A stretch of 38,848 bases of DNA from IMG/VR virus record IMGVR_UViG_3300020202_000053, positions 1 through 38,848 of that record; one strand, given 5' to 3'. A model generated the notes under the pieces. It made no database searches. It was not told the origin of the DNA and saw only the letters and a list, made by a program, of their open reading frames with translations. Position 1 is the stretch's first letter, and every line of letters starts with the position of its first letter. The DNA comes from a virus. A program made the position numbers and the translations under genes. Shown in pieces: positions 1 through 38,848 of this stretch.

Positions 1-127
1 GCCTTCGGCGCGTGCGCAATGCGGTCCCTGACTTCCTCGCCAGCGCCAAGGAAGTACCGAAGACCCTGGACCTCCTGCTGCGGCAGGCCGGCGGGAGCGG
101 CGCGGGCCGTATCGTATGCCTCGTCCA
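1..127. repeat. Terminal direct repeat, copy 1 (identical to 38722-38848)
   Basis: Base-by-base comparison shows 127/127 identity in the same orientation. Confidence 0.97.
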
Positions 128-1280
128 CGACCTTCTTGCCGGCGGCACGCTGCCGTTCTAATGCCCCTTGCGCCATCTGCCCGGCCGTGGTGCGGTCCAG
201 AGTGATGGGGGAGCCGCCCGCGACCTGCCCGCGGATAGCCTCGACGTTCGCCCGCAAAGCGTCCTGCTGCTTCACCCGAACGCCCCGCATGATGTTCTCG
301 GGCAAGCCGCCGAAGACGCCCTTGACCGCATTGTCTTCGAACATCTGCTGTGACGCGACCCGGGTCATGTCGCCCTTGGTCACCGGCACGGGAACGGGAA
401 GCGTCTGCGCCAGCGCCGCGCGGGCTGCGTCCTCCGGCTTCACCGCGTCCCGGGCCAGCTTGGCGAACTGGCGGGCGTAGTCGTCGGTGATGTCAGCCGG
501 ATCTATGCCGGCCTGCTGCAGGGTGAACTTGCCCGCTTCCGACAGGGTGCCCTTGGCCGGGTCGAACAACTCCGGACGGCGCACGATTGCCCGATAGGCG
601 GCGGATGCGGCCGGGGCCAGCATCTCGAACCCCACGGCACCGGCCGCGTTGCCCGCCGCGCGGGGAATGCTCACCCCCTGCTTTGAGCCTGCGTTGGTAG
701 CGGCGATGTCCTGAGCAACGGAGCCCGAGAAGCCACCCGCTCCGGCGCCAAGCGCGCGGCCGAGCAGTCCGGCGCCCTTTGCCAGGGTGCCGCCCAGCAG
801 GCCGAACGGCGCGGTGATGGCAAGGTTGGCGCCGAAGTTGTCGAAGTCCTGCGAGGACAGGCCGGGCCGGTTCAGATAGTAGCGCTGCCCGTCCTGCTCC
901 GCGATCGCATTGCCGAACTTGTCCTGGGTCACGGGCGAGTTCGGGAACGCCGCACGGTAGATGTCCGCCTGCCCCTCCCCGGTCTGCGCCAGGGCCATCT
1001 TCCCCTTGATCTCACCGAAGCCGGGCACGATCTGACCGGGCAGCTCGGGCAGGTCGAACTCCCGGCTCTTGTCGCCGGTGTAGGCGTCCTTGATCCCCCC
1101 GGCGATGTCAGCGAGAGCCCCGCCCACCTTGGAGAACAGCCCGCGCGCCGCGTTCGGCTTCTCCTGTGGAGCGGCCGGCGCGGTGTGCTGCCTCATGGCG
1201 GCGGCGATCTGATCGGGCGTGGCGTCGTCCGGAAACTCGAACGTCTTGCCCGACGCGTCGTCCCGTACCTGGATCGGCAT
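1..1280 (-). CDS. Virion internal/ejection-type protein, N-terminal part of a 735-aa gene that wraps the window junction
   Basis: Hand translation from ATG 1280 (GGAG about 8 nt upstream) gives MPIQVRDDASGKTFEFPDDATPDQIAAAMRQHTAPAAPQEKPN... with no stop down to nt 1. It is missing from the ORF track only because it runs off the edge. The phase at nt 2 equals the phase at nt 38723 of ORF 37794-38573. Function is assigned by position only. Confidence 0.7.
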   Translation of the reverse strand, partial: MPIQVRDDASGKTFEFPDDATPDQIAAAMRQHTAPAAPQEKPNAARGLFSKVGGALADIAGGIKDAYTGDKSREFDLPELPGQIVPGFGEIKGKMALAQTGEGQADIYRAAFPNSPVTQDKFGNAIAEQDGQRYYLNRPGLSSQDFDNFGANLAITAPFGLLGGTLAKGAGLLGRALGAGAGGFSGSVAQDIAATNAGSKQGVSIPRAAGNAAGAVGFEMLAPAASAAYRAIVRRPELFDPAKGTLSEAGKFTLQQAGIDPADITDDYARQFAKLARDAVKPEDAARAALAQTLPVPVPVTKGDMTRVASQQMFEDNAVKGVFGGLPENIMRGVRVKQQDALRANVEAIRGQVAGGSPITLDRTTAGQMAQGALERQRAAGKKVVDEAYDTARAAPAGLPQQEVQGLRYFLGAGEEVRDRIAHAPK

Positions 1281-1286
1281 GTTCTA

Positions 1287-2549
1287 TCACTCCGGCACGA
1301 GTTGACCGTTCCGCCACACGAAGCGCGCGGCGGCGGTGGGGGCTCCGCCCTGAGGGGCGTTCGGCGCGTCTTGGAACAGCCTGTTGCTGTCGGAGAACTG
1401 TTGCAGCTGATCGAAGAAACCTTCGTCAAGCTGCCCCTTGCTCTGCCGATATTTGCGGGCCATCTCCGCCACTTCCATGCTGCGCCGGTTCAGCCGCTTC
1501 ATGGTGTCGACCATCATCCGCCGCCCTTCGGGCGTCTGCTCCAGGCCCGGCACCATGGAGACGAGGAACTCGCGGTCCTTGTCCGACAGGGCGCCCGGCA
1601 TACCGGCGCCCCCGGCCGGGTTGCGGAGCTGCAGCGCCAGTTCATTGGACAGCGCCGCCGCAGCCTGAGCGGGCGCAACATCATCCGGGATGCCGAGCGA
1701 GGCCAAGTCGAAGCCCAACCCCTTGGCAGCGGCCTTGAACTGCTGCCCCGTTCCGGTGAACGCGCCGGTGTTGACCTGCTCCAGCAGCCCCGCCAACCGG
1801 TCGATGCGGTTGTTCATCTGCTGCGCCTGGAGCCCGCCCTCCTGCAGGTTGCGGAACTGCGTGCCGTAGAACTCGCCCACGGTCTTGGCCTCGGCGCCCT
1901 GCTCTCGGAGATCGATCTGGTTGATCTGCCGCCCGGCGGAAGCCACGGCCTGCTTGCCCTGCAGGAAGCCGGGCACCCACTCGGGCTGTCCGTTGGCGCC
2001 GATGCGCATGCCCTCGGGAAGGTTGGGAGCGCCGGTGGCGAGGGGCTTGTACGTCGTGGGGTCCAGGAGGCTTTCACCCTCCCTCAGCGTGATTGGCGCC
2101 TTCGGCTTCGCCTGCTCCATCCGGAACTGCGCCGCCAGAAGTCCGGCCTGCTCCGGGTTCTGCCGGCCGATGGAGAGCAAGCCCTCCTGAATGGGCTGGG
2201 GCAGGCCACCAAGCGCCGCGTCCTGCTCCGACTTTCGCCCCTGGCTCCAGATCACCCCGCCTTCAGAGGGAGCGGACATCGGGTCATAGCCGCCGAACAG
2301 CGTGGCGTTCTGGGACATACCCGCGAGCTTCTGCTGCGCTTCGGCCATGGCGAGCTGCTCGGCCATCTGCTCCTGCTGCGAGGGTCCGTTGATGAGGGAG
2401 CCCAGAAGGCCCACGAGGCCGCCTTGCCGATAGGCGTTCGGGGCGCGCCCGAGAAGACCACCCACACCCTCGCCCTCATCGCCCCGGCCGCCGAGCAGGC
2501 CGCCATAGCCGCCGGCCGCCCGGCGCGCGAATGCCCTACCGTAATCCAT
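1287..2549 (-). CDS. Virion internal/ejection-type protein (420 aa)
   Basis: ORF track. G/A/Q-rich, with repeated GGLLG/GLLG motifs at the N-terminus and a Q-rich helical centre. It sits in the run of large non-enzymatic genes after the tail genes. Function is assigned by position. Confidence 0.5.
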   Translation of the reverse strand: MDYGRAFARRAAGGYGGLLGGRGDEGEGVGGLLGRAPNAYRQGGLVGLLGSLINGPSQQEQMAEQLAMAEAQQKLAGMSQNATLFGGYDPMSAPSEGGVIWSQGRKSEQDAALGGLPQPIQEGLLSIGRQNPEQAGLLAAQFRMEQAKPKAPITLREGESLLDPTTYKPLATGAPNLPEGMRIGANGQPEWVPGFLQGKQAVASAGRQINQIDLREQGAEAKTVGEFYGTQFRNLQEGGLQAQQMNNRIDRLAGLLEQVNTGAFTGTGQQFKAAAKGLGFDLASLGIPDDVAPAQAAAALSNELALQLRNPAGGAGMPGALSDKDREFLVSMVPGLEQTPEGRRMMVDTMKRLNRRSMEVAEMARKYRQSKGQLDEGFFDQLQQFSDSNRLFQDAPNAPQGGAPTAAARFVWRNGQLVPE

Positions 2550-2552
2550 GGA

Positions 2553-2852
2553 TCAGAACCCTCCGAGGAAAGGCATCATCTGGTTGCGCATCTTGTCGCG
2601 CATCGTCTGCTGCGGCATGTACGGATTGGGCGGTTGGAACTGCATGCCGGGATGCGGGCCGCTCATGCCCAGGTTGGGCATCGGAGCCGCCGCCTGCGGG
2701 GCGCCGGCTGGGGTTTGCGGAGGAGTCTGAGCCCCGCCGCCCTGCATCATGCCCAACAGGCCCATGAGCCCGTTGGCGGGCTTCTGCGCCCCCATGAAGG
2801 CGCCGAGGAGGCCGCCGTTCTGGTAGCCCTGCGCGAACTTCTGGAAATCCAT
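2553..2852 (-). CDS. Met/Gly/Gln/Pro-rich low-complexity virion-module protein (99 aa)
   Basis: ORF track. Tightly packed between neighbouring genes (3-12 nt gaps). By my count it has 13 Met in 99 residues, and it carries GLLG/GLMG motifs. Confidence 0.5.
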   Translation of the reverse strand: MDFQKFAQGYQNGGLLGAFMGAQKPANGLMGLLGMMQGGGAQTPPQTPAGAPQAAAPMPNLGMSGPHPGMQFQPPNPYMPQQTMRDKMRNQMMPFLGGF

Positions 2853-2864
2853 GGCTCTGGCTCC

Positions 2865-4157
2865 TTAGAACAGGCTCACACCGCCGCCCTTGCCCGACTG
2901 ACCGCCGCGCGAGGTCTGGGTGCCTTGGTTGCTGTAGGGCGTGCCGCCGAAGATCGAGCTTCGCAGGGCTAGGCGCTGGAACGGGTCCTGCTGCTGGCGC
3001 TGGAACTCCCCGTACTGCGCTCCGCTGTTGATCTGCCCGATGGCGTTCTCCGCCCCGCCGAAGCCCGCCAGGGACTGCGCGCCCTGTAGGCGGAGCCCTG
3101 CCCCACGCAAGCCCAGATCGCTGTTGAACTGGCTCGCGCTGTTCTGGGCAGCGAGATAATCCCTGGCGAAGGTATTCGCAGTCGAAGCGTTGGTCGTCGC
3201 TGCCGCCTGCCCCCGATTGGCGTTGTTCTCAGACGCAGAATTTTGCGCTTGCAAGTAATCCCTAGAGAAAATATTGCTCTGGTCTGCGTTATACAGCGCC
3301 TGCTGATTGCTGGCGTCCATGTTCCGGGCGCGTGCGTCTTGGGTAAACCCGGCCTGGGTCAAGCGCCCCTGATTGGTCGCCGCCTGATTTGCCAGCGCTG
3401 CTTGCTGGGCAAAGCCGGCGTTCTGCCCAAGCACGCCCATGTCGACGCCCTGGTTCGCCATGCCCGCCTGCAGCGAGCGGCCGGCGTCCTGCTGGCCCAG
3501 CGCTGCGGCGGTGTTGAAGCCCTGGGAGCGCAGATCCCCGGCGGTGCGAGCCATGGCGTCCATGGTGTTGCGCTGCGTCTCCGCCTCCAACAGGGCCCCG
3601 CGCGAGCCGCCGAAGTTGCCCGACGCCGCCGCCTGCGCCCGTGCCGCGTTGCCCGCCTGGTCCCCCTGGCGCTGGATGTCGGAGAGCGCCTGCTGGACGA
3701 CCTGCCCCTCATAGGGGTTGCGGTAGGCGTCCATGAACCCCGCCCCCGTACCGCCGGACACGTCACGGATGCCGCCGCGGTTGATGTTGGCGGCATTGGC
3801 CTGCGCCATGGGCCCGACCTGCGCCGCGTCCATGTTGTAGGCGGTGAAGGCTGCCGAGGGCTGTCCGCCATAGGCCGTCGCCTGCCACGCCGCAACGTCC
3901 GCCACCGGAGCGCCGCCGAACGCCGTGGCCTGGGTGGGATTGTAGCCCATGGCGGAGCGGGCGCCGCCCTGCGCGTCCTGGATTGCGCCGACGCCGGCCG
4001 TGCTGCCCAGCGGGCCGCCATAGGGCGTCGGGCCCTGCTGCCCGAAGGCGTCCGCGTCCCCAACGAGCTTGATCAAGCCGCTTTCCAATTCGGGCGGAAG
4101 CTCGATCCGGTTCGTGGTGGTCTGGTTACTCGATCCGCGGGAACCGCCTACTGACAT
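2865..4157 (-). CDS. Virion internal/ejection-type protein (430 aa)
   Basis: ORF track. G/A/Q/N-rich with an internal duplicated motif (F[SA]RDYL[QA]AQNSAS twice). Function is assigned by position. Confidence 0.5.
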   Translation of the reverse strand: MSVGGSRGSSNQTTTNRIELPPELESGLIKLVGDADAFGQQGPTPYGGPLGSTAGVGAIQDAQGGARSAMGYNPTQATAFGGAPVADVAAWQATAYGGQPSAAFTAYNMDAAQVGPMAQANAANINRGGIRDVSGGTGAGFMDAYRNPYEGQVVQQALSDIQRQGDQAGNAARAQAAASGNFGGSRGALLEAETQRNTMDAMARTAGDLRSQGFNTAAALGQQDAGRSLQAGMANQGVDMGVLGQNAGFAQQAALANQAATNQGRLTQAGFTQDARARNMDASNQQALYNADQSNIFSRDYLQAQNSASENNANRGQAAATTNASTANTFARDYLAAQNSASQFNSDLGLRGAGLRLQGAQSLAGFGGAENAIGQINSGAQYGEFQRQQQDPFQRLALRSSIFGGTPYSNQGTQTSRGGQSGKGGGVSLF

Positions 4158-4158
4158 C

Positions 4159-4509
4159 TCAAAGCTCCTTCGACAGGATCGTGGTCTTCTTCATGCCGGG
4201 GTAGACGCGGGTCCAGCCCAGGCGTCCGCCGCCGGTGATGCGGGTGCAGCCGCAGGCGCGGGCCCAGGCGTTGACGCCGGGCTCCAGGGCCTTCAGCTCT
4301 TCGAGATCGCCGGCCGCGAGCCAGTAGTTCAGGTCCGTGCGCAGCGGGTAGCGGACCAGCTCCGTCACCAGGACGCAGTTCTCCCCGAGCCACAGCTGGC
4401 ACTTGCCGGCAGTCCACATCTCAATGACGTGATCCGCCGTGTGCGTGCGGTCGGCATGCGCAAGGGCCGCGTCCAGCCATTGCCGGACGCGTTCAAGGTC
4501 AGGGGCCAT
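4159..4509 (-). CDS. Hypothetical protein in tail module (116 aa)
   Basis: ORF track. ATG at 4509 lies 1 nt after the upstream stop. Composition is normal and I recognise no motif. Confidence 0.6.
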   Translation of the reverse strand: MAPDLERVRQWLDAALAHADRTHTADHVIEMWTAGKCQLWLGENCVLVTELVRYPLRTDLNYWLAAGDLEELKALEPGVNAWARACGCTRITGGGRLGWTRVYPGMKKTTILSKEL

Positions 4510-4510
4510 G

Positions 4511-6289
4511 TCAGAACCTGTCGCCGGTATCGATGAGATCCACGCGCGGCGTTCCCATGCGGAACTTCATGGGGGACGCGCTCCACTCCATCCGAAGCGC
4601 CACCTGGCGGGCGTTCAGGAAGAAGGTCAGCCGCGTGGTCGTGGGCGTGATGGTGAGCGGGCCCACCGTGGATGAGGGCTCAGGGGACCCGGGATAGTCG
4701 TAGCCGTCGACGTAGAGGGTGATGGTCCCCGACATGTCCTTGAAGTCCGGGCGGAACTCCTGGACCTCCATCAGGGTCTCACCGTCCCCCAGATCGATGC
4801 GGCCGGTATAGGCGCGGCCCGAGAGCACCCCGCCGTCCGCCGTGTCGCCCTTCTCGTGGAAGTACAGCCGACCCGATGTGGAAACCGCCAGCGGGTAGTC
4901 GTAAATCCCCGCGTCCGTCCAGGCGGTGCGGGGCAGCTCGCCCTTGTCCCACACACCCAGCGTGGCGTTGAACTTCACATAGCGGGAGCACTCGTTGCCG
5001 TCCCGGCTGTCCGCGTAGAACCAGATGACCTCGTTCCGCCCGGCGATCGTTCCCGCGTAGATCTTGTCGTCCTGCACGGGCGCGCGGTTGTTCCAGAAGT
5101 CGTCGCGCACCGTGCAGTCCAGGGGCTGCACGCCGGCCCCGTCGAAGCGGTAGAACTGCCCGTCCCGGGAGATCCAGTAGAGCATGCCCGCCAGCTCCGC
5201 GACGGCGTTGGGCCCGATCAGCCCGGCGGTCTTGCCGGCGGGCGAGTAGGCGTAGGTCAGGATCGGATCGCCGGTGTAGGTGGCGACAATGAGCCCGACG
5301 TCGGTGAAGAGGACGTTCTGCCCCCGGGTGGCGACACCGCGCACGAAGCGGGAGCCGACATAGGAGGGCTGCTCGCCCGCCTGGTCCGCCGCCGAAGCCG
5401 TCCAGTCGGTGGGGTCGAGCAGGTCCGAGTGCCGGTCCAGCAGCGGGTTGAAGGTGCCTGAGCCCTGCTCCGTCGTGCCCAGGGCGTGGACATGGCCCTT
5501 GGGGTCGATGAACATCGCGTTCACCTGCGTCGGGGCACCGGAGAGGATCACCGCCCGGGTCGAGGTGTTGCCCTGCCAGCGGTAGATGCCCCGGCCCGAG
5601 GGGTTGGCGTAGAGGTCGAAACCGCGGTTGTCCAGGCACCAGGTCCGGGGGCGGAACGTCGTGACGTTGGACGAGCCGTAGGTGCCCGTGCCGTAGGTGC
5701 TGGTGCCGTAGCCCAAGCCCCCGAGCCCGTCCGCCAGCCCCACCCCCAGGAGGTAGGTATAGGCGACACTGGCCCCGCCCCCGGGACCGGCGGTGGAGGT
5801 GGCGGTCGATGACGCGGTGATGGTGTAGGCGTTGGCGCTGGTGACGGTGGTGACCGTGTACTCGCCCGAGATCGTCAACCCGCCCACGGCACTGGCACCG
5901 GAATAGCTCACCCGATCGCCCACCGCCCGGCCGTGGGAGGCGTGCGAGACGGAGACGGAGGTGGAGCCGTTCGTCGTGCTGAAGGGGTTGGCGAGCGTGC
6001 CGGACGCCTCGACGGGGGTGATGTCGTACAGAGCGCCGCCGTAGAAGACGTACAAGTGTGTATTGGTGCCTGCGGCCACGCATTTCTCACCGTTGCTGAG
6101 CGTCCAGACATGGATGCCCCGGCAGATGCCGGAGAGGTCCTGCAGGATGGCGCTCTCCCACCCGGGCAGGGTCTCCATGAAGCCCCGGACGAAGCGGATG
6201 CCGCTGCTGTCCACGAACTTGCCCTCGGAGGTGGTCTCCGTGTCGTCGGTGACGACGCCGGGCAGGAGCTTCAGGGCGGTGATTGCCAT
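4511..6289 (-). CDS. Tail structural protein (592 aa), beta-rich and propeller-like
   Basis: ORF track. S/T/G-rich beta-type sequence with repeated Y/W-containing strands. It lies between the tail-fibre region and the ejection genes. Confidence 0.5.
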   Translation of the reverse strand: MAITALKLLPGVVTDDTETTSEGKFVDSSGIRFVRGFMETLPGWESAILQDLSGICRGIHVWTLSNGEKCVAAGTNTHLYVFYGGALYDITPVEASGTLANPFSTTNGSTSVSVSHASHGRAVGDRVSYSGASAVGGLTISGEYTVTTVTSANAYTITASSTATSTAGPGGGASVAYTYLLGVGLADGLGGLGYGTSTYGTGTYGSSNVTTFRPRTWCLDNRGFDLYANPSGRGIYRWQGNTSTRAVILSGAPTQVNAMFIDPKGHVHALGTTEQGSGTFNPLLDRHSDLLDPTDWTASAADQAGEQPSYVGSRFVRGVATRGQNVLFTDVGLIVATYTGDPILTYAYSPAGKTAGLIGPNAVAELAGMLYWISRDGQFYRFDGAGVQPLDCTVRDDFWNNRAPVQDDKIYAGTIAGRNEVIWFYADSRDGNECSRYVKFNATLGVWDKGELPRTAWTDAGIYDYPLAVSTSGRLYFHEKGDTADGGVLSGRAYTGRIDLGDGETLMEVQEFRPDFKDMSGTITLYVDGYDYPGSPEPSSTVGPLTITPTTTRLTFFLNARQVALRMEWSASPMKFRMGTPRVDLIDTGDRF

Positions 6290-6292
6290 GGG

Positions 6293-6526
6293 TCAGTCCC
6301 GCTTGAAGAGGCCGTGGGCCTGATGCCAGAGGTAGGCATCGCGGCAGTGCAGGGGCTCGGCATTCACCCAGTCGATCAGGCGCTGAGCCCGCTTCCACCA
6401 CCCGCCCCGGCCCTGCTCGTAGACCCTGCGGCCCACGGAGGCGGAGATGGTCGTGTCGCCCTCACCGAACAGCAGGGCGTTGCCGAGGCGGGAGAGCGCC
6501 CGGCCCACTTCGTGGCGATAGGACAT
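6293..6526 (-). CDS. Hypothetical protein (77 aa; start refined from TTG 6547 to ATG 6526)
   Basis: ORF track frame. The first ATG is at 6526, 5 nt after the upstream stop. Confidence 0.5.
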   Translation of the reverse strand: MSYRHEVGRALSRLGNALLFGEGDTTISASVGRRVYEQGRGGWWKRAQRLIDWVNAEPLHCRDAYLWHQAHGLFKRD

Positions 6527-6531
6527 GGGCG

Positions 6532-7065
6532 TCAGACCTTCGGCCAAGCCGCCTTGATCGCGGCGATTTCACCAGCGCTGTAGAGCCCCTGGGCAGCCAG
6601 GATCTGCCACACCGGCTCCATGTCCTCGAAGTCGATGTCCTCGGCGTCGATGAACTGCTGGTAGTAGATGCGGATCAGCGGGTCGGTGCTGGTCCGCATG
6701 CCGTCCTCCACCGCCAGCAGCCGCACGGCGGCGGAGCCCACATCCCCACCCACCGCCGTGGCGGCGCGGACGACGTTGCGGAAGCCGTTGCGCGAGAGCT
6801 TCTTGCGCTTGGCCGTGTCCGGCGGCGGCGGGGGCGGCGGCAGGGCTACGAAGGCGTTGCCCGCCCACTTGTACCGGCCGGGCGCGTAGTCCGCCGGGAA
6901 CAGAGCCACCGCGACGGGCTGCGCCTCTGTCACCCCGGCATTGTAGCCGTAGCGCACGGAGGTGCCGTCCAGCAGCGTGGCGTCGATCCCCTCCCCGTCC
7001 TGGGAGATGGATGCGGCTACGTCGACGATGATCTCGCCCGCGAGGATCAGGTAGCGGATGCTCAT
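6532..7065 (-). CDS. Hypothetical protein downstream of tail fibre (177 aa); possible fibre accessory protein
   Basis: ORF track. Its ATG overlaps the tail-fibre stop (ATGA). An internal PPPPPPPP linker is present. Function is assigned by position only. Confidence 0.45.
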   Translation of the reverse strand: MSIRYLILAGEIIVDVAASISQDGEGIDATLLDGTSVRYGYNAGVTEAQPVAVALFPADYAPGRYKWAGNAFVALPPPPPPPDTAKRKKLSRNGFRNVVRAATAVGGDVGSAAVRLLAVEDGMRTSTDPLIRIYYQQFIDAEDIDFEDMEPVWQILAAQGLYSAGEIAAIKAAWPKV

Positions 7066-9368
7066 GGCGCGAACTCCACAATGGTGAGCTTGACCTGGGG
7101 CGTGGACGCGCCGGCCGTCTGCGCCTGGGTGGTGTAGGTGAAGGCGGCACGGTTGCTCGCCAGCTCGACCGGGACGTTCGTGACGGTGCCCCAGTCGCTG
7201 TTGGGCAGGGTCAGGGCGCCCAGGAACTGCGGCGCGTTGCCGGCGCGCGGGCGGGCCAGCAGCACCCGGCCGCCCAGCTGGGTCGCGGTGGCGATGCCCT
7301 GGACGCCGCCAGAGAGGCCGAAGCGCAGGGTGGACGTAGCCGAGAGGGTCGTGGCGCCCGACGGGGAGAGCGTACCCGCGACGGAGAGGGCGGTGCCGGA
7401 GATGTCCACCTGATGGATCTGATTCTCTGCCGTGGCGGTGCTGAACGCCAGGAACCCACTGGAGGTCTGGGGGAAGTTGCCGCCGCTCGCCTGGCTCCAG
7501 AGGCTGTAGAGGATCGTCCCGGCGGATAGCGTGCCGCTGCTGTTGGTCAGCACCACATGACGGGATGCAGCGCCAGTGCCGCTGTTGCCGAAGGTGAACA
7601 GCGCCGTCGTGCCGGAGAGCGCGTAGAGGTTCGGCTGGAAGCGGGAGGCGTTGAAATCGGTGTAGGCCTGATCCGCGAGCGATAAGGTTTCCACCGTCAG
7701 CGGCGTGCCGAAGGTCACCGTCGTGCCGCTCACCCCCACATGCACCGCGCGCACCAGCGTGCCCGACGCTTGGTAGTAGCCGACCACGTAGGAGGTGGCG
7801 GAAAGCTGGCAGGACGGCAGGACAACCGCGCTCACCACGTCATTGACGCCCGCGCTCGTCCCGACCGTGATGGTCGTTCCCGACACGGACAGCACCACGC
7901 CCCGGATGGAGAAGGGCGTTCCCGCCGTGCCGCTGTCGTCGATGTAAAGGGCAAGGGCCGTGGTGTCGGAGACACGGTAGCACCCTAGAGCCTGGGAACT
8001 GGTCGTTCCGAGAGCGGACGTGGCGGCGCCAGAGGTTGGTGTCGACCCGGTGGCGTCGATCACTTCGGCGAAGACATTGCCGTTCAGCCACAACTGCACG
8101 AACACGCCGGCCGTGAGCTGGGCCACTAAGGGCTGCCCGGTGAAGGAGAACGCCGACGCGCTGGCGTCCGTTAGGTGCCCGCTGCTGACGGTGCAGGTCG
8201 TGCCGGCAACCGTCACATTGTAGACCGTGGCGCCGGCATAGATCAGAGCCTTGCCGTCGTTGATCCGGAAGCCTTGGGAGACGGCCACGTTGCTCGCGAC
8301 GATCAGCGCGGGCGTTCCCACCGTCGCCGGATAGGTCGAGTGATCCACCGCCACCACGAAGGGATGGCCGGAGCTGTTGCGGACGAAGTGTAGGCTGAGC
8401 GTGTCCGTCAGCTTCACCGCCACCTCTACCGAGGTCGTGTAGGTGCTGCTGAAGGTGTTGTCGCAGATCACCAGCCAGGGCTCGTACCCCACGCCAGCAA
8501 GGCCCCAGCCGCCGGCAATGCTGCCGTTGTCGTTCAGGAAGCAGGAAACCACCCCGCCCGGCGCCACCGCCCCCAGCAGCGTCCCGGCGCTGTTCCGGAC
8601 GCCGAACGCCCGGGTGCCGGTGTTCTGGAACACGAAAATCGGGCCGCCCTCATCCAGCGTCGTGGCATCGGGCAGCGTCACCGACTGGCTGTTGCTCGCC
8701 ATCGCGACGGTCTGCACGCGGCTGGAGGTGCTGGTCAGGGTGGTGGCGATGGTGATCGCAGCGCCGCCCGCCCCGCCGGCGATGTCCACTTCCGACCACT
8801 CGACGCCGGTTTCATCCGTGGTTACGCGGAGGTACTTTCCCGAATTGCCCGCCCGCGCCGGCAGCGTGCCGGGGGCGATGGCCGCCGCGAGGATGGCCGT
8901 GTCCATCTGGCCTTTGGTCACGGCATCGGTCGAGGCGGTGCCGGTGGCAAGCCCGGTGAGCTTCGCCCCACCCTGGTCCGTGCCGACGACCTGGCGCATG
9001 GTCGTGCCGTCGCCCTGGACCACCGCACGCCCGCTGGCGGGGATGGTCACGCCCGATCCGGCGGAGTAGCCGAAGATGATGGGGGCAGAGCAGTCGTTCA
9101 CCACGACCTTGACGCACTCCACTCCGGGATAGACGACGTTGCCGCCGGTCCCGGTGAAGCGGAAGCCCATGTTGCGGGCTTCGTCGGAGGCGTAGTTGGT
9201 GGAGGTGAGGGTCGCGGTTCCTCCGGTCAGGGCGATGGTCTCAACGCCCTGCACGGCCTCGTCGATGAGGTCGAGCGCCTGGTCGTTCAGGGTCGTGCCC
9301 CAGACGTTCAGGCCCGAGCCGGTTTCCTGCTTGACCGCACGGATGCGCTGGGTAGGCGAGTTAGCCAT
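7062..9368 (-). CDS. Tail fibre / tail spike protein (768 aa)
   Basis: ORF track. GAGG lies upstream of ATG 9368. The N-terminus has a typical fibre-anchor sequence (...ASTDAVTKGQMDTA...), followed by a long S/T/G/A/V-rich beta region. Confidence 0.65.
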   Translation of the reverse strand: MANSPTQRIRAVKQETGSGLNVWGTTLNDQALDLIDEAVQGVETIALTGGTATLTSTNYASDEARNMGFRFTGTGGNVVYPGVECVKVVVNDCSAPIIFGYSAGSGVTIPASGRAVVQGDGTTMRQVVGTDQGGAKLTGLATGTASTDAVTKGQMDTAILAAAIAPGTLPARAGNSGKYLRVTTDETGVEWSEVDIAGGAGGAAITIATTLTSTSSRVQTVAMASNSQSVTLPDATTLDEGGPIFVFQNTGTRAFGVRNSAGTLLGAVAPGGVVSCFLNDNGSIAGGWGLAGVGYEPWLVICDNTFSSTYTTSVEVAVKLTDTLSLHFVRNSSGHPFVVAVDHSTYPATVGTPALIVASNVAVSQGFRINDGKALIYAGATVYNVTVAGTTCTVSSGHLTDASASAFSFTGQPLVAQLTAGVFVQLWLNGNVFAEVIDATGSTPTSGAATSALGTTSSQALGCYRVSDTTALALYIDDSGTAGTPFSIRGVVLSVSGTTITVGTSAGVNDVVSAVVLPSCQLSATSYVVGYYQASGTLVRAVHVGVSGTTVTFGTPLTVETLSLADQAYTDFNASRFQPNLYALSGTTALFTFGNSGTGAASRHVVLTNSSGTLSAGTILYSLWSQASGGNFPQTSSGFLAFSTATAENQIHQVDISGTALSVAGTLSPSGATTLSATSTLRFGLSGGVQGIATATQLGGRVLLARPRAGNAPQFLGALTLPNSDWGTVTNVPVELASNRAAFTYTTQAQTAGASTPQVKLTIVEFAP

Positions 9369-9376
9369 GCTTCACC

Positions 9377-9628
9377 TCAGGAGACGATTGCGCGGTCGGT
9401 GACGCGGCGCCAGTTGGTGCCGTCCGAGAAGGCCGGGACGTAGCCCCCCACCTCGTCGGTCACGTTGACCTGCCCGCCCTTCCAGGCCGACGCGCTGGGG
9501 AGGTTCGCCTTGGCGTACTCGGGCAGCATCACGGGGAAGTTGTCGCGGGCAGCGGAGAGGGTGATGAGGCTCACCACCCACTGGGCGAACCACTGAGGTG
9601 CAGTGGCGGGCGCGGGCGGGATTGTCAC
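9377..9628 (-). CDS. Small virion-module protein (83 aa, GTG start)
   Basis: ORF track. A GTGA overlap couples it to the upstream gene. Confidence 0.5.
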   Translation of the reverse strand: MTIPPAPATAPQWFAQWVVSLITLSAARDNFPVMLPEYAKANLPSASAWKGGQVNVTDEVGGYVPAFSDGTNWRRVTDRAIVS

Positions 9629-9810
9629 TCGCCCTCGCCTTCCACGGGCTCAGATGCCGGAGCGGGCGGCGGGTTGAGCGCCTCCGCCTCCTCCGCCGTC
9701 ATGGCGACCTTGTAGACCTTCCCGTCGCAGCGGGTGCCCAGGGCTTCGGGGGGAATGGGAGAGGACGGCACCAGAACGCCGTCGAGGAGGATGGCGGGGA
9801 TGGTGATCAT
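9625..9810 (-). CDS. Small virion-module protein (61 aa; start refined)
   Basis: In frame with ORF 9625-9882. ATG 9810 forms an ATGA overlap with the upstream stop. Sequence begins MITIPAILLDGVLVPSS... Confidence 0.45.
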   Translation of the reverse strand: MITIPAILLDGVLVPSSPIPPEALGTRCDGKVYKVAMTAEEAEALNPPPAPASEPVEGEGE

Positions 9811-10307
9811 GGCGCCCTCACGATGCGGACGTTGACCATTTCCAGCGTGATGGCGTTCGTCCCGGTGCCGGCGGTGCCCCACTGCCCGGTGACGACCAAC
9901 GTCTGGTCCTGCGTGGTGTCCACGACCCCCGTGGCGATGGTGGGCAGCGTGAGCGCGCTTAGCCCGCCCTGCTGCACCGAATTCTGTGGCGCGTAGGACC
10001 GTTGGGCGGCGGTGGAGTTGCGGTTGACGATGCGCGCCTGTGCCGGAAAGCGCGTCACCCCTGCGGCGCTGCTGGTGTAGGTGACGAAGGTCGTGCCGCC
10101 GAACTTGACGCGCAGAGTGCGCGCCACCGCCACACCGGACACGCCGGTGGGCGCCTCTATCTCCAGCCAGTCATTCGGCCCCAACGCTCCCCCTGGCACG
10201 GTACAGGAGAACAGGGTGGTCTCATTGGTCGTGGCGTCGGTGACGCTGCTGTCCGTGTTCTGGACCGCAAGGGTGCGGACGGAGGGGGAGGAGACGGCGC
10301 GGAGCAT
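9807..10307 (-). CDS. Beta-rich virion protein (166 aa; start refined)
   Basis: This is the C-terminal part of track ORF 9807-10910, whose N-terminal two thirds are an Arg/Pro/Gly-rich junk frame overlapping two better genes. ATG 10307 lies 2 nt after the upstream stop. Sequence begins MLRAVSSPSVRTLAVQNTDSS... Confidence 0.55.
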   Translation of the reverse strand: MLRAVSSPSVRTLAVQNTDSSVTDATTNETTLFSCTVPGGALGPNDWLEIEAPTGVSGVAVARTLRVKFGGTTFVTYTSSAAGVTRFPAQARIVNRNSTAAQRSYAPQNSVQQGGLSALTLPTIATGVVDTTQDQTLVVTGQWGTAGTGTNAITLEMVNVRIVRAP

Positions 10308-10309
10308 GG

Positions 10310-10606
10310 TCAGACCCCCTGCCCCGGAGTGACGCCCACGGTGGCCGTGCCCGACGCGGTGATGCCCGCCAGATGGGTCGCGCCGGCCGGAACGCGGAGG
10401 GTCTCGACCGTGCCGGGCAGCAGGTCGAGCCCCGCCGCCGTGGTCGCGGTCACGCTGGCATCGCCGAAGCGCAGATAGACCGTGACGCCGCTGGCGTTGC
10501 TCACCCGCAGCGAGCCGTAGTCGTTGATCGGCAGGGCGATGCGGGAGGTGGTCGTGGTGGCGCTGAGGTCCACCCGGGCGCCAGTCGGCATGAACGGGAA
10601 CGTCAT
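10310..10606 (-). CDS. Small beta-rich virion protein (98 aa)
   Basis: ORF track. It lies 3 nt after the upstream stop. Confidence 0.55.
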   Translation of the reverse strand: MTFPFMPTGARVDLSATTTTSRIALPINDYGSLRVSNASGVTVYLRFGDASVTATTAAGLDLLPGTVETLRVPAGATHLAGITASGTATVGVTPGQGV

Positions 10607-10609
10607 GGG

Positions 10610-11254
10610 TCAATACCCCCTGTTGATGTCGAAATGCCGCCCGGACAGCCGGCCCGCCTCCGTCGCCATCACGGCGCGCGAGCGGGAGCGGCTTTCCTTC
10701 TGCTGGACGCGCTCCAGGGCCTTGGCGAACTGGTCTTCCCAGAAGGCCACGTCGCCGGGATTGCGGGCGTAGGCGCGGGCCTGGATGAGCGAGCCGTACA
10801 GGTACAGCCCCGGATGGTTGGTCAGCAGCCAGTTGGTCGGCTCCGCGTCCGACAGGCTGAAGCTCTTGAAGAAGCGGAAGGCGATGGTCCGGGCCGCATC
10901 GGCCGGGCACTCGAACGCCACGTTCGCCCCGTCGATGGCGATGTAGCGGGGCGCGTGCGCCGTGGTGACGACGGGCAGTTCCTGCGGCAGCTTGATCGTC
11001 AGCGACTGGCGCGGCTCAAGGCTGCTGTCCCAGGCCGCGATGCAGTCGATATAGCCGGTGGGAAGCGCGATGAAGCGGCTGCCCGGCGTGGCGGTGAGCG
11101 TGACCTCGGTCTCCATCACCCGCAGCCGCAGCAGCGGGGCAAGAAGCTCCGTCTCGCACAGCGTTATGAAATCCGCCGTCTGTGTGCTCAGGTCATCGCG
11201 CCGGATCCACGACAGGATGGACGCCTGAAGCTCGGAATAGGTGGACAGCGCCAT
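10610..11254 (-). CDS. Head-completion / head-tail connector candidate (214 aa)
   Basis: ORF track. It is the first gene after the coat gene, with GGGAGG 5 nt upstream of the ATG. The N-terminus MALSTYSELQASILSWIRRDDL is of the type I recall from connector-region proteins of podophages. The assignment rests mainly on position. Confidence 0.45.
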   Translation of the reverse strand: MALSTYSELQASILSWIRRDDLSTQTADFITLCETELLAPLLRLRVMETEVTLTATPGSRFIALPTGYIDCIAAWDSSLEPRQSLTIKLPQELPVVTTAHAPRYIAIDGANVAFECPADAARTIAFRFFKSFSLSDAEPTNWLLTNHPGLYLYGSLIQARAYARNPGDVAFWEDQFAKALERVQQKESRSRSRAVMATEAGRLSGRHFDINRGY

Positions 11255-11304
11255 GGCGGCCTCCCGAGAGGATGGGGAGGAGCTTGACGCCCCTCCCCGG
11301 GCAC

Positions 11305-12483
11305 TCAGTTGGCGGCGATACGGGCGGCGAGCTGCGGGCGCAGCGTCTTGTACCCGTAGAGCACGTCGATGCGGGTCGGCATCACGTCGTCGTTGATGTC
11401 GTACTGGCGCACCAGCCGCATGGAGATGCCGTCGAAGACCTGGCGCGAGGCCATGTCCACGCCCTTCGGCATGACCAGATCGGCCGTGGCGAAGGTGAAG
11501 GCGTCCTTGTGGTAGGCCAGCGACAGGCCGTGCGCGGTCGACGCGGTGCCCGCCACGGTGATGGCGGCGTTGTCGGCCGGGCCGGCGGAGACGTTCTGCC
11601 GGGCGCCCGAGGTGACGATGGCCGGGCTGATGGAGATCGTGCCAGCACCGCCCGCATAGTCCGCCGTGACGACGAACTGCTGCAGCTCGCTCTGCGTCTG
11701 CTTGGTCTCGGGATGGACCTTGAAGACGTTGGCGATGGTGAACACGTCGCCCTTGCTCAGCGCACCGGTGCCGGTGTCGACGATCAGGGACGAGCCCGTC
11801 TGCGAGGCGCCGTTCACCAGATACCCCGAGCCGGCGCCGCGCTGGTGGCGGGGGATGAGGGTGTTCTGCGCGAACTCGAAGCCCGCGGCCGTGCCCATCA
11901 CGCCCTTGGTGTACTGCTTGGAGACCTCCGAGGACGACTGGAACAGGCCCTTCAGGCTGTCCACCAGATCCACGTTATCCCGGGTGTTCAGGCGGATGTA
12001 GCGGTCGTCGTCCTCGGGGGTGAGGGCGTCGGTCAGCAGCCGGCCGGCGTTGAGGATGTTGGCGAAGGTCTGGGCGGAGCCCATGCCGTTCACCTGCTGG
12101 TACACGTCCTTGTACATGCTGAAGGCGTCCGCCTCGATGGCCGACGCCAGCACGGACATGGCCGGCGTGATGATGCGCTTGGAGAAGTCGTCCAGCGACA
12201 GCGTGAGGTCGACGCTGGTGAAGTTCATGCCGACGTGCTTCTGCGTGGACACGGTGAGCGAGGTGTTCTGCTCGGTCGTGTCCTGCTTCACCAGCGTGGC
12301 GCCGGTGGAGACGGTGTACTCGTTCGGCAGGCGGATGCGCAGGGTGGAGCCGATCTTGGCGCCGTCCTGCGCGAAGCTCGCGTCGTACTGGCGATTGATC
12401 GAGCCGATGAAGTTGAGCTTCTGGTGGAGGATGCGCAGGGCTTCCCGCGTGATCTGGTCGACGGTGAGGAGCGTGTTCGCCAT
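11305..12483 (-). CDS. Major capsid (coat) protein, P22-coat-like family (392 aa)
   Basis: ORF track. The N-terminus MANTLLTVDQITREALRILHQKLNF... matches the P22-type coat family from memory. The position after scaffold and portal fits. Confidence 0.8.
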   Translation of the reverse strand: MANTLLTVDQITREALRILHQKLNFIGSINRQYDASFAQDGAKIGSTLRIRLPNEYTVSTGATLVKQDTTEQNTSLTVSTQKHVGMNFTSVDLTLSLDDFSKRIITPAMSVLASAIEADAFSMYKDVYQQVNGMGSAQTFANILNAGRLLTDALTPEDDDRYIRLNTRDNVDLVDSLKGLFQSSSEVSKQYTKGVMGTAAGFEFAQNTLIPRHQRGAGSGYLVNGASQTGSSLIVDTGTGALSKGDVFTIANVFKVHPETKQTQSELQQFVVTADYAGGAGTISISPAIVTSGARQNVSAGPADNAAITVAGTASTAHGLSLAYHKDAFTFATADLVMPKGVDMASRQVFDGISMRLVRQYDINDDVMPTRIDVLYGYKTLRPQLAARIAAN

Positions 12484-12518
12484 GGTCAGGGTGTCCTTCT
12501 AGGGGCCTGCGGGCGCCG

Positions 12519-13415
12519 TCACGGCGCGCGCTTCTTGCGTTCTTGCTGGTTCCGCCACCGCATCCACTCCTCGGTGGACATCTGCGCCTGGTTCTTGACG
12601 GCCTGGGTCGCACCCTTGCCCACCTGGGGCGCCGGCTTCACCTCGGGCTTCTCGACCTGCTTGGCGGCGGAGAGTTGCTTGTTCAGGAGCTGTTGCCCGA
12701 CGAAGGCTGCGTGCAGGACCTTGATGACGCGCGGATCGTCCACGTTGCCGAGTTCGGCTTCCTGGAACCCGAGCGTCTTACCGAAGTCTGTCAGCTTGGC
12801 CGCGAGGTCGGGACCCCAGCCCTTGATGTCGCGCGCAAGGACACTGTTGGCTTCCTGAAGGCGCTTGGCGCGTTCGCGCTGCGTCTCCTCAGACCGTTGG
12901 TACTCCTTCGCCGCGAGCTGCTGCGCCAGAGTGGCGCGCTGGTCACGGAGCAGGGTGAACTCGCGGAACGCGGCCTGGGCCTTGAACGGGTCCTGGGCTT
13001 CCAGCGCGTTCCAGTCCACCTGCTGGTACTGCGCCAGCCGCTCGTCGAGCGACTGGAGGCGCGCGACCTCGCGGATGTTCTCCTGCATGAACTGGGCTTG
13101 CTGCTGCACCGTCTGCTGGTGCTGTTCCAGTGCCCGCCGCTGCTCGGCAACTTCCTGGGTCTTGCGCGTGTAGTCCTGCTGCATGAGCAGCAGGGGCTTC
13201 AAGGCCTTGGGGACCTTGTACTTCTGGCCTTCGTGTTCGACTTCCTCGCTGTCGTCCTCGGGCTCGGGCTGGACGGGGTTGCCGTCCGCGTCGAGTTCCG
13301 GGGCGTCCTGCTCGGATTGGTCGAGAGTGTCAGCCTTGCTGGTGTCCGCAGCCTGCGCCGCGGCGTCCTGCATGGCGTCCCCACTCTCCACGGGGGAGTT
13401 GGTGGTTTCGTCCAT
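12519..13415 (-). CDS. Scaffolding protein (298 aa)
   Basis: ORF track. It lies between portal and coat, with an acidic N-terminus, a long Q/E/A/R-rich helical body and a basic C-terminus. Confidence 0.6.
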   Translation of the reverse strand: MDETTNSPVESGDAMQDAAAQAADTSKADTLDQSEQDAPELDADGNPVQPEPEDDSEEVEHEGQKYKVPKALKPLLLMQQDYTRKTQEVAEQRRALEQHQQTVQQQAQFMQENIREVARLQSLDERLAQYQQVDWNALEAQDPFKAQAAFREFTLLRDQRATLAQQLAAKEYQRSEETQRERAKRLQEANSVLARDIKGWGPDLAAKLTDFGKTLGFQEAELGNVDDPRVIKVLHAAFVGQQLLNKQLSAAKQVEKPEVKPAPQVGKGATQAVKNQAQMSTEEWMRWRNQQERKKRAP

Positions 13416-13485
13416 GGATAAGGGTCCATCTTAGGGAAATGGCGCGTCTCACGACGGGCCGCCGCCGGCGGATGCCGGTGCCTCG

Positions 13486-15495
13486 TTAGCCTGGCTGTCC
13501 GCCGGGCTGAATGGGTGACGTGGCGAAGGACGCCGCCGCGGTGGCCGCGCCCATCTGCGCCTTGAGGGCAAGCTCCGCTTCCGCCTGCTCGCGCTGCAAC
13601 TGAAGCTCCGCCTGCAGCTGTTCGCGCCGCAGCGCCATGTCCTGCTGCATCTTCTCGCGCTGAAGCTGGCCCTGCTGCTGGAGCTTGGCCTGCTCGATCT
13701 GCGCTTCCATCTGCAGCTTCGCCATCTCGCCCTGCGCCTTGGCCTGGGCTTCCGCCTGGGCCTTCTGCGCCGCCGCGTTGGGGTCCTGCGCCTGCGTCAT
13801 CTGCTGCTGCAGCGCCTGCATGCGCTGGGCGATCTCGTCCGCCCCGGGCCAGTCCAGGTTCTTCGCCAGCAGGTCACCGACCATCGGGGCCGCCTGCGGG
13901 AAGGCGCGGACCAGCTCCAGCATCTGGTTGGCCGCCTCCTCGCGCTTGGTCGTGTAGGACGGGCCGGCGGAGACCACGAGGTCGTACTTGCCCAGCGTCA
14001 GGTCATAGATGCGGTCGAAGCCCGGCGGCGGGGGCACGGGCTGCCCGTCCGGCCCCTGCGCCTGCTGTCCGACCATGGCGTTCTTCGGCTGTCCGTCCTC
14101 TCCCAGCACGCGGACGACGCGCTGCTCGGTGTAGACGGCGGGGATCAGGTCCAGCAGCACGCGGCCGGCGTGGCGGATGGCGCGGGACAGGTTGTCGATG
14201 AAGTGGAAGGTGGAGGTGTCCCCCTCCCGCTGGCGCGCGACGATGGCCCGGCCTGAGGTCTCATTGCCCTGGGCACCGAGCGCGGCGTCGAAGATGCCGG
14301 TGATGGCCTTGATGTCGTCCGAGGCGTTCAGCGCTTCCTGCAGCGCACCGGCCGGCACGCCCTCGAAGGGCTGGCGCTGAGGGGCGATCTGCCCGTCGAA
14401 CTCGATGTAGGACCAGTTCTGCGTGTTCGCCGTGGCCCATTTGTCGGCATCGGTGGTGAACGCGCCCTTGGGCCCGATGTAGGGTGCCTTCGGGGCCAGC
14501 GCCACCAACTCGGTCGAGGTGGTGCGCCAGTAGTTCAGCATGCGCTGGCTGTCCTTGGCGTCCCGGATGAGCGAGCGGAAATGCCGCTTGCCCTCGACGT
14601 TCACCTCCTCGCCATAGACCGGGATGATCGGGATGTAGCGCCCGGCCCACGGGGTCTCCTCGATCACCTCGGCACCCGTCATCAGGCGCTGCGTGACCTT
14701 GTGCGACTTGGTGGTGCGCTCGCCCACCACAACGATGCCGGCGGCGTCGAAGGCGTCCTTGTACTGCTGGTACCGGCCGGCATCGACGATGGTCCGATCC
14801 GAGAGCAGGACGATCTTGCGCTCGACCTCCTCGCGCTTCCACCACTCCGCCACCAACACGGAGTCGTCGGTGATCCACTGGTCCGCCAGATCGCCGTAGC
14901 CCTCGGCCGTCCAGTCGACCGGCTTGGCGCCCTTGAAGCGGCGCTCGAACTCGGACTTCTTGATCCAGTCCGTGACGAACGCCGTGTTCCAATCGGCGCT
15001 GTCAGCCGCGGTCGAATGCGGGTCGCCATAGACCGAGAACGGGTTGGCGATCGCCTGGATCAGCAGGTCGCGGTCGAAGCTGTCGTCGCAGGCGTACTCG
15101 ATGCCGATCCGGAAATACCCGAAGCCCATGGTGACGGCGAAGTCGCTTGCCGTGTCATAGGCCACGTCCGCGTTGGACGTGTACTCGATGTTCCGGATCA
15201 GCCCGTTGATGATCTCCGCCGTCTGCGGATCGGCCTTGTCGTCGACCGGGCGCACGCGGATGGAGGGCTTGTTCTGCCGGGCGTCGTTCGTGACCTGACG
15301 GATGATGGCCGGCATGCGGTTGATGGTGAGGCAAGGACGCCCGTCGAGATCGCGCTGCCGGCGCACCTCCTCGGGCCACTGCTCCCCCAGGCGGGCAAAG
15401 CGCAGATCGTCCAGGGCGGCCACGCGGTTGTCGCTCTCCACCTCCTGGCAGAGATCGAAGGCCTCGCGGGCTTCCTTCAGGATGTCGTCAGCCAT
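13486..15495 (-). CDS. Portal protein, P22-type with C-terminal coiled-coil barrel (669 aa; start refined)
   Basis: The track ORF 13486-15807 has a junk N-terminal extension overlapping terL. The real ATG at 15495 overlaps the terL stop (TGATG). Sequence MADDILKEAREAFDLCQEVESDNRVAALDDLRFARLGEQWPEEVRRQRDLDGRPCLTINRMP... is a typical portal N-terminus. The C-terminus is Q/A-rich coiled coil. Confidence 0.9.
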   Translation of the reverse strand: MADDILKEAREAFDLCQEVESDNRVAALDDLRFARLGEQWPEEVRRQRDLDGRPCLTINRMPAIIRQVTNDARQNKPSIRVRPVDDKADPQTAEIINGLIRNIEYTSNADVAYDTASDFAVTMGFGYFRIGIEYACDDSFDRDLLIQAIANPFSVYGDPHSTAADSADWNTAFVTDWIKKSEFERRFKGAKPVDWTAEGYGDLADQWITDDSVLVAEWWKREEVERKIVLLSDRTIVDAGRYQQYKDAFDAAGIVVVGERTTKSHKVTQRLMTGAEVIEETPWAGRYIPIIPVYGEEVNVEGKRHFRSLIRDAKDSQRMLNYWRTTSTELVALAPKAPYIGPKGAFTTDADKWATANTQNWSYIEFDGQIAPQRQPFEGVPAGALQEALNASDDIKAITGIFDAALGAQGNETSGRAIVARQREGDTSTFHFIDNLSRAIRHAGRVLLDLIPAVYTEQRVVRVLGEDGQPKNAMVGQQAQGPDGQPVPPPPGFDRIYDLTLGKYDLVVSAGPSYTTKREEAANQMLELVRAFPQAAPMVGDLLAKNLDWPGADEIAQRMQALQQQMTQAQDPNAAAQKAQAEAQAKAQGEMAKLQMEAQIEQAKLQQQGQLQREKMQQDMALRREQLQAELQLQREQAEAELALKAQMGAATAAASFATSPIQPGGQPG

Positions 15496-16745
15496 CAGCC
15501 CATCCACCCGCCTGAGACAATCCTGCGCTCGACCTGCCGGCGCTTCGGCTGCGCCACCACGGCCGGGAACAACTCCGTGAAACCCCACACCAGCGCGTCC
15601 ACCCGGTCGGGCGAGCCGTCGCCTTCGAACCCTGCCGCGGTCATCTGGCACATCTGCCCCTCCAGCCGGTCGAAGGTGCCGACGTGGCTGATGCGGTCCA
15701 GCGCGTAGAGGGCGGAGATCGGCTCCGCCCGGACGTGCTTGCCGCGCGTGGCCGTCACTTCCACGATGCGGATGCCGGGCCGGACGCTCTCCAGGGTGAA
15801 GCGGCACATGTCGCCGCCCTGGTTGCGCTCGATGACGATGCAGTCCGCCTCGAAGCGGTCATAGAGGGCGATGGCCCGCTCGGCCCATTGCCGGGGCGCG
15901 CCCTTCATTGAGCCGTCCTCCAGCACATAGCCCCGCCCGTCCTGTCCGGCGGCGCAGACCACGATGCCGTGTTCGTCCGATCCCGCTTCCGCGCTCACCG
16001 CTGGGTCGACCGCGACGACGATGCGCGCCAAGTGCGGCGCCTCCGCCCTGCGGTTGCGGTGCAGGTTGGCGCGGTCCCAGATGGCTCCCACGGCGGTGGG
16101 CTCGTACTCGCCTTCCCAGATGTGCCCGTAGCGGTCGGGCTTGGTGCGCTGGTCGTAAAGCCGCTCCTCCTCCAGCTCGCGGGGGAAGAACGGGTTGTCG
16201 TTGTAGTTCACCCGGACCACGGCGCTGTCCGGCGGCGGCGTCGGGCCCCGGAGCAGCTGGTCAACCGGATCGGCCGCGTTGCGCGGGTTCCAGGTGAACC
16301 AGAGTTCCGAGCCCGGCGCGCGGATGGTGGGGCGCAGCATCTCCAGCGACCGTGCGGAGAGCGTCTGCGCCTCTTCGGCCCAGGCGACGTGGAAGCCCTC
16401 CAGCGACTTGATGCTCTCCGCCGTGTGGTCCTGCATGCCCTGGAACAGGATCACCCCGCCGCCGGGGGTCTTGATCTCCGTGTTCAGGCACTCGAACTCC
16501 GAGCCGACGCCCATGGCCCGTATCTTGTCCTCGATGAGGCGCTTGGCGCTCTCCTTGAGGGTCTTCTGGACCTCGCGGATACACACGGCGCGGAAGCCGT
16601 CGCGCATGAGGGCCGTCTCGACCATCAACTCGGCGAAGAAGTGCGACTTGCCCGATCCACGGCCACCATGCGCGCCCTTGTAGCGCGAGGGCTTCAGCAG
16701 CGGGACGAAGACCCTAGGTGTTGGAAGCTGGATCGACGACGACAC
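15495..16745 (-). CDS. terL: Terminase large subunit (PBSX/Terminase_3-like, 416 aa, GTG start)
   Basis: ORF track. Walker A motif YKGAHGGRGSGKS is present, with a nuclease-type C-terminal half. GGAGA lies 7 nt upstream of GTG 16745. Confidence 0.93.
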   Translation of the reverse strand: MSSSIQLPTPRVFVPLLKPSRYKGAHGGRGSGKSHFFAELMVETALMRDGFRAVCIREVQKTLKESAKRLIEDKIRAMGVGSEFECLNTEIKTPGGGVILFQGMQDHTAESIKSLEGFHVAWAEEAQTLSARSLEMLRPTIRAPGSELWFTWNPRNAADPVDQLLRGPTPPPDSAVVRVNYNDNPFFPRELEEERLYDQRTKPDRYGHIWEGEYEPTAVGAIWDRANLHRNRRAEAPHLARIVVAVDPAVSAEAGSDEHGIVVCAAGQDGRGYVLEDGSMKGAPRQWAERAIALYDRFEADCIVIERNQGGDMCRFTLESVRPGIRIVEVTATRGKHVRAEPISALYALDRISHVGTFDRLEGQMCQMTAAGFEGDGSPDRVDALVWGFTELFPAVVAQPKRRQVERRIVSGGWMG

Positions 16746-17013
16746 GCCGGATCTCCGTCACCAACGGGTTCTTGGCATCGCCCGAAATCTGCGTCGGCAG
16801 CACCTTCGCCAGCAGACCCATGAACGCCTGCGGGTTGGCCCGCGCCTGCTCCACCAGATAGTCGGAGCCGCCCACCTCACCGAAGGCCGCGAGGATCGCT
16901 TCCTTGATGTCCTTGGTGATCTTGTTGGGCGTGCCCTTCTGCCGGCCGCCCCTGCGCTCGCCTGGCTTGGAGCCTCCGCGCTTGGGTCGGCTATCCGGGC
17001 CTACTTTAGCCAT
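16714..17013 (-). CDS. Small basic DNA-binding protein, putative terminase small subunit (99 aa; start refined)
   Basis: In frame with ORF 16714-17160, starting at ATG 17013. Sequence MAKVGPDSRPKRGGSKPGERRGGRQKGTPNKITKDIKEA... It lies immediately upstream of terL and overlaps it by 32 nt. Confidence 0.5.
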   Translation of the reverse strand: MAKVGPDSRPKRGGSKPGERRGGRQKGTPNKITKDIKEAILAAFGEVGGSDYLVEQARANPQAFMGLLAKVLPTQISGDAKNPLVTEIRRVVVDPASNT

Positions 17014-17075
17014 GCCACGTCTCGCCACTCCCTCGCGGGTTGGTGGCGCCTCTGTGGTGATAAGGGGTGATGGGG

Positions 17076-17147
17076 TCAGGCGCCGGGAAGGCGCTGCCAG
17101 ATCGCTACGAGGACGAGAGCGAGGAAGTAGCCGGCGATGAAGGCCAT
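17076..17147 (-). CDS. Possible 23-aa hydrophobic micro-protein
   Basis: Not in the track because it is under 60 aa. ATG 17147 has GGGGG 6 nt upstream. Sequence is MAFIAGYFLALVLVAIWQRLPGA, and nearly all codons end in C or G as in real genes here. Confidence 0.3.
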   Translation of the reverse strand: MAFIAGYFLALVLVAIWQRLPGA

Positions 17148-17238
17148 GGCTTACCCCCAAACGACATGCGCCCGAGGTGGTTAGCCCCAGGCGCAGAAAT
17201 CCATCGTGGTAAATTACTACTATATTTCCGTCCGGGGG

Positions 17239-17847
17239 TCAAGCGGCACACCTCCTATGGGTGTTCGCCGATATGTAGAGGTCTACCGCCTCCAGAATGG
17301 CAGCCCTAGCGCTCACCCGGCGCTTGCCCATGTCATACGCAGCGTCCTCCAGGGTGCAGCCGCCGGCCAGGTAGTCGATGATGAGGAGCGCTTCGTGGCC
17401 CTCCCGCCGGCAGTCGCGCACCCAATCCTTGAAGGCGCGCGAGACGCGTGCTTGGCGGGCCAGTTCTTCCTTCGTGGGCTCACCCGGAAGACCGCGGCCC
17501 ATGCGCTCGCCATAGTTGGCGGTCTTGCATCCCACGGTGCCGCCGGTCAGCAGCCAGCCCTCCATGATGCGGTCCACCGCCATCTCCCGGGGCCCGGTGA
17601 TCTCGGCCCAGAAGCGGGCGTCAGGCTTGCGGCGGCGGCAGCGCTCCCGGGTCTTGCGGGTGTTGCCGGGGCCGTTCATCACCACCACCTCCACCGGCTC
17701 CGTGGGGGCGTTCACCTCCTGGCAGGCGGTGGCGTCGGTGACGGAGAGCATGGCGAGGTACATGCGCCGCTCCCGGGCCTGCCGGCGGAGCTGGCGGTTC
17801 GCCTCGGCACAGACCTGGGGGTAGACGACCTTGGCGGCGGTGGTCAT
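17239..17847 (-). CDS. Hypothetical protein with C-terminal HTH (202 aa; start refined); candidate late-gene regulator
   Basis: In frame with ORF 17239-17970, starting at ATG 17847. The C-terminus ...LLIIDYLAGGCTLEDAAYDMGKRRVSARAAILEAV looks like sigma-70 region 4. It is the last gene before the AT-rich island and the packaging genes. Confidence 0.4.
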   Translation of the reverse strand: MTTAAKVVYPQVCAEANRQLRRQARERRMYLAMLSVTDATACQEVNAPTEPVEVVVMNGPGNTRKTRERCRRRKPDARFWAEITGPREMAVDRIMEGWLLTGGTVGCKTANYGERMGRGLPGEPTKEELARQARVSRAFKDWVRDCRREGHEALLIIDYLAGGCTLEDAAYDMGKRRVSARAAILEAVDLYISANTHRRCAA

Positions 17848-17864
17848 GCTCTTGCCTCTCCTGC

Positions 17865-18086
17865 TCAGGACACGGTGCCGTGGTGGGGAATGGTGATGTG
17901 CGGCGTGGTGGCGCGCATGAACACCGCCAGAGCCGCGGCCGTGGCGCCTATGGCCTGGATGGCGCCCCACAGTGCTACCGTCTGCGGGTCATCGGCCCGC
18001 GCCGCCTGCGCGTGTGCCAGTTCGGCAACCTCGGTCATCATCGCGTGGATCTGCTTCAGTTGCTCGGCAGGCTCGGTCTCGGTCAT
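17865..18086 (-). CDS. Hypothetical protein (73 aa; start refined)
   Basis: ATG 18086 is preceded by AAGGAG. It is in frame with ORF 17865-18143. Confidence 0.55.
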   Translation of the reverse strand: MTETEPAEQLKQIHAMMTEVAELAHAQAARADDPQTVALWGAIQAIGATAAALAVFMRATTPHITIPHHGTVS

Positions 18087-18091
18087 CTCCG

Positions 18092-18379
18092 TCACTCCTT
18101 CAGGGCGGCGTCGATCATGGAGCGGTACGGGAGGCGCACCCAATTAAGGCCGTCGACGGCTTGGCCTCGCAGGTGGTCCAGGACTTCCGCGCACATCTCG
18201 TCAGGCGGGTCCCGCATGGCCTCAAGGGCGGCGCGGGCAAGGTCGCGCCAGTACTCCCTGCGGCCCTCGTTCAGTACCTTCCACAGCAGCGGCGCGGCGT
18301 CTCCGAATGCGGCGGCGGGCTTGGTGGCGCGCATGTCCTCATAGGCCAGTCGCTGCGCCACCTTCTCCAGCATGGTCAT
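18092..18379 (-). CDS. Hypothetical protein (95 aa)
   Basis: ORF track, with normal composition. Confidence 0.6.
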   Translation of the reverse strand: MTMLEKVAQRLAYEDMRATKPAAAFGDAAPLLWKVLNEGRREYWRDLARAALEAMRDPPDEMCAEVLDHLRGQAVDGLNWVRLPYRSMIDAALKE

Positions 18380-18383
18380 GGCG

Positions 18384-18746
18384 TCATGCCTCCTCGGTAC
18401 CGGGGGCGGGAGGGGCGGCGTCCGCTATGAGCGCCAAGACGCGATGCGGATCACCGACCACGTAATGGGCGGCGGTTCCGGACACGGCGGCGTCCCGCAT
18501 TTCCCGGGTCATCTGGCGCGGCACACACTGCCACCCCTTCTCCCTCTCCCACCTACGGAGGGCGGAGAGGGAGGCGCGGGCATTCGTGAGGGAGCGGTCG
18601 ATCCCCAGCCCTTCCCGCACCGCATCCAGCGCCCGCCCCTGCATGACCGGAGAGGCGCGCTCCCGATCCCATGACGCCCACCCATGCGGGTTCAGCGCCC
18701 TCGCCATCACTTCCACCAGCTCTTCTGTATCGGGGGTGGTCGACAT
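18384..18746 (-). CDS. Hypothetical protein (120 aa; ATG 18746 rather than GTG 18749)
   Basis: ORF track. A TGATG overlap couples it to the upstream micro-gene. Confidence 0.6.
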   Translation of the reverse strand: MSTTPDTEELVEVMARALNPHGWASWDRERASPVMQGRALDAVREGLGIDRSLTNARASLSALRRWEREKGWQCVPRQMTREMRDAAVSGTAAHYVVGDPHRVLALIADAAPPAPGTEEA

Positions 18747-18904
18747 CACTTCGCCTCCGTCTTGATCCCGGGCCTCGCCAGCAGCCCTTCCAGTCCCGCT
18801 GCGAGCATTCTCAAGTCCCGGTCATTCTTCCTGGCATCGGCAAGGGTGCGGGCCTCTTTCGCCAAGCGGCGGAGGTCGGGGAGGATCGGGGCGGCGTCGG
18901 TCAT
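18746..18904 (-). CDS. Hypothetical protein (52 aa)
   Basis: Not in the track. It has an ATGA overlap with the upstream stop at 18901-18904 and a TGATG overlap downstream. Sequence is MTDAAPILPDLRRLAKEARTLADARKNDRDLRMLAAGLEGLLARPGIKTEAK. Confidence 0.45.
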   Translation of the reverse strand: MTDAAPILPDLRRLAKEARTLADARKNDRDLRMLAAGLEGLLARPGIKTEAK

Positions 18905-19572
18905 GACGCCTCGTCCTTCTCGATGCGATGGCGGCCGGCCAAGCTGTCCAGCCCGCGGCGCATGCTGTCCTTCAGCGGGTCCCCGCCCTCCCCGTCATGC
19001 CGATCGGCGGGCACCTTCTGGAGCTTGCCGGCGGCCTGCTCCGCCTCCTGCTGCAGGATGGTTTCCTTGTTGGCCTCCCACCATGCCCGGAACCGCTCAT
19101 CGAACTCCGAGCGGTACGGGCGGCCGGTCTCGAACTGGCGGCGGGCGAGCTGCAGGCGGGAATGCTCCAGCCGGCGCCGGGCGTGGTCGTCCTTCACCAT
19201 CTCGCGGATCTCCGCCGGCATCGGCAGGCGGTTGCCCCACGTCCAGGTGCCCCGCAGTCGCTGGATGGCGAGCTGGATCAGGTCGGCCGGCAGGTCGGAC
19301 AGGGCGTCCCGGTAGATGCGGGTGGCAGCGGCCTGGTCCGGAACCTTGATCCCGAACACCTCCCCGAACTCCAGCAGCGCGTCCATGCAGACCATGAACA
19401 GCTTCGCGTCCGCCGGCTCCAGCGCCATCTCGTAGCGCCGCAGCGCCCCCTCGATCGCCTCCGGGGTGGCCGTGGGCGGGAGAGGGTCGTGGATGCGCCA
19501 GTCGTCAAGACATGCCGGCAAGGATGGCCTGGCGACGGGCAGAAGGGTCAATCTGGCGGGGGGCTTGGACAT
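18901..19572 (-). CDS. Hypothetical protein downstream of replication initiator (223 aa); possible replication accessory factor
   Basis: ORF track. GAAGGGAAG lies upstream of ATG 19572. It overlaps the upstream gene by 68 nt. I see no NTPase motif. Confidence 0.45.
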   Translation of the reverse strand: MSKPPARLTLLPVARPSLPACLDDWRIHDPLPPTATPEAIEGALRRYEMALEPADAKLFMVCMDALLEFGEVFGIKVPDQAAATRIYRDALSDLPADLIQLAIQRLRGTWTWGNRLPMPAEIREMVKDDHARRRLEHSRLQLARRQFETGRPYRSEFDERFRAWWEANKETILQQEAEQAAGKLQKVPADRHDGEGGDPLKDSMRRGLDSLAGRHRIEKDEAS

Positions 19573-20314
19573 GATGGCTTCCCTTCGTGTCGTCCACTAC
19601 GCGGCGGATCCAGTTCCGCCAGGTTCCTGACCAATCCGACTTCCGGCCGTCCTTCCCGGCCTTGCCGCGCCAGTAGTCGCGGAACTTGTCGGCTTCACGG
19701 TCCACCCGGGGCGGGTCCAAGCCCTGGCTCTCGGCCCACAGGCGCCAGTCGTCGGGCAACTCCCAGCCTTCGGGGAGCCGGCTACCTTGGCCGTCGCGCG
19801 GATTGGTTTTCGGGAGGACGGTGACGACGGCGCCCGGCGCATCGGGGCGCGCGCCTCCCCTAGAAGCGGGAGCTTCTAGGGTATTATCTTCATTCCCTTG
19901 ATTTCCTTCATTCTTCTTTGCGTCGCCGCTGCGTCGCTCCTGCGTCGCGTCTGCGTCGGTGGGTGCGTCGGTGACGCGCTCCACGCGCTGATATTCGTCG
20001 TAGTTACAGATGGTTATGAGCGTCTGACCTGCGTCGGTGACGCATACGATCATCCCCTCCTCGACCAATCTCGCGAGGAACCGACGCACCTTGGGGTCAT
20101 CCCACCCCCAGGCACCGGCCAGGAAGCGCAGCGAGTAGGTGAGCTGCCCCCGGGTCAGGGTGACCGACTTCTTGCCGATGCCGGTGCGGGTGTCCTGGTA
20201 GACCGCGTTCTCGATGAGCCAGGCCCACGCAGCGCGACGGCAGAAAGGCTCCCGCGCGCCCCCGAGGGCGGGGTTGTCCATCCAGCCACGGTGCATGAGG
20301 TAGAAACCGCTCAT
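19505..20314 (-). CDS. Replication initiator / replisome-organiser-like protein (269 aa; start refined)
   Basis: ATG 20314 forms an ATGA overlap with the upstream stop. The N-terminal winged-helix-like domain reads MSGFYLMHRGWMDNPALGG...LTRGQLTYSLRFLAGAWGW. The C-terminal motif ADKFRDYWRGKAGKDGRKSDWSGTWRNWIRR is typical of phage O/DnaD-type organisers, from memory. Confidence 0.5.
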   Translation of the reverse strand: MSGFYLMHRGWMDNPALGGAREPFCRRAAWAWLIENAVYQDTRTGIGKKSVTLTRGQLTYSLRFLAGAWGWDDPKVRRFLARLVEEGMIVCVTDAGQTLITICNYDEYQRVERVTDAPTDADATQERRSGDAKKNEGNQGNEDNTLEAPASRGGARPDAPGAVVTVLPKTNPRDGQGSRLPEGWELPDDWRLWAESQGLDPPRVDREADKFRDYWRGKAGKDGRKSDWSGTWRNWIRRVVDDTKGSHHVQAPRQIDPSARRQAILAGMS

Positions 20315-21348
20315 TCGCAGGCTCCCCAGGCATTGCAGGCGGTGCCCATCTCCTCGTGGAGGAAGAGCATCATGTCGTACTGACGGCCGCCCCGGCTGGT
20401 CTTGGACCACTCCGCGACTTCCCAAATGCCCGGCATCGGAATGTCAGCGCGCCCCTGATGCTCACCGGGCGTCTTGTCGTGGGCGAAGAAGCTGGAGAGC
20501 CCGGCGCGGCTGCACTCACCCACCAGGGCCTCCCATTCAGCGATCCGCTGAAACTCCTCGGGAAAGCGGATGGCGATCTCGCGGATTTCGGCCTTGCGCG
20601 ACATGATGCAGGGCATGCAGCCGACGCGGTTCATGCCGTGGTCGTACAGCGGGTTCCACGCAACACCGTGCTTCCGATGCAGGTCGAACACCTCATCTCG
20701 TGTGAGGTGATGGATCGGACGGTAGGTCCAGACGGTGCCGCCGGTATCGACATCGCGGGAGCGCTGGAGCCGGGGGAGCGTGGCGCGGGCGGCGCTCTCT
20801 TCAGCGCGGACGCCCTGCCACGACACGATGGTGTGCCCGGTCGCCAGCAGCGGCCTGTTCACCTGCGTCTGGATCGGGACGATCTTCAGTAGTTCCGTGC
20901 AGAACTTGGCCTTCTTCGATGGGAAGCGGCCCTTCATCATGCACAGGTCGAGGAACGGGTTTCCGGTGGGGTGCAGCAGGTCGAGGGCCCGCGCAACGCG
21001 ATCCGCCGGGACGCCCTTGAGGGGCCATTGCTCCGCGATGTAGCGGCGCTTGCGCTCGATGTCCGCCGTGAAGTCCGCTCGCACCCAGCGAATGGCCGGG
21101 CCGCCCGTCTTCTCGGGCAGCGTGCGCACGAATTCATAGGTCCAGGGGTGTTCGTTGCCCGTGTCGGCAAACACCGCCTGGAATGGCTTGCCGCGCTCCA
21201 GAGCCTTCAGATAGGTGGCGGTGCTGTCCTTGCCGCCGCTGACACTCACGAGGTGGACGACGCGCAGCGGCCGGGGCAACGGATTGCTCTGATCTGCCGT
21301 GAGATTGGGGAAGCCGCTGGCGGGGTCTCTGAGAACCAGATCATCCAT
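20311..21348 (-). CDS. PAPS-reductase-family PP-loop protein, DndC-like (345 aa)
   Basis: ORF track. PP-loop motif VSVSGGKDS is present, plus conserved Cys clusters (GCMPC and a C-terminal CNAWGAC). Confidence 0.85.
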   Translation of the reverse strand: MDDLVLRDPASGFPNLTADQSNPLPRPLRVVHLVSVSGGKDSTATYLKALERGKPFQAVFADTGNEHPWTYEFVRTLPEKTGGPAIRWVRADFTADIERKRRYIAEQWPLKGVPADRVARALDLLHPTGNPFLDLCMMKGRFPSKKAKFCTELLKIVPIQTQVNRPLLATGHTIVSWQGVRAEESAARATLPRLQRSRDVDTGGTVWTYRPIHHLTRDEVFDLHRKHGVAWNPLYDHGMNRVGCMPCIMSRKAEIREIAIRFPEEFQRIAEWEALVGECSRAGLSSFFAHDKTPGEHQGRADIPMPGIWEVAEWSKTSRGGRQYDMMLFLHEEMGTACNAWGACE

Positions 21349-21604
21349 GGCTCACCCCCTCCCCCGCCCCACGGGATGTCGCGGTGATGTCCATGTCCAC
21401 GGCCGATGCCCAGAGGAAGAGCTTGTCGGTTGCCGGGATGGTGTGGCGGTCAAGCCAGTTCCAGACGGTGCGTTCGGCCGATCCGGTCTTGCGGGCGATC
21501 TGCGCCACGATGAAATCGATTTCCGCCGGGTTGCCCTTGGTGAGGGCCATGGTGGCGGTGCGAAGTGCATCGCGGACGGCGATCATCTGACGGGCGGCGC
21601 TCAT
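21341..21604 (-). CDS. Small HTH protein (87 aa)
   Basis: ORF track. HTH-like segment IARKTGSAERTVWNWLDR. Confidence 0.55.
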   Translation of the reverse strand: MSAARQMIAVRDALRTATMALTKGNPAEIDFIVAQIARKTGSAERTVWNWLDRHTIPATDKLFLWASAVDMDITATSRGAGEGVSHG

Positions 21605-22350
21605 GCCGACACCGCCCGCCGGCCCATGCCGACCTTGCGACCGATCTCACCCCAGGTCTTGAGGACGTAGTTCGAGGTCACGCCGGCCGCCGCCGCGACC
21701 TGGCTGGATGTCCACTCCGGACGGGCGGCGGTGATGCGGATGACGGCGGCCTTGCCGGTTTCCCCCTCCTGCCGCTGGGGCGCGGGGAGTTCCGTCTTGC
21801 GCGACAGGGGGGCAGATTGGTTGTCCGGGTGGAACGGGTGCGTCGGGGGCAGATGCGAGCCGGGCTTGGCCTGCTCGACCGGCGGCGGGGCGGGCGGCGT
21901 CACCGGCCGACGACGGACGGCCGGGGCGGGAGTCACCTCCCCCTCCACCCCTCGGGCGATGCGGGAGGCGCGGCAGCCGCGCAGGCAGGCCTTCACCTCC
22001 GTAGGAGAGGGGCGCCGGCCGCAGGGGCCGCATACCGGGTAGAGCGTGACCGGCGGTGGGGCGGCGGCCTTAGGGGACGATTTCGCCTGTGTCCACACCG
22101 GGGCCGTGTCGAGGATCGTCACAACACGCTGGTTGCCGGAGGGCCGCAGGGCGATGCGCCCCAGATCGTCCAGCTTGCGGATCATGAAGCTGACCGCCGT
22201 GACGCTGCGGCCGATGCGGGACGCCAGCGCGTCCAGGGGCAGCAGCTCGTCGGAGAAGCGCGCCTCGCGTTGGACCAACTCGAACAGGCGCTGCAACTCC
22301 TCGTCGGTGACGGGGGAATGGGGGACGCGGAGGGTGACGGCGCCAACCAT
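21601..22350 (-). CDS. DNA-binding protein, N-terminal winged helix plus Cys cluster plus Pro-rich linker plus C-terminal HTH (249 aa)
   Basis: ORF track. Features seen: ...SVTAVSFMIRKLDDLGRI..., YPVCGPCG...CLRGC, and a C-terminal ...WTSSQVAAAAGVTSNYVLKTW. Confidence 0.5.
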   Translation of the reverse strand: MVGAVTLRVPHSPVTDEELQRLFELVQREARFSDELLPLDALASRIGRSVTAVSFMIRKLDDLGRIALRPSGNQRVVTILDTAPVWTQAKSSPKAAAPPPVTLYPVCGPCGRRPSPTEVKACLRGCRASRIARGVEGEVTPAPAVRRRPVTPPAPPPVEQAKPGSHLPPTHPFHPDNQSAPLSRKTELPAPQRQEGETGKAAVIRITAARPEWTSSQVAAAAGVTSNYVLKTWGEIGRKVGMGRRAVSA

Positions 22351-22434
22351 GGTCTCAGGCTCCCAGCCCGAAGGCTTGACGAAGGGTGCGAATGGCTTTG
22401 CGGAGGCGGGTGCGCAGGCAGCGGCACATGGGGG

Positions 22435-22962
22435 TCACTCCGCCGCGTCGGCCGCGCCCACGGCCCGCTTCAGGCCTTGCTCCTGCTGGCTGACCAGCGA
22501 GGGCTTGCGGCGCTGCTTCTTGGCCCTGCGCACTTCCAGGAAGTCGGAGAGCGTGGTGTGCAGCTCCTCCGCCACCGGCTCCATCGCCGCTTCCTCCTGG
22601 TGGTCGACCTTGCCGTCGTCAGCCAGGGCGGCGCCCACCTGGGCACAGAGGCGGGAGGCGAGCGCGTTGACCGCGAGGATGTGCGTGCTCTCCGCGTCGA
22701 GGTGCGAGGCGTTGCCCAGGCCTGCGATGCCGATGATCCGGTTCACGAAGGCCGGCCCCAGCACCTGCATGATGCGGAGCATCTTCCACATGCACGGGCA
22801 GGCGGAGCCCTGGTGGTAGGCGTCGATGGTGCGGGTGTCGATGCCCGTCGCCTCCGCCAACCCCTTCACCGACCACGGCTTGGAGTACCCGACTTCCTGG
22901 CGCAGGGCGTCGGTGAACGCCTCCTGAACCAGATCGCTCGTGATTTCGGTGACATTGCCCAT
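22435..22962 (-). CDS. XRE-like HTH regulator (175 aa)
   Basis: ORF track. HTH segment SVKGLAEATGIDTRTIDAYHQG. It occupies an early-left operon position (cII-like by position only). Confidence 0.55.
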   Translation of the reverse strand: MGNVTEITSDLVQEAFTDALRQEVGYSKPWSVKGLAEATGIDTRTIDAYHQGSACPCMWKMLRIMQVLGPAFVNRIIGIAGLGNASHLDAESTHILAVNALASRLCAQVGAALADDGKVDHQEEAAMEPVAEELHTTLSDFLEVRRAKKQRRKPSLVSQQEQGLKRAVGAADAAE

Positions 22963-22997
22963 GACGTTGCTCCAGAGAGGCGAATAACTTTAGAGGT

Positions 22998-23186
22998 ATG
23001 CAGACCCGACCCCCGCCCCCTTCCCCCATCGATGCCCTGGCCTGTCAGGCGATCAGGGCGCTTGCGCTGCTCTCCGAACTGGACCCCGATCGGTGGGAGC
23101 CTCTGATGGAGGCCTGCTGCCGGATCGGGGGAGAGGCTGGGAAGGCGCTGGAGAGGGAGGCGGGACGTGTCAGGCGACAGGCTTGA
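22998..23186 (+). CDS. Possible 62-aa protein encoded antisense to the leftward operon
   Basis: ORF track. About 80 percent of codons end in G or C. It fills a 207-nt stretch with no credible minus-strand ORF. AGAGG lies just upstream of the ATG. Confidence 0.3.
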   Translation: MQTRPPPPSPIDALACQAIRALALLSELDPDRWEPLMEACCRIGGEAGKALEREAGRVRRQA

Positions 23187-23403
23187 GGAAGCGGCCGCGC
23201 TCGCCACGCGGCGGGGGCGCCAGCCGGTTGGCGACGGTCCGGTAGTAGGACGCGCGCTTGGCCGGGAAGAGTGCGCCGTGCGCCTCCAGCGAGCAGAAGC
23301 CGACCATGGCAGCGGCGGCCAGATAGTCGCCGTTGTTCGCCAGCAGAAAGGCCACGCCCGCAAAACCAGCGGCTTGGCACACCAGCGCGAAGCGGTGGAA
23401 CAT
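23170..23403 (-). CDS. Small membrane protein, 2 predicted TM helices (77 aa; start refined)
   Basis: In frame with ORF 23170-23721. ATG 23403 is preceded by AAGGAG. Sequence begins MFHRFALVCQAAGFAGVAFLLANNGDYLAAAAMVGFCSL... Confidence 0.6.
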   Translation of the reverse strand: MFHRFALVCQAAGFAGVAFLLANNGDYLAAAAMVGFCSLEAHGALFPAKRASYYRTVANRLAPPPRGERGRFLKPVA

Positions 23404-23585
23404 GGCACTCTCCTTCTTTCGGGGATGAGGGGTAGTCCGGCCCGCCCTGTGGTGTGCCACCACCGCGCGCCTATACTCGGTGTAGGGATTGACGGCATTG
23501 TCAGCTTGGGGGAGACCAAGCCTCAGCCCGTCGAAGCCGGAGTGAAGGGGGGTGTGGGCGTCCGAGGGCATTTTCGGGCGCTCCC

Positions 23586-23834
23586 TTACTCGGCCGCGTT
23601 CGGGAAGAAGTCCGCCGGGGTCAGCGGGACATGCTGCTGGCGGGCCTTTTCCAAGAGCAGCGGCTGATGCCGTGCCGGAATGAGGCCACCAGTGCCGCCC
23701 CGTTCCTTCGGGTACGTCCACCGGAACACGTTGCAGACAGCGACACCGACCATCTCAGCGACGACCTTGTGGCCGCCGCACTTCTCGATGACGCGCTGGG
23801 CGATGGGGAATACGGTCTGTTCCATGCCCGCCAT
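23586..23834 (-). CDS. cro: Cro/YdaS-like HTH regulator, first gene of leftward arm (82 aa)
   Basis: ORF track. It is divergent from the repressor across an 84-bp operator region. HTH segment GGHKVVAEMVGVAVCNVFRW. Confidence 0.6.
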   Translation of the reverse strand: MAGMEQTVFPIAQRVIEKCGGHKVVAEMVGVAVCNVFRWTYPKERGGTGGLIPARHQPLLLEKARQQHVPLTPADFFPNAAE

Positions 23835-23835
23835 C

Positions 23836-23910
23836 TTGCGCTAATCGCAACGTCATCGCAAGTGGAAAGTGCGTCAATCGCAATGGGAGTTTATTGCGCG
23901 TTACGCAATA
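23836..23910. promoter_or_regulatory. Three operator-like palindromes, TTGCG-N5-CGCAA, between cro-like gene and cI
   Basis: 23836-23850 is TTGCGctaatCGCAA. 23869-23883 is GTGCGtcaatCGCAA. 23894-23908 is TTGCGcgttaCGCAA, which extends to the 7-5-7 palindrome TATTGCG..CGCAATA at 23892-23910. Confidence 0.7.
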
Positions 23911-23918
23911 CTCCGGCG

Positions 23919-24623
23919 ATGGAACTGGACTGGATCAAGCGGCGGCTCGAAGAGCTGAAGCCGCAGGGCAAGACACAGGCGGGCCTGGCCAAGGCGCTGG
24001 GCATCGAACCGTCTGGCGTGTCCCGGATGCTCAAGGGCGAGCGCCAGATCAAGGCTCGGGAGTTGGCGACGATCTACGCCTACCTTGGCGTTGGCGACGC
24101 ATCCGCGCGGCCGCCTGAAGACGGTATCTCCGTCACCGTCCCCGAGCCTGACACATACGGCGAACCTTTGGAGATCCGCCCGGCGGACGTCGAGGTTCCC
24201 GCGGCCGCCAGCTTGCGCCGCGACGTGCCGGTCTATGGCACGGCTGTGGGCGGCGATGACGCGGAATTCCTGTGGAACGGCGAGACGATCGACTATGTGC
24301 GGCGGCCGCCCGGCTTGGTGGGCGTCAAGGAGGCGTTCGCTATCTACGTCTCCGGTTCATCCATGAGCCCGCGCTACGAGGAAGGCGAGCTGGTCTACAT
24401 CCACCCCAAGCGGCCCGCCCGCCCCGGCGATGACGTGGTGATCGAGCTGCACGGCAAGGACGGCCAAGCTGGCAAGTGCTTCCTGAAGCGGTTTATCCGC
24501 CGGGCGCCCGATCTGGTCCATGCGGAGCAGTTCTTCCCCGTGCGTGGGCCGGTGACCTATCCGACCCGGGAAGTGCGGAACATCTACAAGGTTTTGACCA
24601 ACGCCGAGCTGCTGGGGCTGTGA
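23919..24623 (+). CDS. cI: CI/LexA-type repressor: XRE HTH plus S24 peptidase domain (234 aa; start refined)
   Basis: In frame with ORF 23631-24623, whose N-terminal part is antisense to cro. Sequence begins MELDWIKRRLEELKPQGKTQAGLAKALGIEPSGVSRMLKGER. The catalytic Ser is in VSGSSMSP and the Lys in KCFLKRF. An AVGG-type autocleavage region lies upstream of these. Confidence 0.9.
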   Translation: MELDWIKRRLEELKPQGKTQAGLAKALGIEPSGVSRMLKGERQIKARELATIYAYLGVGDASARPPEDGISVTVPEPDTYGEPLEIRPADVEVPAAASLRRDVPVYGTAVGGDDAEFLWNGETIDYVRRPPGLVGVKEAFAIYVSGSSMSPRYEEGELVYIHPKRPARPGDDVVIELHGKDGQAGKCFLKRFIRRAPDLVHAEQFFPVRGPVTYPTREVRNIYKVLTNAELLGL

Positions 24624-24625
24624 GA

Positions 24626-24964
24626 ATGACAGGGGCGACCGATAATTCGGAGGCCGATACCGGTCCTGAAAAAACCCGTGGAATAAGCCCAGATGGCGCG
24701 ATCCGCTTTTTGGCCACGATGGGCGCTGACATGAGATGTCAGTGCTGCAAGAACGATACTTTTCATGTTCTGTCTGACGGCGATCTCGCTCCGACCGACA
24801 GGCTTCAGCAGTGGAATACTGATGGTAGGCCGAACGGCCGTTTTCTCGATCTGCTGGCGGTAGCCTGCAGTCAGTGCGGCTACCTGATTTACTTTCTCTC
24901 CGACATCGTAGAACGGTGGATTAGAGACAATCCAGAGGTGGTCGATGACGCCGGAAAAGAATAA
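24626..24964 (+). CDS. Zinc-ribbon-like protein co-transcribed with cI (112 aa; start refined)
   Basis: In frame with ORF 24476-24964. ATG 24626 lies 2 nt after the cI stop. Cys pairs are C38-x-C40-C41 and C81-x-x-C84. Codon usage is visibly more A/T-rich than in the flanks. Confidence 0.55.
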   Translation: MTGATDNSEADTGPEKTRGISPDGAIRFLATMGADMRCQCCKNDTFHVLSDGDLAPTDRLQQWNTDGRPNGRFLDLLAVACSQCGYLIYFLSDIVERWIRDNPEVVDDAGKE

Positions 24965-25388
24965 CGTCACGCCTCTCTGGAAGGGTAAGGACACCCCCTC
25001 CGGCGGAGGGGAAGGGAACTCCTATACGTTGATGGGGGTTGGCAGCGGCGGTGGGAATGGCCATGGTAGTGATATGCAGGAGCGCGTTGCCAAGCTCGAA
25101 ACCCACTTCGAGTACATCCGCAAGGACCTGGACGAGATCAAGTCCGGGCTGGGAGCGGTTGTGACTGGCATGGAAGCCATGGTCCGCAACAATCCGACGA
25201 AGGCCGACCTGTACGCCTGGAAAGTCCAGTGGACCGCCATCTGCGTCGGTGCAGTGGCGATCATCGTTGGCGGAATTATCGGCGGCCTGGGCTGGATTAA
25301 ACCGGACGCCTCCCCGCCGCCGCCGGTAACCATCACGGCTCCGGCTCCCGTCATCGTTCAGGTTCCGTCGCAGCCACCAGCGCCGTAA
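24945..25388 (+). CDS. Membrane protein: coiled coil plus one TM plus Pro-rich tail, XhlA-like architecture (147 aa)
   Basis: ORF track. AGAGGTGG lies upstream of the ATG. Coiled-coil segment ERVAKLETHFEYIRKDLDEIK, TM helix WTAICVGAVAIIVGGIIGGLGWI, and C-terminal tail PPPPVTITAPAPVIVQVPSQPPAP. Confidence 0.6.
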   Translation: MTPEKNNVTPLWKGKDTPSGGGEGNSYTLMGVGSGGGNGHGSDMQERVAKLETHFEYIRKDLDEIKSGLGAVVTGMEAMVRNNPTKADLYAWKVQWTAICVGAVAIIVGGIIGGLGWIKPDASPPPPVTITAPAPVIVQVPSQPPAP

Positions 25389-25410
25389 GCGCTCACCCGG
25401 CTCCGCACGC

Positions 25411-25441
25411 AACCCCGCCCTCTCCGGACGGCGGGGTTTTT
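25411..25441 (+). terminator. Intrinsic terminator ending the cI operon
   Basis: Stem CCCCGCC (25413-25419) pairs with GGCGGGG (25430-25436), followed by TTTTT (25437-25441). It begins 23 nt after the stop at 25388. Confidence 0.8.
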
Positions 25442-25451
25442 CATGTGATGC

Positions 25452-25497
25452 ATCTTGCGATTTCCGCATTGACATGCGATTGCGGTTATCGCAAGAT
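25452..25497 (+). promoter_or_regulatory. Rightward early promoter overlapped by two more TTGCG-N5-CGCAA operators
   Basis: TTGACA lies at 25469-25474, then 17 nt, then CAAGAT at 25492-25497. Operators are 25455-25469 (TTGCGatttcCGCAT) and 25480-25494 (TTGCGgttatCGCAA). A 10-bp inverted repeat ATCTTGCGAT/ATCGCAAGAT frames the site. Confidence 0.6.
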
Positions 25498-25504
25498 CAT
25501 TCCT

Positions 25505-25609
25505 GTCAGCACGACGCATCCGAGGCGTCTCCTGACCCGGGATAGCGCTTCCTCCCATGGCTCCCCGGAACTTGGCCCTAGGCGCTGCGAAAGCTGGCTG
25601 CCTAGGGCC
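25505..25609 (+). promoter_or_regulatory. Structured 5-prime leader: two strong stem-loops
   Basis: Hairpin 1, 25505-25536: GTCAG-cac-GACGC-loop7-GCGTC-tc-CTGAC. Hairpin 2, 25574-25609: GGCCCTAGGC-loop16-GCCTAGGGCC. Neither is followed by a U-run. Confidence 0.5.
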
Positions 25610-25632
25610 GCTCCTTCGAGATGGAGAGCCAA

Positions 25633-25815
25633 ATGGCCCAGATGATCGACTTCCTCGCCGCCCACGGGATCGCCGCCGCCGCCACTCCTGACGGGCGCAT
25701 CGCCGGGACTATCGGCTACTCGCGCCGCCGGCCGGACGGCTCCGTGGAGTTCGGCGACCGCACCGAGGTCATCGAGCCGACCTGGAAGGCCGTGCGCGGC
25801 TTCGCTGGCTACTGA
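25633..25815 (+). CDS. Hypothetical early protein (60 aa from ATG 25633; track start 25621)
   Basis: ORF track frame. GGAGAG lies 5 nt upstream of ATG 25633. Confidence 0.5.
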   Translation: MAQMIDFLAAHGIAAAATPDGRIAGTIGYSRRRPDGSVEFGDRTEVIEPTWKAVRGFAGY

Positions 25816-25844
25816 CCATCTCCACTAACCGGAGCGCCCGAGAC

Positions 25845-26099
25845 ATGGCCGACATCGACCTGAACATCACCGTCAGCGTGGCAGCGGACAGAATTGTCAA
25901 CGAACTGGTCAGTCAGTCGAATGACAAGCAGCTGTCGGCCATGACCCAGCGCCTGCTGTCGAATATGGGCAGCAGCTACGTCCATGACGTGATCTTCCAA
26001 GCACTGGACATCGACCAGCTTCAGGATTTGGTGAACTGGCTCGTCAACACGCAGGGCTTCATCCCCGAGGGCTACGTCCGTGATCGGGAGGCTGCGTGA
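25845..26099 (+). CDS. Small acidic early protein (84 aa)
   Basis: ORF track. It has 12 Asp/Glu against 5 Lys/Arg by my count, and lower GC than its neighbours. Confidence 0.55.
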   Translation: MADIDLNITVSVAADRIVNELVSQSNDKQLSAMTQRLLSNMGSSYVHDVIFQALDIDQLQDLVNWLVNTQGFIPEGYVRDREAA

Positions 26100-26278
26100 T
26101 GCTCCACCAGTTTCGAGACATGGCGACCGTCGCCGCGGCGCTGGGCTTGAAGCCCGCCAGCCCCCGCGACGGCTCCCTGTGCGGCCCCGCCTCCGATTGC
26201 GGTGTCCCGCTGCCCTGCCCCACCCGTGAGGACTGCGACAGCGCCGGCCGCTGCCAGATGCAGAAGGAGCCGGAGTGA
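26099..26278 (+). CDS. Small Cys-rich early protein (59 aa)
   Basis: ORF track frame. A TGATG overlap couples it to the upstream gene. Confidence 0.45.
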   Translation: MLHQFRDMATVAAALGLKPASPRDGSLCGPASDCGVPLPCPTREDCDSAGRCQMQKEPE

Positions 26279-26478
26279 TGAGCCTCGCCATCTCCGAACT
26301 CACCGCCCTCCACGGCGGCAATCAGGAAGCCGCCTTCAACGCCCACCAGACGGTGGAGGCACTGGTTTTCCTCATGGTGTTCGGCCGGACGCTCAAGGCC
26401 ACCGGTCAGAGCGTGCCGCAGCCCACGGACTGCTTTGACGAGCCGCCGTACCGCCGCCCCAGCGACCTCCCCTTCTGA
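26278..26478 (+). CDS. Hypothetical early protein (66 aa)
   Basis: ORF track frame. A TGATG overlap couples it to the upstream gene. Confidence 0.45.
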   Translation: MSLAISELTALHGGNQEAAFNAHQTVEALVFLMVFGRTLKATGQSVPQPTDCFDEPPYRRPSDLPF

Positions 26479-26488
26479 GGAGCCCGCC

Positions 26489-26659
26489 ATGCACACGCAG
26501 CCCATCGCCCTGAACACGCCCGTCATCGTGGACGGCTGGCCCGCCACCGTCATTGGCCGCACCTACGAGGAGCATCCCCGCTACGAGCTGGTGACGCCCG
26601 AGCGGGTCTTCGTCTCCGACGTGCCCGGCCATGAACTCCGCCCGGCCCGCGATGCCTGA
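26489..26659 (+). CDS. Hypothetical early protein (56 aa; start refined)
   Basis: GAGGAG lies 6 nt upstream of ATG 26489. Sequence begins MHTQPIALNTPVIVDGWPATVIGRTYEEHPRYELV... Confidence 0.5.
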   Translation: MHTQPIALNTPVIVDGWPATVIGRTYEEHPRYELVTPERVFVSDVPGHELRPARDA

Positions 26660-26777
26660 CCAGACCTCCGAGGATCACGAGAACCGCGTGTTCTGGACCA
26701 CCTTCGCCGGAGCCATGCTGATCACCAGCGCCGCTCTGGTCGCCCTCAACTCCCTGCTGGAATGGGTGCTGACATGA
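26652..26777 (+). CDS. Possible 41-aa single-TM peptide
   Basis: Not in the track. It overlaps both neighbours (8 nt upstream, ATGA downstream). Sequence is MPDQTSEDHENRVFWTTFAGAMLITSAALVALNSLLEWVLT. Confidence 0.35.
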   Translation: MPDQTSEDHENRVFWTTFAGAMLITSAALVALNSLLEWVLT

Positions 26778-27025
26778 CCGTCGACCAAGCCGTCGCCCGC
26801 CTCCGCAAGGCCGGCCACCTCCTCCCCGGCTGCTTCCGCCTTACGCTGGACAGCACGGGCGCCCACTACCTGACGTACTGGGAGAAGCCCGAGGGCTCCG
26901 CCTTCGACAACTGCACGGCCCTTGCGGTCGACAGCGACGTGGGGGCGCTGCTGGGCGTGGCGGAGGGCTATGCCGCCGCCTACTGGAAGCGGACGCCCAT
27001 CCTCTCCGGCATCGCGGCGGAGTGA
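26774..27025 (+). CDS. Hypothetical early protein (83 aa; start refined)
   Basis: In frame with ORF 26762-27025, with ATGA coupling to the upstream gene. Confidence 0.5.
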   Translation: MTVDQAVARLRKAGHLLPGCFRLTLDSTGAHYLTYWEKPEGSAFDNCTALAVDSDVGALLGVAEGYAAAYWKRTPILSGIAAE

Positions 27026-27031
27026 CCGGCC

Positions 27032-27523
27032 ATGGACGCCGCCGCCCTCGCCCGCCTCGCCCGTGACCAGATCAAGGCCCGTGGTTGCCGTCCCGCCGCC
27101 CCCCTGATGGGACCGGCCAAGGAGAGCGCCCGGCTGCTGGGCGACGCCAAGCTGGTGACGCTGGACAGCTTCACCTTCCGCATCGAGGCGCCCGGGCTGC
27201 GGGTGTTCTTCGACGGCCGGCACGAGGGCAACCCCGTGACCTTCAGCCAGGGCGGAGAGGCGGAGCTGCGGGCGCTGGTGGGCCGGCTGCCGGGCATGAC
27301 CGCCCCGGATGCCGAGGAGCGCGCCAAGGAGGCCGCCGCCCGCACCGCCATGGTCGCCGGGATAGACGCAGGCGCCGCCGAGATCGTCCTGCAGTCCCGC
27401 GCCCTTGTGGAGGCCGCCGCCAGCGCCAAGGGCATGACGCCCGAACAGTACCGCGCAGAGCGCGCCGCCCGAGAAGCCGAAGCCATGCGGCGCCGTGGCT
27501 GGGGCGCCTGGTTCGGCGCCTGA
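27032..27523 (+). CDS. Hypothetical protein (163 aa)
   Basis: ORF track, with an Ala/Arg/Glu-rich helical C-terminus. Confidence 0.55.
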   Translation: MDAAALARLARDQIKARGCRPAAPLMGPAKESARLLGDAKLVTLDSFTFRIEAPGLRVFFDGRHEGNPVTFSQGGEAELRALVGRLPGMTAPDAEERAKEAAARTAMVAGIDAGAAEIVLQSRALVEAAASAKGMTPEQYRAERAAREAEAMRRRGWGAWFGA

Positions 27524-27560
27524 TCCCTCTCCCCCTCACCCTGCCCCCATAGGTGGCCCA

Positions 27561-28217
27561 ATGCCCCAGCTCAAGCCCGAACTGAAGACCATCCTCGACC
27601 GCTACGGCATCGACCCCCGCGACAAGTCGCAGGTCTGGGACTGCCACGGCACGCTGGTGCTCTACCACAAGGCCTACGAGATCATCGCGGCCAAGGAGGG
27701 CATCCAGTTCGACCCGCCCACGGTCATCGAAGCCAGCAGCAAGGACAAGACCGTCTCCCTGCTGGTGGTGGGGCGCATGGGAGGCCGGGCCGAGTGGTCC
27801 ATCGGTGAGGCGGCGCCGGGCAACTGCAAGAACGCCTACCCCTACGCCATGGCGGAGAAGCGGGCGAAGGATCGGGTGATCGGCAAGCTGGTGGGGCTGG
27901 CGGCCTACGTCTACAGCGAGGACGAGGCGGACGACTTTAAGGACACTCCCCGCCGGCCAGTCGCCAATGACGATCCGGTCGATTTCTGGGACCGCCCGTC
28001 CTACGCGATCAAGTGCCCGACCCTCAAGGACTGGGCAACCGCATTCGCTGAGAAGGCGAAGGTGGCTCCGAGCATCGCCGCGCTGGACAAGCTGATCGCC
28101 AACAACCGCGCCGACTACGACGACACGGCGGGCACGAAGACCGGGGACCGGCTGCGGGAAATCGTGGACGAGCGCCGGGACTACATCGCCAATCCCCCGG
28201 CGGAAGCGGCGGAGTAA
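27561..28217 (+). CDS. Possible ERF-like single-strand annealing protein (218 aa; start refined)
   Basis: In frame with ORF 27495-28217. The segment NAYPYAMAEKRAKDRVIGKLVGLAAYVYSEDEADDF resembles the ERF core followed by an acidic tail, from memory of P22 Erf. This is a weak call. Confidence 0.35.
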   Translation: MPQLKPELKTILDRYGIDPRDKSQVWDCHGTLVLYHKAYEIIAAKEGIQFDPPTVIEASSKDKTVSLLVVGRMGGRAEWSIGEAAPGNCKNAYPYAMAEKRAKDRVIGKLVGLAAYVYSEDEADDFKDTPRRPVANDDPVDFWDRPSYAIKCPTLKDWATAFAEKAKVAPSIAALDKLIANNRADYDDTAGTKTGDRLREIVDERRDYIANPPAEAAE

Positions 28218-28223
28218 CCGGCC

Positions 28224-28697
28224 ATGAATGCCATCTCCCCCAAGCCCGCCGCCTTCTCCGGCTCCTTCGCGGACTTCAAGACCGTCCGCACCCGGTCGGT
28301 GTGCCAGATCGTCATCGAGGTTCCGATAGAGCAGGCCGGCGCTGCCCTCGAGGCGCTGGGCGGCATCCCCGTGCCCGGGAAGGAGCCTTGGGTGGCGGTG
28401 GCCCGGCTGATGGAGAAGCCGCAGGAGGAGCCGGTGAGCCGCGCTACTCCTGCCTCCAAGAGCCTGGCGACCCGCGCTGGCATCCTCTGCAACGACCCGA
28501 TCTTCTGGCAGTACCTGAGCGAGACGTTCGGCTATGCGGAGCTGACCTGCGAGGCGAACGCCGCAGCGGCGCTCCGCCACCACATCGGCATCGCCAGCCG
28601 GCGGGACCTCGACACGGACAGGGGCGCCGCCGCGCGCTTCTCCGACCTCGACAGCCGGTTCCGGCAGTACGCGGCCCGTGGGGAGTATGCGCGATGA
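28224..28697 (+). CDS. Hypothetical protein (157 aa)
   Basis: ORF track. Confidence 0.55.
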   Translation: MNAISPKPAAFSGSFADFKTVRTRSVCQIVIEVPIEQAGAALEALGGIPVPGKEPWVAVARLMEKPQEEPVSRATPASKSLATRAGILCNDPIFWQYLSETFGYAELTCEANAAAALRHHIGIASRRDLDTDRGAAARFSDLDSRFRQYAARGEYAR

Positions 28698-29056
28698 TCC
28701 TGCCCCCGAAGCGCAAGCCCCCGAAGTCCGGCATCGCCCGCACCGTGAACCGGGAATGGCCCCGGCATCGCAAGTTCGTCCGAGGCCACGCCTGCTCCGT
28801 CCCTGGCTGCCAGGAAGGCCCGATCGAGTTCGCCCACGTCCGCCAGGGCTTCACCGCCGGCACCGGACAGAAGCCCTTCGACTGGCTGGGGATCAGCCTG
28901 TGCCACGCCCACCATGCCGAGCAGCACCGCGTCGGCCACCACGCCTTCGACAAGCTGCACGGCATCGACAGCGTGAAGCTCGCCCTCGCCTTCGCCAAGG
29001 CATCCCCCGACCTCGCCATGCGGGAAGCCATGGCCCTCACCAATGCAGCGGAGTAG
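28694..29056 (+). CDS. HNH-like / DUF968-like protein (120 aa; start refined)
   Basis: ATGA coupling at 28694. Motifs RGHACSVPGC...IEFAHVR...LCHAHHAEQHRVG. Confidence 0.5.
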   Translation: MILPPKRKPPKSGIARTVNREWPRHRKFVRGHACSVPGCQEGPIEFAHVRQGFTAGTGQKPFDWLGISLCHAHHAEQHRVGHHAFDKLHGIDSVKLALAFAKASPDLAMREAMALTNAAE

Positions 29057-29059
29057 GCC

Positions 29060-29434
29060 ATGACCACGATGGATGTAGAGGGGCTGATCCAGCGACTGCG
29101 GGAGTGGGCGCCGGGGCTTGAGCAGCACGGCTACAAGCCGACAGCGACCGCCATGAGGGACGCCGCCTCCGCCCTGGAGGCGATGAAGGAACAGGTGGAG
29201 GAGTTGCGGGCGTTTGCAGCCGTCGATGCTGGTGCAACGCTTGCGGACCGTCTGCGAGCCGACCACGCCGAAGCGGAGCGGGACAGGCTGCGGGTGGCCC
29301 TGCTGGACTGCGAGACAGCCCTGACCTTCGCCTGCGGAGCGGCTGGCTCCAGTCGCCACTGGGATGATTGGTGGCGGAAGCACTGCAACACCTACAACAG
29401 CGCCCGCGCCGCCCTCAAGGAGCCCACGCCATGA
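29060..29434 (+). CDS. Hypothetical protein (124 aa)
   Basis: ORF track. Confidence 0.55.
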   Translation: MTTMDVEGLIQRLREWAPGLEQHGYKPTATAMRDAASALEAMKEQVEELRAFAAVDAGATLADRLRADHAEAERDRLRVALLDCETALTFACGAAGSSRHWDDWWRKHCNTYNSARAALKEPTP

Positions 29435-29775
29435 AGACAGCTGAGGAGAGGGCCTGGGCTATTGCGGAGCGGTATGCCTCCAGCAAGGGAGAGGCTATGT
29501 CGCTCAAGATGGACATCCTCGCCATTGTGGCAGGAGCCGGCCAGATCAGCGCGAGTGGATGGCAGCCCATTGAGACGGCGCCGCACGCAACCGACGTGCT
29601 GCTGTACTCGCCCGTGCTTGGCAGTTTAGAGGCCAGGATGGAGGTTGGGTACGCCAGCGGCGGGCGGCGGGACGCGGTGGGCTCGACCATGTGGTACCAC
29701 GGCACCGCTACCCACTGGATGCCCCTCCCCGCCGCCCCCACCCCGGAGGCCGCCGATGACGCGCGCACAGCTTGA
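29431..29775 (+). CDS. DUF551-like protein (114 aa; start refined)
   Basis: ATGA coupling. Motifs WQPIETAP...VLLY...THWMPLP. Confidence 0.55.
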   Translation: MKTAEERAWAIAERYASSKGEAMSLKMDILAIVAGAGQISASGWQPIETAPHATDVLLYSPVLGSLEARMEVGYASGGRRDAVGSTMWYHGTATHWMPLPAAPTPEAADDARTA

Positions 29776-29920
29776 GCGCCGCCGCGCCGCCTGGCGCTGG
29801 GTGAACGAGAATTTCAGCGAGACGCAGTTCTGGGGGTACGAGCAGATCATGCAGTTTCTGGACGACAGAACGTATCAGCGCCCCACCCCGGATATTCCCA
29901 ATGCCAATGAGGGGGCGTGA
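29756..29920 (+). CDS. Hypothetical protein (54 aa; start refined)
   Basis: In frame with ORF 29645-29920. Sequence begins MTRAQLERRRAAWRWVNENFSETQFWGYEQIMQF... Confidence 0.4.
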   Translation: MTRAQLERRRAAWRWVNENFSETQFWGYEQIMQFLDDRTYQRPTPDIPNANEGA

Positions 29921-30099
29921 TGGAAAGCCTCCCCGACTTCCGCGAGTTCTACGCCGCCCGCAACCGCATGCCGCTGGGCGAATGGGGGCACCTTGGCGAG
30001 CAGTACGAGGACGTGCTGCGCCGCTTCATGGACACGGCAGCCGACTATCTCGACGCCGGCCGCGCCGCCCTATCTGTCGGAGAGAGCAATGACGCCTGA
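29920..30099 (+). CDS. Hypothetical protein (59 aa)
   Basis: ORF track frame, with TGATG coupling. Confidence 0.45.
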   Translation: MESLPDFREFYAARNRMPLGEWGHLGEQYEDVLRRFMDTAADYLDAGRAALSVGESNDA

Positions 30100-30559
30100 T
30101 GACCGCCTCTTCACGAACGCCATGCCCAGCTGGCCGCGCATCCTGACGCGGGATCTGGCCGCCGAGTACATGGACGTGACGCCCGACGAGCTGGACCGCC
30201 TCTGGCAGCGCAACCGCATCCAGGGGAAGTTCACGCATCCGATCTGGGGCGAGGCGTGGGACCTCTATGCCCTCTCCCCCATGGAGGAGAAGCGCGGCCG
30301 GAGCTTCGTCTACTTCATCCAGACCGAGAGCGGCCCCATCAAGATCGGCCACTCCAAGAACCCGGAGGAGCGGATGCGGGCCATGCAGACCGCCCACCAC
30401 GAGGAGCTGACCATGCTGTTCCAGCTCTCCGGCGGCGCCTGGATGGAGGAGCAGATGCACCGCCGGTTCTACCGCAGCCACCTGCGGGGCGAGTGGTTCA
30501 AGCCCACGCCCATGCTGGTCAACAGCATCAACGCCTGGAAGAGGATCGGTCATGGCTGA
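30089..30559 (+). CDS. Xis-like HTH fused to T5orf172 (GIY-YIG-related) domain (156 aa; start refined)
   Basis: In frame with ORF 29993-30559. The N-terminal ILTRDLAAEYMDVTPDELDRL resembles the excisionase HTH of the next gene. The C-terminal domain reads SFVYFIQTESGPIKIGHSKNPEERMRAMQT...HLRGEWFK. Confidence 0.7.
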   Translation: MTPDDRLFTNAMPSWPRILTRDLAAEYMDVTPDELDRLWQRNRIQGKFTHPIWGEAWDLYALSPMEEKRGRSFVYFIQTESGPIKIGHSKNPEERMRAMQTAHHEELTMLFQLSGGAWMEEQMHRRFYRSHLRGEWFKPTPMLVNSINAWKRIGHG

Positions 30560-30845
30560 GCCCGCCCGCCACCCGACCCAGCTCCCCGTCTCCTGCCCCC
30601 CTCGCGGCCTGAACCGCGAGCAGGCGGCGGAATATGTCGGGGTCAAGCTGACCAAGTTCCTGGAGATGGTCGAGGAGGGGCTGATGCCCCGCCCCAAGCA
30701 CATCGGCACCCGCACCGTGTGGGACCGCGTGGCCCTTGACGCCGCCTTCGATGCGCTGCCCGATAGCGGCGAAGCGTCCGAGTCGTCGGCTCCCCAGGTC
30801 ACCGCGAACCCCTGGGACAGCCTGAAGGCCAAGGGGCGCGCCTGA
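30552..30845 (+). CDS. xis: Excisionase-family HTH protein (97 aa)
   Basis: ORF track. Sequence LNREQAAEYVGVKLTKFLEMVEEGLMPRPKHIGTRTVWDRVALD. It lies directly upstream of int and is coupled to it (TGATG). Confidence 0.7.
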   Translation: MAEPARHPTQLPVSCPPRGLNREQAAEYVGVKLTKFLEMVEEGLMPRPKHIGTRTVWDRVALDAAFDALPDSGEASESSAPQVTANPWDSLKAKGRA

Positions 30846-32011
30846 TGACGGGAGCGCGGGACATGGCGGAATTTCGGCTGCGGGATGGGACCGGCTCCAT
30901 CCGCCTGAAATACATCGTGATCGACATCGACCGCTACGGCCAGGCCCGCGTCTATGTCCGCCGCGCCGGCCGCAAGAAGGTCCGTCTCAACGAGACGCCC
31001 GGTACCCCTGCCTTCATGGAGGAGTACCGCGCCGCGCTGGAGGGCCGCCCCTATGGCGCCGCGGCGATCAAGCGCCCGGTGATCGCCCAGGCCGCGCCCG
31101 GCACCCTGCGCTGGATGGTCGAGCAGTATTACGCCTGCGGCGAGTTCCGCCTACTGGACGTAGCCACGCGCCGCATGCGCCGGAACATCCTGGAAGCCCT
31201 GTGCCGGGAGCACGGCGACAAGCCGGTCAATCTGCTCTCCGAGGAGCACATCTACATCCTCCGGGACGAGAAGGCGGACACGCCCCACGCCGCGAACACG
31301 CTGCTGAAGGTGCTGCGCCACATGTTCCGCATCGGCGCCAAGCAGAAGTGGGTGCGCCGGAACGTCACCAAGGACGTGGAGCCGCTGTCCGCCCCAAGCG
31401 AGGGGCACCATAGCTGGACCGTCGAGGAGGTGAAGCAGTTCGAGGAGGCGCACCCCATCGGCACGAAGGCGCGGCTCGCCATGGCGCTGCTGCTCTACAC
31501 CGGCCAGCGCCGCTCCGATGTGGTGAAGATGGGGCCGCAGCATGTGCGCGACGGCTGGCTGACCTTCACCCAGGTCAAAAACGCCGGCCGCAAGCCCGTC
31601 CACATGTCGATACCGGTTTTGCCCGAGCTGCAGGCCATCATCGACGCAACGCCGTCCGGGCATCTGGCCTACCTGACCACGCAGTTCGGCAAGCCCTACA
31701 CCGCCGCCGGGTTCGGCAACGCCTTCCGGGACTGGTGCAATAAGGCTGGCCTTCCCCACTGCTCCGCCCACGGCCTGCGCAAGGCCGCTGCCGCGATGCT
31801 GGCGGAGCGGGGCGCGACCGAGCACCAGATCATGGCGATCACCGGCCACCGCAGCTTGTCGGAGGTGCAGCGCTACACCCGCGCCGCCCGCCAGAAGCTG
31901 CTTGCCGGAGAGGCCGCCAAGCTGATGGGCGGCGAACAGACGACGGACGAAACTGTCCAACTTTCCGGTGCGTCGGAAAAAGTTGGACAGAAACGTCCCG
32001 TAACCCCTTGA
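30845..32011 (+). CDS. int: Tyrosine recombinase / phage integrase (388 aa)
   Basis: ORF track. The catalytic region reads ...CSAHGLRKAAAAMLAERGATEHQIMAITGHRSLSEVQRYT.... The start could instead be ATG 30863. Confidence 0.93.
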   Translation: MTGARDMAEFRLRDGTGSIRLKYIVIDIDRYGQARVYVRRAGRKKVRLNETPGTPAFMEEYRAALEGRPYGAAAIKRPVIAQAAPGTLRWMVEQYYACGEFRLLDVATRRMRRNILEALCREHGDKPVNLLSEEHIYILRDEKADTPHAANTLLKVLRHMFRIGAKQKWVRRNVTKDVEPLSAPSEGHHSWTVEEVKQFEEAHPIGTKARLAMALLLYTGQRRSDVVKMGPQHVRDGWLTFTQVKNAGRKPVHMSIPVLPELQAIIDATPSGHLAYLTTQFGKPYTAAGFGNAFRDWCNKAGLPHCSAHGLRKAAAAMLAERGATEHQIMAITGHRSLSEVQRYTRAARQKLLAGEAAKLMGGEQTTDETVQLSGASEKVGQKRPVTP

Positions 32012-32145
32012 TCTATAGAGGTGCTGGAAGTGGCTGGCGACCCCGGCAGGATTGCAACAAAACAATGTTCTCAGGCCCTTGGGGCCAAGTTGGACGGCAG
32101 CGGTATCCGCCTGAATGCGTCGAAATTCGCGCGCGGTGTCCAACT
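31953..32145. other. Probable attP: tRNA-3-prime-end-like core flanked by four AGTTGGAC arm-type repeats
   Basis: On the minus strand, 32053-32035 reads AATCCTGCCGGGGTCGCCA, which fits a T-stem 3-prime strand, 7-nt acceptor strand, discriminator and CCA. AGTTGGAC or its complement occurs at 31955-31962, 31981-31988, 32088-32095 and 32138-32145, arranged symmetrically around the core. Confidence 0.5.
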
Positions 32146-32249
32146 AACTGGGGCTGTTTTTCTCCACAACCCCTGCGCGCAGCCGCGCCTGCAAACCGCC
32201 CCGCGACTTGCCCTCCCCCACCCGGTAACGCCCGTCTAGGAGCCCGCCC

Positions 32250-32462
32250 GTGACCGCATGCATCAACGACCTGCCATGGCTGCTGGACGCCGCGCACCCC
32301 GGCACGATCCGCGCCTCCGTTCCGACCGGCCCCGTGGTGCTGGTGGTCGATCCCGCCCGCCATGATGTCCCCGACGACGCCTTGGCTGAGCGCATCGCCA
32401 GCATGATCGTGGACGCCCACAACGACCGGCTGGCCCGGCTTGCCGGAGGGCTGCATCAGTGA
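32250..32462 (+). CDS. Hypothetical protein, first gene of the QueF-like/DpdA-like operon (70 aa, GTG start)
   Basis: ORF track. A GTGA overlap couples it to the next gene. Confidence 0.45.
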   Translation: MTACINDLPWLLDAAHPGTIRASVPTGPVVLVVDPARHDVPDDALAERIASMIVDAHNDRLARLAGGLHQ

Positions 32463-32812
32463 CCGTCCGCACCTGCCTCCCTGACGCCCCCGGCTTGGTG
32501 GTCCATCGCCTGCCCCTGCCGCAATGCTGTCCGGTGTCCGGCAACCCGCTGCCCGGCTCCACCCTGACCATGGCCTACCTGCCCAAGGATCGGGTCTTCC
32601 CGGTCGAGTGGTTGGAGAGCCTGATCCGCGAGTACCAGGGCGGCCATGCCTCCCGGAACATCCGGAACATGGAGGAGATGGTCCAGGACCTCGCCATCCG
32701 AGCTGCCGAGAACACCGGCGTCCGGGTGCGGGTGCGGGCGGACCTGAAGATCAACCCGCCGCAGGGCGGCACCGTGCAGGACCTCCTCATGACCGCGAGG
32801 GCGCGGCCATGA
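32459..32812 (+). CDS. QueF-family T-fold protein lacking the NADPH-binding lysines (QueF-L-like, 117 aa, GTG start)
   Basis: ORF track. CCPVSGNP matches the QueF catalytic-Cys motif (CP-x-[ST]-G-[QN]-P). VEWLESLIREY sits where the QueF motif E-[SL]-K-[SA]-h-K-[LY]-[YFW] would be, but both Lys are replaced. A C-terminal QGG sits in the RGG position. Confidence 0.6.
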   Translation: MTVRTCLPDAPGLVVHRLPLPQCCPVSGNPLPGSTLTMAYLPKDRVFPVEWLESLIREYQGGHASRNIRNMEEMVQDLAIRAAENTGVRVRVRADLKINPPQGGTVQDLLMTARARP

Positions 32813-33663
32813 GGTTCTTCGTCGGCATCCATCAGCCGTGTGACGCCCATAAGGTGGACGCAGCGTTCATCTCCGTCAGCCGCCTAGAGAACAGGATATC
32901 CGGTTTTCTGGTTGGCGACTGGATCATGGACAGCAAGGGCTTTTCCGAAGTGGCTGGCCATGGTCGCTACCGGATGTCGGTGCAGGAGCATGCCGCCCAA
33001 ATCCGCCGATGGTCAAAGAACGGCAACCTGATGGCGGCCATCGCCCAAGATTGGATGTGCGAGGATCCAGTTCTAAAGCGTGTCCTGATTGAAGAGGGAA
33101 AGCTCGACCCGCCGCCAGGATTTGATTTCGGCGATGCTCAAGCTTGGAAAAAGCTTGGTGATCTGCCGTGGGCCTATGAGGGCCAGCGCGAAGATCAGAT
33201 CCTGGAGCATCAGCGCCGCACAATAGAGCGCTATGACGCCCTGATGACGTGCGATGTCGGCGGCGTCTACATCATGCCGGTCCTGCAAGGCTACGCGCCT
33301 GAGGACTACGTGCGCCACATCCGCATGTACGGAGACCGGCTGAAGCCGGGCATGTGGGTGGGCGTCGGCTCAGTCTGCAAGCGCAACAGCAATCCAGAGA
33401 CGGTCGCGGACGTGCTGGCGGCCATCAAGGCCGAGCGCCCCGACCTTCTGTTGCACGGCTTCGGCGTCAAGACCACGGCCCTGGGGGATGTGGAGGTGCG
33501 GGACATGCTCCATACAGCCGACAGCATGGCGTGGAGCTATAACGCCCGCATCAACGGCCGGAACGGCAACGACGTGCGCGAGGCCCTGGCCTTCGCCGCC
33601 AAGATCGCCGCCATGCCCCGTCGCCCGAAGCAGCTCTCAATGTTCGGGAGAGCCACCGCCTAA
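32809..33663 (+). CDS. dpdA: TGT-like DNA transglycosylase, DpdA-like (284 aa; start refined)
   Basis: In frame with ORF 32524-33663, with ATGA coupling at 32809. Motifs DSKGFSE, GVGSVCKR, LHGFGVK and ADSMAWS, as recalled for DpdA/TGT-fold enzymes. The N-terminal half is visibly lower in GC. Confidence 0.6.
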   Translation: MRFFVGIHQPCDAHKVDAAFISVSRLENRISGFLVGDWIMDSKGFSEVAGHGRYRMSVQEHAAQIRRWSKNGNLMAAIAQDWMCEDPVLKRVLIEEGKLDPPPGFDFGDAQAWKKLGDLPWAYEGQREDQILEHQRRTIERYDALMTCDVGGVYIMPVLQGYAPEDYVRHIRMYGDRLKPGMWVGVGSVCKRNSNPETVADVLAAIKAERPDLLLHGFGVKTTALGDVEVRDMLHTADSMAWSYNARINGRNGNDVREALAFAAKIAAMPRRPKQLSMFGRATA

Positions 33664-33763
33664 ACTCCTGATCCCGCCCCACTTTCGCACAACACCGTCA
33701 CTTAATGGTCTCCGACCGCACAGCGACGAACGACAGCCTATTCGGAATTGAAGGATCACGATC

Positions 33764-33988
33764 ATGGATGAAGAGCGCGAGCCAACCCCGGCCGAGATTG
33801 CCAAGTTCAGGAAGGCCGCCAAGGCGCTAGCCGAACTCGGTAAGGCCGGCCTCTACATCTACCTCGCGGAAGACAATCTGCACCTGATGACCGGCCCCAG
33901 CCACGACCCCGGCGGCAAGAACAGCATGCGGCAGGACCGCATCCGCGCCACGGCGAGGATACCCCTCGCTGGTGGCGGCGACTGGTAA
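33764..33988 (+). CDS. Hypothetical protein (74 aa)
   Basis: ORF track. Confidence 0.5.
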   Translation: MDEEREPTPAEIAKFRKAAKALAELGKAGLYIYLAEDNLHLMTGPSHDPGGKNSMRQDRIRATARIPLAGGGDW

Positions 33989-34008
33989 CAGAGACGAGGA
34001 GAGAAGAC

Positions 34009-34206
34009 GTGACCGATGCTGAGAAGCTGGCCCGGCTGAGGGCCGCAGTCGAGCCGCTGTTGGCCGCCTGTGAAGCTGACTTCGGGTGCGGCCCTGGCGG
34101 CGTCTGCGCTGACGAGCGCGATGATGAGCCGGTGGCGATCGGGACGGATGGCGGCAGCGCGATCACGTTCGGCCTTATCCGCGCCGCGCGCGCCGCCCTG
34201 ACCTGA
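34009..34206 (+). CDS. Hypothetical protein (65 aa, GTG start)
   Basis: ORF track. Confidence 0.4.
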   Translation: MTDAEKLARLRAAVEPLLAACEADFGCGPGGVCADERDDEPVAIGTDGGSAITFGLIRAARAALT

Positions 34207-34226
34207 ATACGAACGCTCCGCAGCCC

Positions 34227-34439
34227 TCAGCAGTTATGCGTCGCCACGACCCTCGACCGCTCCCGAAGTCTCAGTCGACAGTTGCTCAGCAGAGGCTCAG
34301 ATCCATCCGTAGCGGCTCTCCAGGCAGCCATGGCGATGTAGGCGTAGGCAAATCTACCGAGAGGCTGGAGGATCTCTCCAGAGGCGGTCATCTCCTCGAT
34401 ACGCCAGGGCATGGGAAAGCCGTCGATGTCGTGGAGCAT
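34227..34439 (-). CDS. Hypothetical protein on the opposite strand within the plus-strand arm (70 aa)
   Basis: ORF track. It sits in a lower-GC island and is divergent from the 34518 operon. Confidence 0.4.
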   Translation of the reverse strand: MLHDIDGFPMPWRIEEMTASGEILQPLGRFAYAYIAMAAWRAATDGSEPLLSNCRLRLRERSRVVATHNC

Positions 34440-34517
34440 GCGAGGTTATAGTTCTCAGAGATCGGTCGCGCGGCTTCCCTGATACCACGGCAGATCAGCG
34501 CGATACCCGTTCCATCG

Positions 34518-34757
34518 ATGGAGTGCAGAATGCCCTTGCCTGAAAGCGAGATCGTTGAGGGTGGCGTCTACGAAGGCGGGCGGTTGGGGCAGCGGATCGC
34601 CATCCTGAGCGTCCGCGTCGTGCCCGGCCGCTTCGAGGCGATGCGCATCTGCACCTTCGCCAAGGAGCATTGGCCGGATACGATCCAGCCGGAGCCGGCG
34701 GACTATGAGATTGACGTGACATCGGTCGCGCGCTGGGCCGCCAAGCGGATCGCCTAA
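34518..34757 (+). CDS. Hypothetical small protein (79 aa)
   Basis: ORF track. Confidence 0.5.
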   Translation: MECRMPLPESEIVEGGVYEGGRLGQRIAILSVRVVPGRFEAMRICTFAKEHWPDTIQPEPADYEIDVTSVARWAAKRIA

Positions 34758-34797
34758 CCCCCACCACTTCACCCGCTTGCCAGATGGAGGGAGATGG

Positions 34798-34995
34798 ATG
34801 GGAGATCGCAGCAATCCTCGGAAGGCGGCAAGGGAGGCGCGCGCTTACAACGAGCGTCGACTGGCACGGACGGCAACCATGCCCGAACACCTTCGGAAGC
34901 CCCCTGCCGGGGCTCTTCCACATTCGCCGGAACTGCTGGCATGGATTGAGGCTGTTAAGGCATGGTCAGCGGAGAACGATCAGGATAACGACTGA
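34798..34995 (+). CDS. Hypothetical small basic/acidic protein (65 aa; start refined from TTG 34777)
   Basis: GGAGGGAG lies upstream of ATG 34798. Confidence 0.5.
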   Translation: MGDRSNPRKAAREARAYNERRLARTATMPEHLRKPPAGALPHSPELLAWIEAVKAWSAENDQDND

Positions 34996-34996
34996 T

Positions 34997-35209
34997 ATGT
35001 CCAACCCCCTCACCGGCTACTACAACGGCCACTGCTGTATCGTGGAGACCTGCGGTAAGTTCGGCCCCTTCGGCTTCGCCCGCACCTCCAACGGCAAGGC
35101 CGCTGGACCGATGGTCTGGGGCTGCAACCAGCACAGGGCCGAAGCCGAGGAACACAGCAGGACGGCGCAGTTCCCCGCCCCGGCCGCTGAGACGCCGCCC
35201 TGGAACTAG
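34997..35209 (+). CDS. Small Cys-rich protein (70 aa; start refined)
   Basis: In frame with ORF 34784-35209. ATG 34997 lies 1 nt after the upstream stop. Sequence begins MSNPLTGYYNGHCCIVETCGKFGPFGFA...WGCNQH. Confidence 0.5.
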   Translation: MSNPLTGYYNGHCCIVETCGKFGPFGFARTSNGKAAGPMVWGCNQHRAEAEEHSRTAQFPAPAAETPPWN

Positions 35210-35236
35210 GTCCCGTCGCACTTATGGGGATTGCTG

Positions 35237-35452
35237 ATGAACCCGGACGATTTCAAGGCGTGGCGCCAGGCCATGGGGCTGTCACAGCAGAAGGCAGCCG
35301 AGGTGCTGGGCATCTCCAAGAGCAGCGTGGAACTCTACGAGGCCGGCAAGCGCCGCGACGACGGCCGCCCCGTCGAGATCCCGAAGACGGTGGCCCTCGC
35401 CTGCGCCGCCGTCGCCAAGGGATTGGCGCCCTGGATCGCTCCGAAGGCTTAG
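35237..35452 (+). CDS. XRE-family HTH protein (71 aa; ATG 35237)
   Basis: ORF track frame. Sequence MNPDDFKAWRQAMGLSQQKAAEVLGISKSSVELYEAGKR. Confidence 0.75.
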   Translation: MNPDDFKAWRQAMGLSQQKAAEVLGISKSSVELYEAGKRRDDGRPVEIPKTVALACAAVAKGLAPWIAPKA

Positions 35453-35456
35453 CGGC

Positions 35457-35987
35457 TCAGCGGGCCGCCAGCTTGTCCATGAGCGCGTTCTTGCGCTCTG
35501 ATCCAGCCGAGCTGCCGAAGTAATACGCCACCACCGCGCCGAAGGCCGCTCCCAGGCTGCCCAGCATCACCAGCAGCGCCTCCCCGCCCTTCTCCGGCGC
35601 GCCATAGGCCAGCATGTAGCCCAGCACCCCGAAGAAGCCGGCCGTCACGAAGAAGGCCAGCAGGGCGGGCGTCCAGTCCTTCACCGCGATCTCGCGCTGC
35701 CGGGCGCTGTCCCTATCCCCGGCGTGGATCTTCTCCAGATCGATGTCCAGTTCCCGCAGTTTCACCGCGAACGCCTGATCCGCCTGCTTCAGCGCCAGAA
35801 GCTGGTCGGGGTTGGCGTCGGCAAGCGCCGCCTGCAGCTCCTCCGGCGCCCCGCCGTCCTTGCCGAGCAGGGCCTGGGAGAGGTAGTTCACCGCCAGCCC
35901 GGCGACGGGTCCGCCCGCCGTGGTGGCGAGGCCGGTGGCGAGGGTGGGCGCGATGCCCTTCAGGCCCTGGATGATCTTGTCGAACAT
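35457..35987 (-). CDS. Holin, GTA-type 3-TM holin family-like (176 aa; start refined)
   Basis: In frame with ORF 35457-36038, starting at ATG 35987. Central segment KLRELDIDLEKIHAGDRDSARQRE is followed by hydrophobic helices. It lies immediately downstream of the endolysin. Confidence 0.6.
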   Translation of the reverse strand: MFDKIIQGLKGIAPTLATGLATTAGGPVAGLAVNYLSQALLGKDGGAPEELQAALADANPDQLLALKQADQAFAVKLRELDIDLEKIHAGDRDSARQREIAVKDWTPALLAFFVTAGFFGVLGYMLAYGAPEKGGEALLVMLGSLGAAFGAVVAYYFGSSAGSERKNALMDKLAAR

Positions 35988-35995
35988 GGCGGGCC

Positions 35996-36487
35996 TCACT
36001 TCACGTCGTTGTAGAAGGCGTGGGCGCCGATGACGCACGCCGGCTGCCGCTTCTCACCCCACGCCGCAGGCCAGCCCATGGCGGTGGTGTGGTAGTGCAG
36101 CGAAGAGGATGTCGGGTCCGGCTCCGTTCCGGTGATGACCGCCAGCGCCGCCAGCAAGCAGCGTTGATAGGCTGGGTCCGCCAGTGCGTCGGTGAGGAAC
36201 TGATGGTTGTCCGACCACGCGTCGAGAAGCCGGCGGTTGGGATCGCCCGCGTTCCAGCACGAGAACTGCCACTTCGCCTTGCATGCACTGGTCAGGGAGC
36301 CGTCGCCGAACAGCGGGTGGGGCTTACGAGTGCGGGTCGCGAAGGCCCTCGCCTGCTCTGCCCGGTTCCGCATCACCCAGCCGCAGGCGATGCGGTCGGC
36401 ATGGGTGGAGCCCCGCGCCTCCCCGTAGATCGTAAGCGCTAGGACGCGAAGATCCATCGCGTCCGCCTTCAGCGGCACGTTGGTCAT
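35996..36487 (-). CDS. Endolysin, SleB-type cell-wall hydrolase (163 aa)
   Basis: ORF track. Motif LALTIYGEARGS, with conserved Cys/Trp pattern downstream. Confidence 0.8.
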   Translation of the reverse strand: MTNVPLKADAMDLRVLALTIYGEARGSTHADRIACGWVMRNRAEQARAFATRTRKPHPLFGDGSLTSACKAKWQFSCWNAGDPNRRLLDAWSDNHQFLTDALADPAYQRCLLAALAVITGTEPDPTSSSLHYHTTAMGWPAAWGEKRQPACVIGAHAFYNDVK

Positions 36488-36607
36488 AATTGCCTCGATC
36501 TGTTCGGGTGATACAGTTTCAGGGCTGCAATCGACGGCAGCCTCTGCCTCTTCATTTCCAAGCGCGAGTAGCGGGCCGCTCTCATCCCACAGGGGGCGGC
36601 CCTTTCC

Positions 36608-36847
36608 TCACTCCGCCGGCACGCCGATGTGCAGCCGGCTCTCGATCCGCTGCAGGCTGTTCCGCACGTCGTGAACCGCCTGCTCGATCCGGGCGGTGCG
36701 CTCCGGCAGCCCGTCCTCCTGGATCTGGTGGAGCTGTTCCTTCAGCGCCTCGATCTGCGCCACCATCCGTGCCCGCTGCTCCACATGGACCAGCACATGT
36801 CCGAGGATGGCGAGCGCCAGTCCCACAAATTCCGCGTCTATCTGCAT
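36608..36847 (-). CDS. N-terminal TM plus coiled-coil protein at head of lysis cassette (79 aa; start refined)
   Basis: In frame with ORF 36608-36982, starting at ATG 36847. Sequence MQIDAEFVGLALAILGHVLVHVEQRARMVAQIEALKEQLHQIQ... Confidence 0.5.
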   Translation of the reverse strand: MQIDAEFVGLALAILGHVLVHVEQRARMVAQIEALKEQLHQIQEDGLPERTARIEQAVHDVRNSLQRIESRLHIGVPAE

Positions 36848-37084
36848 GGGTGCTCTCGCCTTCCGTAGCCTATCTGGTGTATAGTTGGTTATTGCTGCAC
36901 TACATCTTGGGCCGGTCCTGCGAGGGGCTGGCTCTTTTCGTTTGGATCGGTAGCGAAAATCAGAGCGCCGATTGCTCCCCACCCAGGCAAAGGGCTGGTG
37001 ATAGGCTTCACTCTCCCCATGGACTCTAGGACCGGTTGCGAGTCATGCTCCGGGCATATCCAAGGGGGTAGTTGGGCGGGGGCT

Positions 37085-37630
37085 ATGAGACACGTAATCG
37101 CGATAGGCGCGCTGCTGGTGCTGGCGGGATGCGTCACAGATGGGCGCTACCCGACTCAGTCGCAGCTTGCCATGGCTGCTCTCGACCATCAGTCCGAGGC
37201 GCAGTCAATGGCGTCCAATCTCATCCAGGGGACAGGCGGCGTTGCATACATGCTGAACCGCCAGCAGGCTCCAGACATCCTGAAGGGCTATCCTGCAGCC
37301 TGGACTACTGGCTCTGTCGCGGGCGCGCTCCAAATCAACTACGACAATCGAACCTTGTCCCAGTACGCCCAAGCCGTCACCGCCGGCGATGCCTCTGGGT
37401 GCCCCGGCAAGTTCCTCACAAATAAGGAGCCGTTGGCGGGTGGGTTCGGTATGCGCGTGACCAACGCCTGCGACATGAACGGCACGCCTATGCTGATCGT
37501 CTACACGCTTATGCCGCGCAGGGCGGGCGGCCTCTATGCTGTGCTGAACTACTCCACTGTTGACGTCGATGCTGCTATGCAGCTGGATCAAGCCATGGCG
37601 GCCACTTTGGCTAAGCTGGCCGGTTTTTAA
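37085..37630 (+). CDS. Lipoprotein (181 aa; start refined), moron
   Basis: In frame with ORF 36998-37630. AAGGGGG lies upstream of ATG 37085. The signal peptide MRHVIAIGALLVLAGC carries the lipobox LAGC. GC is lower than in the flanks and the gene is on the strand opposite to both neighbouring modules. Confidence 0.7.
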   Translation: MRHVIAIGALLVLAGCVTDGRYPTQSQLAMAALDHQSEAQSMASNLIQGTGGVAYMLNRQQAPDILKGYPAAWTTGSVAGALQINYDNRTLSQYAQAVTAGDASGCPGKFLTNKEPLAGGFGMRVTNACDMNGTPMLIVYTLMPRRAGGLYAVLNYSTVDVDAAMQLDQAMAATLAKLAGF

Positions 37631-37797
37631 TGCGCGAAGTTCTCGCCACCCTGGCCGGCCTATCGGTGCTGGCCCTCGCCTGGGTGGTGACGAAGTACAC
37701 ACCCACAGGCTATCTCGTCGCCTTCGCGGCGGGATGCGCGTGGGTGTGCTTCCTTTACCGGCTAAAGCACGGGCATTGGCCCGACTTCCGGTTCTAG
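37630..37797 (+). CDS. Small 2-TM membrane protein coupled to the lipoprotein gene (55 aa)
   Basis: Not in the track. A TAATG overlap couples it to the lipoprotein stop. Sequence is MREVLATLAGLSVLALAWVVTKYTPTGYLVAFAAGCAWVCFLYRLKHGHWPDFRF. Its stop overlaps the convergent stop of the 735-aa gene (CTAG). Confidence 0.5.
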   Translation: MREVLATLAGLSVLALAWVVTKYTPTGYLVAFAAGCAWVCFLYRLKHGHWPDFRF

Positions 37798-38848
37798 TTG
37801 TTGTAGGCGCTCGTTCCTGCGGCGCCGAAGCTGCCGACAAGGCCCGGGGGGAGTTCCCGGATCGGCACCTTAGGAGCGGCAGCGTTCGCCGCTTGGGCTC
37901 CCTTGACGGCACTCACCGCCCACGGTGCCATGGTCATCATCGCCGCCCTCGCCTTTGGCCCAAGGTTGCCCGTCAGCTTCTGCAGGATGTTCGCGGCGGC
38001 GGCGGTCGTGTTCGACGTGTTCTTGCCGCCCTCCGCCACCGTGGTGACCATCGTCGCCACCTGACGGAACTGCTGCATGAGCTTTAGCTCCTCCGGGGAG
38101 AACAGCACCCGCATCACCTCCGGGTTCTGCTTCATCGCGCCGTCGAAGGCGGTCCCGAACTTGGCGCCGGAGAAGTCCCGAGCGGTGATGTCGCGGTTGT
38201 ACGGACCCTCGCCCGCCTTGGCGAGGCGCACGAATGCCTCCTCCTTCAGCGCCCGCCACTCGGTGCTGTCCGGCCCCAGCACCTGCCGCATCCGCACCAT
38301 GTCGCGCGCCAAGTCGGGCTTAGACACGAACCCAGTGTCGGACAGACCGAAGATGTAGTTGGTGGCGCTCTCTGGCGCGACCGTGAACTGCATCTTCCCC
38401 GAGCGGTATTCCTTCTCCAGAAGGTCTTGGATGAGGTCGTTGCCCTTGAACTTGCCGGCGAACTCCCGGTTGGTGGCGATCGCCTTCTTCCATGCGTCCA
38501 CGGCGGTTTGATCGCCCGACATCAGGCCATCTTTGACCATCTCCGGCACCGCTTCATCGAAGCGGCGCACCATGTCCCGCAGCGCCCCGGCCTCGGTCTG
38601 GTCCTGCGTCTCGCGGGCGAGCTTGCCTGTGGCGCGGCGCCAGTCGAACAGAGATCCAACGTTGACCGAAGCGTCTCCGCCCGCCTGGGTCAGTGCGTCG
38701 AGTGCCGCAAGCTGGTCCCGGGCCTTCGGCGCGTGCGCAATGCGGTCCCTGACTTCCTCGCCAGCGCCAAGGAAGTACCGAAGACCCTGGACCTCCTGCT
38801 GCGGCAGGCCGGCGGGAGCGGCGCGGGCCGTATCGTATGCCTCGTCCA
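37794..38848 (-). CDS. C-terminal part of the 735-aa junction-spanning virion protein
   Basis: Track ORF 37794-38573 (MVRRFDEAVPEMV...) stays open upstream to the window end. Hand translation reads ...ARDQLAALDALTQAGGDASVNVGSLFDWRRATGKLARETQDQTEAGALRD-MVRRF. Since 38722-38848 duplicates 1-127, joining 1-1280 to 37794-38721 gives 2,208 nt, or 736 codons. Confidence 0.7.
   Translation of the reverse strand, partial: DEAYDTARAAPAGLPQQEVQGLRYFLGAGEEVRDRIAHAPKARDQLAALDALTQAGGDASVNVGSLFDWRRATGKLARETQDQTEAGALRDMVRRFDEAVPEMVKDGLMSGDQTAVDAWKKAIATNREFAGKFKGNDLIQDLLEKEYRSGKMQFTVAPESATNYIFGLSDTGFVSKPDLARDMVRMRQVLGPDSTEWRALKEEAFVRLAKAGEGPYNRDITARDFSGAKFGTAFDGAMKQNPEVMRVLFSPEELKLMQQFRQVATMVTTVAEGGKNTSNTTAAAANILQKLTGNLGPKARAAMMTMAPWAVSAVKGAQAANAAAPKVPIRELPPGLVGSFGAAGTSAYNN
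38722..38848. repeat. Terminal direct repeat, copy 2 (identical to 1-127)
   Basis: Base-by-base comparison shows 127/127 identity in the same orientation. Confidence 0.97.

Follow-up and report, generated by a model that had tools for sequence, protein, structure and literature searches.

A two-gene cassette encoding a predicted zinc-ribbon protein and a membrane protein downstream of phage repressors, with a possible role in the exclusion of other phages

Introduction

In everyday life, a prophage's contribution to its host consists of the genes placed on the repressor transcript. The rexAB genes of phage lambda were the first such case, and their mechanism is still debated. Small membrane proteins, or pairs of a soluble and a membrane protein, are also expressed from prophages beside the immunity genes and act against other phages, as in P22 SieA/SieB, HK97 gp15, lactococcal Sie2009 and mycobacteriophage Sbash gp30/gp31. 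The position behind the repressor is used as well by lysogenic-conversion genes that do not serve in defence, which counts against taking the position as a sign of defence. Two further kinds of protein are relevant here: XhlA, whose genes lie in lysis cassettes beside holin and amidase and not in the repressor operon, and antitoxins with zinc-ribbon domains, such as MqsA.

The stretch of viral DNA analysed in this study (the window; IMG/VR record IMGVR_UViG_3300020202_000053, 38,848 nucleotides) is 100% identical to two public contigs (L001 and L002). In comparison with cultured phages no close relative of its immunity region was found, the sole match being a PAPS-reductase-like gene. Two open reading frames downstream of its cI gene, designated ORF1 and ORF2, had been predicted to form a prophage defence or superinfection-exclusion module.

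Results

Repressor locus and transcription unit

The features of the locus are detailed in Table 1. The repressor gene, called identically on both public contigs, matched Pfam PF01381 (HTH_3, E = 1.7e-6), PF00717 (Peptidase_S24, 7.9e-9) and phrog_4 (1.9e-23). The cro-like gene was annotated by gene callers on the contigs identical to the window and showed weak helix-turn-helix matches (YdaS_toxin, 5.7e-4; phrog_8008, DNA-binding, 3.9e-3).

Table 1. Coordinates of the features of the repressor locus and of the endolysin gene in the window.
Feature	Position	Strand	Remarks
cro-like gene, 82 aa	23586..23834	-	Divergent; other arm of the immunity switch
Operator set 1	23836-23850, 23869-23883, 23894-23908		Three 15-bp TTGCG-N5-CGCAA palindromes between cro-like gene and cI
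cI-type repressor, 234 aa	23919..24623	+	HTH_3 + Peptidase_S24 (LexA-like, self-cleaving type)
ORF1, 112 aa	24626..24964	+	Predicted 4-Cys zinc-ribbon protein; phrog_4293 family
ORF2, 147 aa	24945..25388	+	Predicted single-pass, C-terminally anchored membrane protein
Intrinsic terminator	25411..25441	+	Closes the cI-ORF1-ORF2 unit
Operator set 2	25455-25469, 25480-25494	+	Overlaps PL-like promoter
PL-like promoter	TTGACA 25469-25474, 17 nt, CAAGAT 25492-25497	+	Read by eye
Endolysin (Hydrolase_2)	35996-36487	-	ORF without assignment adjoins

The gene order on the plus strand was cI, a 2-nt gap, ORF1, ORF2 (overlapping ORF1 by 20 nt) and a hairpin with a U-run, in agreement with the layout originally described. 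The cI stop codon TGA occupies 24621-24623, the ATG of ORF1 begins at 24626, and GAGGTG lies 7-12 nt 5' of the ATG of ORF2. The hairpin has a G+C-rich stem of 9+2 bp at 25411-25436, followed by UUUUU (MFE -25.2 kcal/mol, z = -2.25), and no terminator-like site was detected in a scan from cI to the ORF2 stop codon, so that both ORFs are positioned for co-transcription with cI, as had been proposed. This hairpin had also been taken as the only clear terminator of the window, which did not hold, since another good one is present at 36909-36934 on the plus strand, with an 11-bp stem and then TTTTCGTTT. Judging from the sequence, prophage copies of the cassette lack a separate promoter and appear to rely on the cI promoter.

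The motif TTGCG-N5-CGCAA with at most one mismatch occurred five times in 38.8 kb, against a chance expectation of 1.6, and five occurrences were reached in 1 of 100 shuffles. All five sites fall within the two operator sets (23836-23908 and 25455-25494), which lie on both sides of the cI-ORF1-ORF2 block, and the bracketing noted in the original prediction was thus reproduced. The PL-like promoter points in the same direction as the cI unit and feeds the early, recombination and integrase operon, with plus-strand genes up to the integrase; its -10 element matches the consensus at 3/6 positions and therefore falls below the threshold of the promoter scan.

The G+C content of ORF1 was 53.7%, that of the whole window 67%, and the third-position values were 57.5% for ORF1, 75% for ORF2 and 84% for cI. 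Both ORFs are indeed richer in A/T than cI, and their composition marks them as foreign to the phage.

ORF1, a predicted zinc-ribbon protein

ORF1 matched phrog_4293, a family of proteins of about 100 aa annotated as 'unknown function' (E = 1.9e-6). Its relatives, about 25 full-length proteins (E 3e-6 to 9e-4, 24-33% identity), surfaced only through an exhaustive HMMER search of 1.8 billion proteins; a word-index homology search gave ORF1 alone, and searching the indexed database with a profile of the ORF1-family alignment (A3) brought no further relatives. All 24 aligned relatives matched phrog_4293, with a best value of 8.9e-13. ORF1 contains cysteines at positions 38, 40, 41, 81 and 84, and across 24 aligned sequences of the family C38, C41, C81, C84, G85 and W98 are invariant (CxxC...CxxCG plus Trp). 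The two cysteine groups that had been pointed out are therefore retained as conserved ligands, C38-x2-C41 and C81-x2-C84, except for C40, which is not conserved.

The AlphaFold2 (AF2) model of ORF1 (pLDDT 81) consists of a helix, a zinc-ribbon sheet (strands 46-49, 58-63, 69-81 and 87-91) and a second helix. Sequence and model together agree with the pattern of a C4 zinc ribbon, two conserved CxxC knuckles on beta-hairpins, and metal binding is predicted. ORF1 relatives gave weak matches to generic zinc-ribbon Pfam models, and a Foldseek comparison of the model with PDB and BFVD, suggested as a check, retrieved generic zinc ribbons only (E>=0.01), with no structural relative or named family. 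Searches of PDB sequence profiles with the ORF1 and ORF2 families yielded coiled-coil or zinc-knuckle noise. ORF1 would be a small, acidic, cytoplasmic zinc-ribbon protein.

ORF2, a predicted membrane-anchored protein

The architecture proposed for ORF2 was recovered from the AF2 model and the hydropathy profile. A variable N-terminus is followed by a Gly-rich linker (11 Gly in residues 17-42), a conserved helix at 42-82 (RLETHFEYVRKDLDEIK), a Gly-rich transmembrane (TM) segment at about 93-118 and a Pro-rich tail of 28 aa (39% Pro). The model shows helices at 42-82 and 86-118. The small-residue-rich TM helix (IIVGGIIGGLGW) includes the most hydrophobic 19-mer, residues 98-116 (mean KD 2.34), and is the single hydrophobic segment. 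As the TM helix is C-terminal and a signal sequence is absent, the coiled coil should be cytoplasmic; on the same grounds an i-spanin was ruled out.

ORF2 has 42 homologues and belongs to an alphaproteobacterial family, in whose alignment (A2) R47, L51, E52, D63 and G109 are invariant and conservation sits in the predicted cytoplasmic helix and TM segment, not in the periplasmic part. ORF2 matched phrog_3556 (3e-9), phrog_6324 (2.3e-8) and phrog_6136 (2.4e-6), all annotated as 'unknown function', and these were also matched by 24/26, 19/26 and 21/26 of its relatives, respectively. Pfam searches found no signalling or DNA-binding domain in ORF1 or ORF2.

Conservation of the pair and genomic neighbourhoods

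Each of the 13 distinct loci with an ORF1-family gene (the window, L015, L016, L023, L026, L028, L030, L032, L033, L039, L042, L043 and L044) has, directly downstream of it, a gene for a coiled-coil protein with a C-terminal TM helix. Overlaps of 4-20 nt join the two genes in nearly every case, L043 having instead a 4-nt gap. A same-strand S24 or HTH repressor gene precedes the zinc-ribbon pair in the window, L015, L016, L023, L026, L028 and L043. L026 is a Pseudomonas-type phage, and hence the pattern is not confined to one lineage. Free cassettes, with no repressor, were found in the chromosomal loci L032, L033 and L039, with IS1595-like transposases adjoining the pair in L032 and L039, and in L042 the pair lies after an HTH/sigma-region-4-like regulator.

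Relatives of ORF2 that are not accompanied by the zinc-ribbon gene have another small upstream partner instead, and in L003, L009, L013, L014, L017, L018 and L021 these genes also follow a same-strand S24/HTH repressor. Altogether, at least 12 different phages have an ORF2 relative inside the repressor operon, and in several of these HEPN_AbiV (as in L003) or HIRAN genes adjoin it; the HIRAN proteins match the PADLOC candidate PDC-M03B. The non-zinc-ribbon partners have no detectable similarity to ORF1 or to one another and so are not claimed as one family. Given that the pair is found outside prophages too and that ORF2-family genes have other partners, the zinc-ribbon protein would be one of at least two interchangeable partners and not an obligate half. 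No convincing N-terminal docking motif shared by the zinc-ribbon-paired membrane proteins was detected. Members of the ORF2 family are present too in ordinary-looking chromosomal surroundings (L007 and L012), and one locus (L019) has a member among virion structural genes.

The survey of related loci that had been recommended thus bears out the conservation of the pair behind repressors, and its recurrence in many unrelated prophages indicates a real, uncharacterised module. In the literature searched, nothing on phrog_4293 or phrog_3556/6324/6136 was found, neither on their pairing nor on a position downstream of repressors. Comparisons by tblastn or blastn of ORF1, ORF2, P0052, P0060, the L030 partner and the L030 DNA with cultured phages, PLSDB plasmids and E. 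coli genomes brought up no match that could be used.

ORF1 and ORF2 had not been recognised as members of a named defence family, and this agrees with the searches: neither showed homology to known defence, exclusion or toxin families, PADLOC returned 0 matches at E<=10, Pfam and NCBIfam gave nothing significant, and the superinfection-exclusion category of PHROG was not matched. For pair members from other loci, PADLOC-DB 2.0 gave low-scoring coiled-coil matches only.

Discussion

ORF1 and ORF2 most likely act on the cell membrane in lysogens, perhaps fending off other phages. The best reading of the pair, drawn from its position and architecture, is a defence or exclusion function, to which we give a probability of roughly 40%. 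The two genes would form a translationally coupled passenger cassette on the repressor transcript, made in lysogens alongside cI. ORF2 would be the core component, a tail-anchored inner-membrane protein that may oligomerise through its cytoplasmic conserved helix and its small-residue-rich TM helix, and ORF1, presumably made in a fixed ratio with it, probably binds and controls it. A division into soluble sensor and membrane effector, with an anti-phage phenotype, is pure conjecture. Protection of the lysogen against other phages, as the most likely role, could consist in preventing an early step of infection at the membrane or in a membrane lesion that infection releases, in an abortive infection of Rex-like logic; the remote resemblance of the ORF2 family to XhlA and holins, discussed below, fits the second route better.

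The layout of the transcription unit, the foreign composition, the conserved pairing and position behind repressors, the mobility of the pair, the HEPN_AbiV and HIRAN neighbours of ORF2 relatives and the location of the lysis genes elsewhere count in favour of defence. Against it count the lack of homology to known defence, exclusion or toxin families, the failure to find relatives in the cultured phages, PLSDB plasmids and E. coli genomes searched, the occurrence of the ORF2 family in ordinary chromosomal surroundings and among virion structural genes, and the periplasmic tail of ORF2, which is short, of low complexity and unlike that of typical entry blockers. A bolder form of the defence reading is doubtful, in which the pair would be the first representative of a new anti-phage system widespread among prophages of Alpha- and Gammaproteobacteria. 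In it, an XhlA-like, tail-anchored effector with a Gly-rich TM helix would stay silent in lysogens until set off by one of several exchangeable small proteins of the cytoplasm (the zinc-ribbon protein in the window, a small unrelated one elsewhere) that recognise different invading phages, in a modular sensor swap on the cI transcript.

The pair might instead serve lysogeny outside defence, by modulating the envelope or physiology of the host (lysogenic conversion, or a membrane-anchored stress protein such as ElaB/YqjD) or by coupling the repressor switch to a signal from the membrane or from the state of the cell. The tight linkage to S24-type repressors, the family members in L007 and L012, the regulator preceding the pair in L042 and a weak resemblance to ElaB (NCBIfam NF007709, E = 0.023) would suit such a role. 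This explanation is nevertheless rather unlikely, as the match to ElaB reaches 15 bits where 139 are required, repressor-free pairs exist, and signalling and DNA-binding domains are absent from both proteins.

A toxin-antitoxin-like addiction or stabilisation cassette, with ORF2 as membrane toxin and ORF1 as zinc-ribbon antitoxin, would stabilise the carrier prophage or mobile element, phage defence being at most a side effect. Such a cassette would likewise be small and translationally coupled, with the soluble small protein first, and the foreign G+C content is consistent with it, as is the joint movement of the two genes between prophages and chromosomal sites, of which two are IS-flanked. 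The N-terminal domain of MqsA is moreover among the top Foldseek matches of ORF1; this match, however, is not significant (E = 0.77, TM 0.20), ORF1 has no HTH or DNA-binding domain for autoregulation, the prophage cassettes seem to depend on the cI promoter, and unrelated partners pair with ORF2 relatives. We consider addiction improbable.

In the original prediction ORF2 was called XhlA-like, and as an XhlA-type lysis accessory it would assist or time holin-mediated lysis, with ORF1 as its regulator and an incidental position behind cI. Like ORF2, XhlA of the Bacillus prophage PBSX is a small protein with a coiled coil and a single TM helix, and part of the ORF2 family as well as the L023 partner (Pfam XhlA, E = 1.4e-3, 19.2 bits) show remote profile similarity to it; phrog_1193 ('hemolysin') was matched by 15/26 ORF2 relatives (best 2.2e-4) and phrog_10340 ('holin/anti-holin') by 10/26 (best 3.1e-4), and among Pfam holin models ORF2 gave Phage_holin_3_6 at E = 0.3. 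ORF2 itself did not match Pfam XhlA (PF10779; gathering threshold 34.7 bits) at E<=1, and of its 26 relatives only 2 did so, at E>=0.04. The name therefore shrinks to a remote resemblance, and ORF2 differs from XhlA in its Gly-rich linker, Pro-rich tail and zinc-ribbon partner. The PHROG similarities, which would fit a membrane-perturbing effector, may be compositional, reflecting the coiled coil. A lysis role is very unlikely, given that at least 12 phages have the gene within the transcription unit of the repressor, sealed by a terminator, and that the endolysin gene of the window is about 10 kb from ORF2 on the opposite strand.

That ORF1 is no gene and merely an untranslated spacer or leader before ORF2 is scarcely credible: it was skipped by gene callers on the two identical public contigs, lacks a third-position G+C bias (0.575) and has an open antisense frame (24584-24994), but the full-length homologues with invariant cysteines and Trp, their uniform phrog_4293 matches, the confident model and the gene calls for homologues in 9 other loci argue for a genuine gene.

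The significance of the pair lies in its being a second soluble and membrane pair, unrelated to rexAB, that takes up the same slot in at least one Pseudomonas-type phage and in many uncultured temperate phages whose hosts are Alphaproteobacteria of soil and water. Neither protein family had previously been assigned a function, and gene callers had overlooked ORF1. Should the pair prove to serve in exclusion or abortive infection, it would be a new and compact defence module (0.76 kb) whose partners can be exchanged, and four 'unknown' PHROG families would gain a function; failing that, a conserved membrane module expressed in lysogeny, and deserving a phenotype screen, would still have been described.

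Comparison with known systems

Neither ORF1 nor ORF2 matched the Rex models contained in Pfam and PADLOC (E<=10). RexA, with 279 aa and no zinc ribbon, differs from the 112-aa zinc-ribbon ORF1, RexB has four TM helices in contrast to the one C-terminal TM helix of ORF2, and ORF1 and ORF2 overlap, unlike lambda rexA and rexB. The analogy with lambda is one of position: the topology PRM-cI-rexA-rexB-tImm followed by OL/PL is the same, with two passenger genes after cI, one for a soluble and one for a membrane protein, and a terminator just before an OL/PL that reads in the same direction. Homology to SieA/SieB, gp15, Sie2009 or Sbash gp30/gp31 was not found with PHROG or PADLOC, and ORF2 differs from them in having its conservation in the predicted cytoplasmic helix and TM segment instead of the periplasmic part; what the locus shares with these systems is a small membrane protein, or a soluble and membrane pair, encoded beside the immunity genes.

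Organization of the immunity region

The window was a complete-looking temperate phage genome with 67% GC; its features and those of the compared loci (L-numbers) are detailed in the table. TTGCG-N5-CGCAA was present in five copies in the whole window, against about 1.6 expected by chance. Three of them separate the cro-like gene from cI and the other two are at 25455-25494, and thus the operator sets flank cI-ORF1-ORF2, as in the original prediction, with which the starts of ORF1 behind the cI stop (24626) and of the overlapping ORF2 (24945) also agreed. The second operator pair overlapped a promoter-like sequence, TTGACA-17 nt-CAAGAT, directed into the early operon, which was spotted by eye and lies below the scan threshold. 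No terminator-like site was found from cI to the ORF2 stop. The terminator behind ORF2, previously considered the only clear intrinsic one, is not unique in the window, since another strong hairpin was detected at 36909-36934. In phage lambda the arrangement is PRM-cI-rexA-rexB-tImm / OL-PL; on the basis of operators, terminator and promoter direction, the topology around cI-ORF1-ORF2 is therefore the same. This position puts the pair on the repressor transcript.

The GC3 values of ORF1 and ORF2 were 57.5% and 75%, versus 84% for cI, in accordance with the more A/T-rich codons noticed earlier, and the cassette is foreign to the phage by composition.

Coordinates of features in the window and in the compared loci
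Feature	Locus	Position	Strand	Remarks
Virion genes	window	up to ~17 kb	-	
PAPS-reductase-like gene	window	20311-21348		sole part of 20-28 kb with cultured-phage relatives
Immunity switch	window	near 23.6-25.5 kb		
cro-like gene	window	23834-23586	-	82 aa; divergent from cI
cI repressor	window	23919-24623	+	234 aa; HTH_3 and Peptidase_S24 domains
ORF antisense to ORF1	window	24584-24994	-	136 aa
ORF1	window	24626-24964	+	ATG start, 2 nt past cI stop
ORF2	window	24945-25388	+	start inside ORF1, GAGGTG ahead of it
Terminator hairpin	window	25411-25441		G+C-rich, then five U; -25.2 kcal/mol, z = -2.25
Early operon	window	from switch to integrase	+	
T5orf172/MUG113 gene	window	30089-30559		within early operon
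Integrase	window	30845-32011	+	end of early operon
DpdA-like gene	window	~32809-33663		just past integrase; possible 7-deazaguanine DNA modification
Endolysin	window	35996-36487	-	Hydrolase_2 type
Second terminator-like hairpin	window	36909-36934	+	11-bp stem, then TTTTCGTTT; near lysis genes
HEPN_AbiV-domain gene	L003	8543-9148		directly behind ORF2 homologue
HIRAN-domain protein	L013	4293-4703		behind ORF2 homologue
HIRAN-domain protein	L014	4144-4677		behind ORF2 homologue
HIRAN-domain protein	L016	4315-4713		behind ORF2 homologue
HIRAN-domain protein	L021	4269-4706		behind ORF2 homologue
Lipoprotein-like ORF	L009	7273-7629		signal peptide, then Cys; between repressor and partner/ORF2 homologue
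Lipoprotein-like ORF	L013	3266-3601		as in L009
IS1595-like transposase	L032	4278-5267	-	by chromosomal ORF2-family gene
IS1595-like transposase	L034	4446-5360	-	by chromosomal ORF2-family gene
IS1595-like transposase	L039	2750-3586	+	by chromosomal ORF2-family gene
IS1595-like transposase	L041	4252-4932	-	by chromosomal ORF2-family gene

Characterization of ORF1 and ORF2

ORF1 was missed by gene callers on two public contigs identical to the window (L001, L002). The open antisense frame covering it would be favoured by a naive caller relying on GC3; members of this family may be systematically under-called. An indexed search returned only ORF1 itself, and an exhaustive HMMER search of 1.8 billion representatives returned about 25 relatives (86-145 aa, E = 3e-6 to 9e-4) aligned over almost the full length. 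C38, C41, C81, C84, G85 and W98 were invariant and F28 nearly so; of the cysteine pairs originally pointed out, C38/C41 and C81/C84 thus stand, while C40 is not conserved. All 24 aligned members matched phrog_4293, annotated as of unknown function, and against Pfam only weak, generic zinc-ribbon matches were obtained. The AlphaFold2 model built with the family alignment (pLDDT 81) comprised a helix (22-35), four strands bearing both CxxC knuckles and a second helix (92-101). Structure searches with Foldseek (PDB, BFVD) and sequence profiles of PDB entries yielded only generic zinc ribbons (NrdR, Rpp21, MqsA N-terminal domain) with non-significant scores. ORF1 is acidic (19 D+E versus 11 K+R) and no catalytic motif was seen on inspection. 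Judged by its conservation, ORF1 is a genuine gene of an uncharacterised zinc-ribbon family.

For ORF2, 42 homologues were found. In a genome scan, relatives were confined to Alphaproteobacteria (Acetobacterales, Acidisoma, Brevundimonas, Novosphingobium, Sphingomonas, Stappia, Salinarimonas and Arenibaculum). In the alignment, a variable N-terminus leads into a Gly-rich region and then a strongly conserved helix, RVxRLETHFEYVRKDLDEIK, in which R47, L51, E52 and D63 are invariant. A PTKxDL turn comes next, ahead of a conserved TM helix with many small residues, IIVGGIIGGLxWIK (invariant G109), and the tail is variable and Pro-rich. Hydropathy indicated a single TM segment; in the AF2 model residues 1-41 were disordered and helices spanned 42-82 and 86-118. 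Since ORF2 has no signal peptide and its TM helix is C-terminal, most of the protein would be cytoplasmic, and it is predicted to be a tail-anchored membrane protein whose family is alphaproteobacterial. It matched three PHROGs with no assigned function, phrog_3556, phrog_6324 and phrog_6136. The XhlA likeness originally proposed persisted as a remote PHROG signal ('hemolysin' phrog_1193 in 15 of 26 relatives, best 2.2e-4; a 'holin/anti-holin' PHROG in 10 of 26), but Pfam XhlA was not matched by ORF2 and by only 2/26 relatives, at E of at least 0.04. PADLOC and NCBIfam gave nothing meaningful (the match to ElaB reached 15 bits, the cutoff being 139).

Conservation and genomic context of the pair

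Loci were gathered by exact-protein look-ups and pattern scans and labelled with HMMs for both families, S24 repressors and HIRAN proteins. In 13 of 13 distinct ORF1-family loci, the next gene downstream encoded a coiled-coil protein with a single TM helix at its C-terminus. The pair is conserved, and the two genes overlapped by 4-20 nt in nearly all (4-nt gap in L043). In the window and the other alphaproteobacterial loci (L015, L016, L032, L033, L039), the downstream gene was clearly homologous to ORF2; it was a distant homologue in L023 (ORF2-family profile A2-HMM, 2.5e-10; same three PHROGs; Pfam XhlA, 1.4e-3) and an architectural equivalent with a recurring helix, MNDITRxEL...IExRMDxRI, in L026, L028, L030, L042, L043 and L044. 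Clearly, the module is genuine and recurs. In L042 (2-1525) the zinc-ribbon protein has an N-terminal extension of ~75 aa, and the pair is preceded by a regulator with HTH and a sigma-70 region-4-like C-terminus, not a cI-type repressor.

The pair directly followed an S24 repressor in L016, L023, L028 and L043, as in the window; in L026, which is related to Pseudomonas temperate phages, this repressor lay two small genes ahead of the pair, and L015 had an HTH repressor. ORF2 relatives without zinc-ribbon neighbour were likewise the last or nearly the last genes of repressor operons (L003, L009-11, L013, L014, L017, L018, L021), preceded by a different small ORF (76-119 aa) whose stop overlapped their start in the cases checked. 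Similarity of these partners to ORF1 or to one another was not detectable. L013, L014, L016 and L021 shared the frame S24 repressor-partner-ORF2 homologue-HIRAN protein, the partner being a zinc ribbon in L016 and of another kind in the rest. The core of the module is the conserved tail-anchored membrane protein, and its small partners are interchangeable. The HIRAN proteins (132-177 aa; Pfam 1.7e-11; PADLOC candidate PDC-M03B 5.6e-7), whose genes overlap the ORF2 homologue in L013, L014 and L021 and abut it in L016, may be a third component in this subgroup.

In L003, a DUF6232 gene and another, unassigned 128-aa ORF separate repressor and pair; together with the HEPN_AbiV-domain gene behind the ORF2 homologue, this resembles a small defence island embedded in a repressor operon. 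The lipoprotein-like ORFs of L009 and L013 are possible exclusion lipoproteins. The pair was also present in chromosomal loci, and IS1595-like transposase genes adjoin two of these (L032, L039), the ones with zinc-ribbon partner among four such ORF2-family copies, an arrangement that points to spread of the cassette by IS elements. ORF2 relatives occurred alone in L007 and L012, whose surroundings are ordinary chromosomal ones, and in viral contig L019 (3678-4333) a small partner and ORF2 homologue lay amid apparent virion structural genes with no repressor ahead.

Putative function

ORF1-ORF2 constitutes a mobile, compositionally foreign and translationally coupled gene pair. Coupled translation and strict co-occurrence imply that both proteins would form a physical complex; its conserved charged helix and the small residues of its TM helix imply that ORF2 would oligomerise within the membrane. 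The pair may act on the membrane in exclusion or abortive infection, with Rex-like logic. This tentative reading (probability about 0.4) is favoured by the combination of the expected expression in lysogens, the mobility of the pair, its neighbours of defence type and the remote XhlA/holin-like signal. A non-defence lysogeny or envelope function is rather unlikely, and a toxin-antitoxin-like addiction cassette more doubtful still. A lysis accessory is improbable, given the pair's place in the operon and its distance from the lysis genes, and a non-coding ORF1 is very hard to reconcile with the family evidence.

Comparison with known systems

The pair was rated as an immunity-region passenger cassette with soluble and membrane components, and its small size makes it easily tested. 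The pair falls outside Pfam XhlA, every PADLOC system and the named Sie families, and probably outside the named holin families; in agreement with the earlier statement, neither protein matched a named defence family. Its two proteins fall into four PHROG families with no assigned function (phrog_4293; phrog_3556/6324/6136), on whose linkage or location no report was found in the literature searched. The position is the same as that of rexAB, in line with the Rex-like placement originally proposed, but the Rex features of sequence and TM number are all absent.

Follow-up and report, generated by a model that had tools for sequence, protein, structure and literature searches.

The phage genome analyzed in this study carries, downstream of its integrase gene, a coupled gene pair that may constitute a two-enzyme module for 7-deazaguanine modification of DNA, in which a DpdA-family transglycosylase would insert preQ0 and a small T-fold protein of the QueF/QueF-L superfamily would tailor the inserted base, protecting the phage DNA; we give this reading about even chances. 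The window, i.e., the whole stretch of DNA that was analyzed (38,848 nt, IMGVR_UViG_3300020202_000053), is a complete, circularly assembled genome of a P22-like temperate phage (38,721 bp), and the window had no match among deposited phages in a DNA search for near-identical sequence. A sequence-only reading of the same DNA had proposed that the phage scavenges host preQ0 and writes dPreQ0, or a derivative such as dG+, into its own DNA as an anti-restriction measure. Its observation was confirmed, and its interpretation was supported in part.

The cassette (32250-33663) consists of three start/stop-coupled genes on the + strand, located downstream of the integrase gene and a probable attP. The stop codon of orf70 (32250..32462, + strand, 70 aa, lineage-specific) overlaps the start of the T-fold gene (32459..32812, + strand), which encodes a single-domain QueF/QueF-L-like protein of 117 aa from a DpdA-associated clade, in the sequence GTGA, and the stop codon of the T-fold gene overlaps the start of dpdA (32809..33663, + strand, 284 aa) in ATGA, confirming the operon layout that had been described from the letters. 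The mechanical open reading frame of dpdA extends back to 32524, and its coupled start lies at 32809. All three genes showed coding-type GC by codon position (0.77/0.48/0.85 in orf70) and Shine-Dalgarno-like sequences upstream (AGGAG in the case of orf70). Directly 5' of the cassette, we found a tyrosine integrase gene (30845..32011, + strand) with matches to Pfam Phage_integrase (E=4.9e-20) and PHROG 1 integrase (E=2.4e-37). The sequence AGTTGGAC/GTCCAACT occurs four times, in the two orientations, across the 3' end of the integrase gene and the spacer between it and orf70 (31955..32145); no further copies occur in the 38.8-kb window, the chance expectation was 0.72, and none of 100 shuffles reached four. 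This repeat cluster is a probable attP region, and the placement of the cassette beside attP is borne out at that strength. Neither a tRNA nor an Rfam match was detected in the attP region, where a tRNA-derived attP core was sought. In the interval between the integrase gene and the cassette, a promoter scan found no promoter-like site, and terminator-like matches lay on the minus strand only.

The first gene of the cassette is not part of the conserved module. The orf70 product had no usable family match in Pfam, NCBIfam, PHROG, or PADLOC scans, its sole match among 5.8 billion proteins was itself, and it was not present at any other T-fold locus. The 70-aa protein, which had been regarded as a partner of the two enzymes, is thus an ORFan without a homologue outside this phage, and its role as a conserved third partner was rejected. 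An excisionase function was also considered for orf70. A weak HTH_17 match was obtained in the Pfam scan from some open reading frame within 26-38.8 kb; our guess is that it belongs to a 97-aa frame at 30552-30845, which is coupled to the start of the integrase gene and would then be the likelier Xis. Homology to DpdC was rejected for both the T-fold protein and orf70, neither having a usable match in Pfam, NCBIfam, PHROG, or PADLOC.

As judged from sequence profiles and a predicted structure, the third gene encodes a real DpdA-family transglycosylase, with predicted exchange activity on DNA. The protein matched Pfam PF23859 (E=1e-36, 126.9 bits vs. a cut-off of 27) and PHROG 1279 (E=2.4e-55), and its AF2 model (pLDDT 93.7) retrieved TGT structures as the top Foldseek matches in the PDB (E~1e-5, TMq ~0.53), together with 7ui4, annotated as 'DNA preQ0 insertase DpdA'. 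The profile and structure searches that had been proposed beforehand thus yielded a PF23859 match and a TGT fold, in agreement with the TGT/DpdA-like motifs noticed in the sequence. Comparison with PDB sequences gave no match for either the single sequence or an 11-sequence profile, and recognition of the fold needed structure prediction. The motifs GVGSVCKR, LHGFGVK, ADSMAWS, MDSKGF, and AQDWMCE all fall in invariant or near-invariant columns. In particular, D41 (32929-31, MDSKGF), D81 (33049-51, AQDW), and D238 (33520-22, ADSMAW) are invariant in 39-51 homologues, including the DpdA of phage 9g. By motif correspondence, and not by residue-level structural superposition, these residues would map to Asp95 (general acid/base), Asp130 (base recognition), and Asp256 (nucleophile) of the DpdA of S. 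Montevideo (PMC10164549). DpdA loci as a whole number more than 5,379 clusters.

The DpdA of the window also contains an insertion of ~35 codons (33082..33192, + strand, residues ~92-128), which was modelled as helices with high confidence and is absent from most relatives, including 10 that were aligned and L112, the nearest one linked to a T-fold gene; it is probably also found in DpdA homologues of 277-292 aa. The insertion forms the core of a low-GC patch, with GC of 0.555-0.605 across 32800-33300 vs. 0.673 in the whole window; within dpdA, GC3 rises from 0.68 in the N-terminal half to 0.89 in the C-terminal half and is 0.53 in the insertion. The mosaic character that had been suggested for the N-terminal half is therefore real by GC and GC3.

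The second gene of the cassette, according to profile matches and its predicted fold, encodes a genuine QueF/QueF-L superfamily member that lacks the NADPH motif. The 117-aa protein had no match in Pfam, NCBIfam, PHROG, or PADLOC; against PF14489 (QueF) it showed nothing even at E<=1, the gathering score not being reached, and jackhmmer from E. coli QueF did not retrieve the family. However, the subfamily profile reached QueF-L in the PDB (E=1.1e-4), the profile of the wider family reached B. subtilis QueF (E=2.6e-5), and weaker matches were obtained to GTP cyclohydrolase I. PF14489 was reached at E<=0.1 by 39 of the 89 family members (best 1e-6), and one homologue carries the JGI name QueF. 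The AF2 model (pLDDT 87.9) has a beta-beta-alpha-alpha-beta-beta topology, and its best Foldseek match was QueF-L (5jyx/5k0p, TM 0.69/0.73). The profile search and structure prediction suggested beforehand for this protein thus returned QueF-L/QueF matches and a T-fold model. A search of the BFVD viral structure library gave no match at E<=1e-3, and long family members, checked for informative (Rosetta-stone) fusions, contained sub-threshold QueF matches only and no informative extra domain. The family has a median pI of 6.3 (near-neutral to acidic) and thus no obvious charge signature of nucleic-acid binding; as a proxy for such binding, pI was discarded as uninformative.

The residues of the active site were partly retained and partly replaced. 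The CCPVSGNP loop (residues 23-30, 32525..32548, + strand) holds the putative thioimide nucleophile Cys24 (32528-32530), which aligns with the cysteines of QueF-L (Cys21), B. subtilis QueF (Cys55), and E. coli QueF (Cys190); C24, P25, and P30 are invariant in all 89 family members, and N29 is found in 85. The Met71-Glu72 pair (32669..32674, + strand) is the counterpart of the His-Glu pair in QueF (H229-E230 in E. coli) and QueF-L ('HE'), with which it aligns. Its glutamate, the substrate anchor and counterpart of B. subtilis Glu97, is invariant (89/89), and the histidine of the QueF-L 'LHEE' stretch is replaced by methionine (M71 in 72/89). At Cys+7 (position 31), where QueF and QueF-L have an aspartate, the window protein has leucine and the family has Q28/R16/L11/A8/K6/I6; the column aligned with QueF-L Asp28 is mostly P/E/A, so that no conserved acid occurs at either place. 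The family keeps the scaffold of the QueF motif (Glu, Ser, hydrophobic, aromatic), with non-Lys residues at both lysine positions (E-V-y-S-L-a-a-y vs. E-S-K-S-L-K-L-Y; E50-W-L-E-S-L-I-R in the window protein), and has conserved residues of its own, namely, His16, Asn29, Ser34, Tyr40, and Arg69. These alignments confirmed that the catalytic cysteine and the downstream glutamate are kept and that the two lysines of the NADPH motif are missing, as the sequence-only reading had pointed out; it had overlooked the loss of the Asp at Cys+7 and of the His before the Glu.

QueF has been defined by Cys55/194, Asp62/201 (Asp197 in E. coli), Glu97/234, and the motif E(S/L)K(S/A)hK(L/Y)(Y/F/W), and sequences without the catalytic Asp are considered non-QueF (PMC5372742). 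The T-fold protein has the Cys and the Glu of this definition and lacks the Asp and the NADPH lysines; because Asp62/197, His96/229, and both motif lysines are missing, it falls outside QueF. Of the features of QueF-L, it has the unimodular T-fold without an NADPH motif, and of the Cys and Asp it keeps the Cys and lacks the Asp. The earlier QueF-L-like reading thus stands for the superfamily and the missing NADPH motif, but not for the catalytic Asp and His, which are absent as well. This result indicates that the protein is no QueF and no true QueF-L but belongs to a distinct clade, and that dG+ formation via QueF-L chemistry is only one possibility.

Among characterized enzymes, the best structural match is QueF-L of Pyrobaculum calidifontis (5jyx/5k0p), likewise a single-domain T-fold of ~110 aa, with which the protein shares the thioimide Cys in a C-P-x-S loop, the anchoring Glu, and the lack of the NADPH Lys pair, at a sequence identity of only ~18-21%. 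QueF-L acts downstream of a TGT-family transglycosylase on preQ0 embedded in nucleic acid, converting it to G+ via a Cys thioimide and free ammonium (PMC5485725). In contrast, Asp28 of QueF-L (general acid/base, Cys+7) is absent and its 'HE' His is Met in the T-fold protein, and the active-site loop of the latter is one residue longer and carries an N-P-x-x-G-S signature. Also, the T-fold family is found in bacterial phages and prophages with DpdA (DNA), whereas QueF-L is crenarchaeal and accompanies arcTGT (tRNA). QueF (unimodular in B. subtilis, bimodular in E. coli), an NADPH-dependent preQ0 reductase of the same superfamily, shares with the family the loop C-P-x-[ST]-G-[QN]-P, followed by G-S aligning with C190...G199-S200 of E. 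coli QueF, as well as the QueF-motif Glu and the anchoring Glu. Earlier phage 'QueF-L' candidates all proved to be QueF (PMC6884629, PMC10516641), and phage QueF-L was concluded in surveys to be non-existent, every candidate keeping the NADPH motif (PMC10516641).

The T-fold clade comprised 186 clusters among 1.84 billion representatives, and the gene was not found in 50,697 deposited phages; no cultured phage with the gene was found. Prophages with the pair occur in the cultured strains Ensifer sp. NM-2, Agrobacterium sp. M50-1, and Aureimonas glaciei. We analyzed 48 non-redundant T-fold loci, collected by a degenerate DNA pattern for CCPVSxNPxxGS, which biases the set to the 'CC' half of the family. 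An adjacent Pfam-type DpdA gene on the same strand was present at 29 of these loci, and a further 9-10 had an adjacent divergent DpdA-like gene (hhalign 90%, E=1.7e-6; shared motifs); the remaining loci either had no DpdA (4) or lay at contig ends (5-6). Therefore, a DpdA or divergent DpdA-like gene adjoins the T-fold gene on the same strand at ~90% of the informative loci, in both gene orders and often with overlapping stop and start codons. The minimal two-enzyme cassette, which had been regarded as unusual, is no one-off, since no fewer than 38 distinct loci of metagenomic, viral, or prophage origin carry the same pair, and it appears to be undescribed in the literature searched. An Ensifer prophage with a T-fold partner and Rhizobium phage RHph_TM3_3_3 without one carry DpdA proteins that share 84% identity, which agrees better with tailoring as an accessory step than with an altered insertase. 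Anti-restriction genes were found as neighbours at related loci, including a C5 methylase with a dCMP deaminase, Lar restriction alleviation, N6 methylases, and an SRA-HNH nuclease.

The genome encodes no preQ0 pathway of its own. No FolE, QueD, QueE, or QueC was detected by Pfam in any open reading frame of at least 80 aa in the six frames of the whole window, or by jackhmmer with the preQ0 enzymes of phage 9g and E. coli, as the sequence-only reading had stated, and preQ0-synthesis genes were likewise absent from 459 kb of T-fold loci. This suggests a dependence on host or imported precursor. The same logic has been presumed for DpdA-only phages (many mycobacteriophages, Rhizobium phage RHph_TM3_3_3, and Sinorhizobium phage phiLM21), which have no preQ0 pathway either and carry DpdA of the same family (33-53% identity to the window protein), but lack a T-fold partner and the ~35-residue insertion; in E. 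coli, host preQ0 is inserted when DpdA is the only protein supplied (PMC6884629).

The proposed module follows the two-step logic of phage 9g (DpdA and Gat-QueC), Vibrio phage nt-1 (DpdA2 and ArcS), and Salmonella (DpdA/B and DpdC), in which DpdA inserts preQ0 and a neighbouring protein converts the nitrile to the amidine of dG+ or the amide of dADG (PMC6884629, PMC10516641, PMC10164549). The partners differ in fold, being a T-fold in this phage, an amidotransferase-QueC fusion in Gat-QueC, a TGT paralogue in ArcS, and a separate protein in DpdC; in addition, 9g and nt-1 encode FolE, QueD, QueE, and QueC, whereas this phage encodes none. With respect to the bacterial Dpd system, no DpdB-like ParB ATPase or other Dpd component was found in the window by Pfam, and neither the T-fold protein nor DpdA matched a PADLOC Dpd model.

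In the first step of the module, DpdA would swap a guanine in duplex DNA for a 7-deazaguanine base, as suggested by its homology, fold, and catalytic residues. Given that FolE, QueD, QueE, and QueC are absent, the inserted base would have to be preQ0 made by the queuosine pathway of the host or imported, a preQ0-proficient host being assumed. In the second step, the co-translated T-fold protein may bind the 7-deazaguanine ring via the invariant Glu72, and Cys24 would attack the 7-cyano group to form a thioimide, as in QueF and QueF-L. Without an NADPH site, this adduct would not be reducible, and it could be resolved by ammonia to the amidine dG+, as in QueF-L, or by water to the amide dADG. 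The substrate is most likely dPreQ0 already in DNA, so that the T-fold protein would tailor the base inserted by DpdA, much as Gat-QueC, ArcS, or DpdC does. The modified DNA may be protected from host nucleases, a role suggested by the known DpdA systems and by the anti-restriction neighbours at related loci. As the Asp and His of QueF and QueF-L are replaced and the family has conserved residues of its own, the chemistry and product may differ from those of both enzymes; moreover, with the Asp not conserved and the His being Met, thioimide formation or turnover may not occur as proposed.

Somewhat doubtful, and next in order, is a function of the T-fold protein on the free base, which would give more modification rather than a different modification. 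The protein could hold preQ0 via Cys24 and Glu72, possibly as a reversible thioimide, shielding it from the high-affinity QueF of the host and handing it to DpdA, or it could turn a salvaged precursor into the base for insertion by DpdA. The pattern of retained residues agrees with such a role, since those for binding and covalent capture (Cys, Glu) are kept and those for onward chemistry (NADPH lysines, Asp, His) are lost, and the near-neutral to acidic family is as expected for a free-base enzyme. Furthermore, a PF02592 Vut_1/YhhQ-family gene, of the family of preQ0 transporters, takes the coupled position upstream of the closest DpdA relative that bears the insertion. This hints at precursor supply rather than tailoring and indicates that partners of minimal DpdA can serve substrate supply, which would be limiting as no cassette has its own preQ0 synthesis. 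QueF-L with free preQ0 forms a stable, unreactive thioimide (PMC5485725), which would suit capture, but this closest structural relative works on preQ0 bound in nucleic acid, and DpdA already obtains preQ0 in E. coli without a partner (PMC6884629). Stoichiometric sequestration would also be unusual for so strictly conserved an active-site loop, and release of a covalent adduct to DpdA is without precedent.

Turning from the substrate to the beneficiary, expression from the prophage end might modify the lysogen chromosome rather than serve anti-restriction of the virion, either as a mark for a modification-dependent or -sensitive nuclease encoded elsewhere or in superinfection exclusion; we consider this improbable. 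The position of the cassette directly across attP from the integrase gene is compatible with lysogenic conversion, being the site that presumably corresponds to that of the lysogenic-conversion genes of P22, and the Ensifer prophage has an SRA-HNH nuclease of type IV-like character beside the two genes. In the bacterial Dpd system, the same chemistry serves as the mark for restriction and modification (PMC10164549). However, no nuclease or restriction component is adjacent in the window, and the pair is found in relatives away from prophage ends, within early lytic genes that include methylases and Lar. As no promoter-like site separates the integrase gene from the cassette, transcription may come through attP and thus occur in the circular form only.

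The base dPreQ1 is present in the DNA of Streptococcus phage Dp-1 and other QueF-bearing phages. A canonical QueF nitrile reductase that converts preQ0 to preQ1 and leaves dPreQ1 in the phage DNA is nevertheless very unlikely here, because, for all the JGI name, the B. subtilis QueF profile match, the members that reach PF14489, and the fate of the earlier phage candidates (PMC6884629, PMC10516641), both NADPH-motif lysines and the proton-relay Asp and His are absent, such sequences are non-QueF (PMC5372742), and the searches with PF14489 and from E. coli QueF missed the window protein and the family, respectively.

Beyond the tailoring and capture readings, the T-fold clade might, tentatively, represent a new enzyme type that combines the QueF-style Cys and Glu with another catalytic constellation and carries out a reaction undescribed for 7-deazaguanines in DNA. 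In that case, His16, Asn29, Ser34, Tyr40, and Arg69 would form the constellation, with no Asp/His relay, and the enzyme could yield a derivative beyond the eight known ones or pass preQ0 to the insertase via a covalent protein-base intermediate. The clade would, in addition, mark out a minimal, host-parasitic two-gene hypermodification module that has spread over four or more divergent DpdA lineages, one of them an unannotated zinc-finger DpdA-like family of ~415 aa.

Hypermodification with 7-deazaguanines is a major counter-defence of phages, and its enzyme catalogue is closely curated, the published entries being FolE, QueD, QueE, QueC, QueC*, QueF, ArcS, Gat-QueC, DpdL/M/N, and DpdA1-4. Here, a QueF-like protein without the NADPH motif is tightly and repeatedly coupled to DpdA and absent from the deposited phages searched and from curated model libraries. 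Tailoring of dPreQ0 by the T-fold protein would be a fourth way to dG+ or dADG, non-homologous to the others, or would yield a new base. Capture of preQ0 would instead show how DpdA-only phages contend with the QueF of the host for a precursor in short supply. Both outcomes bear on the question, raised in 2019, of which base the large group of DpdA-only phages puts in its DNA. The pairing of the T-fold protein with DpdA recurs in many uncultured phages and suggests an uncharacterised step in the hypermodification of phage DNA.

The first and last 127 bp of the window (1-127 and 38722-38848) are an exact terminal direct repeat, and the identity of the ends indicates a circular assembly with a true genome length of 38,721 bp. 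The window thus spans an entire phage genome rather than an excised piece of a prophage. When all ORFs of 80 aa or longer were scanned against Pfam, a P22-like temperate phage gene set emerged, including P22 portal, P22 coat, SU10 adaptor, large terminase, S24 repressor, cell-wall hydrolase, and a tyrosine integrase (30845-32011, + strand). After a 238-bp spacer, the integrase gene is followed on the same strand by orf70 (32250-32462), a 117-aa T-fold ORF (32459-32812), and a 284-aa dpdA ORF (32809-33663). GTGA and ATGA overlaps join these three genes into the start/stop-coupled operon described in the sequence-only reading, and all three show GC by codon position of the coding type and are preceded by a Shine-Dalgarno-like sequence. 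The 70-aa partner proposed in that reading did not hold, as orf70 was confined to this phage. Every called gene from about 27.5 kb through int to dpdA (27495-30845 and on) lies on the + strand; in the interval 27495-30845, one gene is T5orf172/MUG113 nuclease-like, and a 97-aa ORF coupled to the int start is possibly Xis. Additionally, a 345-aa PAPS-reductase-domain protein (20314-21348, - strand; PF01507, E=1.5e-23) matched the PADLOC models SspD, BrxP, and DndC, was retrieved by an E. coli CysH search, and may come from a second gene for DNA modification or anti-defence. Rhizobium phage RHph_TM3_3_3 likewise has a 'putative PAPS reductase' in the vicinity of its dpdA (L104, 4797-5606).

The window contains four copies of the octamer AGTTGGAC, which occur in both orientations and exclusively inside 31955-32145; none of 100 shuffles gave four copies. 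Such clustered copies are typical of integrase-binding sites at attP. We infer from this resemblance that the cassette adjoins attP, a reasonable placement already suggested from the sequence; no tRNA fragment was present at the cluster. No promoter-like site was found between int and the cassette, so transcription of the cassette may depend on the circular form, in which it would run through attP. In RHph_TM3_3_3 (MN988468), the depositors placed a 15-bp 'attachment site attL' (3662-3676) within the dpdA coding sequence, which would be odd for a genuine att site.

The third gene product matched Pfam PF23859 with 126.9 bits (cut-off 27) as well as PHROG 1279, and the best PDB neighbours of its AlphaFold model (pLDDT 93.7) were tRNA-guanine transglycosylases and the Salmonella DNA preQ0 insertase (7ui4). 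D41, D81, and D238, located in DSxGF, QD, and ADS motifs, respectively, were invariant among DpdA homologues, including phage 9g DpdA, and are the counterparts of three invariant and essential aspartates (PMC10164549). By homology, fold, and residues, this protein is a DpdA-type insertase with predicted activity, in agreement with its earlier description as TGT/DpdA-like. At E<=1e-20 the DpdA family exceeded 5,379 clusters, with the nearest named members in Azospirillum, Paraburkholderia, and Bradyrhizobium.

The low-GC patch noted in the N-terminal half of dpdA is real, with GC down to 0.555-0.605 across 32800-33300 and a GC3 of 0.68 versus 0.89 in the C-terminal half. The gene also carries a 35-codon insertion (GC3 0.53) missing from most relatives. 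Compared with L112, the nearest phage with the same T-fold gene, nucleotide identity was 75-83% along the T-fold gene and fell to about 60-66% at the dpdA start. This drop fits a recombination junction but could also reflect unequal evolutionary rates. The closest relative carrying the insertion is the DpdA of a JGI locus (L109, Ga0068857_100000163; 64% identity), where a gene for a PF02592 Vut_1 protein of the YhhQ preQ0-transporter family (3534-4004), translationally coupled upstream of dpdA, fills the slot that the T-fold gene has in the window.

The T-fold protein had no match in Pfam, NCBIfam, PHROGs, or PADLOC. A profile from 25 close homologues matched QueF-L (E=1.1e-4), and one from 89 diverse members matched B. 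subtilis QueF (2.6e-5) and QueF-L (2.7e-3), with GTP cyclohydrolase I weaker and behind both; 39 of the 89 members reached PF14489 QueF at E<=0.1. The model (pLDDT 87.9, beta-beta-alpha-alpha-beta-beta) was closest in the PDB to QueF-L (TM 0.69/0.73), followed by GTP cyclohydrolase I and QueF. An exhaustive profile search recovered only 186 clusters of this family in 1.84 billion representatives; searches with three diverse members yielded no hit across the 50,697 deposited genomes of phages, and at E<=1e-3 the model had no counterpart in BFVD, a library of viral structures.

In sequence alignments, on which HMMER and hhalign agreed, C24 corresponds to QueF-L Cys21, B. subtilis Cys55, and E. 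coli Cys190, and E72 to E. coli Glu230 and the Glu of QueF-L 'HE' (B. subtilis Glu97 counterpart), as the sequence-only reading had recognized. The QueF-motif helix retains its Glu, Ser, hydrophobic, and aromatic positions, and both NADPH-binding lysines are substituted, also as noted there. That reading overlooked two further absences apparent in the alignments: the Asp at Cys+7 is not conserved (Q/R/L/A/K), and the His preceding Glu is replaced by Met in 72 of 89 members. The Cys+7 Asp is the general acid/base common to QueF and QueF-L (PMC5485725), and QueF membership demands it (PMC5372742). The family signature is C-P-x-[ST]-x-N-P-x-x-G-S, with His16, Tyr40, Arg69, and an acidic residue opening helix 1 also conserved. 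Judged by profiles, model, and residues, the second protein belongs to the QueF/QueF-L superfamily, as proposed, yet is neither QueF nor QueF-L.

Related loci were gathered by searching collections of genomes, viruses, and metagenomes with queries derived from alignments and with degenerate patterns, and their ORFs were called mechanically. The 62 loci with a T-fold ORF formed 48 clusters at 95% identity, a set skewed by the search pattern to the 'CC' subset of the family. An adjacent same-strand DpdA was detected by jackhmmer in 29 of the 48, and 9-10 had an adjacent gene missed by DpdA models but bearing DSxAF, GxGG, HxFG, and (S/T)DS motifs; DpdA was not seen in four, and the T-fold gene lay at a contig end in 5-6. 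Pairing with DpdA is the rule, in both gene orders and often with overlapping stop/start codons. One family of partners, ~415 aa long and with a Cys-rich, zinc-finger-like region at the N terminus (L010 8724-9962, L073 1124-2407, L076 3422-4687, L095 842-2101, and L029 1901-3133), was T-fold-coupled in every case. It had no Pfam DpdA match, but its DpdA/TGT motifs (LDSxAFSD, LSAQGV, FGLGGWC, VHVFGV, and LSTDS) are clear, and with an hhalign probability of 90% to DpdA (E=1.7e-6) it resembles a DpdA subfamily that has escaped annotation. The same pattern was seen for divergent DpdA-like genes of smaller size (L055 4671-5459, L089 10845-11711, and L082 2880-3623). The partner is modular, as the DpdAs of the Ensifer sp. 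NM-2 prophage (L003) and the isolated phage RHph_TM3_3_3 share 84% identity, yet only the former is accompanied by a T-fold protein. FolE, QueD, QueE, QueC, and canonical QueF were found neither in the window, consistent with the pathway genes reported missing from it, nor in 459 kb of T-fold loci.

The T-fold/DpdA pairs of L112 (146-1563) and L113 (7432-7788) lie in early-gene settings, with a C5 DNA methylase and dCMP/cytidine deaminase in the former and a Lar restriction-alleviation protein and DUF5131 in the latter; both neighbourhoods look like anti-restriction function clusters. In the Ensifer prophage, an SRA (ScoMcrA-like)-HNH protein (8162-8962) matching PADLOC type IV methyl-directed restriction models is encoded on the other strand, with a single small gene between it and the pair, placing a modification-dependent nuclease beside a DNA-hypermodification module. 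Together with N6 methylases in related loci, these neighbours support an anti-restriction role.

The host of this phage is assumed to be preQ0-proficient; Hyphomicrobiales such as Sinorhizobium make queuosine. DpdA would insert preQ0, host-made or imported; phage DpdA alone inserts host preQ0 in E. coli (PMC6884629). The T-fold protein, by homology, fold, and residues, probably binds a 7-deazaguanine. Its Cys24 would attack the nitrile, and the resulting thioimide, with no NADPH to reduce it, would react with ammonia to give dG+, as in QueF-L, or with water to give dADG, most likely on DNA. We consider the chances of this combined insertion and nitrile conversion about even, and the missing Asp/His relay, as aligned, genuinely argues against a simple QueF-L chemistry. 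The chief rival, in which the protein captures or supplies the precursor by acting on the free base, appears rather unlikely; in its favour, the retained residues are those of binding and capture, the family is not basic, and the Vut_1/YhhQ-family gene occupies its place in L109. A lysogenic-conversion or self-marking role of the cassette is doubtful, and a canonical QueF role is highly improbable.

DpdA-based 7-deazaguanine modification, DpdA-only phages, and phage-encoded YhhQ have already been described (PMC6884629). Phage QueF proteins are reported to have retained the NADPH motif in every case, with none aligning with QueF-L (PMC10516641). The published catalogue (FolE, QueD, QueE, QueC, QueC*, QueF, ArcS, Gat-QueC, DpdL/M/N, and DpdA1-4) has no T-fold partner like that of the window, and no description of a DpdA-associated QueF-like family was found in full-text literature of incomplete coverage, an absence of evidence only. 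On these grounds, the system counts as known, and what we rate as new is the family to which the partner belongs, together with its changed active site and its strict association with several lineages of DpdA.
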